Below the pieces are notes generated by a model, which was not told the origin of the DNA, did no database searches, and saw only the letters and a program-made list of their open reading frames with translations. A stretch of 64,000 nucleotides of DNA from Hydrolagus colliei (Eukaryota), in the NCBI GenBank assembly GCA_035084275.1, contig CM068754.1, positions 10,168,001-10,232,000 on the forward strand, in the 5' to 3' direction. The translations under genes and the position numbers were made by a program. Position 1 is the first letter of the stretch. Each line of letters starts with the position of its first letter. Positions 1 to 64,000 of this stretch are shown piece by piece.

Positions 1-419
1 AGGTGCTAGCATCATCAAAAAGCATAGAATCCCAGCGAGCAGGATGCATATGCTTCTTGTCCCGATTGTCAAATCATCTCCCAGACAGACCTAATAACTA
101 ATACTCTGTCAGTTTAGTGTTCAATTTGAAAAGCAAAGTTAGAGTTGCTTGCAAAATCAGAAATTTTGGATTATGCATTAACATTGGAAAACACTGACTT
201 AGTTGTTTGCACCTCAGTAAAAATCCCTAAATACTTCTCTGATATCTGGCAAACATCAGGGCTAATTCTATGAGACGACTGTCTCTATTACAGTCTCTTC
301 TGGCTGGAGCTTGTTGTTATGTAATGTAAATACAAAAGGAAGTTTTATGACGGTGGCAAATCTAAAACCTAGTCTACACAGGAGACTTTGTCCTGGTAAA
401 AATTCAGGGTAATGTTAGA

Positions 420-535
420 GATAAACAGCATAATGTAGGCTGACACTTCAGTGCAGCGCTCAGGAAATGGTGCACTGCTGGAGGTGCCATCCTTCAGATG
501 AGATATTAAATTAAGATCCTGTGTGTCTGCTCTTG
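420..535 (+). mobile_element. Decayed DeuSINE-like (SacSINE/AmnSINE-type) fragment
   Basis: ctgacacttcagtgcag...gcactgctggaggtgccatccttcagatgagatattaaa resembles the Deu-domain SINE core as I recall it; a related reverse copy lies at about 48370-48680. Confidence 0.55.
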
Positions 536-1069
536 TGGTTTGAGGGAAAAGTTGAATGAGATGATCTCAACTTGTGCAATAAAAGGAGTATTAAAGGGCC
601 TCAAAGTTCTGAGCTAAGAAGGAGGAAAAATGAACAGAGTTCCTTCCCAATTGAGTTGCTCAGCAAGAAAGTGGATGCTGGGTGAGGGCAAGTTTAGCCT
701 TGACAGTGATATCCTCTATGTTCAAATAGCCTGTCACTAATCAGATTCACATGTGAAAAAATAATTATCCGTGTGCAAGACAATTGCTTGAGGAACCTGA
801 AGGAAGGGAAGAAAGTAAAATGGAAAACACAGAAGAAGAGGAGATAGAGTTCTCTGCAGGGAGAGTGAAAGAGAGCTGCAAAAACAGAAAGGAAAAAAAA
901 CAGGGAGAGAAAAGATAAAGAGAGCAAGTAGATGATGGGAATTGTCTACGTTTCTAAACACAATTCTGTTGTTTAAAGAAGATATTAAAAATAGTAAACA
1001 TAATATCTACAGAAAAGTAACAAAAAAGCCAAGCAAGTAATGCACAGGTGCAAAAGTATTTTCAAATCC

Positions 1070-1331
1070 AGTCAGGGTGAAACCACCTTGGGTGAGTTGC
1101 CTTACTCCACACACCTAATAATAATCCCTCCAAAGAACCCACAATAATAAAATTGGTCATTTCAATCCACAACTGTTTGTGTGACACTGCTGTGCGCAAT
1201 TGGTTGCCGCATTTCGCCCACAAATATACAGTCAGTTCACTTTACAGAATATTCTGTGAAGCATTTTGAGACATCTTGAAGACATGAAAAGCACTAAATA
1301 AAAATTCAAGGAGTATTATTATTATTATTAT
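1070..1331 (+). mobile_element. tRNA-derived SINE, 5'-truncated, (TAT)n tail
   Basis: Shares ccttactccacacacc...ttggtcatttcaatccacaactgtttgtg...gtgaagc..tttgagac...(TAT)n with many copies in the window. Confidence 0.85.
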
Positions 1332-2693
1332 AAACGATTAAGGAGAATATATATATTATATTGCACACTAGTAATGTTCTGTACTAATATCCATATAAAC
1401 CACGAGCATACTGTACCTCAAAATGTCATTACAAAACGTTTGAAAATGTAAGCTGGTAGTGTCATTAAAAATTGCCCTAAAGTCCATGCTCATTGTTTAG
1501 TTCTACAAATGGAGTGTTGGTCTGTTCTGTAATTAACATTAATATACCATTCCAGAATTCTCGTCAAATAAATTCCTGTTCCTGTAGGATTGCACTGCAT
1601 TATAGATTCATGTTGTGATGGTATTATATGCCTTGAGGTTTATTTTCCCCAGTTGTAAAAAGATGTGTATCAGATGGAGTCTCTGGTCTCAAAGTGCCAC
1701 TGGCTAAGTTTGTTTTTTCTTGAGTCACTTGAACTGGGTGCCCCAAAGGGCAGTAATCCAACACTGCCCTCAATGGCCCTGCAGGCTGTGTGTCACGAGG
1801 CCAGTTTTCTGGCATACGCTTCTCCACACTCACACATGTTTGCCAAACCAACACTTAACCTTTTGGACCATAATTTGTTAGCAGAACCCTTAGCAGAGCT
1901 GATGGAGTCAGCATGTGATAGATGAGTGCAAGTGAGGCTTTCAACAGTGCTTGTCTCACCAACAAATAATTATCATTATCACGTTGCAAGGAATACAAAC
2001 TGAAAACAGCACTGTGTGTTGGAAAGATTAATGCCCTGTAATAAAGAGGATAGATGTACAGTGTGAGGTAGACATTAAGTATCACCTGCATTCTTGTTAT
2101 TCATGCTTTCTTGATGCTATTTCTGAAATCAAATTATTTGCTTCAAGTTGGTTTTTTGTGAGCATAGACAAGTGTAGCCTCCACAACCTCTTTTGAAAAA
2201 CAGAATTATGTTTCCTTACGTGGCTTGATTCAGACAGAAATAAAACGGCAGATTCTGTAATAGGGCTTTTGGAAAACTTAAGAAAACATAGAATATAATT
2301 CCAATAGAAAAACATCATGTCTGATCATAATTGCACACTGAGTAAATTCATAGAATCATAGAATTTTACAGCCCAAAAGGAGGCCATTCGGCCCATTGTG
2401 TCTTTGCCGGCTGTTTGAAAATTGATTTTATGCTAAACCTAAAAACATTAAAATTGCTACGCTAAAGCAGTCAAGAACTCACAAATGTTTACTTTTTAGC
2501 ACAGCTTGATGTATAGTATTTCAAAAATGGCTCGGTTTCAAAACATGTAATTCAATCAAAAGGCCTTTTCATTTTAAACCAAATGTTGCTTCAAGTGAGT
2601 TTTCTTGATCTTAAGCAATCCTAGCAATGTATTAGGAGGCATTCACTGAGGCTGGAGGACAAGATGAATTGTTAGAAAAGCATTGAACAATGT

Positions 2694-2832
2694 TTCAGCG
2701 CCTTGCGATTCAGCGCCTTGGGACGTCCTCCGACGTGAAAGGCGTTCGATAATGTAATTTTGATGTTTTTTGTTGTGATGTCCTTCAGATGTGAAAGGCG
2801 CTCTAAAAATGTAATTTTGTTGTTGTTGTTCA
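2694..2832 (+). mobile_element. L2-type LINE 3' terminus with partial tandem duplication
   Basis: cagcgccttgggacgtcctccgacgtgaaaggcg...aatgtaattttgttgttg; same tail as the coding-bearing fragment at 4683-5160. Confidence 0.75.
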
Positions 2833-4682
2833 ACATTTGCTTTTCACTATATCCCTCTGCTAATGCAACCCACCATCTTATTTGTCTTTTTTACTGCTTC
2901 AAAGAACTGGGCTGACTGTTGCAGTCGTTTACCTTTACAAACACTCTTTCCTGATCAGCATACTGTACAACTGTCCCCCCTTTTGTTCCTTCATTCTATT
3001 CTAATTATTAAAAGCTTATTCACATTGAACTGCATCCGCTATTTTTCAGCATAGCCAACAAAAAGAGAGAGTAAATACAAGATACCTTTGCAACTTCAAC
3101 AGTTTCAGCATCTCCTTTCCCATAATCTGTAAGTAAAATAAATTATTTTGCCATTCAATATGGTGCCTTATCAAACTGCCGAAACATCTTAAAGTGTTCG
3201 ATGGAAATGTACTGTAAAGTACTATGTATGTATAAACGAACTAGTTGCTAACCAAGAAAGAGAAATGGGGAAGAAAATGTCATACTTGCAACTTAGAAAG
3301 AGTTAACTGGAATAATAAGCATTTTTCCTGATGTTACTGGAGCTTTTCCATGTGTCAGACTCAGAGGTATGCGTTTTTTCAGGATCAATTTGCACACATA
3401 TGCCAGTCAGACAATCCTGTTTTGTGAGCTAATGACATTTCCTAGTGGAACTGCCTGTATTGATTGGCATTCTCCCTGTGTTCTGAAAATGTTCCACGTC
3501 TAATCTCTGGTTTTGAATTTCACATTTCTGTGCTTTTAAAATGCTTTACAGATTATTTTTGAAATATGTAAACAAATAAAAAAAGGTTAATACAGTAAAT
3601 TGAAATTGTGGCTTTTGTAATAATGTGGAAATAATCTTTGTTTTATATCTCAGATCTCTGCTGAACTGCCAAATGGAATTCTTTATGCTGTGTTTCAATC
3701 AGTATCACCTTGAACTGAATGTACATGGATAACTTGTGAGCCAATTGAATTTGGAACATTGATTCATTTTGTTACTATTTCTCTGGTGACCTACTCTAGA
3801 GACACAGGTAAATGCCAGTCTTGCCAGCTTTGGGTTTTCAATCTGTTTCAACTAAATGTACATCTAACGTAGCACACCACCGTCACAATGGGCAGAATGG
3901 CCTTATTTTGTGCTGAATTTTCTGTGCTTTTATGTTTCTACATCTACCTGTTATTGATAACAGTCATGGTGAAATTGACAGCACTTTTCCGGCATCTCAG
4001 CAGGAGGGATGCATGTTGTAATAAGTGACCCATGAGGAGTTAAAATGGGAGGGGAAAAAGAATATTGTTCCCCCATGTTATAATTCGGAAGTTTCCCTCT
4101 CTGACTGAACTAACTCATCTCATGACCTCCGATGTATCATCAAATGTAATAGGCCAGTTGTTGTATTTGACCTTGAATACGACCCTAGATTGTCATACTC
4201 TGTATTACTTGGTTTTGTCTGTTAAATGGATGTCTCGCATCTGCTACTTTAAAGCATGGTCAGGTAAGCATTAAATATGATTGATCATTTGAAAAAGAGA
4301 TAAACATTTCGCTGTTGTAAGTCAATGTGTTCCTAATTTTGACGTTGTCAAGGAATCAACTTTTAATTTCAAAGCCAATTTGCCAGCAAACCTGTTCATA
4401 TTTAGTGAGACATGCTGTTTTAACTGGAATGCAAGAATCTCCTTTATGAAATAAAAAGCACAGTGGAAACATCACCTGCATCAAACAATGTAATTAATAT
4501 ATATGACCTTAAGTAAGCATTGTGTAATGGATATTGTGCATTACCTTAACAAGGTTTTAGGGTTGGCAGATTTCACCAAGTCCAAAACCATAAAATGGAC
4601 AGGGCAATGAAATCATGACTTGAGTTTGTTTCCTTTTCTGCATCTGAGATTCATTGAAAACAATAATATGTAATGTTTGCGC

Positions 4683-5160
4683 AACAACAATAACACAACT
4701 TGGATTTATACAACGCCCTCCACACCAGACGGCATCTCAGAGTACTTCACAATAATGGATCCCAGGGCCGAGCCAGTGGGAGGGGGAAAAAGGTGACTAA
4801 AAGCGCGGTTGAAAAGAAAGATCTTGAGGCATGACCTGAAAATAGGAAAAGAGGGGGGCAAGGCAAAGGAAGTGAGGAAGGTTCTAGAGACTTGGGGCGT
4901 AGTGGCTGAAGGCATGGCCTCCGACGGTAGAACAGAGGATTCAGGGAACAAGGAGGAGGTCAGACCTGGTAGAACGAAGGCAACGGGTGCTGTTGTGAGG
5001 AGAGAGGAGGTCACCGAGGTAGGCGGGTGCAGAGGAGTGGAGGGATTTGAAAACAAGAGTGAAGCTCTTGAAATCAATCCGCTCCAAGACAGGGAACCAG
5101 TGAAGTCTGGCAAGGACTGGAGTAATTGGAGAGCGAAGTTTGGTTCACAAGAGTCACAGA
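4683..5160 (-). mobile_element. L2-clade LINE 3' fragment (ORF2 C-terminus plus tail)
   Basis: Minus-strand translation PITPVLARLHWFPVLERIDFKSFTLVFKSLHSSAPAYLGDLLSP is typical of the L2 ORF2 C-terminus; ends in (TTG)n. Confidence 0.85.
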
Positions 5161-8100
5161 AGTAAATCGAGAAAAACAGTAACTTATTACTTTAAAAACA
5201 AAGTAGTTTCAGTAGCCAGTTTACATGTGAAACATTCCTGAAATAGATTATTAAAACAATCAAAATGAAATTTTAGATGGGGCGTAAACTGATCTTCCCC
5301 TCTGTCGATGTAATTGTTTAATACTGTACATACAAATATACCAAAGGGAGTGTATATAGATGCATTGTTTGCTTACAATGTTCAATTTTATTGGCAGGTT
5401 GTATCATAACTGGATGGAACATAACTTTATTTTATGCAAGTAGACATTTTGCAATTTGATCACTTGAATTATGATTTATTCGTATAATACAGTATGCAAT
5501 CATTCCTGACATATGGGCCAATTATATTACTTTAGGCAAGCATGAGCTGTGAGTGTTTTAGTCACTGGTACTTTGCTCAAGTGTTGATTCCTTCCTCCTG
5601 GTTGATCTGTGAATGCTGCCAGGTTATGTAACAATGGGGACATCACATCTGATTGTATGTGATTCCCTACTTGTACTGTACTGGACCCTGGTATTGTACA
5701 TTAACGGTCATGAAGCAGCGGATGATTTACTGGAACACTCACTAGTAGAATTTTCCAGGTCTCAGCACAAATAGGATACAACAACAATAAATTTATAAAG
5801 CGCCTCTCACACTGAGAGGACCTCCCAAGGCCCTGAACAGTCAATTAGCTTACTATCTTTTATATTCAAACATGTTGTCACTTTCCCCTTTTTGTTATGG
5901 AATTGTTTAGATTTGGTAACAGGCAGAAATCAAATATATATTGTATAACCCTGGATATGTTCACTATTTTAATGATGATGAAGTTAATTTAGCTGCTAAC
6001 TTACTTTATGTTGCTATTTCATTTCTATCTCATTCCGAGGGCTTTCTAGGTGGCCCCATATATAACCAGATGAACCATTGTAATAAAACACAAACATAAT
6101 AAAATGAAAACATACATACTGCTTTCCTTTGGGAGGGGAATAAGGCCCAGATGTGGCCTTAACACCTCCTTTGAATACACAGGAAGTTTCCCCATGGAAA
6201 TGGTACATGCAGTTTCTGAACACAAATTATTCTTCAATTTAGCAGCAATATCGAAAATTTCTCGACTAACCTAGAAACCTTTCTACATGACACTCCAGGT
6301 TTAGGATGTTATAAGTATTAGTTTGATCACAAATAGATTAATATGATTAAATTACAAAACAGTATCAAAAAGGGACATCTGAAGTAATTTATCAATGTGC
6401 AATGAAAGCTGTAGCAATATGGAAATCTGTTATGAATCCTGAGATTAGTACCCACTTCTAGTACCCACTGTTATTTTGCTCCCATGTAATACAATACTTG
6501 TCAGGTATAATGGACTGGGATTGAACTGATTCCAAGATGACATGTCAAGTAGAGAACAGAACTGAATCTATGGTGAGTTAAATCTATTGTGGACATGGGG
6601 GTCCAACACTAATTCTGCAGTAATTCAAGCTATAATTGATCAACCTGCCTGACTGGTGAATGGTACTTGAGGCAGTAGAGGTGCCATTTGGAGGAGCCTA
6701 TATTTTTCTATTCAGTGTCTGACATCCTGGCAAGGTACCATCCACTGGACAAACAGGAAGGAATAAGAAGCATATCAGTACCTCATATTAGAATCCTGCT
6801 TGGTTATGTAGTACTTCTCACCAATAGTTACTGCATACCTTAAAGAGTTGACAACTGACTTTGATCCCCTCAAATTAGATTATACTTGAACTCAGTTTTC
6901 CAAAGTTCAAAGTTACCATCCACTCCCTCATTTATTTAACCTTTTATGCTCAATCTCATGACCTTGCACTTTTATAATCACAAAATTGCTTCTATTTAGC
7001 TCTAAACATCTTCAAAGCTAACGGCCAAGAATCTTAGCATTGTAGGCCAGAGGGTGTTCGTTTAACTTATTTGAAAGTCACTGAAACGATTAAATATAAT
7101 GACCCGTTATGATCAAATCCAGAGCGACAGAAACCTGACATGTATTCCATGGGTCACACAGCAAAATCGGTTAAGTGGAACACAACGCAAAGCAGCAACA
7201 AGAAAAGTAAATGGTTAAAATAAAATGTTGTGCAATGGTAACAATTTTCAGATGCCCCTTGAATAAATACAACAGCTAAATTTCACTTACTAAAAACAAA
7301 TAACATTTGGGATTTGGATGAGAGAATGTCCACCCTCGTGACAAATGGTGTCGGTTGTCAAGTAATGATATGAAATTCACTCAGGAGTTCAGTTCTAGCT
7401 ATTTGTCTTCTACTTTTTCTGAACGTTAAGTTACGATTTCACGTATTTTCCCCCCAAAGAAGTCACACCTGCAAGTTGTCGGCAGCCAGATTAATGGGTT
7501 TTGAATGTGTTTTTCCTGAACACGGTTGCAAGTAAGATGGAGCGAGGTTCATTGCTGGGTGTTGGAGGGCAGGCTGTATTTCACAATGTGAAGGAACATC
7601 TTCCTTCACAGATGTTACTTTCATTATTTCCATGTGATAACGAATACGGATACCAGATACCCAACAAGCCATAAACCTTGAACAAATGGGTGCATATTTG
7701 CGGTTGCAGGCAGCAAATGGGGACCGGGAGGTGTTGGTGGGGGGTGGTGGGGTGGTGGGGGGTGAAACAAACTTTTTTTCAATGTGATTTGGGTGACAGA
7801 TAAATCTAATTTCTTCTAATTAGATTCCCCCTTGAATATATTACTCAGTGTGTTCATTCACGTTGAACATGCAGATGAATACAGTTTGTGTTTGTGTAAT
7901 ACAGTTGTAGTAAGTTGGGAGAAACTGAAAAGCTGCAGCCCACCCACCATGTTAAGTTTTTGTTAATACTTTACAGAAACTAAATGCAGACATAGACCTT
8001 TTGTGTCAACAAACATGCTATCCTACTATGGCAGTCAGAAGACACGATGCAGTCTAATGAAACACCTTACCCAGCCATTCATGTAAAATGTGAACAGAGC

Positions 8101-10840
8101 AGAAAGTCCATCATACACCTATCCCCCCACCACACTCTGCCCGTTCAGCTCAGTCAATGGGTAAAGCTGCCAATGGTAATAGGATTTAGTTGTTTGACAA
8201 AGTGTGTGTGTTGGGGGGAGGGTGGGTGGGGGACGGACCATCAGATGTCTCATCAGCTCAGTTGACATCATTGCTCGAAAATTTCTGAATTAATTTGACC
8301 CCTGCAGTGCACATAGATCCAATATTATCCACTTGATCTAACAAAAATCAACAGGCTTCAAGGTCATCTTTGCTTCTTGCCTCCTGTGAAAAATATCGAA
8401 ATGCAATCCAATCTTAATAAATACAGAAGTTGTTCATCAGAGTCTGAGTCGGAATTTCTGAAAGGTATGGTACAGATTACCCGCACAATAGATAGTCTGC
8501 CTCAAATAATGGGCAACTTCATGGGTTTGAGACTCCTGAGCATTTAATAACTGTTCTTTGCGAATTATTCCCGCATTAGCGAAAGGTAGAATTAAATGTA
8601 GGTACAGGATCAAGTTTCATTTGCAAACGTAGGTCGGTGATTTCTCCACAAGAACAGTCTGTACAGATTCAATTCTCCAAATTAATTGAATTCTCCCAAT
8701 TAAATCTGGTCAGAGTTGCTGCTAATGTTTAAAAGCATAACTGATTCCAGAATACACATTGAACATTGTATCCCACTACTGAATGCACACTTTGTAGGAT
8801 TGAACACTCGGCACTTCCTACAATTTAATTTTAAAAATATTTCAATTGGAATCTATTAAAGTTAATATTGTTTTTATGGGATTATTGACAGGTTAGTCAC
8901 TGAGCTAAACCAGCTAATCCCACTCTTCAAATCCAGCAAATCTCGTCAAACTAAATCGCTGAGCAAATTGAACAGGTGTATTGTGTAGCTATAAGTGTAT
9001 CCATCTTCAGGATATGTTAAATTACAGAATGAAAATGCTTAAAAGTAAAAATATTAAGTCAGGTTTAACTCCGTGAAAATATTCTGTACAAATGATACAA
9101 AAGACAGTATTTATCTTATTATCTTTCCCCACCAAAGGACGTAGTGTTCTACATATTTAAATGAAAATACAGTCGTAGTCTTCGTTTTATCAGTGAAGAT
9201 TGTCATGGCAGTATTAAAAATATAGTCAATGTGTAGACTTGTAATTACCGGTAGATCTAAATTATAACATGATTAAGGAGTCACCATTTCTGTTTATTTG
9301 CCGACTTTCATGGATTTAGGTCAAAGCCCCATCTTATGAATTCACTGGGAATCATAAATAGCAAAAAACGTTTGGGATCCATTCCTTGTATTTTTTTCAT
9401 TTAAAATATGCAATTTTCGTCATTTTTAACTCTCCCTCCCCTTCCCCAATTAAATCAATTTCATCATCCAGGTGTAACATTTCACATTCAGCGTGCGTGT
9501 AATATTGTGCGCATACATATATTATTGCCAACTGAGTTTAGAGCTAGTGGGTTATCAAGACAGTTCCTGTCTGTTTGTGTAGTGACAGTATTAATTGGGT
9601 ACTGTAAGTTAATACAGATAAGTGAGGCGCTGATGTTGGGATTCCTATACTGGTTGGCAAATACTGCTGTTTGCAGCAACCTTCAATTACTGGCAGAAAT
9701 CTACAATGTTTTTCAACTAAAATTTTGCTCAATGTATTAACAACAGAAAAGCCTATCGTACCTTTTAAAGCTGCAGAACCACGAACGGCAGGATGCTGGT
9801 AAATGTGCACAGCTCTCAGATTTATTTTTGGTGAGGGTGGGAGAGGTGGGGGTGGGGGATGAATTTTCAAATAAGTCTCAATTCAATCCCTGTGTTTAAC
9901 AATAAAATGAACATTATATTGTGACAGGAGTTGTCAGAGCGTGTGCTGTTCCTTCGATGTGACAGAGTCAACCTGCAGACCTGTGGACAGTTAGTTGCCT
10001 GAATGAGGTAACCGAGGTACAGGGTTCTATGTACAAGCACAATTACTGAAACTCAAGACACAATGTGTTTTATTTACGGCACAGGTTAACAAAAAAGTGG
10101 ATTAGGAAAAGGACTATTCAACCCTGAGTATTTTTGTTAGATTCAAACACCGCACTCACTGACCTGTGCTTCCTTTAGAAACGATTAACTCCCACCCCAG
10201 TGTGACTTTGTGATTGCATCTCACTCGCTTGTTGAGTCAGAATCCACAGCGAAACTGGGACAACCTTAGTGTTCAACTTTTATGGATTTACGTGGCTTTT
10301 TTGCCCTCCCCTTCCCCCTCCCCACAGACAAAAAAAAAACGAATTATTGCAGGAATAGAGCATTCAATCGAAGTGTTTAGACCAGTTCTTTACAGACCTT
10401 GGCATTGTTTGAGAATCTGATGACACTTCGATTAGTTGTATTTTGTGTAAACTGATATTGCAAACTCGGGAGTGGGGCCGCATTAGTGGGTTTTTAACGT
10501 GTGTGATTATTGCTCGTTCTCTTCTGCACAAAGTGTTTTTTTTAAAAAAAGTAAAATGACACACAACACTCTGCTATTTACACTGATATTGGTTGCCTAA
10601 CGAAGTTCAGATGCGGGGCACGCCACCAAGAGCTCGCTGTACTTTATAACACCTTCGCTTTGTCTCAAATCAGTTCTACATCCAATGCTCACAGACACTC
10701 AATGAGCATTTCCTGCGGCAGGTTTGACGCCTCCACCAATGTGCCGTCCACCGCCTTCAATGTTCTCTGTTTCCAAACGGATCGTTGGCTCCCAATCTCA
10801 ACAAGTTTCGAAAGTCCTTTCAATGAAACGCGACGGTAAG

Positions 10841-11475
10841 TTAGAGGCTGGGGTTGGCTGCCGGCTGCCATTGAACCTTTCCAACTCCCAAAGTCCTCTC
10901 GGTCACTGGCGAGCTGGCGTTTGGCGCTAGACCGTTTTGGGCGATCAACTTGAACGGATTCGTCGCCAGTCTGGAAGACGCGGCCAAGTTGTAGCCGTAC
11001 AACCCGTGAGGGCGACGCACGGAAAAATTGTACAGGTCTTGGGGCATCGGATTCTCTTGAGAAATGGTGCATCGAGGCGGCACGATTTGGAGCTGGGAGA
11101 AGTTAGCGTGAGGCGCCTGTAGCCCGTGTCCGTTGCCGTCTCCGGCTTTCGTAGTCAGTGCGTTCAGCGAAGACAAATAGGGTAAGCGGAACATGAGAGA
11201 CGCCGGGGACCCCTGGGTGCCGAAGATGTCCGACGGTGAAGCGTTGACTCTCACCCGGTCATAGGGCGGGCAGGCAAACCGCGGGGGGACCAGGTTCCTG
11301 CCGGAGGTGTAACACACGGGGAAGTCCACGTTGTACAGGTGGGCGTCTCGACAGCTCATCCCCAGAGCGTTCGCGGTCACATGAAACAAGGGCGGGGAGC
11401 AGGAGGGAGAGATCACCGAGGACAGGGAGCACGGCGTCTCCGCGTAGGCGACTCGCGAGGAGTCCGAACACCTGC
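10841..11475 (-). CDS. TBX22: TBX22 last coding exon
   Basis: Acceptor ttccag| at 11476, in frame with ORF 10841..11416 (SPPLFHV...LYGYNL...WQPAANPSL*). Confidence 0.88.
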
Positions 11476-13333
11476 CTGGAAGTGAAAATCCTACATGAAG
11501 TTAGGTTTGAGTGCGGCGGGGGTTACTCTACAACCCGGAGATTGTAAGCCCGTGGAGATATCGAGGGCTGAAACAAGAACAGGGGTTCGCTGGGGAAACT
11601 CGGCGGGTCAGGCAGCATCCATGGAGAAAAGGAAAATGAGTCAACTTGACTCATTTTCCTTTTCTCCATGGATGCTGCCTGACCCGCCGAGTTTCCCCAG
11701 CGAACCCCTGTTCTTGTTTCAGCCCTTGTGTTTTCAGACTTGTGTTTTTTTTTCAGACGCCCGGCTCCTGTAGTGTTTTATTTTAGATACCAAGGGCTGT
11801 CTGTGCCCACGAAGCCTGTGCGTCGGGGGGTGTTGGTGCATTGTTAACCGAGGACTTGCTTTCAGATTGGACATAACAACAACAACAACGAAATTACACT
11901 TGTATTAGCGCCATCACGTCAGGAGGGCGTCCCAAGGCGCTGGACGGTCACTGCCTCAGACCTCAGCTGAGGGTGGGTGGGGGGGGGGGGGGGATTAGGA
12001 GTTGCCGATGGGTCCATCGAAGAGGAGAGTTTTGAGGGGACACTTGAAGGAGGCCAGACATAAGCGTTTAGTTTGCTAATAATGGCTGTTTGGTGTAGGT
12101 GTGATTGTTATACTGTATTCAGTTGTGGTGAGAGTCTCACGTACCTCTAGTGTGTATATTAAAAGCCTGGAAATCCAGTGTTGGTATCGCAGCTCTCCAA
12201 GGATAGCCGTCCAGGACTCCTTCCAAACTCACCCTGTGTGCAATACAATCTTATTTTAGTGATGGCTTTAACAATCGCTTGTTTTTTTCGGAAGAAAAAT
12301 CAAACCGAATTAAGATGGTACATTTGACAAGCTTTCGTTCTATCGGGGTTTCTAACAGTGACTTTTAAAAAAAAAATTACTGACTGCATTTAACGAAATG
12401 AAAACCATCCCAAGACAGTTGTGATTTGCACAGGCAATAGTTAAAGAAGGGTTGTTTGTAGATGTGCCTTGACGCTGGTGTGAAAACTTTGTGAACCCAA
12501 ATATTTGCAACAACCTGATGAATGATTGCTATCGGCCTGGTGTGGGTATGGAACAGTTGTAAAGAAAGTACCTGTTTCTGCCGGGGTCCCTGAATCCTTT
12601 CGCAAAGGGATTTCTGTCGATTTTCAACCTCGTAATCTACGAACGAGAGGAAATCCGAAGCTCCAAATAAAACCGAGAAGGCTCACGTTATACGAAACAC
12701 TAATGATTTATGAGGGTTAGTCAGTCCCGCGGAAGAACTTCTGAATGTAGTGGCGAGAGCTAAAGCTACCGGAGGCGAGGTGTGACTGTGGAGGGGTTAC
12801 TTTGAGAATCCAAGTGATTTAACAGCAGAATAAATACTTAGTGACAATGATAATCAATCCGTTACTTCACAAAACGACGACTACCTTTGAAAGAGAGACG
12901 AATATTTAACATCAAGGGTGATAAACTGGAGGGGAGGGGGTGAGGGAGACTGTTCTGTGACAAACTTTAATATCAATTGGGAGAGAGTCAACTTGTGTTT
13001 TAATATTAAGGGGGGGGGGGGGGTTGGACCTCGGTTGTGGGTGGGGGGGGTGAGTGTGACTCTTGGAATCTGTGATTTGTTGCTGGTGTTGTTACTACGG
13101 TACCTGTTGGTTCTGGTAAGCTGTCACCGTCGTGAATTCGGTCTCCGGAAAAGCGAACGTTTGTACTCCATCTGCCGGGAGAGGCTGATTTACCGACACG
13201 TTAACACCCGCCTGCTTCAGGATCACATGAAGCCGCGGTTTATACTTGTGCATGGATTGCAGAATAATCTGGAGGGGAAAGGAAACAGGGACTTCACCTA
13301 ATCTCCCGTGTTTATCAAAGTTATGTGTGTATG

Positions 13334-13366
<33 letters not shown>

Positions 13367-16300
13367 GTTTGAAATGAATTAACATAATAATAAATAGATC
13401 AATTCGTAATGAAGTGAGTGTTATCTGAGAAAATGGGACAACTAATTGACACCAATAACATCCCATCAATAATCGGACGCTTAACCAATGAGTCTGTGGT
13501 TTAATCTGTTCAGTTTATATTTGATTACGGTATACACCTGGAAGGCCGAGATATGTGTTTCAAATAAGCCAGTGACTGGTGGAAAGAGATCTGTTCCGCT
13601 ATGAGATTGATGTGGTGCCCAGATCAAACAAATCCTGATGTCGCCGTCTGAACACATACAACGATTAATTGGAATTTTAACCGACGGGAGGATTCACATT
13701 AACACATCAGTCTGCCCAGACACACATCATTTCAAGTGTCGCTCGTGGTTTCAGATTCAAACCAAGCGGCCACATTTAGTGGGTCGTTTTACTGAAGAAT
13801 GTTCTTCAAAGCAAAGCATCGGCAGCAATTAAGTTACACACGCTGGTGTCAAAGGGTTAATTGTGGCAAATAGACAAATCAATCAATCAATCAATGAATC
13901 AATGAATCAATCCTATTGTTTTCTTTCGGTGAGTTCGACTTGTATTGTTGCTAAGATCACGTTTTTGTTAATAAAAAAAACAGAACGAATGCCTACATGT
14001 CCCTTATCATCCATGTCGTTGTTGGTGAGTTTCACTCGGTCGAAACTGACGACCTGTTTCATCCAGGTTTCCCCTGAAGCAGGAGAGTCCGGGTGTACAT
14101 AGAGCCGAGGGCTGAGAGACGCTTGTTCAGTGTTACCAGCCACCATCCACTGAGAGCTGTGATACACGTACCTGCCAACGCCAAACAACAAGTCAGTGAG
14201 TCAACAAGCTTCTTAATTCACTGGGAATTCAAACGGTTAGGAGGGTGGAGATGAGAGAGAGAGCTATATAAAGCCCAAATCTTGAGAGGGTGTGTGTGTG
14301 TGTGAGGCTGGGATGTCACGTTTAGTTTTTTTTTCAGTCGCTCAATCTGCTTTGTTTTGCCTTGAGGTATTCGCGACGACTTTATTTACATTGTTTGCAG
14401 CATTTCCGAGCTCTGTCACCTCGGCGGCAATTGGTTTATTTATAATAATACATTTTCTTTTTGTTTAATTAGAAAAAAACAATGAATGGCTGCAAAGGTA
14501 GCGCTTTGTAGTGTCACAGTTCAAACTGTTGAACCCCTTTTTTAAAATTAATTTCATTCCAATAACTTGAGGGAAATGTATCCCCCCCACCCCCCACACC
14601 ACACACACACACACACAACTACTGAAGGATCTCATACACTTGTTCCCATACATATTGGGACATTTCTGTATCTTAGCTATCAGATGTTTTATATTAATAT
14701 AACATACTGCATTACTCTGCGAGTTCGTATCTAAGAAAATAAGTCGATGGAACCCCAAACTGAGAGAGCTACCAACGGTGGGATTTGGACTAGCCTGGTT
14801 TCACTCTTTTCCAGTAGTTCCCCCACAAATACACAGTCAATTCACTTGACACAGTACATTCTCTGACGCGCTTTGAGGCGACTAGAAGGCGTGAAAAGCG
14901 CTATACCAAATGCAAGGGTGATTGTTATTAATATGATCAGCGTGGGGGTATGTACCTGTATCTCTTGGAATCCACTGGGACAATGTCCATGGCGATATAA
15001 TACTGCTTCGTGAGTTCCAGACCCTTAATTTTCACACGCACTGCAGGAAACATACGCCTGGTACAGAGATGAAGCATCCAGTTAATTTGCTTCTATGTCC
15101 ATCAATCGCCAGCCATACTAACACATGTGTATTGACGGCGAAATGTGTTCAGATCTCATGCATTTTTATTATAAAATGCAATTCCTAGCATCTAAACTGC
15201 TTGGCTATGGTCTAAACGGGTCGTCCGCGTAATCCATTTCTGCCTTTTCTTAAACGGAGAAACGTTTTTAATGGTATCTAACTTCAGTACTATACACTGT
15301 ACGGTATTTAAATACTCGTTTGATATGGGGTAGTTAATATTCCTACGCTCACGGTATTTAAACATATAGCAAACCATAGATTAAATTGACCGACAAGACA
15401 TTGATGGCAATTTATCAAATATAAACGATGAATTAAACTGGAATATTTATTATTATGATTATATTTATGTTGGGAAGGAGAGACGAGTCCCAGACAATGT
15501 AGTAGCCAGCAATGGAGGGCTGCCATGGAAATAGTTAACAAGTACAAGCTATTACATCAGTCAGGTTTGTAGAACAAGGAAACCAATCAATGTCCTTGTC
15601 TGGTGCAAACAAATTGCCCTGAATTGCTTTTATTCTTATTATTACCGTCACCACCATCATCCCAATGAGGTTTCTAAACCCGTACCGAAGTATCCAGGCG
15701 TCGGTCAATAATAAATCGAAACCCTTGTCAAAGCCATCAGTGGAAGGCACTGATTTAACGCTGATTGAATGCAGCACAAGTCTCTGCACGGGTTAACTGG
15801 AGAGTTGTTTTCAGGCGGGTTGATACATACAGGCTGACAGAATGCGTTGCTCACCTGCCAGCTTTGGTAATGATCATTTCAGTTCCAATCTCGTGGAATC
15901 GTTTCCAAAGTTCTGCTCCTTGTAGTTCCACCTGAACCGCCAGTGAAGCTGAGCCGATCCCTGGGCAGTGGGGTGGCGATGGGCAGCTCAGGGCTTTGGC
16001 TCTCTGGCCTCTCGCTTCCCCTGGATACATACAAAATGGGGAAGTATTTATTTCCACAAACAAACAAATAAAAATCCCCCCCAAAAATCCACGTATCGTC
16101 TACTTTTTTATTATTATGATTCTTATATAAATGTGCAAAAAAAAAGAATTGTGGCGTTTGTTTCTCACACACAGCCAGTTCCCTCAGCCCATCCTCTGCT
16201 GTTTATTTTGGCCACTTGTTCCTTCAATAGCAAATATTGGACAGAACGTTAAAAACTAAGGACTCAGTAAAGCACACACGTGCACTCTCCCCCTCTTTCC

Positions 16301-16916
16301 CTCTCTCTCTCTCACACACATCACTGGTTTCTGACAACAGCCATTCATTGTGGCACAGACTTTTTTCTCGAGGAAATGGATCAGCCAGCTTGGCTGAAAG
16401 AGCGAAGTAACTCTGTTTGGTCTTGAATATACAATAGAGCATAGACTTCCTGATGAGGCCAGGTACATTTCATTTACTCTGCTCTGCCTTTGCTATTTGC
16501 TGACTGAATTAATCACCATTTCGATGCCAAATTTAAACGGGACAAAGAGTGAATTGAATGCAGTTTTTAAAAAAAATCTTCATGTGGTTTTTCACTGAAT
16601 TATATCAGTTTGATTTTAAACAGGCCAAATCTGATTGACCTCATCGCTGAAATGCACATCAAGCAAACAGCAACTCGGCTCTAACTCTCTCTCTCTCTCA
16701 CTCCCGGCCAATGCTGTAAGTTACCGACATCAGGAAATATAGTAACTAACCAGATTCCTCCCCCCCTCCCGTGTCCTGGGCAGGATCAGGGGGTGTAAGG
16801 CTTCCCATCGGATGATCCCTCGAAGTTTCATCTTCGTTGTCTTCAAACTTCCTCTTGAGGGATTTCCCGACCAGAGATTCCACTGAGAAAGCGTGAGCTC
16901 GAGAACTCAAAGCCAT
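10841..16916 (-). CDS. TBX22: T-box transcription factor TBX22, 8 coding exons, 520 aa (whole-gene span)
   Basis: Exons 16916-16751, 16020-15855, 15057-14956, 14171-13997, 13268-13104, 12636-12572, 12233-12145 and 11475-10841 join at GT-AG sites in consistent phase to 1563 nt. N-terminus [17 protein letters not shown] (TBX15/18/22 type, EH1 motif); T-box from [32 protein letters not shown] to [39 protein letters not shown] and YPWR..TLDF are TBX22-like; ITM2A synteny agrees. Confidence 0.95.
11564..11726. repeat. Perfect 163-bp inverted repeat (81-bp arms, 1-nt spacer) in the last TBX22 intron
   Basis: agggctgaaacaag...aatgagtcaa C ttgactcatt...cttgtttcagccct; the arm is homologous to 53703-53779. 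Confidence 0.95.
11875..12060 (-). mobile_element. L2 LINE 3' end
   Basis: (CAA)n-aaattacac...acgtcaggagggcgtcccaaggcgctg, reverse complement of the L2 tail. Confidence 0.75.
12145..12233 (-). CDS. TBX22: TBX22 coding exon 7
   Basis: 89 nt, [29 protein letters not shown], acceptor cacag|, donor G|GTACGT, phases fit both neighbours. Confidence 0.88.
12572..12636 (-). CDS. TBX22: TBX22 coding exon 6 (end of T-box)
   Basis: 65 nt, [22 protein letters not shown]. Confidence 0.95.
13104..13268 (-). CDS. TBX22: TBX22 coding exon 5
   Basis: 165 nt, [15 protein letters not shown]...[16 protein letters not shown]. Confidence 0.95.
13997..14171 (-). CDS. TBX22: TBX22 coding exon 4
   Basis: 175 nt, [14 protein letters not shown]...[16 protein letters not shown] boundaries. 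Confidence 0.95.
14790..14930 (+). mobile_element. SINE 3' fragment in a TBX22 intron
   Basis: cacaaatacacagtcaattcacttgacacagtac...gcgctttgaggcg...gtgaaaagcgctata. Confidence 0.75.
14956..15057 (-). CDS. TBX22: TBX22 coding exon 3
   Basis: 102 nt, [34 protein letters not shown], flanked by cag| and |GTACAT. Confidence 0.95.
15855..16020 (-). CDS. TBX22: TBX22 coding exon 2 (start of T-box)
   Basis: Acceptor atccag|, ...[28 protein letters not shown], donor AG|GTGAGC. Confidence 0.92.
16751..16916 (-). CDS. TBX22: TBX22 coding exon 1
   Basis: ATG at 16916, [23 protein letters not shown]...EES, donor G|GTTAGT. Confidence 0.9.
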
Positions 16917-17982
16917 CGTTACGTGAACATGAAACCTTGGCAAAGTGAGACCAAGTTAAAGCAAAATACAACAGGACAGCGGACCGCACGACAAGGTACC
17001 CTGTGCGGGACAGGGCTGGTGTCTGGTTCCGTGTTCTGCCGCCAGTCCCATTCCAGTCACCAGCAACACTTCTCTAGAGTTGGCTCCTGGGTCGGCGTGT
17101 CTGTAAATACAATCCAGTCAAAGCCAGGTCTCATTTTCTTAATGTTTCTTCTTCTTCTTTTTCTTCTGCTGTGTCCAAGCGTTGGGTGAGTGAGTGAGTG
17201 AGTGGAGACGCAGGGCTGTTTTTGGTAAGTTAAACCACCAGTCAGTCAGACAGTCAGTAAACCAGCGAAGGAAACTGCGAATGAAGGAGATGTGGACACC
17301 AATGGCTAGTTAGTTAGTTAGTTAGTTGTCCCGGGGACGGTTTTCTCCGCTGTGGTCAAAAGTGAAGGTACAGCTTCGCTGTGGATGTTTGCATTTGGGT
17401 TTTTGTGTGAAAACCCACGTATCCGAATGACAGAGCGAGGCAGAGACCAGATACAGATACGCCCACGTCTTGTTAACGTGACAAGGTTAGTCGCTCAAAC
17501 TTTGGCAAAGAAACGATCTTAAAGGGGAAATGATCTAATCGGGGACGAAAATTGCATTAACATGGTCCGTAAAGGGTATCGACACTTTTATTTTCAACTC
17601 AATCTAAAGCATTGCAATTGACGTAAAAAAAATCCTTGAACAAGCCGCCCCCTGTAGGCAAAATTGTTGTGCAAGCAACGCATTTGACTGGCGTGTGTGT
17701 ATTCTCATATCTATATACACGGCATACATCATGTACAGTATTTGTAGCTTTGAAATTTATTCCTTTTTAAAAATCAAACAAGAACTCAAGGAAGCCTAGC
17801 TCACTCTGGCGGATGATTTCCTACAATACATATACAGTATATATATATATTAGCCTCGATGGGTCTTCTGTCCTTGGTCGGGAATGTAAATAGAATATTT
17901 TACAATAGTTTTGCTGGTCTTGAAATTTATGCGTTTGTCTTGAAATTGTCACCTGTGGATCTAATCCGCTCCCAACTCCATC

Positions 17983-18160
17983 NNNNNNNNNNNNNNNNNN
18001 NNNNNNNNNNNNNNNNNNNNNNNNNNNNNNNNNNNNNNNNNNNNNNNNNNNNNNNNNNNNNNNNNNNNNNNNNNNNNNNNNNNNNNNNNNNNNNNNNNNN
18101 NNNNNNNNNNNNNNNNNNNNNNNNNNNNNNNNNNNNNNNNNNNNNNNNNNNNNNNNNNNN
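17983..18160. other. Assembly gap (178 N) about 1 kb upstream of the TBX22 ATG
   Basis: Run of n. Confidence 1.
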
Positions 18161-21100
18161 TCTACCGTTTGTTTGTGTGTGTTTTTTTGGGGGGGGTGGA
18201 GGGCAAATGGTGGTGCAGCCGACCCTGGGAGGTGGGGGTTGAAGCTGTGGCTGTAAGAGTTAGTTCAGTGCTGACAGCAGCACACGGTCAGGTCAGAGGG
18301 TTAGACCACAAGGCAGGACTCACAGCTCTCAGAGAGTAAGGTTCCACTCCACCCCGTCTCGCCGTCCAATGGAAATGTTGATGTATTGGAGGTGGTCCAA
18401 ACGTTGGACTCCTTTTGAGTTAGTCCAGGAACATTTACCTGGCTTTAAACTTAGGCAGGTGTGGCTCTTGCTGTGTTTTGTCCGCCCCCCTCCCCCTCAT
18501 TTGCTTAGATTGTTGTCCATTCACTGTATATCAAGGATATTTTCACAAACTTTGTCAAACAGAAAACTATCTCAGGATATGATGTGTCTCTCCATGTAAC
18601 CCCGAGGGAAGCTTTAATTCTGATGTAGTTGTCAGAGGTGCTTAAACATTCCTACTTCACGCCGTCAGTTCCCCCCAGGGTCCACAAACCTAAACTACTT
18701 TACTTTTCTCGGTCCAATTTCCCCCACAAAGATTTTAGTGGGACTCGACTCTGGTAGTAATTTGTATGTGATATCAGTTGTTGGAAATAAATCTAAAACA
18801 CGACCCGATCAAACTGTTAAACCCCATTTCACAGAAGCTCGGATAACTGATAGTGACACCGGGAATAAATTATTTTATTCGCCTTGTGTATTCATGAACT
18901 TGCAACTCCTGTTCGGGGTTTCGATTTCCCGTCCTCGGCCAGTGGAAAGAAAATTTCAACTCAAATTATAATCACTCTCCGTTCGCAATGGACTCGTCGC
19001 TTTGCACATAGCTCCACACCCACCTACACGTTTATACAATTAAAACGCGAATTGGAAAAGGAAGCAAGCATTCTTTGCAGAGATTGAAGAAAAACAAATG
19101 CGCGCTGCTTTGGTTTGTAAAATGATGAGCATCGAATTTAGTATGGTCCCCGTTTGCGTCGGGTAGGCGTCTTAAAGCGCTTCACAGGATTCTCTGTAAA
19201 ATGTGGGAGTTGGTCAGTGAATGTGGCAGCCAGTTTCCACCCAACCAGTGAACCAACATCACAGCTCGAACAAGGCATTTCGATGTTTTGGGAGTGGGGG
19301 GGGGGGGGGGGGGGGGGGTTAGTGCGTTTAGTTACAAAAATAGTACTTTGAATAATTCGAATGACTCCCCTGTTAAATATATTCCTGGACATTTCTGTAG
19401 AAGTTATTGCCAGCCCCGTCTGCTCTTGTACGTGATTTGTTGCATGCTGAATATTTACAAAACATGGTATGGAATTTATTTGAGGACTTTTAGACCTGAT
19501 ATTCCTTGTTACCACTAATACTATTAAATCGAATAATAAGATGTAACGTTAGGTCGCACGGTACAGTTATATTAAATTGCCAATTACGTTTTGGAGCACA
19601 GATTTGCAGTTGAAAATATACCTGACCAGGGTTAGCAGAGGCAGTGCAAAATATACTCGTTCATTATTCAGCCGAGGAGACAACACGAACCACAATAATT
19701 GGTCCTGGGTTCGTACAATTTTCCAAACATTTAGCTTATTTGTTTTTAATGTTACATTTGAATTTCGTGTCCAGAAGGGGCAAACGGAAAGCAAAGGTAG
19801 AAATAACACAAGGTTTGGACGGAACAGAAACACCAGCTGACTGAGGCATAATTGGTTCCATATGTACAAATATTTTCTTTCATGGAAGCTGAATCCATGC
19901 GTACAAGCAGCCGCTTCTCAGAGGGTTGTATGTCTTAGAAAGAACTTTGCGATGCATTTCCTTAGCGGATTTCGATTGGGCCATTTTTAACAACTGTTTA
20001 TGGTTTTTTTTTTGCTTTATTGAAATTAATCTAATATTTCCAGTAATTTAATACAGCGTTATCTGATGTCGACTATATTTCTCATAGTCTTAACTATAAA
20101 CATTTTAATGGTAAATGAAACCAATAGATAACGCTTTGGTGGGAATATTTCTGAATATGTTAAGGTTATTCGGTCTCCCGACTGCAATGCAATGTATGAA
20201 AGCCCCGGGGGTAATTCTATAAATTACAATACTGATTATTATTGCCATTTGCAAATTATAATTGTACTTTATATTCATAGAACTCTTGCTTCGGTTTGGC
20301 GGTCCTGCAAAACGAAGTCAGTACAAAAATACGACATACCGTAAATAATTGAATAGTTCAATAAACCACCAAAGAAATGAAACTAAACGTTAAAAACAGA
20401 TCAGGGTAAGGCAGCCGAATTTCGAAAATATTCGAACAAATCTATTTTTTTAAAAAAGTACATAGATAAAAAGCCACAGTTTAGAATAAAGTTGACAACG
20501 AAATCATTCTTTTCATCTGAAAATATATCTCAGATACAGGAGTTCCATCAATTACCCATGTCCCGGCTCTGACCAGTAAGTAGCTTTCTTGATAACTCTC
20601 TTGTAATGTGATTAATTTAAAATTACGAAGATCATATTTCAAACAGATATTCAGCAGAAAATACCGTGCCACGGATTTTGTGGAATAAGCTTTCTCTCTT
20701 TTTTTTGGCCTGACGCTTTATTTTACCTTATACAGCAACCTATTGTTCAGCGTTTCTTTTTTTTTTGGTCGATTTAAATGCTACTTTTTGGTAATCATTA
20801 AAATAAATTACCCTTAAGAGCGGTAATTACCGAAAAAAAGTCTAATAGTTTCCAAAATAATATTATAAAACCCTATTCGGCCAGTTCCGTTCATTTGACC
20901 GTGTCGCTTGATGCAGATTGAAGGATGGCGGAGGGAATCTAAAGCAAAACCTCTCAATCAAACTTTACTCTCAGCAGACAGACCCCCCCCCCCCCCCCCC
21001 CCCCTCACCCCTCCCCACACACACACACACTTTTTAATGCATTTAAATGCAATCTCCGTCAGGAATGTACGAACATACCAGCGATCTGTCCTCAATTAAG

Positions 21101-22631
21101 AACGAGAAGCGAAGTATATTTTAAATAACATTCCCTTTGTGTTTTGAAACCATTAATATGAGCGTGCACTCTGTCGAAGGAAAACAAGTCCTAATGGGGA
21201 CAATGTCAGAGATAATTTCGGGTTGTAACATATCCTGCCTTTCACATACTGCGTCTCCCGAAGCTGGTGATTTGCGGAAAGTTCATTCATTAAAAGGCTT
21301 TCAAAAGCAAATTCTGATCCAGTATTTATGGCGTCACCTAGTCGATAGTCAAACTAGGTTATTAGCTTTCTTACTGATATTTATAGGTGGAACTTGTTTC
21401 CAATGCACGAAGACAGAGCCATCAAAGTGATAATAAAGAAGAGGGGGAAATGCATGATCCTTTAATTAGCAAAAATCTGATCTATTGACCTGAAAAATGA
21501 TATATAACATGTGTAGGCTCTGCGTTTGTACAAAATAACATGGCATAACACAATTTTGTTTGTATGCTATCAAGAGATTTGGGTCCATTGAATGAGTTAT
21601 ATTTATATAAATATTAAAAAAATATGATATACCTGGAGGATTCCTCGCCCCCAACCCCCTAAAATTGTTGCTTTGCAATTATTGCCAGCATCTGGGGTTG
21701 ATAAAGCTTCGATTGAATTGTTCGAATAACATTGTCTCTGTTTTAAATGCTAATAGTTAATTTACCCTTTTTTAAAAAAAAACGTTTTTTTTTAAAAAAG
21801 GAGTATTTACATTTTATTGCTGTACATTTAATGATCACCTTGTTCAGAATTTATCTGTACAGGCAGAGGTCACTGTTTGGTTAATGCTGAATTTATGTAA
21901 CTGACCTGAAATGACAAGCAGAATAGATCATGGGAAAAGGGATATCTGTAACCAGGAAAAACACTAGGTCTTTGATTGTGGATATCGGGGCACCAACATT
22001 GCAGGAATACTTTGAGAGGATTATGCTATAATGTTACATCTTAACGGACCATTTTACCCCCTATGCTTCCTTTAAACAGTTCCACAACAGAGAAAAAAAA
22101 AGTGCTGAAAGAGAGTGTATCTTTTGGGGAATGGAAAGGGGGGGAAAAATCTCTTGTTCGGTACAATGCAAGCTTGATATGTATTTTTTTTTACAGTCGC
22201 ATTATTGTAACTTTTTCGATTTTGTTGTGCTTGTGTTTCAGGCTTTTCTTTGACTGATTTCATTAGCAAATCTCACGCAAAGCAAATTAAACCCCAATGG
22301 AGCCAGAGGGAGAGAGAGAGAGAGAAAAAAGCCGTTGCGTTTTATTTTGCAGGAGGGTGAGTTTGGCAAGGAATAAAATAATACCTGCACTTCCTCACCG
22401 TCTGCTACTTTGTTTCCCCCCTTAGGCTTCAGCAGAGAAAACATTTCCTCTGTGAGCAAAGTAATTTCTGTTACTATGTTCGACCCATTTGATGTTAAGA
22501 AAGTTTCACCTGATCTTTTACAGTTATATGTTATCAGCAATTGTATTCTATTTGGTGAGCTGTAGGGTCGCCTTAACTCTCCAAAACCGCCCATTAATTT
22601 TCCGCAAATAGAAATGTACAGTAATGCGATT

Positions 22632-22807
22632 AAAATTGGTCATTTTTAATCCCACGACTGTTTGTGGGACACTGCGCAGTTGGCTGCCGCATTTCGCCCA
22701 CAAACATGAAGTCAGTTCACGTTACAGTATACTCTGTGAAGCGCTTTGAGGCGTCCAGAAGATGTGAAAAGCGCTATATCTAGTACAAGGATTATTATTA
22801 TTATTAT
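22632..22807 (+). mobile_element. SINE 3' half with (TAT)n tail
   Basis: Homologous to 1150-1331. Confidence 0.85.
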
Positions 22808-25800
22808 CGCTTAACATTAAATTGTAGTGGAGTTCCAGTTACTGTAGTAAAGCCTATACAAGCCTATACAGGTAACATTATAAAACTAACGCAAGTGATA
22901 GCTGACAGCAGAGAACAATTTGTTATATTCTATGAAGGATATAGAGGAGTAAGGATGAGGTGATTAGGAGGGATGAGTAATGTATTGAATGAATAACAGC
23001 ACATACTAGTTGGACCGAATGGCCTGTTTCTGTGCTACAATGTTCTCTATGTAATTCCATGAATTTATTGAACCTGAATTCGTTGACACATATGAGTGAG
23101 TGGATAATACAGGTTTAATGTTAATCTAAAATAACATATTATCCTTTTTTTTATACCTATGGGACACGAATGCAATATTTCATAACATTAGATTGTTTGG
23201 AATTGCACATTTGCAGTATTTATTGCCATGTTTATCTGTCACGTATCCAGTTAACGTAGGAATATATCGGAATTGAAGCCACAGAACAGGCGCAATTTAT
23301 TTATTGCTCAGCTTTGCGAATGACCATCACTTTATTGTACACTTATTTCGCAACTCCTTGGTTTTATAGTCAAGGTAACTGGCATCCCAAGCAAATTGTT
23401 CACCTCTGACAATTTTATGGGATTTTCAGTGCATTTTCAGTGCATTTTCGTGACGCCTTATTAATTTGATTCATAATTATTTGTTTGGATCTAGTTTCTC
23501 TTCGACTGCAATGCATCTCCCCCACTCTCAGTTTCCTACAGTCCTCTGGTTCTTCGTGTCTTTGTCCCCTGCCCTTCAATGAGATTGGTATAGTGAACCA
23601 CTGCGCCTATCTGAGACAACTTTCCAATGCCAGCGTCACAGGTCAGCTAATTCCGGTTGCTTTGAGGTGGAATAAGAACAGGCAATATGTGTCAGGTTTA
23701 CTGTGTGGATATCAGTCCTCGTTTCATAGACCAGCGTGTTATTGCATTCGTGTGAAAGCAGCGTGCAATAATTAACGTGCGCGGATTCCTTTCCATTCAC
23801 AGAACCAAATCAAACCCAATTCAGAAGCCGACATCAGCTGGGGGAGGGGGTATTTTATATTTACACAGAGATCAAGAGAAAACACCGGTAAATAGCACCA
23901 GTTGTGCTTCTGAATTATAGGTGAAATTGCAAAGTGCGAGCAAAAGTGACTCCTTGTTCAATTATCCCAAATGAACCAACACATTGAAACATGATTCCTG
24001 ACATAGCTTCAATGTCCCCAACAGCGAATTCAGGAATCTTATCTCTCTTGTGGTGAATGGCTTTATTTTATGGGGAGCCCTGAATCTCATATCTACATCC
24101 ACTGTAAAGTGAGTGTCAAAACCTCTCTCTAGTCTGCTCTGCGGCACCGAAGATGTAACTCTCGAGATCTGTCAACGTTAGAATATTTTTACGCTGAACT
24201 TGTTACACATACATGACAAAGTCACAGATGTGTGTGTTTGTGTGTGTGTGGGGGGGAGGGGGGGGCGGGGGAGAGATATACCAATACCTTAACTCTATAA
24301 ATAACAGCGAGTTTGGGGATTAGAGGGGTTTGGGGTGATCAATACCTGGTCCAATCGTCGACTAGAGCCAGGTAACCTCTTAAAGAGACCAGTTCTTAAG
24401 TAGTAAATTGAATGAATATAAATCTTTAGTGGGAACATCAAAGCCGTCAACTGGAATATAAAACCAAGGAGTTACCAAACGAGTGCAAATAAAACAGGGC
24501 ACATGATGGTGCGAGAAAGGCGAATTTAAGCAGTGAGTTCAGCAGTGAGATATAAGGGACGTGATGAATAAGATAGATATTCTTATTAATATACAGTAAG
24601 AATAATGCTCTCGGGGCACCAAAGCCGGCTGTAGACCTCTGGTTATGATAAACCACAACATAGTCTGGTATCTTTTATGTCAAAGATGTTTGAGAGGCTT
24701 TTGCTATCGTACAGATGCTTTTTTTTTTAGTTTGTCAATGGCTTTTATTTCAGTTGCTACTTCCTTTCAGAAAAAATCCACATTTTTAAATAATAGTTTG
24801 AATTAATGTTTGTGAGCAGTTCAGTTGTGTCAATGTTTCTCAACCTTTAAAACTGTTTAACTGTTCTGCACATTTTTTTTTATTACTGTAGTAGTTTTCT
24901 GTTTTTTTCCATCTGCCTTACCTTTAGTTTCTGTGTGTACATTTAGAAGCTCAGTTCAAACTGACTGAGGCACCCATATCTCGGTTAATGTCAGCTGTCA
25001 AATTAAGAAGGTACTAAACTCGCAGTTTCCCACATAACAAAGTCATCAGCTGACATCAGGCAAAATTTATGTTGGCGCAATTTTCTAGTTTGCTGACACT
25101 TGAATTAATTGTGAGCAATCCTGCCAGTTTATCACACCATCAATAGTACTTTGTTTTGCAAGTTTTTGTGCCACAATACATTTGGAGGTGACATTTTGAT
25201 GTCCATTTTACTTCTTTTAAGCTAACATTTTCTTTTCCCAATTCTGGTTGTTCTTCTATCCAGAAGGTGGCACAGAATTATTTAAATGATTGAGCAATAA
25301 AGCTTAATGGGGTTTTAATGGTGCAAGTCCCCAATGAGTTCACTTGCTTCACACTTAACTACATTATATCATGCTGTCATCCATACTATTGCCCTTCGGA
25401 AAAAATGCGTTGTGAGCTCTGTTCACCGAATGGAATATGGATTTATTTTTATTTGAGATCCTCCTTACCTTCAATTTGAAAACTTCTATTTCAAAACCGA
25501 TTTGACTTATGTTGCTCGGAATGGACTCCCTTTTCACAATCTCTTCCACTTGTTAGTTCGTTTACTTGCAGTTCAGAAGTAATGACTTCACTTTGGAGAA
25601 GCAAAGACTGTTCCAGTCTATCTCGTCAGTGACCGCCGGTAGTTATAATCATTCCATAATACATTAGGGAAAAATGGAATTCACTTAAGGAAAAAAAGGA
25701 TGGGAGGATTCAGTGTCCTGAAACGTATCTTAATGCACCCTTATGTATAATAGACAAGTGGATCAACAAGGGAAAAGTAATACTTTTCTGCTGAAAGGTT

Positions 25801-28800
25801 CATCAAAGATATAGAGAATTGCATTACTAGTGACTCCACAGTGATTTTAGTTTGATAGTTAGTAACATAGAAGGTTTTGAAAACACATTCGAAAACTGAT
25901 ATTCCCCTGTTGAATATATAGTTTTGCTTTTCCACATTTCAACCAGTTATGGTGATGTAATAAGGTGTCTTATCAAAAATAATAACAAAATATTTCTGTT
26001 ATCCAGTCAGACAAATTGCTTTCAACCCTAGATTTGGAGATATTTAATTCTCTTTTATTTGAAGTTTTTTTTAAATCAAAGCATTAGGTACAGGTACATC
26101 ACCAATGTATATTAACTATTTCAGCCTGATAGCTTGCCAAGTATGCGTCAGAAATCAATAAAAATCAGGAAAGTAATTTTGAAAATTTCAGGTAATGATG
26201 TTTAAAAGCAAATCATTTTCATGTTAATTTCCTTCACAAGCTTAGTGATGCAGTTTGCTGACTTATATTATTCTGTGAGTTTAAGTCTTTCAATTTAAAA
26301 CTCTTCTGTTCCTGGCCTCCATTTAGGGATGTTGAGTCATTGAGCTGTGGGCCCATATGGCAGATGCAGCATATTTTATTTGGCACTCAGCTCAGACTAT
26401 TCTACATCTTCATCCAACTTCTCAAGTAGTTTCAGAGTTTCCACCTTTCTCAAAATACTTGTGACAAAATATTTCCTGTTACCACATACCTTAGAGGTTC
26501 AACATAATCTGTGTTGCAGGGATGTGTTTTCTAGACCTTTGCATTCTGTACCTGTAGTAATTGATCTTAATTATGATTAACACTACAATCTTTTTGCAAA
26601 ATACAGCTAATTATCTCAATGCCAATACAACATAACAATTTTCATTGATATAGTGCCCTTCATGCGGGGTAGCAACTCAGAGCATGGGGCATGATGTTGA
26701 GTAAGAGGGAGAGAGGAGGTGACCATAAGCACAGTCAAAGAGGAAGGTCTTCAGGAGTGATCTGAATAAACTACGGTTAGCTTTGGCTAAGCAATATTTT
26801 GCTTGATGGTCATAGAATATATATGTTTCAAGAACGGGTAGAAAATTAAAAAAGGAATTCCAATATGGTGTGGTGACATTGTTTTGTGTGTGTTTGTATA
26901 TATATTACACTAAAATTGTGAAACCAGGCATTTCACAGAACTCATAACATTTTCAATGATTTTGTGAAATTACCGGTTTACAATTTTACCAAAACAATCA
27001 CGTTGGAATTGCCTAGGACTACATTGATTTAATTGAACAGCAATTTATCTAGTGTCAATCTCTGCAGTTCAAGGATTAGTAACCCATATATTTTACTGAT
27101 TTCAATCCTTCTCGGGGCACATAAAATAAAGGTGACTTTATGAAGAATTAATACCAATATTTAGAAACTATGTTGGGAGGGATATTTTCAGATGTTTAAT
27201 AGAAAGTACAACTTCCATTTAAGTGCACAAATAGATAGATATCTTGATGAAATTTATGGCCTTAAATCATGGAAATAATTCATTTGACCTACACAAATGA
27301 TGCGATAAAAATTGAATAAAAGTGAATCAAAACAATGCCCAACTGAAGTTTATATATTCTGGTACCCAGAGACCACTGTTAGAAATTGCAGGTGGAAGGG
27401 TGGTTACCGGATTTATGTGAGCTGCAATCCTACCCACTGTTGTACATAGAAACATAGAAAATACATGATGCATTAGGGCCATTATGTTGTGGCAGTATTT
27501 GCTTCTCCAAGCAGCCATCCATCCTAATCCCAATTGCCTGCTCTTTCTCCATATCCTGTAGTACCTTTCCTCTACATATGCTTGTCCAATTTTTTTTTAA
27601 ATGTCCCAATTCAGGTCCATTTTAACAGCCAGCCCTGGGAAATCATTCCATACCTCGCAATGCTTTGGGAGAAGTTCTTCTGAACTTTTCCTTTTCCTCC
27701 CGCCGTTGCTTATTCTCTGGACTCATAAAGAAGGGTTGTCATGGTGATCTCCCAGCGTTGTGTGGAAACATAACCCTGCATAAGTCACTGCCTTGCGGAG
27801 AGGAGGGGAGAACATATTTTTTGAAGAAACTAAAAAAAAACGGCATAATTCCATCAATACATTTATAAAATTTGGGATGTCTACTAACAGGGTTGTTAAT
27901 CATAATGTGAAATGTTGGCATATACTATATATATAAAATATATATGCACATACACTACAGAGGATTGTCGTGTTCAATCTGCTACAAAATGTTTTTCAAA
28001 AAGTACTCAACAAAGAAAAGATTTGTAATGCCAGACGGCAGTGATTTTTCCCAAAGAAATAAATCTCAAAGTAGACTGAAAAAAAAGTTGGTCATAATAA
28101 TCTATCTTCTATAACAGGGACCAGACACCACTTCTGGCTTCACTGATTCTGGTAAGTGTTAAATTATTCCACGACTCCATTTTCTATTACTTCACATATA
28201 ATGGTCTGAGCTTTTATACTTACACTTTGAGTATGGATTGTAATAATATATATTCAAGTTCTTTGAAGCTTGTCTAAATGTTGTTCCACAATGATTTGTT
28301 TTTTCATAAGTTCAACGCAGCTCTGTTTGATGTTCAGAATACTTGCAGAGTCTTACTGTAATATCATCCTTAGTTTATGCATGCTCCCATGTGAATTTAT
28401 GGCTCATTTAGACTGCTGGAGAGATTCGTCATTGCTTCCAGCAGTAGAGCAATGCGGAGTGGGAAACACGATTTATACACATATCCTGCACTAAAATCAT
28501 TCCCATTGGGGATGAAGGGAGTTCTGACTCAACCTGCGCTTTGCCTCTCCCTGTAAACAGTAGATCATTTTTTTAAAAAAATACATTTTTTAAAGAGTCA
28601 GGACTGCTGGTTGTCTAATAACATTCAAATGAGCTACAGCACAAACCCAAATTGTAATGCAGGCAGACAATGGCATTTTGAGAATGACAACTGCAGATTT
28701 GGGGAGCAGGCCTCCGAATAGAATCAGTACTTTTAAACTTGATTTATATTGTAATTTTTAGAGTACACTTGGAAGTAAAACCAGCATGATATCTGTGCTG

Positions 28801-31279
28801 GATAAAAATATTTTTTTACATTGGTTTCCTTCATATCTATGGCCTTGGGGCAACGCTAGTAGATGCCACGGTAATCTCGGAGTTTGTGGTTTGTTCTCAC
28901 TTTGCCTAATAGTTGAATAAAGTAAAGATGACCAAGTTCAGCAATTACAAAAATACCAGGAATAGAGCTCCGAATGGTGCAATTGATGTGGAGAAATTAT
29001 TGCTCATGTAGAAATCACCTTCTCATGAATGTAAATCTTTAATTCTCAATAAATAAATGTGATAATCTTTATCAAATGCAAGGAATAATTTGATTGCTCT
29101 TCCCGTGGGTGTGTCTAAGAGGCTTGATTAATATTATTTATGAAGTTTATGCATAGTGCAGAAGGCAGTGCACAAAATAAAAAAATAGTGGAGAAGAATA
29201 AATCGATTAGATGGATCATTCAGCATAATGTAATATACTGTAATATGGCTTATGACCTTGAAGTCGGACAGCATAATTACTTTCATATAGTTCTCTGCTG
29301 ATGGAAATTATGAGGTAACTCTACAGAGGAAAAAAACCCAAGACGTTCCTTCCCTTCACAAGTTGTTCTGTCACTAGTTTATGACATTCTCTCTGTTCTA
29401 CAACACTGGATAATTCCTGCTTATTTTGTGTTGGTCCCTTAGAACAAATCTGAGTACAGTAGTGGTGTTGTAGACAGTCCGCATTGAACCACAATCCTGA
29501 GTACCGATGGTGTTCAGAAGTATTGTTTTCTCATGGTGACTGCGAATGACTGTTGGTGAAATTATTCATCTGCTATATTGGTCATGACAGCGGCTGAATA
29601 CAAATGAAGTTAAAGAGAAATGGGGAGAGTATAAGAACATATTCATATCATCTCCACGAAAGGATATAGTCCCTTTTCTTGCTAATATGAAAACCGCTGC
29701 ATGCTGGGTCTCCAGACCATAAGAGACATTCAGAATAGAAGTCTTAATGGGTTTATCATTGTTAGCTCGTCACAGAGGGGATATGTAATCAGCATTCTTC
29801 ACCTCCTGTGCGCAGGTTGCAATGCTGAAATGTGTCTCATAACCTCAGTACGAATTATGCCTTTGCAATCTTTCTGTTAATTTCATGTTGAAAGTACTTT
29901 ATTTCTCACTCGTCCACTCTTCTGTTGCTCCCATTTTGTATTTATGCCTCACTATTAATAGTGCATGATGTACATTGGCCACAATTTGCACTCAAGCAGC
30001 CACATATATGTTTACTGCAGACAGCAATAATGAAACCAGACATACATCAAGCTGTAGAGTCTCAGAGTTTGGGATGTAACTCTATTAGCTGAATCAACTA
30101 AAATGTAATTAAGTGAAAGGTAATTGACATTGATTCTATTATGCAATACTTGTTATATTGCAGAAAATAATTTAAAACAGTTAGAGATTTCACAATTGGC
30201 AAGTATAATTCTCAGAATACTTAGCCTGCTGCAAGTCTTTGTGCAAAATTAAAAATGGTTCATGAAGGTGTTATAGAAAATATTGTAAATTTGGACCAAG
30301 TATTTGTGCAAATGATAATAAATCTTGTCTAAAATGAACTGATGTAATGGGATCTATAAATTGTCTTCTAGAAATCCTACAATATCTGTAGACCACATCG
30401 CCAGAGAAAATTCAAGTCAAGACCAGGATGCTAGACTATTTTTATGAAAACGTCTGGTGCGTAACATGAAGATGGTAGTGTGGGAAGAATGAAATTAAGT
30501 GGGCTGAATATGTATCTGTGCTGTAGTCTTGTGATGGAATGTATTAATGTAGTTTTTTTGTTAATTGTCATGTATTTCATGCCATAAATAATACTGTTAT
30601 TACATTAAATGTATTTCATGCATTGGGCAAATTGCATGGTATTAGTACATTTTATTAATAGCAACACAGATTTTATATATTGAGGCACATTTAGTCAGAA
30701 TTGTTATTCTACTAGGAAAATGAACTGAGAACTTGTCCCTTGAGATTTTAATCTATCGTATTCCATATTTGGAAGCCATGAACTCATATTTAATATTTTT
30801 GTTCAACAGATCCTTTTTATATTTACAAATGTTGTCTGACAGTTTTTAAAAATCAATATTTAAATATAATGATATGTGACAGGCTAGTTGTGAAAACATT
30901 ACTTTTCAAGACTTGGCACTAGACAAATAAATGCTGGATTAAGGAAATAGTTAAAGTTCTAAAAACAATAATTCAGTACATGTCCAACAAATCTTGAGAA
31001 GATTCATTGGAATGTTTTTTAATCTACTGTAATAATACAGCTGCTAGAAAAGCAAATGACACGTGAAATGTGCCTTGCAGAAATAATAACATTTTGATTT
31101 GTGGATATTAGAATAGACAAGTGAAAGTAAATGTTTATAATCATTCTTGAACTATTTTTCTGTTTTGTTTTCAAGATCACAAAGGAGCATTCTGATAAAG
31201 AAGACTATTCAATCCATTCAATCTTGTTCTTCCAGAACACTCTCCCTATCATCTACCGCTTTCACTGTGAATCCTTTAT

Positions 31280-31638
31280 CTTATTGATTAGAGCACTCGC
31301 CTCGCAAGCGAGAGTACCTGGGTTTGATTCCCGGCAGGGCAAAATATTAGGCAGGTTTCCTTACTCCACACACCTCTGTTTGCCTAGCAGTAAGTAGGAA
31401 CCCGCCTGTTAGTCAATTGGTGGATCGCTTTTCTGGAGGCAATAATTGCTTCATAATAAATAAAAATAATTTGGTAACTCAATCGATAACTGTTTGGGGT
31501 ACAATGCTGTGCACAATTGGCTGCAGTGTTGCGTCGACAAAATATAGTAAATTCACTTTACAGTACATTCTGTATGCGCTTCGAGATGCCTCGAAAACAT
31601 GCTAAGTGCTATATCAAATACAAGGATTCTTCTTCTTA
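31280..31638 (+). mobile_element. Near full-length tRNA-derived SINE, long variant
   Basis: tRNA-like head agagcactcgcctcgcaagcgag...ggtttgattcc (B box), central segment, family 3' tail. Confidence 0.88.
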
Positions 31639-32794
31639 TCAAACTGTTTCTTAATTGCATCTAGCATCCTGACCTTAACCACCTTTCCTTCCTGCCAGGA
31701 GCGAATCGAAGGATTGAGGTGGGAGGGGGAAGGGGATAGGTTTTGGCCCACTCCCCATTCACCCCCTCCCAATATGGCTCAGATTGGCGGGCAGGGCTGT
31801 CAGTCATCAGTGGGCAGCATGTGAGAGACTAAAAATGGCAACACAATCAAAAACAGGTGGGGGTAAGTGTGTCAGTTTCTGCCAACCTCAGCTGACCTCA
31901 AATCGCAAAGTGACTAAGGAGGGAGATGGTTCATGAGCTGACTCAGTAACTGACTCAACCACTGCATCCTGGTAACCTGTTCCAATAGAGGCTTCTTAGC
32001 TTTTCATGTTTAGGTTTTATGTTTACTGAACTTTACACATGTTCTTAGCAGTTATGCCTCTAAAGTGTGAATTCTGTGACAAATCTGTACAGCTAATTAT
32101 TTCCAAAGTTTATGTTAGAGAGTCCATATCATTTTTAAAGATCACCTGCATTTAAAGTGATGAGTCAAACTCCCCTGGTCCTGCGGTGAAGCATCTGGAC
32201 TTAAAGGATGAAGTAAGTCTCCGAGACTGCGGACTGGAAGTGATTTCATTGAACTGAAATGCAGATGGATTAATTCCAGTACTGTAAAGTCAACATGGAT
32301 GTGCATTGGCTACACCACAGCATTTATTACTGCAGTCTGGATCAGGTTTTGATGAAGTAATTTCCCTTGAGTTTAGCACTTACACAACAAACAGGGCGTC
32401 CTGTACTTGAGTTTGGTCTGTTTCTTTTCCTTGAATTAAATTGGCTTTCATCAATTTCACATGGGATTCCAAGAATGGGCAGATTTTCAAACAAAGCACA
32501 TGTGTTTTGTGGCATAAAAGCCCAAACAATTGGACGCATAAAATTAGATTCCCTTCATCTGGTTTAAGTGATGGAATTAATAACAAATGATATAACACTC
32601 TACATAGGCATATTCAGATTAAACCAAGGATGGATGAGTGCTTGAATCATTCTTAGACCATCTTACAGTGGCTGTGTCACAAATGAATGTGCACCAGTAT
32701 CGTAGTCAAAATATTGCCAGCTATCATTGTGAGACAGGTTGTTTAATTCTTTTAATTATAATCAAACAATAGTAACTTCACGGTGTAAATGAAC

Positions 32795-33110
32795 ATCAAC
32801 AACAGATTGCATTTATATACTGCATTTCACATCAGGTGCTGGACAGTCAAGGGTTTGCACCTGAGCAAGGGTTTGGAGTCAAGACGGGTGGAGGGCAAGG
32901 GAGATTGAGGTGGGAGGATGACCAAAAGCACAGTCAAAGTGGAAAGTTTTGAGACAGGCTTTGAAGGATGCAATGGAGGAGGTGAGGAAAAGGGAATCCT
33001 GGTTGACGTTCCGGTGGATAGGACAGAAAGGCTGAAGGCCTAACCACCTCTGATGGTCGGTCCGGGCAGAGTGGGGGATATGGAGCAAGCCAGTGTCCAC
33101 TGAACAGGGA
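32795..33110 (-). mobile_element. Decayed L2 LINE 3' fragment
   Basis: Similar to 4683-5000 (aaagcacagtcaaagtggaaagttttgagacaggcttgaagg...ggctgaagg). Confidence 0.65.
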
Positions 33111-35628
33111 GAGGACAGATAGATAAGGTGATGAATGTAGCTAATTATACATATTTTGAGAGTTTAACATTAATTTGTAAGTTAAATGTCAGAAAAATCA
33201 TCATTATACTTGGTAAACTACATGCATATAACTGAATATTGTTTGTGCGGATGCCAGTCTGATGTGGGCCTATCCAAGGTTGCCGTTGCCAAAGCCACAT
33301 TACATTGAACAAACTGTTATATTTTCCTCCTTGGAAATGTGTAGCTTATTCAGTTTTACTATTTCAGTTATTATCAAAACATTCCATCATACTGCTACAT
33401 TCCTTTTCTATTAGGGTAGGGTTGGGCCTACAGGGTTCAAAACGATTTTACTTATGGGATTTGGCTGGAAGTCCAACCCAGACGTATGGAATTAAGACTA
33501 CTTTCCAAGATCTATTACAAATCCTTAGTAAAATAAGTCTAGGTCATTTCAATACCATTCTGAATTGAAATGGGTCCACAAAATTCACTGCTCCTAAATG
33601 CAGCATTATGTCTATAGTACACGCTGTTATTAAATGTTTCAGATGGAACCTGCAAGAATTTTACGTAGAGAAACCCTGGACTGTTATCCCTGGGATGCGG
33701 AAGGACTTCAATAGATTAAAAATATATGTTTGTCCAAATATTTATGGTCCAATCTAGAATTAAATGTTTCATCTTGCATTCAGACTTCATTGCTGCTTAC
33801 GCATTTGATTTTCCTTTTGTGTTTAATTATCAATTGAGGCACATTTTATACACAATTTATGTACACTTTGTGCATTATTTGTGATGACCTCCAGATGTCA
33901 ACTGCATCTGAGATGCAGAAACATACAGCCCATTTTACTGAAGAAACAAACATACAGGCCATTTTATCCACATGTTATTGTTATTCTTAATACTGCTGGG
34001 AGTACTAAAAATGCAAGATGTCATTGTTTAATATAAAAAAACAAAATTAAAGAATTGCAACTGGTCTTTGTAATAAGGGTTGGCATATGTTTGGGTTGTT
34101 TATACCTTCTTTAAGACGCAATATGGATTACAGAGCCAAATGCATCAGTGCTTTGTTTCATTTACTCATGGTAGCATCGTACACACTTGATGTGATAAAT
34201 AATAATAACAATCCTTGCATTTGAAATAGCATCTTATAACATCTTTGAGCCATCTCCAAGCATTGACAGAATATGCTGTGAAGTGAATTGACTGCATATT
34301 TTGTGGCCAAATGGCGGCAGCCAATTTGTTTGTACGTTATGTTCATAATATGTCTTGTGGCACCTTTCCTCACATGACCTCTGAGGGAGGAAGGTGAGGC
34401 TTTCTCATAAGAAGGGCCTTGCAAACCAGTAATACAATCTTATTGATGTGATACTGTATTGTTTCACAACATGTTGTGATGATACTGCTTTATTTGAGTA
34501 AACAAAACAAAAAAATACAGTACAGTGCTACAAAGACAAATCCAATATTAAATCTAAGAACAACCCACATCAGAGCAGATGAAATTTTAATATTTTCTTT
34601 ACAATGAAGTGCATTTGAAAATACAGATCATAAAACCAAATGATTTAAATGATTAGGTGAAAACTCAAGGCTACTCTTGCTACTAAGAGTTTTGATAGGT
34701 ATTAGCGATGCTGTGTCTACTAGGCAGGGTTTTCAATACCAACTGTTGAGATTTGCAGTGTTGATTTAATGCAAATATCTTCCATTATCTTTTAGCTCCC
34801 CATCTAGGTGATTAAACCTGATTGACTGAGCCAATAGACAGAGTAGACTGACATGTATCAATCAATAGGAAATAGCTTTGTGTTTTAGAAATCTTTGATA
34901 AACATATTATGCTATTAAAGAGGATTCTGATGATGATGGTAAGTGGATTCTTTTAGTGTTGTAATGTCTTCCATGTGTGAAAGTGGTGAGGATGGAGCAG
35001 GAAACTGCTTACAGTCTAGCATCTGGGATCAGGTCTGATCAAAGCAATTGTTTGAAACCGTAATATTAACAACAAAAACTTGATAGTAATGTAACAAACT
35101 ATAGTTAAAGGAAAACTAATCTTGGATGCTTTACCAATGCATCAATTTTTGACCAAAAGTATATCAATGCATCAAAAATTAAATGAAAACAACTAAAATT
35201 GGACAATTTTTAAACCTCTTATCTTGCAAGCCATAGTCCAAGCTGATTGTATGTCAGACTCCTAATAGATTTCTCAAAATCCATATAAACAGTTGCAGCG
35301 AATCTCTATGGTAGGACTAGCACAGTAATAATAATAATAATAATCCTTGCAATTGATATCAGGCCTTTGAGACTTCGCAAAGCACTTTAGTGTGAAAAAA
35401 AGGCGAAATAATTGTTAACTTCAACAGACTGAAAAGCATTAGGCGTCACAGCTAAGGAATTCTTCCATAGACTGCAAACATAGCAACCGTTTAATTATAT
35501 ACCAAACACCTTGGATTGAAATATTCATTGTACAATCATTTCCTAATTCTAAACAAAGTGTTATCTCCAGGAATGTTGTTGCCCAAGATTGTTGTTATGT
35601 GTGGAAATAAGCCAGTTGACAAGCATTG

Positions 35629-36325
35629 ATAATAATAATCCTTGCATTTGATGTAGTGCCTCATCAAGTCTTCGAGATATCTCAAAGAGCTTCACAGAAT
35701 ATACTGTAAATAATAATAATCCTTTGCATTTGATATAAGGCTTTTCACTTCTAGATGTCTCAAGGTGCTTCACAGAATATACTGTAAAGTGAATTGACTG
35801 TATATTTTGTGTTGGCGAAACGCAGCAACCAATTGTGCACAGCAGTGTCCCACAAACAGTTGTGGATTGAGATGACCAATTTTTTTTGGATGGATTATTA
35901 TCAGGCATGTGGAGTAAGAAAAGCAGTGTAACGTAAGGGAAGGTTTCACCCTGCCTAGAATCGAACCCAGGTTTCTTGCTTGCAAGGCGAGTGCTCTAAT
36001 CACTGAACTACAGGTTTCCTAAAGTGGATTGACTGTATATTTTGTGGGTGAAACACAGCAGCCAATTGTGCACTGCAGTGACCCACACAAACAGTAGTGG
36101 ATTGAAGTGATCAATTTATTATTATTATTATTGTTATATTTGGAGGAATTATTGCCCCCGGAAAATTAATCTGTCAGTTGACTAACAACTGGGTTCCTAT
36201 TTACTGCTAGGTAAATGGAAGTATGTGGAGTAAGGATACATGTGGAATATTTTGTCCTGCCGGGATTTGACCCTGGCCCTCTCACTTGCGAGGCAAGTGC
36301 TCCAACCAATGAGTTACAGGACTCC
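35629..36325 (-). mobile_element. Nested SINEs: short-variant SINE (35711-36019) inserted in a long-variant SINE
   Basis: Two tRNA-like heads (about 35950-36019 and 36255-36325) and two tails; the outer element is interrupted at taaa, which is duplicated at 35707-35710 and 36020-36023. Confidence 0.85.
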
Positions 36326-38724
36326 AAATGGCTTGGCAGTCACAGAATGAGCATACTAAGAGTGGTGGGGGGAGGGATTGCAGAAGAAAATAGAAGCACT
36401 TCCATGAACAAAATACGTTGAATTAAAAACTACAGAAGCAAATAAATTAAGATCTTATTATAAAATAAGATCCATGTTATCCTAGGTAACTTTCCTGTAT
36501 GTGGGTATATCTTATAGCAAACTACCCTGCCTGATTAATTGATTGTTTCCTTATACTTCCCAATGCAATCTCCCTTCTGTATAAATAAGCAAATAACCAA
36601 ATACAGGGTGAAAAGTGTAATCACAATCTGATAACACCAAGGTTCAGAGTTAATGAAATTACTACACATGTTATTGAATACTTGGGGTTTTCTAGTAAAT
36701 CAATAACACAAATGTGTTCAAACAGAAAGCAAAAATCATTGACAGAAGCTACTGTTTATACAGTAATAGACCTTAAAACTGCTGATAAAATTACAGCAAT
36801 TGTGTTTTTTCATCCGGAGATGATTGAGGAGCTCTTAGTGATATTCTAACGACTTGAGTTTTGATGTTGCATTACGGTGACATCAGAAAATAATTTAAAA
36901 ATACTTGAATAACAAAACTCTTTCAGTCAAAGTCCAGGAGGTCTGCGTTTACATGGTGGAAGTGCTTTAATCAAGATTAATTTTTCCATTTCTCGGAAAC
37001 TGGAGCTCTTCCTGAGTTTCTCTTAGTTCTTTCATATGAATGAATTATCAAATTACATGGCAGTTTTAGGAGGAAAACAAATTAAACCATCATGGATCAT
37101 TACAATAAAAGTTACATTTAACCCCTTCGTTACAATGTGCACGTTTCTGAAATCTTAAGTCATTCCAACTCCTTTGGGAGCTTTTCTGTTCCATGTAACA
37201 TTAACTATTATTTATTATTGTCTGCTTGGTCATTTTCATGATTTTTTACTCTGGTGCGCTTACATAAATGATTCTAGTACAATTAATGAACGTATATGTA
37301 ACATGAGGTTAAACGATACAACAACTTGCACTTATGGAGCGCTCGCCATGCCGGGTAGAGTCTCACAGCACTTGAAATAAAAGATATAAAGTGAGATGCC
37401 CCTGGAACCATATCATTTATGCACATGACCAAGATGGTTGAAATGTCAAACACCAACCAAGATGTTTATTGAGTGCAAATCCCACATCATTTAATTCACC
37501 ACAAGAAGCACAGAGATCAGAGTAAACCTGTTTGAGAGAGCAAGTGATATTGATTGTGACAGAGTGAGAAAAGTAGAGCTCGTTTTTGGGGCAGCACTAC
37601 AAAATATGCAGTCAATTCACTTTAGAGTATATTCTGTAAGGGAATGAGATCAATAATAAAAGGGTCAAATGGTGAGAATTTCACCCAAGATGGATAGAAG
37701 TCCAGGCTGTGTTTTGGTGAACTGTAAAAGTATTTTTTATTATTTTAAATGTAGTTTGTACTCAGCCGTTAGGCCACTTATCACTTATTCCTTCTAAGGT
37801 GCTTGCCAATGCAATGTGAACATTTAATATTAGAGCAGGTTTACTGATTAAAAGGTAAATGAACTATCCGTTAGTACATGAAGTAAATAGACCCAAGTGA
37901 CTAGAGTACCACATTTTTATGTAGGAGTTTGAGTTTATTAACTGCGACTCAAATTCAGACCTAAACAATTTAAAGAACCCTTCAATATCCTATTGCAATT
38001 ATTGTTCCTCTATCGTCTGTTCAATGTGGTAAACATTGAGTAATGCAGAGCAGTAGATATCTGGGGGCGATTACATGATTGTAATTTAATTGAGGGGTGC
38101 AGATGGCATCATGAATCACTAAACAAGACTGCAGCCCTCGAACCTGTAATTATTTGGAGCATAATTGTTTGATTTTTATGTGCTATTTTGGGTTTAGCTA
38201 GTTTGTGTGCCAGTTATAGCTTCCGTTGCAAATGTAAACTGGCACTGACCTCCCCGCTCCTCTTCCTCAATGCACAATAAAATCCACAAAATTCTTATGA
38301 TCTGTAATTTCATTACCACAGGTTTATCCAGGAATTGCTTCATTTGGTTCCTATGGAATGCTGTGTCCAGTGTGCAGTGCAAAAATATTAACACATACCT
38401 GCAAGCACATTACAGTGCTCTTAAAACAATGGGAAGGGCTTCTGATAACCTCATGAGGTGTAGTGTAGTAGGAATGTGTAGTTTAATCAAAGTTGTCTGA
38501 ACGTAAGAGAGTTTACTGCAGTTCTGTACCCTCTATTTCACAAAAAAATCATTATTTTGGATTGTCTTTCAGCATTTTTGCTACACTTGCACCTTCCATT
38601 TTAATTTTGTCATATAGCTTGACTGACAACATCTACCAACAATATTTCAGCATCAATTGACAGGAAAATGTCCATTGTTAAACAGTATTTTTTTAATCTC
38701 TTTTATGTGGGAACCCTGTAATTA

Positions 38725-39035
38725 ATAATTATAATCATAATAATAAACGTTGCATTTAATACAGTGTTTTCACATCTTCTAGGTATCTCAAAGTGCTTCA
38801 TAGAATATATACTGTAAACTTAATTTACTGTATGTATGTGGCCGAAATGCGTCAGTCAATTGCCCGCAGCAGTGTCCCACAAACAGTCGTGAATTGAAAT
38901 GACCATTCTTTTTTGAGGTATTATTATCAGGTGTGTGGAGTAAGGAAACTTGCCCAAGGTTTTGCCATGCCTGGAATCAAACCCAGTTCTTTCACTTGTA
39001 AAGCGAATGCTCTAACCAGTGAGCTACAGGACGCC
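38725..39035 (-). mobile_element. Full-length tRNA-derived SINE, short variant
   Basis: Minus strand begins GGCGTCCTGTAGCTCACTGGTTAGAGC (A box)...GGTTTGATTCC (B box), then family body and tail. Confidence 0.88.
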
Positions 39036-40547
39036 ACGTTATATTTAAAATCACAATTTAAAATGTAAAACTTCATTCATATCAATTGTATATTTATATC
39101 TGCTTGTGCTTTTCATAAATTAATTTCCCAGTAATCAAAGTGTAGTTACATATGCTAAGGTATGCCAAATCTATGACCAATTCTACTGTGCCGTGGTAGA
39201 AAGAAGGACATAATATGGAGGGGGAAACTATACCCAAATATCTTCCAGAGAAATAACAGCTGATATTTGGTATTTCATGGCACACTGAAATAAGTGGCAA
39301 CACTATAAATATGTTTGAATGTAAATCAGATCGCTATAAAACATAAACCAAGTGCTAGAAACGTCAGCTCATTTTATATTTGATTTTTGCACTTTGACAC
39401 ATTCACTGAGTGCCCCCCAAATGCTGGTAATCCTTTATGAATTGAAACAAGATGACGAGAGAGTGTCCTATTTCGATCAGTAAGGTTGGCAATGAGCTCC
39501 TTCAGATTTCAAATCAATTCCATGGGAAGTTAAAGCCAAGTTTTGCAGGAACATCATTTATAAGACTGCCAGCCTTGCTTCATAATCATGCTCCCTTCAG
39601 TTCCAGCTCACTCAACCCTACCATGTTTTAACATGCTTTACTCACAAGTTGTATTGGGGGTTGAATTAATCTCAGAAGAGAGGAGGTGAAGAGATTGTTA
39701 GTATTTAATTATTTTTTCAGGATGTGATGAATATGGGGAATGGACTATCGATGCGTGGCGACAGATGAGTCAGCAAATTGAAGAGGATTAAGATGATTAA
39801 TTCACAAAAAAAAGAATAGTATGAGAGATGGAGTATGCATTTTTTTTAAATTTAAGACTGACCAATTAGACTGCAGCTTTCTTTTGGGTTCTGAAGATTG
39901 TTGTGTTCCAGTACAAATACATTGCCCCAAAGGCACAGATTTGCTGAGAATTTTAGCACCAGTCATAAAAGGTCAGCATAATAAAACTCAATGAAGCAGC
40001 ACAGGTCAAACTTATGAACTGTAAAACAACAGGAGTTTAAACTTTTATTCCAAGACATTCCAATGTTTTCATGCATCGATAATCCAACAAAGATGTTTGC
40101 TACTTGTTAGTTCTTATTCTAGATCATTTCATTCCTTTCAATTGAAAAAGTGCAGTGGTTCCCATCTGGTGTGCAAAGATCAGTGGAGTTGATTTAAAGA
40201 GTCTGCTTTTCAGAAATATTTGCATTTACCAATATGTGTGAAGGGTGCTGTATAAATACAAGTTGCTGTGGATGTCTCAACCAAAAGCTGCTGAACGTTT
40301 CTTCCAATTTTAATGAATGTGAGTACGGTAAAAGTAGTCCACTCATTTGACATTTGTTTGCTAAGTGGAAGCCTGGTGGTATTACAAGTTCTTCGGTCAC
40401 AGCAGCAAGGTTTGCATGTGTGAGGGTAAGGAGATCAATTATCCCACCAGAAAAGAGTCAACTTGAAGATGACCAAGGAATTAAGAGAAAGGCTGAGCTT
40501 CACTATTTTTTCCACCGTTGTTTAAAAGCTCTGTGGCTTTAGATATA

Positions 40548-40770
40548 TTACAACAAATGATATTTATATAGTCCATTTCATTTCAGGAGGACATCCCAAG
40601 GCACTGGACAGTTAGGGATCTGCACCTGGTTGGGATGGAGGGAAGGGGGAGGGAAGTCAAGATTAGGAAAGGTGACCGAAGGCATGAACAAAGAGGAGGT
40701 CTTGAGACGGGTCTTAAAGAAGGCAAAGGGGGTGGGGTGGGGGGGGGCATGGGGGGGTGGATATCAGGCA
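40548..40770 (-). mobile_element. L2 LINE 3' end
   Basis: ggaggacatcccaaggcactggacag...aagaggaggtcttgagacgggtcttaaag. Confidence 0.7.
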
Positions 40771-41944
40771 TGATCAGAGAGGCTGTTGGGTTTGTTGGAT
40801 TGAGCAGGTGAATGCAAGTGCATCAGTGAGCATATTAGTGAACGAGAGAAAAGCCAGCAATTTAGCCTATTCTGAAGCAAATCCAAATTAGTGCAATGGC
40901 ACAGATTACACAGGTCGTAAATATAAATCAACTGTTACCCTGCCACAGCATGAGAAACTATTTAGATGTTACTCATTAGATAACACAACCTGGACTTTGA
41001 AAACCTCGCTGCAGCCTTTAAGCAGAAATGTGGGCCTTTTTTTTTAACATGTTTGTTGACATAACAATCATATTTGTATTTGTAAACTACAGAAAGAAAT
41101 GCCTCGGATCTTTTCTTCACTCAATCTCTGCTCTTTGATGCCTGTGTAAATCATTTGCTTAATTGTTAATTATTAATGTAAATATTAGCCAGATGGAATC
41201 CAGTTCTTTTAATAAATTTTATTATTATTTTTTAAAAAGCAGGAAACCTTTGATTGCACAATATTTGTGCTGGAGTTCTCTAGTTCTGCAACACCATCCA
41301 GTTAAATCGATTTTGTTTCGGATTTATGTTGACCCATAATTCTGTTCTGAGTCAATGAATAACCATCACATATCAAAAGGTCCCACCTCTGGTTTGCAAA
41401 TCCTTGCTCAACTTGAGACTACGCAACTGTTTCAGAAGCACGAAACCACTTTTCAGGTACTATTTTACCAATTTTTAATACATTTTTAGTGGAAATGCTA
41501 CCGAGAGAGGGAAGTTGTAGATAAAACAGCAGCCAAACGTCCCGACCAATATAATGGGAAAACAACTAGAGTATTTAGTTTGTTTCTCAATACGATGCCT
41601 TGAACTAAATACTGCACTTTGGCACCAAAGTGCAAACACTGTTTCAGGCTCTGGATTTGATTTCCTCTCTTAGAGAAACTAATATCATTCTGTGGTAATG
41701 TGCAGAGATATACATGGCTAAGAAGCAATTGGTTGATGGTATTGCAAGATTTAGTCCTATTTTTCTGGGTTAAATACTATCATACTTGTCATATGTAATA
41801 ACTTTGGATGTTTGGGATAACAATTTAGGAGACTGCGGTTCAGAATTTGTGTTAAAACTGGGATCTGCTGCGTTTATTTGCAGATTAAAACATTAAAATA
41901 TTTCTTTTATTTCTCATTCATCAAGATTCAGACTTCACATTACC

Positions 41945-42075
41945 ATGTCTATGGTCTGTTTGGCCGACTTTGAAGCCCACGCTAAAAGGTGTTTACCTAG
42001 AGCTGTGTGGGATTTCTATGCTGGCGGTGCAGATGACTGTGAATCCAGGAACAGGAACTTGAGTGCTTTCAAAAG
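41945..42075 (+). CDS. HAO2: HAO2-like coding exon 1
   Basis: acc[34 protein letters not shown]...SAFKR, donor AG|GTTTGT. Confidence 0.92.
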
Positions 42076-45000
42076 GTTTGTATTTCTGCAGGTATTTATA
42101 CAGATGCTGCCTATTAATATAGGCAGGATCCACAGTAGCTAAGGCTATTAATAAAACAAACACGACAATCAATGATCCCACTTCCTCAGCTGAACAATTG
42201 TTTTATTGTTTATTTTTTTCTGATACGATATGTTTGCTTGAGTTGAACTTACGCATCATTGAAAACATGTCTCCCCATCTATATTCCATTGTAAATCAAA
42301 CTGTTTATATTATTTTTTCTACTTTTTTGTTTAGCTAGTGAGTGCTGATAGTAATAGCCAGGAAACTGGCTTGAAACAATTACCAAGCTTGACCATGTGA
42401 GGGAGCTGAATTTAACATCAAGAGATTCAATTGTTAACAAGAGATGTTTCAGGGATTCTGTTCGATTGTCATGTCAATTTACCTTTGTTACACTATCAAA
42501 ATTGATAGCTGTTGCAAGCCAGTTCTCAACCCGATATCACCTTTAACAAGACGATGCCCAGAAATCAAGAGAAATGGGGAAAGTAAAGCAAACCTAATAA
42601 CATCTCAACTGAACTGTTTTAAACTTTAAACTACGACGACCTTGTCGTGTTTTATTTCAGATTAAAACATTAAAATATTTATTTTTCCTCATTCACCAAG
42701 ATTCAGACTTCACATGATCCATGTCTATGATCTGCTAGAATTTCTACCATCTATAGCAATAGGGAAAATTCAAGCCACCTTTTTAAATGAAGATATCAAG
42801 TTTTAAAAAAACTTGGAAATATAATGCAAGATGTTCTAAAATCCCCATTTAATTATGGAAATATTCTATTACATGCTGATTCACTTTGTGTTGTACATTC
42901 CTGTCGTTCATCACTAGATTCTCAATACAATTACAATACTTGGAAATTATTTGAGGGGGTGGGGGAGAAGATTTGTTGCCTAATTTAAACTGTACTTTTC
43001 TAGAAAGAAATCTGGAAATATTACAGTGACAGGAAAAATTATGTTTGGATGAAGATAATGGACGGTAGGAACAGCATAGGATCAATGAAGTTTCACTGGT
43101 TGTTGGATGAATTTATTCAGAGAATTGTTAGGATTTCCAGTCGCGAGAGTTCAAAATAATGACCCAATTATTTGGGTCATATTGATTTATTGATTGCAAG
43201 CAATTTTAGAATGATAGAATAAAAGAGTAAATAATCATACTACCAGTTCTATGTAGAATACAATGCTGCATTCAGGCTGTTACATCATAAGTCAGGTTCA
43301 GGCTCCTCACAATACTCACTCCTTCTAACTTTCCTTCTAACTTTTCTTCTCTAACTGACCTTTCTTTGCCTGTGAAACAAAACAACTGGAACCATGACCC
43401 ATTCCAGTAGTTCTGGACAACAGTGGCAGGCTGGAGATCTCGGTTTACCCTGACACTCGCCAACTGTTGTAATGAGCCACTCTTTCACTCCTATGTTTAT
43501 ACTTCCCCACCAGCCTTATCATAACTAACTCAGTTATTGGCACGGACCGGTACCCAAGGTTGTCTTAGCGCAGAGGAATGTGCACCTGGTATTTTGTGTA
43601 GACAAGTTTTTTTCTCCCTTTTGCTCAAGGTTGCTGACTATGCCTATGTTGTGGAAAGATTGTTTTAAGGTGCCTGATTAGAACTAACTTTAATTCATTT
43701 TTAATACCTCCATATCCCAACAGAATGGAGTGACTGTTTTAGGTATTCGGCCAGGAGATTTATATTCTGGTTTAAGCATAAATGTCTTATATTAAAAGTT
43801 GGGTTTCTGCATGTCCAGAAAAATCTGATGTACAGGGGATGGAATGATGTAATGTACCCATTAAAAATAAATTTATGACCATAATTCAGTTCAGGAGAAC
43901 CAATGTCCTACTCCAAGAGTAGAGGCTGAACAGGTTATTAATGTTAATAATTTCTTCCATTTTTAATTCATAAAAAGTGTCAGCTTTCTTACTGTTGCCT
44001 TATAGTTGGGAAAGAAGTGCAACTCCAGTGGTACCATTTGCTGACTGGCTGCAGAAATACTACCTGGGCACTGCTAACACGTTGAGGAGTGGAATGGGCT
44101 AAGAGTGGAGAGAGAAAGAGAGAGAAGCTGTCAAGTTCACTCCAACCACATTGAAAAGGCTGATTGCATTTTCTTGACTGCTGCTGGAGGGATTCTAGTT
44201 GGTGTAATTTGGATGCCAGAGACTTTAAAGCAAACAATGACACCAATGGTACCATTTCTTTAACTTGAAGCATATTTATAATTTGATGGTAGTTTATGAG
44301 ATCACCGAGAAGATTATAAGCTAAGACAGTAGTAATATATAATGCTATAATTAGGATTCAAATATTCCCAGAAGGCTGAGAATTTTAAAGAAATACGTTT
44401 TGATTTCCATAATTGCCTTTATTTGTAATATCTGTAGAATAATACAAGTTACAGAGAAGATCTTTTCATGTCGCTTTATTCCAATATTGGTTTATTCATA
44501 AGAATGTTTTTTTTTCAGAATCCACCTGCATCCCCGGGTGTTGAGAGATGTTTCCATGGTAGACACAAGCACAATTATACAGGGTTCTGCTCTCAGCTTT
44601 CCTATAGGAATTGCCCCCACAGGCCTTCACAGCCTGGCCTGGCCTGATGGAGAAGTCAACACTGCCAAAGGTAAGTGACAGACCCTGCCTTCAAATTAAT
44701 TCTGATTTTGTTGATCATTGCAAAAAAAAAGTCCTCAAATTCCACTGTCTTAATTTTTAAAAACAGAACACCATTAAGTCTGAAAATTTAAGAATGCACA
44801 ATATTTTGTAATTTTCTTTAAAATTCAGTATCAGTTTGGAAGCTGTTTCTCTTCAGCTATTTCAGAAAACCAGCTTCTGAATAACACTAGACTGTTTGCA
44901 AAAAAAATCTTTGAACTGTGTGCTAAAAAATAACGTGTTAGATGCACCAATGCATATTTGGATGGTTGTCAATTTTAGACGTTGCTTTTAGATATAATTG

Positions 45001-48000
45001 AACGCATTTGGCAAAGTGTGATATGAGTACAGAGACATCCTACAAATTTTGTCTAGTTGTATACTAATTCTCTTCATCAGACAACGAACTCTTTGCACAA
45101 TGGTTATATTAACAGTAGCTGTAGAGTGACTTTGTATAGTAGTCTTAGCTTTTAGGCATTTTTAAAAAAATCACTGATGCTTCAAGTGCGTTTGGTTATA
45201 TAGAGTAAAACTGTGAATTAGCATTGTTTACATCCACACATGTTGAAAACTGTTCATGACAAAAATAATTGGAAGTTGTGCCTTGCAGCTGCAAAGGCCG
45301 TGAATACGTGCTACATTGTGAGTACATATGCCACATGCTCTGTGGAGGAAATTGCTGCGGTTTCCACCTCTGCCTGCTACTGGTTTCAGCTGTACATTTT
45401 CAAAAGACGTGTGGTAACTGAGCAGCTGGTGAAGCGAGTCAAGTCTCTGGGGTACAAAGCTCTTGTGTTGACTGTGGATTTGCCCTACATTGGCAAGAGA
45501 AGACAGGACATCTTAAACCACTTAAAAATCCCTACCCACCTGGCTCTTAAAAACTTTGAAGTATTTAAGGCAAGTAGATAGAGATCACTCCCAATTCTCA
45601 ATTAACATTTTAAAGTCGTATGATGTAATGGATAATTATTAGTCAGTCTTATCTATGACGTACCATTGGGGAGCTGTGGATCATGAGGTATAGGTTTCAA
45701 CACCCATTGTTTTTCTCATTAGGGAAACAATATATGGTGTACAAATACAACCCTTCTATTCACTTATTCATGCAATAATTTGGCTCTATTTTTACCACCC
45801 CGGATAAACTGTGGAAGTTAAGTTTGTGCAATACAAATGTAACAGACTGATCATAATCAAGATGATACTTTACTGACTGTGGTAGTTTTATCAACTATCT
45901 GACAAGAAACATCCATCATGGTGGGTTTAAAAATCTTGGTGTGATATTTTGCTATTCCTCAAATGGGTAGCTCGGTAAGCAGCAAAATCAATGGCAAGCT
46001 ATGCGGTTTTAGCTGGCTACACTCCAGCAGTACCCCAACCACACTCTGGAGTCACCAAGCCTTGGCTCTTGCCAACCTGTGGCTATTATTTTCTGGAATT
46101 AGTTAAGCAGGATGCATCCCTCCAGGGAGCGAGTGTGCATTGCATTCCAGTTTCAAAAACCTATCCATGTGTAGGTGGGATGCATGGGAATCTCAGGTTG
46201 GTTTGGATACTCTTAAGCATGGCAATGGGTATCTGCATGTGTCAGGGTCGGGGAGGTGGGAATGCGTGGGTGTGGTATTCATCAGGTATCAAGGAAAATT
46301 TACATCTGTGTCACGGGATCCAGAGTGTTCCCTCTAGCGTTCTGATCAGTGCTTTAGATAGCTTAATTCCTCGGTGATTGATTCCATTTGTACTTTACAT
46401 TTTTAGGAAAATCCTTAAGCTAAAAGTTGCAAAAGAAAAGGTTGTAAAAAGCAAAGATGCCATGTTCATACATTACCTTTTATAAAGTGCAACTGCAATA
46501 TCTTTGGGAGATATGGAAGAGTGTGTGAAATATTGATTCAGAGTTCAATATATTTCTCTATTAATGAACTGTCTGTTATATTAGAGACCGTAGCAGAAAT
46601 GACATAAATACTGCATTTTGCAATGAAACGCTAACTATTGTACAGTGAATTTTGCCTTTCCTTAACAAAAAAGTTGGTTATATATTTAATATATATTATT
46701 ATTAATATAGTATTTTAATTGAATTAAAATATATAATCAAAATGAAATAGATTGTCTTAAAATAACACTGACCTATTTCGGGATTTCATGTGACATAAGG
46801 TCTCTAGAGATTAAATCTGGTGCCAGTGACGTGCCCGAAGGACATGACTGAATCTGGTTCCAATTTCTTCATCCACACAGTAGGGCTTGAATATAATAAG
46901 TGTCTGATCAGTGGAGTACTAGGTAACCGTTGCCTGGGAAACCTGTATTTTTGTTGTGTTTTCAACAATGCCATGCGAAAACCAAGGATAACATAAATAT
47001 ATTTATACAATAGTTTTATTGGCAACACTATTGATAGTTTTATTATTTAGGAAGTACTTCCTTGCAAAGATGTTCATATGCATTTTAAATTCTAATCACT
47101 ACTATTTTTATGATTATTTTTCTATGCAATGGCAGAATTCTGATCCACTCATCCACCCAAACCATATCATGCAGTCAATTCGCATTAGAGTACACTCTGT
47201 GAAGCGCTTTGAAACAGATTATATTATATTGCTCACATGCTGCCCCTGTATCGCAGAATGACGTGGATAGTCTTGGCAACAATGGCCTACACACTGATCT
47301 CATAGACCCATCTATTAGCTGGAAGGATATTCAATGGCTGCAATCTCTGACTGACCTTCCAATCATCCTGAAGGGCATCTTGACAAGAGAGGATGCTGAG
47401 CTAGCAGTAAGGCATGGTGTACAAGGAATCATTGTGTCTAATCATGGAGGGCGACAACTTGACGGAGTACATGCAACTGTAAGTTTATAGAATGGATTAT
47501 TTTATTTTCCTTTTAATTGGTTCATTATCTCTTCTTGAGATTACACCTCAGGATGTATAGGCAAAATCCTAGAATAAGTCAAACTACAACAACAACAAAC
47601 AAAAACATTGCACTTATACAATTACCCTACAGCATGTTTGCTTGACTGGAAACAAAGATTGGTTGGTGAAATGATTCCAGATTTTTGAACAGGTTGTGTG
47701 CTTGCACAGATAATTATTTGTTGCAAAAATAGATGTACTTTTTCTTTTACAGATAGGAGTTCTTTCAGAGGTTGTAGAAGCTGTGAAAGGTCGTATTGAA
47801 GTCTATTTGGATGGGGGAATTCGAAGAGGAACTGATGTGCTGATAGCATTAGCACTTGGAGCAAAGTGTGTTTTCCTTGGTCGACCAATAATTTGGGGTT
47901 TGGCGTATAAGGTAACTCAGGCTTACTCTCTCCACATCATCATTTGTGGCCACATTTTCAGATTCTATACCCCTGACCTAACTGCCCTTCCTTTTAAGTC

Positions 48001-50410
48001 CCTCTTTATCTGTCTTGCCTTAAAACATGCTGCTTTGACCAGGACTTATGGTTGTCTATTCCTCCCCGCTTTCCACTTATCCAACTTTATACCTTACCAC
48101 AACTGCTGTTGATGCTTTTTCTTGGTTATCAAATGCAAGGATGATTATTATTATTTATATAACCTGCCATAAGATATACTTGAGTAGGCCAGAGAAGAAC
48201 ACTTTACAGCCAGTTATAGAAATACTTCTATTTACTATGGGAATTACAATGTCAAACATTTTTGTGTTCCAGCGCCTTGGGACGTCCTCCCGACATGAAA
48301 GGCATGCTACAAACGTAATTTTTTTGTTTTTTGTTGTTTTTTTTAAAAAATGCTTTCGTATGCAAATGGACAGCCAATTAATGGATAGTAAAGTTGCCAA
48401 ACAGGTGAATGATCAATTTTATTTGGAGGATTGTTGGCTATGACATGGGAAGAAACACACTTTTCTTTTTTTAAATAGTGCCATGGGATGTTTTACCTGA
48501 ACAGGCAGATGGATCCTCAGTTTAATGTTTGATCCAAAAGGTGGGCCATCTTGATCTTGCAACACTCCACTCAGCACTGTGTTAGTCTGTCAGTTTGGAC
48601 TTTACACTCTAAAAGTCTCAACAAGGGACACAAATCCACAACCATCTGTCCCAGAGAGAGGTTGCTATTAAGTGAGCCAAGACAACAGTTGTCTTCAGTA
48701 TAAACAATATATTTTGTGTTTTGTTTTATATTTAATTCACTGCTAGTTCTCTTCTAGGAATGCCTACTTTGAAGAAGTTTTGCTCTTCTCTCCGACGTGA
48801 CTTTTGAACTTCCCTTTTACCCTGCTGACCTTCTTTGCTATCTGTTTCCCCTCTTGTGTTTGATGATGCACAATTGACCGGTTACCGCTCGATTGTCCAA
48901 AGGTTCGTTAGTCCGAAGCTTCCCCTAACCCTAACCTTTGGACTAATGAACCTTCGGACTATCGCACCAAATGTTCCGCTTAACAAACCTTATTTCATTG
49001 GCGGTTCAGACTATCGAGCGGTAACCATTGTAACCGCCCCGGGTATAGGAAATTTGTGTGTTCGGACCATCGAACCTTCAGACTTATGAACTTTCGGACT
49101 ATCGAGTGCCCCCCCCAATTGACCTGCCTCTTACAGAATTATGTGTTTCATTGGAAACATTAAGCTCTAACATCAACAAAACATCAATGTATTCTGACTC
49201 TGGTAACATTCTCCCAGAGTTGGCAGGATGTAGAATTATGTCCCTGCCAATGATTCTCTATAGCTGGGGGATGAGCAGGTTAAAGTGTTCATTGGAGTAT
49301 CCATGTATTTTCAGCTGCATGTAGTAGTTTCTAAAGTGCATATAACTCCTTTAAACATGTTCCTACAATGATCATTATCTGAGGTAAAATATTATCAAAT
49401 GGAAGAGACCAGCTGAGGAATAACAAAGCCAGAAAATGTGCAAAAAGCACAAACTAGAAATGTACAAAAGGTCAGTCAGTCAATCAGCTGCTGAAAGAGA
49501 AAGAAGGATTCATGTTTCAGGAAGGACGTCAACAGAAATGGGATCATATGTTAATTACAAACTTGTGTATCAGTTTGACTTTCAAAAGAATGTATGAATG
49601 TTCAGATTGCATCAACTTCAGATCAATGGGAAATAAAATATAGTGGAGTCTTACTAGAAAGAAAGACATTGTTTTGCAAATTAAGAATACTGTACTCCTA
49701 ATTTGGGCTAATACCTTCTCATACCTTCTATTTTACACTAGGCTCAAATTAAAGTTCAATGAAAGAAACAAAACTTGTTTAAAGTTCATTTCTCACACTT
49801 TTTAACAGGGCGAAGAAGGAGTCAAAGATGTGCTTCAGACTTTAAAAGATGAGTTTCATACAGCAATGGCTTTATCTGGTATGAATTTTCTACAGATCAA
49901 TTTTTAATAAGCTTTTCAAGATAATTCTTTGTCATTTACTCAAAGTAATAATCCTTGCATTTGCTTAGGCACTTTTGACATCATCTAAGCATCTCAAAGC
50001 GCTTCCCATAATATGCCATATAGTGAATTGACTATATATTTGTGGCAGCCAATTGCGCATGGCAGTGTCACACAAACAGTTGTGGATTTAAATGACCAAT
50101 TTATTATTGGGGTTTTTCAAGGGATTATTAGGCATGTGGAGTTAGGAAACCTGCCCGAGGTTTCGTCCTTGAAAGATGAGTGATTCTGATTCATCTGGGA
50201 TTTTGAAATACAAAATTAAGTTTGTGTATTGTTATACACTTATAAGAGCCCTGGGACGGCCTACCGATGTGAAAGGTAATGTATAAATGTAAGTTTATAT
50301 TGTATTCGTAATATGATTCTCATTTTTCAGTTCATTTTTTTTTCCATATTGCAGGATGCAAAAGTGTCTCTGAGATTGACCGGAGCCTTGTACAGATTGC
50401 AAAGCTTTAA
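41945..50410 (+). CDS. HAO2: Hydroxyacid oxidase 2-like (FMN-dependent 2-hydroxyacid oxidase, peroxisomal), 7 coding exons (whole-gene span)
   Basis: Exons 41945-42075, 44519-44670, 45289-45569 (or -45560), 47257-47478, 47753-47911, 49809-49878 and 50355-50410 join in phase with no stops. Motifs: [63 protein letters not shown]-terminal AKL (PTS1). Orthology to HAO2 versus a paralogue is unresolved (see findings). Confidence 0.93.
44519..44670 (+). CDS. HAO2: HAO2-like coding exon 2
   Basis: 152 nt, [18 protein letters not shown]...[24 protein letters not shown], tttcag| and |GTAAGT. Confidence 0.93.
45289..45569 (+). CDS. HAO2: HAO2-like coding exon 3
   Basis: [22 protein letters not shown]...WFQLY...[12 protein letters not shown]...KNFE(VFK); 3' end either AAG|GCAAGT (45569) or GAA|GTATTT (45560). 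Confidence 0.88.
47257..47478 (+). CDS. HAO2: HAO2-like coding exon 4 (catalytic His)
   Basis: 222 nt, ...[58 protein letters not shown], |GTAAGT. Confidence 0.93.
47753..47911 (+). CDS. HAO2: HAO2-like coding exon 5
   Basis: 159 nt, [53 protein letters not shown]. Confidence 0.94.
48370..48682 (-). mobile_element. Decayed DeuSINE-like element in an HAO2-like intron
   Basis: aatagtgccatgggat...aggcagatggatcctcagtttaatg...cactccactcagcactg; reverse homologue of 420-535. Confidence 0.55.
48880..49106. mobile_element. MITE-like foldback with ggttaccgctcgat inverted ends and internal ttcggactatcgaacc-like units
   Basis: GGTTACCGCTCGAT at 48880 versus ATCGAGCGGTAACC ending at 49026; CCCTAACCCTAAC in the loop. 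Confidence 0.6.
49809..49878 (+). CDS. HAO2: HAO2-like coding exon 6
   Basis: 70 nt, [23 protein letters not shown], taacag| and G|GTATGA. Confidence 0.93.
49945..50170 (-). mobile_element. SINE (5'-truncated) in the last HAO2-like intron
   Basis: Reverse complement of the family body and tail. Confidence 0.82.
50355..50410 (+). CDS. HAO2: HAO2-like last coding exon
   Basis: [18 protein letters not shown], ttgcag| acceptor, PTS1 AKL. Confidence 0.92.
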
Positions 50411-50448
50411 CAGAATGATCGGAATTTAGAAGCGTGGATGGATTTCAA

Positions 50449-50472
50449 AATAAATGAAGCTTTTGAAATAAA
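50449..50472 (+). terminator. Candidate polyadenylation signals of the HAO2-like gene
   Basis: AATAAA at 50449-50454 and 50467-50472, shortly after the stop codon. Confidence 0.45.
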
Positions 50473-53400
50473 TTTTTAGAAGCAATTTCACAACCATTTT
50501 TATGCTTTAAATAATGAAGTAGAGTCTAACCACACAATTGCTTTGGCAATTGCTCATCTGATCTGGACACAGGAAATTTAATCAATTTAAAAGTAGTCTG
50601 CATACTGCATTATTTCAAAGCTGAGTCATCCTGACAACAGCTGTAGCACTTTTAAATAAGACCTAAATATCTGGTATAATAATGATCCATGCACAGAAAC
50701 CACGTTACCACCAACAAAGCAACATATTATGTCAAAATCCATATATTTGTTGTTTCTTATCTTTTCATAATACTGAGGATCATTGTCCTTATTAATGTAA
50801 TCATCTTTTTTGTATAATTTTATGTAACTGCACTGAAAATGAGAATGCTTTACATTACAGGTTCCAATTTTCACCCCGAATGCACAAATTAGGGATTGTC
50901 AACGAAATACTGACTTGCTCCTGACACCAACACAAAGTCTGTACAAAGTCAAAATTCTATTTTGTCAAAAGAAATTACACTTTTATCCCACAAGATGGTG
51001 CCAATCAACTTTCCATTCCAATTCTATGATGCATAGTTCTCCTATCTGCCATTTTGAGGTGTGGGGTGGTTTGGAGTACAGCCACATTGTGACTCCTGCA
51101 ACACAGTGTCTGGATACAAAGTATTGGGGGGGGGGGGGCCGGGAAGGTTCACAGGCTCCAGGGTTAGTTTGTTTTCTTTGAATTAAAAGCTTATTCAGTG
51201 TGTGAGCACAAGCTCAGCCTTTCCATATGGTATCTGTTTGCTCACATGACATTATGTCTTACTAATCTTCATCTGTTTGGGTAAAATAACTTTTGGGCAT
51301 AAGCATTATTTTTGTTTGAAAACTTGCAATTGTTAATAGTACAGAGAGAAAAGTCAAGAATTAGTATTCTTTTGCCATTTTGAGAAGGCTTCCTGAACTG
51401 TGATGAGCAATTTGTGTCAGTAATGGAGAAAAGAGATATGGTTGTGATCATAGAGAAATGTTTGGAAACATTTGGTTCACTCAGGCAAAATCCTGATTCC
51501 AACAATCAATTTATCTTTGTGTTTTATTGGTATGAGGGCATGGCCTTGCATGCACTATAAACTGAGAAAAAAAAAGGGCAGTTTGATTTCACTTTTCCAG
51601 TGTTTAAATGTTCTGCAAAATTGAGCTGAATGCTATTGCTAAATATATTTGACTACATGCTACATTTCAGCAAATAAGCAAAATTGTTTTCTCTGAAAGG
51701 GTTTACAATGTCAGAAAGGTAACTGTGTCTGTGTGGCCTGCTTTCCTGATTCAGTGTCTGACAGATAATCGAGATTAATTTATTCATTTCACTAAGTGAA
51801 ATTCAGGCATCTCTATGGGGTGGTGGGGAGGGATCTACAATAGAACACAAATCAGTCTGATGAAGCTTCAAAGCATCCTGTTTATAGATAGGAACTGAGA
51901 AGTGTAGGAGTGGCTTTTCATGTACCCAGTACTGCAGATGGCATTGTTGCAAAGCCTTTGACATAATATATGAATATTCAGGATCTGAAGCCTACCTGCA
52001 GGCCACTTTGTAAAGTAGAGAAAAAGATTCCCCTTAAACATACATCAAATATTGCAACTGGGAGGTCGAACGCTCAAAAAATAGATGGACACCACTCAAT
52101 TTGTGGAAAGAGGCTTTGCATTAGATGTCATGAAAAGATTTTGTAGGGTCCTTGATCTGCTTACATTTGCAAATTGTAATCCTGCTTTTCACCCATGAGT
52201 TCAGTTTCCATGGTTACTAATGGTCTTCTGCAGCAGTGGCATTTTATAACCCTAATAAACTGCCTTCTGAAGCAAATATTCAAATATGGTATGGTGCGCG
52301 GCATCTCAATTTCTTCACTTTAGTGTTAGGGGGAATTTGGATTGTTTTAAAATCCTTACAAGTTCTTGTCTCTACAATGTCTGGATCCTCTGTCAAACTG
52401 TGATGAACTCACAAAATCTGCAACAGATTACCAAGATATGAGCAAATATGACTTAAATGCTGATATTCTTTCTGCCTGTCCCTTTCAGCGCCTTGGGATG
52501 TCCTCCCATTGTGAAAGGCACTCTATAAATGTCATTTTGTTGTTGTTTCTTGTTGCCCCTCCTTCTACCGGGTTGCAAACCAGGCAACCCAATAAGTTCA
52601 ACATGTGGGCTATATCCCTGTTTCATCTGTGGAACCTCAAATGCTGTCATCTGACGTATGGAATATATATTTCAACAACATTTTATGGTACACCATGTTC
52701 ATTCATCCAATATTTAAGAAATAAAATCTACAAAAAAATGCTGCTGATGTTGGTGATTTAGGAATGGCTAGACATTTACTCTTCTTGGAATAACTAACTT
52801 GTATGGATGAAAAAAGTTAATTGGCCCATTTGATCTTATCTTTCCAGAATACCTACCCTACTATGCTCCCATACCACATTTAAACGTTTCTTAAATGAGT
52901 TCAGTATCCTGACGTCAACCCATCAATTCCTGGTTCCTTAGCTTCTGAATAAAGAAATGCTTCCTGGTGTCCTGAAATCACCCATTGTAACCCCAAACTT
53001 GTGTTGTCTTGTGCTGCAAAACAGCAGGTACTGGGAATTGCTTGTGAATTGCATATTTCAAATGGACTGAACTCCCAACAGTACCCCCAAAGCCTCACCA
53101 TGGGGTCCCTGAGCTTGGGGTTCCTGCCAACCTGTGCCTAATACTCTCTGGAATGGGACATCCTAATCCAATGTTTTCAGCCTTCTTCCTGAGATGAAAG
53201 GCGCTAGATGAAAGGATGAGCCTTTGGCCACTCTTGCCCTCAACATTTGGAAATTCCACGGCGCAGTCCCTCCATCTCGCCTCCTCCCCTAGCCTCCTTC
53301 AAGTCCCTCGCCTTGAGACCCTCGGTCACCCCTCACCCCCCCCTCCCCGATCCTGACCCCAGCTCAGGTCCGAAACACAGCCAGACCATCGGCTTTGGGA

Positions 53401-53699
53401 CGCCCTGCTGCAGTCACAGGCGCAAATACAAGTGTCATTTTGTTGTTTGTCGTTGTGGTTGATGATATAAGCCAGGCACGTCCCTCCGGGGAGAGAACGC
53501 CACACTTTTTTTGTCCCTACCCACCCATGGGGAAATTCCCACGCTATGGCCACGTATTATGAAACTTGATCTTGTGGAACCCTGGTGAGTGAGTGAGTGA
53601 GGTGGAGGAGGGGGTTTCCCAATATGTCAGACACTCCCCCCCCCCCCCCCCCACCTCCCAAAAAAAAACACACCACCACCAAAACAACACAAAAACAGG

Positions 53700-53815
53700 T
53701 TCCTGAAACAAGAGCAGGGGTTGCTGGGGAAACTCAGCAGGTCAGGCAGCATCCATGGAGAAAGGAGAAGTCAGTCAACGTTTCGGGCCCACCCACGACC
53801 CGTCGTCAGAACTGA
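53700..53815 (-). mobile_element. Penelope-type repeat arm carrying a minimal hammerhead ribozyme motif (53771-53815)
   Basis: Minus strand UCAGUU-CUGACGA-C-GGGUC-GUGGGUG-GGCCC-GAAA-CG-UU-GACUGA; the arm is homologous to the 11564-11726 palindrome. Confidence 0.7.
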
Positions 53816-54143
53816 GGGAGAAAACAGGCTGTTCGCGGGGAAAGGGCTCAGCGGGGAGGGCAGGGGGTGACGTCACCGCTGCTGACGCCTGACCTTGAGG
53901 CTGCGGCTAAAGTGGGTGCATCACCGCGCATGCGCGCGCCTGGCTGCCTGCCGGCCCCCCCCCCCCCCCGAGTGGAAGCTGCGCGCGCAGAAACCGGGGA
54001 GAGGCGGAGGCGGGAGAGAGAGGGGGGTGGGGGAGGGGTTGGGGGGGGTGGAAGGAGGAGAGAAGAACAGACTCGAGTGAGCGTCACCCACTGAGTCCGA
54101 GCAGCTACACAGCAAACAAACAGCCCGACCTCCCACACTCAAC

Positions 54144-63329
<9,186 letters not shown>

Positions 63330-64000
63330 AGTACAAGTGAACAAAAAGGCTGTTTTCGTCCAGTTGACTGTAGAAGCTTCATACATGTGCAGTACACTGA
63401 ATAGCCTATATAAGTAATATGTGACAATCGGAAGCCTTATTATTAATGCTTTGCAGTGTTTGTATTCTGACGCAAATACTGTTGCTTCACTAAAAGGCTT
63501 TCCAATGTAGCTTCTGTTTGCACTGTTTTCAATTTGTATGTTGAATGTTTTAATTTTTCTCCTCACAGATAAGATTTTGTTGGTGTGTTTCAACTATTCT
63601 GAAAAAACCAAATAACCCATTGGTTTCAGGGAGTGGAAAGGTGTTTTTTTTCTCTCTCTCTCTAAGTCTAGTCCTTCTATTGATTTGAAGTTACCAGCAT
63701 CAAAAGGATTAGAACCCATGCAACTACTGTATTGAGGTTGTAGATTTGTTGTAGAAAAGTTCAAATACATATTCTAATAACTTTTTGTGATGTATCATGT
63801 AGATGGTTCATGTATTTTGCACAAAAGTGTATTGCATAATTAAAATAAGCAAATCTACTGAACAACTTTAAAAAATTTACAACTTCAGACTGCTGTTTAA
63901 ATGCTTCCTTCTGCTTACAAATTAGACGTATTAAATTCCATAGACTTTAAACTTTTTAAATCTCCACTCTTTAATGTCTTGATTTAGCCAATGGTGGGAA

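What the first reader, a model, noticed from the sequence alone, without database searches (positions are those of the whole stretch)
41945..50410. Intact HAO2-like oxidase between TBX22 and ITM2A: candidate ohnologue of HAO2 absent from the mammalian locus
Seen: a complete stop-free 7-exon FMN alpha-hydroxyacid oxidase with PTS1, transcribed divergently from TBX22 and upstream of ITM2A. Established: human HAO2 is at 1p12, upstream of and divergent from TBX15; TBX15, TBX18 and TBX22 are paralogues; human TBX22 and ITM2A are neighbours on Xq21, with no HAO gene between them to my knowledge. Inference: the T-box/HAO linkage predates the vertebrate genome duplications, and this is a TBX22-linked HAO2 paralogue retained in this lineage. 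It would be a third vertebrate peroxisomal hydroxyacid oxidase, likely auto-annotated simply as HAO2.
Basis: partly seen in the sequence, partly recalled or inferred. Interest (0 to 1): 0.8.

Follow-up and report, generated by a model that had tools for sequence, protein, structure and literature searches.

The report
Second HAO2 gene of cartilaginous fishes
Chimaeras and many sharks carry an extra, intact copy of the peroxisomal enzyme gene HAO2 beside TBX22, most likely left over from the second vertebrate genome doubling and not seen in the bony-vertebrate records examined.

Summary
Confirmed: an intact seven-coding-exon FMN 2-hydroxyacid oxidase gene (41945-50410, +; 356 aa, ending AKL; one GC donor) lies between TBX22 (minus strand) and an ITM2 gene. 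The window is probably from a chimaera.

The protein belongs to a distinct 'HAO2-like' clade seen in Callorhinchus and 10 shark species. Eight of these 11 species also have a separate canonical HAO2, only 63-68% identical in the six pairs measured. Both copies lie on different contigs in the seven species with contig data. In horn shark this clade's gene shares a chromosome with TBX22.

Trees place the clade as sister to all jawed-vertebrate HAO2 (support 95/77 and 97/94). Formal rejection of a cartilaginous-fish-only duplication is mixed (p 0.011 and 0.20). A published ohnologue table makes TBX22 and TBX15, the neighbour of mammalian HAO2, second-round (2R) sisters.

Best reading: a 2R ohnologue of HAO2 (0.8), absent from the 150 bony-vertebrate records examined and perhaps lost in rays. 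All catalytic residues are kept; Phe24 and Gly79 suggest bulkier substrates (inference). Databases list it as 'HAO2-like'; I found no paper describing it. This is a new member of a known family, following a familiar retention pattern.

The parts
41945..50410 (+). HAO2-paralogue gene, ATG to stop, 7 coding exons, 356 aa
41945..42075 (+). coding exon 1 (carries Phe24, the position of Tyr26 in human HAO1); an AG acceptor-like tract just upstream suggests a non-coding 5' exon (inferred)
44519..44670 (+). coding exon 2 (carries clade-fixed Gly79, the position of Ala81 in human HAO1)
45289..45569 (+). coding exon 3 (Tyr108, Tyr130, Asp158, Arg165); ends at a GC donor
47257..47478 (+). coding exon 4 (end of loop 4, Lys227, SNHGGRQ motif with His251 and Arg254)
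47753..47911 (+). coding exon 5 (Asp282, Arg286, Gly305, Arg306; FMN-binding role recalled)
49809..49878 (+). coding exon 6
50355..50410 (+). coding exon 7, C-terminal AKL (PTS1-type) and stop
10841..16916 (-). TBX22 gene, 8 coding exons, divergent from the oxidase; marks the 'C' copy of the paralogon
54144..63329 (+). ITM2-family gene (ITM2A by synteny and recall), downstream of the oxidase, same strand

Best explanation
ORIGIN. A functional paralogue of HAO2 made by the second round of vertebrate whole-genome duplication. One pre-2R chromosome carried a T-box gene with an HAO gene upstream of it. One daughter became TBX15-(WARS2)-HAO2 and the other TBX22-HAO2-paralogue-ITM2A. The TBX22-linked copy evolved about two to three times faster, was kept in chimaeras and most shark orders, and was lost in bony vertebrates and probably rays (losses inferred from absence in a protein collection).

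MECHANISM. Shown from sequence and a model: an FMN-dependent L-2-hydroxyacid oxidase fold with the full catalytic set (Tyr130, Asp158, Arg165, Lys227, His251, Arg254 = human HAO1 Tyr132, Asp160, Arg167, Lys236, His260, Arg263) and a C-terminal AKL. From established knowledge of the family: it is imported into peroxisomes, His251 acts as base, the 2-hydroxy acid is oxidised to the 2-keto acid on FMN, and O2 reoxidises the flavin, giving H2O2.

SUBSTRATE (inferred, about 0.55). It prefers medium-chain, long-chain or aromatic 2-hydroxy acids over glycolate, because it lacks the HAO1 tryptophan, has Phe24 like rat long-chain oxidase, has Gly79, and has a loop 4 unlike that of shark HAO2.
For: (a) Two clades in the same species, 62.5-67.5% identical in 6 of 6 species compared. 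Contig lengths differ in 7 of 7 species with such data, paralogue vs HAO2: Heterodontus 107.9 vs 126.5 Mb, Carcharodon 173.5 vs 118.5, Cetorhinus 147.1 vs 106.6, Stegostoma 74.9 vs 82.1, Rhincodon 70.8 vs 76.1, Callorhinchus 17.9 vs 81.2, Chiloscyllium punctatum scaffolds 0.64 vs 1.66.
(b) Heterodontus TBX22-like and this clade's gene both lie on a 107,907,199-base contig.
(c) Careful trees: clade 100/99, sister to all jawed-vertebrate HAO2 at 95/77 (36 rows) and 97/94 (26 rows, call 47B). AU test against 'clade plus cartilaginous-fish HAO2': p 0.011. Outgroup-polarised columns 9:1:1 of 200 usable favour the same tree.
(d) PMC8040251 supplement: TBX22 in quartet C, TBX15 in D, TBX18 in A; ITM2A in C, ITM2B in D; TENT5D in C, TENT5C in D. 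The text gives the branching ((A,B),(C,D)).
(e) Gene order TBX15, WARS2, HAO2, HSD3B in human (PMC9394163) and sheep (PMC7278473).
(f) Five of six intron positions coincide with isoform breakpoints of canonical HAO2 records (intron 2 approximately), so it is a DNA-level copy, not a retrocopy.
(g) The six catalytic residues are kept in 11 of 11 clade members; numbering. Model of the Callorhinchus orthologue: pLDDT 91, TM 0.95 to human HAO1.
(h) Callorhinchus has an NP_ RefSeq and two GenBank entries; that these imply cDNA support is recalled.
Against: The AU rejection is not robust: p 0.20 with only amphioxus as outgroup and fast bony rows removed. The ingroup-only test gave p 0.28, but an unrooted tree cannot separate the two hypotheses. 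The clade is fast-evolving (74-75% chimaera-shark identity against 89-92% for HAO2), so long-branch attraction to the outgroup is possible, and most of the nine supporting columns are conservative swaps. In the 72-row quick tree HAO2 monophyly had support of only 38. No lamprey, hagfish, mammalian HAO2 or vertebrate HAO1 sequence was in any tree. Shark HAO2 was not shown to sit beside TBX15. No expression or enzyme data. Phe24 also occurs in some canonical HAO2 (two rays, one lungfish copy, caecilian, several amniotes), so it is a labile marker.
Confidence: 0.8

Rival explanations
1. A duplicate made on the cartilaginous-fish stem, after the split from bony fishes, that moved next to TBX22 and then evolved fast.
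For: Seen only in cartilaginous fishes (21 of 209 named records). Fast rate. AU p 0.20 in one set. It needs no loss in bony vertebrates.
Against: Only 3 columns unite it with cartilaginous-fish HAO2 against bony HAO2, fewer than the 5 uniting it with bony HAO2. AU p 0.011. It needs an intron-keeping copy to land by chance beside the one T-box gene that is the 2R sister of HAO2's own neighbour.
Confidence: 0.08
2. Hidden older paralogy: a tandem pair that predates 2R (or 1R) sat beside the T-box gene, and the C and D chromosomes kept different members. The gene would then be older than a strict 2R ohnologue.
For: It gives the same synteny. The family duplicates locally often: several amphioxus and hemichordate copies, two lungfish copies. 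The stem of the clade is long (0.26-0.28).
Against: The two clades share a long common stem (0.33-0.39, support 100/100) and HAO2's own stem is short (0.08-0.13), which fits a split shortly before jawed vertebrates radiated. It is also less parsimonious.
Confidence: 0.09
3. It is the genome's only HAO2, translocated, or a decaying pseudogene.
For: The canonical HAO2 of this genome was not seen (window only). One non-canonical GC donor. No transcript for this species.
Against: It is 85% identical to the Callorhinchus paralogue and 65% to Callorhinchus HAO2. The frame and the catalytic set are intact across 11 clade members.
Confidence: 0.03

Closest known systems
Cartilaginous-fish 'hydroxyacid oxidase 2-like' records (Callorhinchus LOC103177796 / NP_001279280.1 / A0A4W3HIR5; Heterodontus XP_067903865.1; Carcharodon XP_041051903.1; Rhincodon XP_048461474.1)
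   Same: Orthologues: 85% and 75-79% identical, one clade at 100/99, same Phe24, Gly79 and AKL.
   Different: Automatic names only; no description as a separate gene was found.
HAO2 / long-chain 2-hydroxyacid oxidase (rat LCHAO, PDB 1TB3 and 3SGZ; jawed-vertebrate HAO2)
   Same: Best solved relative by sequence (423 vs 390 bits for HAO1, Callorhinchus orthologue as query). No HAO1 tryptophan. Colinear 356 aa. Five of six intron positions shown shared.
   Different: Paralogue, not orthologue: 60-66% identity to the canonical HAO2 compared, against 70-93% among them. Linked to TBX22 rather than TBX15. Eleven clade-fixed differences, Phe24/Gly79 where shark HAO2 has Tyr/Ala, and a divergent loop 4.
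HAO1 / glycolate oxidase (human, PDB 2RDU, 6GMB)
   Same: Same fold (TM 0.95) and catalytic residues; single exons 3 and 4 score slightly higher against HAO1 than against rat HAO2.
   Different: Lacks Trp110 and Tyr26, has a shorter loop 4, about 48% identity.
Ohnologues kept in some vertebrate lineages and lost in others (for example CHST16, PMC7353957; Kazald quartet, PMC12955574; search listings only)
   Same: Same kind of event: a genome-duplication copy hidden behind a '-like' name.
   Different: A different gene family; here the retention seems limited to chimaeras and sharks.

Membership tests
FMN-dependent L-2-hydroxyacid oxidase family (Pfam FMN_dh) | Profile match above the curated cut-off | tested here: met
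   85.2 and 96.1 bits vs 24.9 for exons 3 and 4
FMN-dependent L-2-hydroxyacid oxidase family (Pfam FMN_dh) | Beta8/alpha8 barrel fold | tested here: met
   Model of the 85%-identical Callorhinchus orthologue, not of the window protein: pLDDT 91, TM 0.95 to 6GMB
FMN-dependent L-2-hydroxyacid oxidase family (Pfam FMN_dh) | Catalytic Tyr132, Asp160, Arg167, Lys236, His260, Arg263 (human HAO1 numbers) | tested here: met
   Y130, D158, R165, K227, H251, R254 in 11 of 11 clade members (mapping; list in PMC7912158, except Asp160, recalled)
FMN-dependent L-2-hydroxyacid oxidase family (Pfam FMN_dh) | FMN-dependent oxidation of a 2-hydroxy acid with H2O2 release | not testable with these tools
   needs an enzyme assay
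Peroxisomal matrix enzymes (PTS1) | C-terminal S/A/C-K/R-L tripeptide | tested here: met
   AKL in 11 of 11 clade members; the consensus is recalled and import was not tested
HAO1 (glycolate oxidase) | Trp110 and Tyr26 at the active site | tested here: not met
   Tyr108 and Phe24; features from PMC10153336 and PMC9114433
HAO2 subfamily (broad) | One clade with jawed-vertebrate HAO2 to the exclusion of invertebrate HAOs | tested here: met
   100/100; no vertebrate HAO1 in the trees
HAO2 orthologue (strict) | Nests among jawed-vertebrate HAO2 and is linked to TBX15/WARS2 | tested here: not met
   Sister clade; neighbour is TBX22; separate HAO2 in 8 of 11 species
2R ohnologue of HAO2 | The two copies lie in paralogous segments that are 2R sisters | tested here: met
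   TBX22 (C) and TBX15 (D); HAO2 beside TBX15 shown for human and sheep only
2R ohnologue of HAO2 | Duplication older than the cartilaginous/bony fish split | tested here: inconclusive
   Best trees agree (95/77, 97/94) and columns run 9:1:1, but AU p is 0.011 and 0.20
2R ohnologue of HAO2 | Duplication younger than the cyclostome split | not tested
   No lamprey or hagfish sequence was listed or 20

The most novel reading that the evidence does not exclude
A third, unrecognised vertebrate peroxisomal 2-hydroxyacid oxidase, born at 2R and neofunctionalised. It changed its substrate pocket (Tyr to Phe24, Ala to Gly79, new loop 4) towards long-chain or aromatic substrates in cartilaginous fishes, in parallel with the same changes in several amniote and caecilian HAO2, while shark and fish HAO2 kept a Tyr/Ala pocket. 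The shark pair would then show that 'long-chain' activity is a derived, repeatedly evolved state, and would give a natural handle on the still unknown physiological substrate of HAO2.
Probability: 0.3. Interest if true: 0.6.

Novelty: new member of a known kind. Interest (0 to 1): 0.42.

Why it matters
It raises the likely ancestral jawed-vertebrate set of peroxisomal 2-hydroxyacid oxidases from two to three, and it corrects orthology: shark 'HAO2-like' records are not HAO2. It adds a micro-synteny marker (T-box gene with HAO upstream) to the 1p12/Xq21 paralogon. The physiological substrate of human HAO2 is stated as unknown (PMC9114433), and a pair of paralogues in one animal with different pocket residues is a ready comparison. 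The impact is moderate: retention of hidden ohnologues in cartilaginous fishes is a familiar pattern, the proteins are already in databases, and nothing suggests new chemistry. The name 'HAO3' should be avoided, because PDB 1TB3 uses 'Hydroxyacid oxidase 3' for the rat long-chain enzyme.

Tried and rejected
- GT donor at 45573 for intron 3: breaks the frame.
- Retrocopy: rejected, because intron positions are shared.
- HAO1 identity, suggested by single-exon PDB scores: rejected by the full-length score and pocket residues.
- The T-box gene being TBX15 or TBX18: not supported; the best hit is named TBX22-like.
- Lungfish second copy and caecilian HAO2 as bony-vertebrate members of the clade (both carry Phe24): rejected; both are closer to canonical HAO2 and group with it.
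- Ingroup-only AU test: uninformative by design.
- Atlas searches with the TBX22 last exon and an ITM2 exon gave nothing usable.
- The 72-row careful tree did not finish; only the quick tree was read.
- Literature: HAO2+TBX22 0 papers; hydroxyacid oxidase+shark+whole genome duplication 0; HAO2+Callorhinchus 0; hydroxyacid oxidase+elephant shark 0; HAO2+shark 6, none relevant by title; two broad searches, 20 listed of 385 and 20 of 532, none containing HAO2.
- Supplements without a HAO2 hit: PMC8040251 (file cut when stored; the paper's curated set is of three- and four-member families), PMC8455134 (12 of 24 files; 62), PMC10115646 (3 files; 64), PMC8302630 (4 of 5 files; 65). The supplement of PMC11979771 could not be read. 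Unseen supplements and subscription papers may list the pair.
- Unchecked: vertebrate genome sequence outside the window (no such collection on hand) and metagenome and viral contig collections. Eleven unnamed vertebrate-range hits were left out of the classification and the trees.

Full report
1. Observation. The gene is real. Seven coding exons from 41945 to 50410 on the + strand join into 356 codons ending in AKL. Intron 3 has a GC donor, the choice that makes the protein gap-free against its Callorhinchus orthologue and Mustelus HAO2. Exons 3 and 4 match Pfam FMN_dh far above cut-off. A T-box gene runs on the minus strand from 16916 to 10841 and an ITM2 gene on the plus strand from 54144 to 63329. 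The T-box gene's last exon finds Heterodontus 'TBX22-like' as its only strong hit, and that protein aligns to eight exons of the window gene. The ITM2A name is recalled and fits synteny; it was not tested by sequence.

2. Relatives. Exon 3 found Callorhinchus A0A4W3HIR5 at 81% and five shark 'HAO2-like' clusters at 72-76%, then a drop to 65% or less (best 120 of 1047 listed). Cluster look-ups extended this group to Callorhinchus and 10 shark species. A search with ray HAO2 and look-ups showed a second, canonical HAO2 in 8 of these 11 species, on a contig of different length in all 7 with such data. Of 209 named vertebrate records (11 unnamed hits left out), 21 are closer to the window's clade, all from chimaera or sharks. 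The other 188 are canonical: 38 cartilaginous, including eight ray and skate species and Mustelus, and 150 bony (split counted from the listed names). These lists are capped and hold no mammal, so absence is suggestive, not shown. The window protein is sister to the Callorhinchus one (85%, 99/96), so the window probably comes from another chimaera.

3. Age. With amphioxus, hemichordate and other invertebrate outgroups, the careful trees give the clade 100/99 and make it sister to all jawed-vertebrate HAO2: 95/77 with 36 rows and 97/94 with 26 rows. The 72-row quick tree left this node open (38). Forcing the clade together with cartilaginous-fish HAO2 was rejected in the 36-row set (p 0.011) but not in the 26-row set (p 0.20; call 47B). 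The unrooted test (p 0.28; call 47A) cannot tell the hypotheses apart. Outgroup-polarised columns favour the old duplication 9:1:1 of 200 usable, mostly by conservative swaps. The clade evolves about two to three times faster than HAO2, so long-branch pull is a real caveat. No cyclostome, mammalian HAO2 or vertebrate HAO1 was in the trees. Phylogeny alone is favourable but not decisive.

4. Synteny, the independent line. In PMC8040251 (abstract, passages and supplement rows seen) TBX22 is in quartet C and TBX15 in D of one paralogon, with TBX18 in A. ITM2A/ITM2B and TENT5D/TENT5C are likewise C/D, and C and D split at the second duplication. TBX22 and ITM2A lie 36-654 kb apart on one chromosome in all 7 bony species of that table; here their start codons are 37 kb apart. 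Mammalian HAO2 follows TBX15 and WARS2 in human (PMC9394163, table passage) and sheep (PMC7278473, table passage). That the human genes are divergent is recalled. In horn shark, TBX22-like and the clade's gene are both on a 107,907,199-base contig, while HAO2 is on a 126,457,832-base one. Five of six intron positions match isoform breakpoints in canonical HAO2 records. An intron-keeping copy beside the 2R sister of HAO2's neighbour is what genome duplication predicts and would be a rare accident otherwise.

5. How it works. Tyr130, Asp158, Arg165, Lys227, His251 and Arg254 match the human HAO1 catalytic residues (mapping; residue list in PMC7912158, passages, Asp160 recalled) and are kept in 11 of 11 clade members. 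A model of the Callorhinchus orthologue gives the family barrel (pLDDT 91; TM 0.95 to 6GMB). [quoted passage not shown]

6. Substrate (inference). It lacks the HAO1-specific Trp110. It has Phe at the Tyr26 position, as rat long-chain oxidase does (PMC10153336, passages). It has Gly at the Ala81 position, where that paper links smaller residues to mandelate oxidation. Shark and most fish HAO2 keep Tyr and Ala there, whereas caecilian and several amniote HAO2 show Phe and Gly. A shift to bulkier substrates is therefore likely but untested.

7. Comparison and novelty. It is a member of the FMN hydroxyacid oxidase family and of the broad HAO2 subfamily. It is neither HAO1 nor an orthologue of HAO2. 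The proteins are in public databases as 'HAO2-like' or LOC103177796. Seven searches and four supplement searches (partial coverage, and unreadable) found no description of it as a separate gene. Subscription journals were not searchable. Jones et al. 2000 on HAOX1-3 was seen only as a reference title.

8. Verdict. Observation confirmed; interpretation supported, narrowed to a 2R origin. Confidence 0.8 for a 2R ohnologue. Novelty: new member of a known kind. Interest 0.42: a clean and apparently undescribed orthology finding with a testable enzymology angle, but of a familiar evolutionary type.

Noticed in passing
window 42649-42735: A roughly 90-base, 84-89% identical copy of the region around the oxidase start codon (41872-41958) sits in intron 1; homology ends about four codons after the ATG and the frame then stops. 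Probably a small local duplication; it could act as a decoy acceptor.
   Followed up: yes
window 45569-45571: Intron 3 uses a GC donor. Pristiophorus and one Cetorhinus record read Ala right after the same Phe-Lys, which hints that the GC donor is conserved in sharks and sometimes mis-modelled.
   Followed up: partly
window 35946-36017, 36252-36323, 38962-39033 (minus): Three low-scoring tRNA-like matches (36-43 bits), probably tRNA-derived SINE heads.
   Followed up: no
window 11480-11780: A stretch upstream of the last TBX22 exon recurs nearly identically in inverted orientation (the same peptide appears on both strands), suggesting a local inverted duplication or an assembly artefact.
   Followed up: no
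window 54436-55207: C-rich tandem repeat in ITM2 intron 1 giving long proline-rich open frames in all three phases; probably non-coding.
   Followed up: no
window 17983-18160: Assembly gap of 178 N upstream of TBX22.
   Followed up: no
P0060 and P0167 (Protopterus XP_043927424-6); P0162, P0165, P0173, P0174 (Antennarius): Lineage-specific extra HAO2 copies in lungfish and frogfish, all of the canonical type; the second lungfish copy also carries Phe24.
   Followed up: partly
PMC8040251 supplement, gar LG17 and LG7: ITM2B-TBX15-TENT5C (29.2, 30.6, 30.9 Mb) and ITM2A-TBX22-TENT5D (44.91, 44.95, 44.99 Mb) have the same order in gar. ITM2 and the T-box genes come from different pre-1R chromosomes that fused before 2R, so the oxidase sits near an old fusion junction.
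   Followed up: partly
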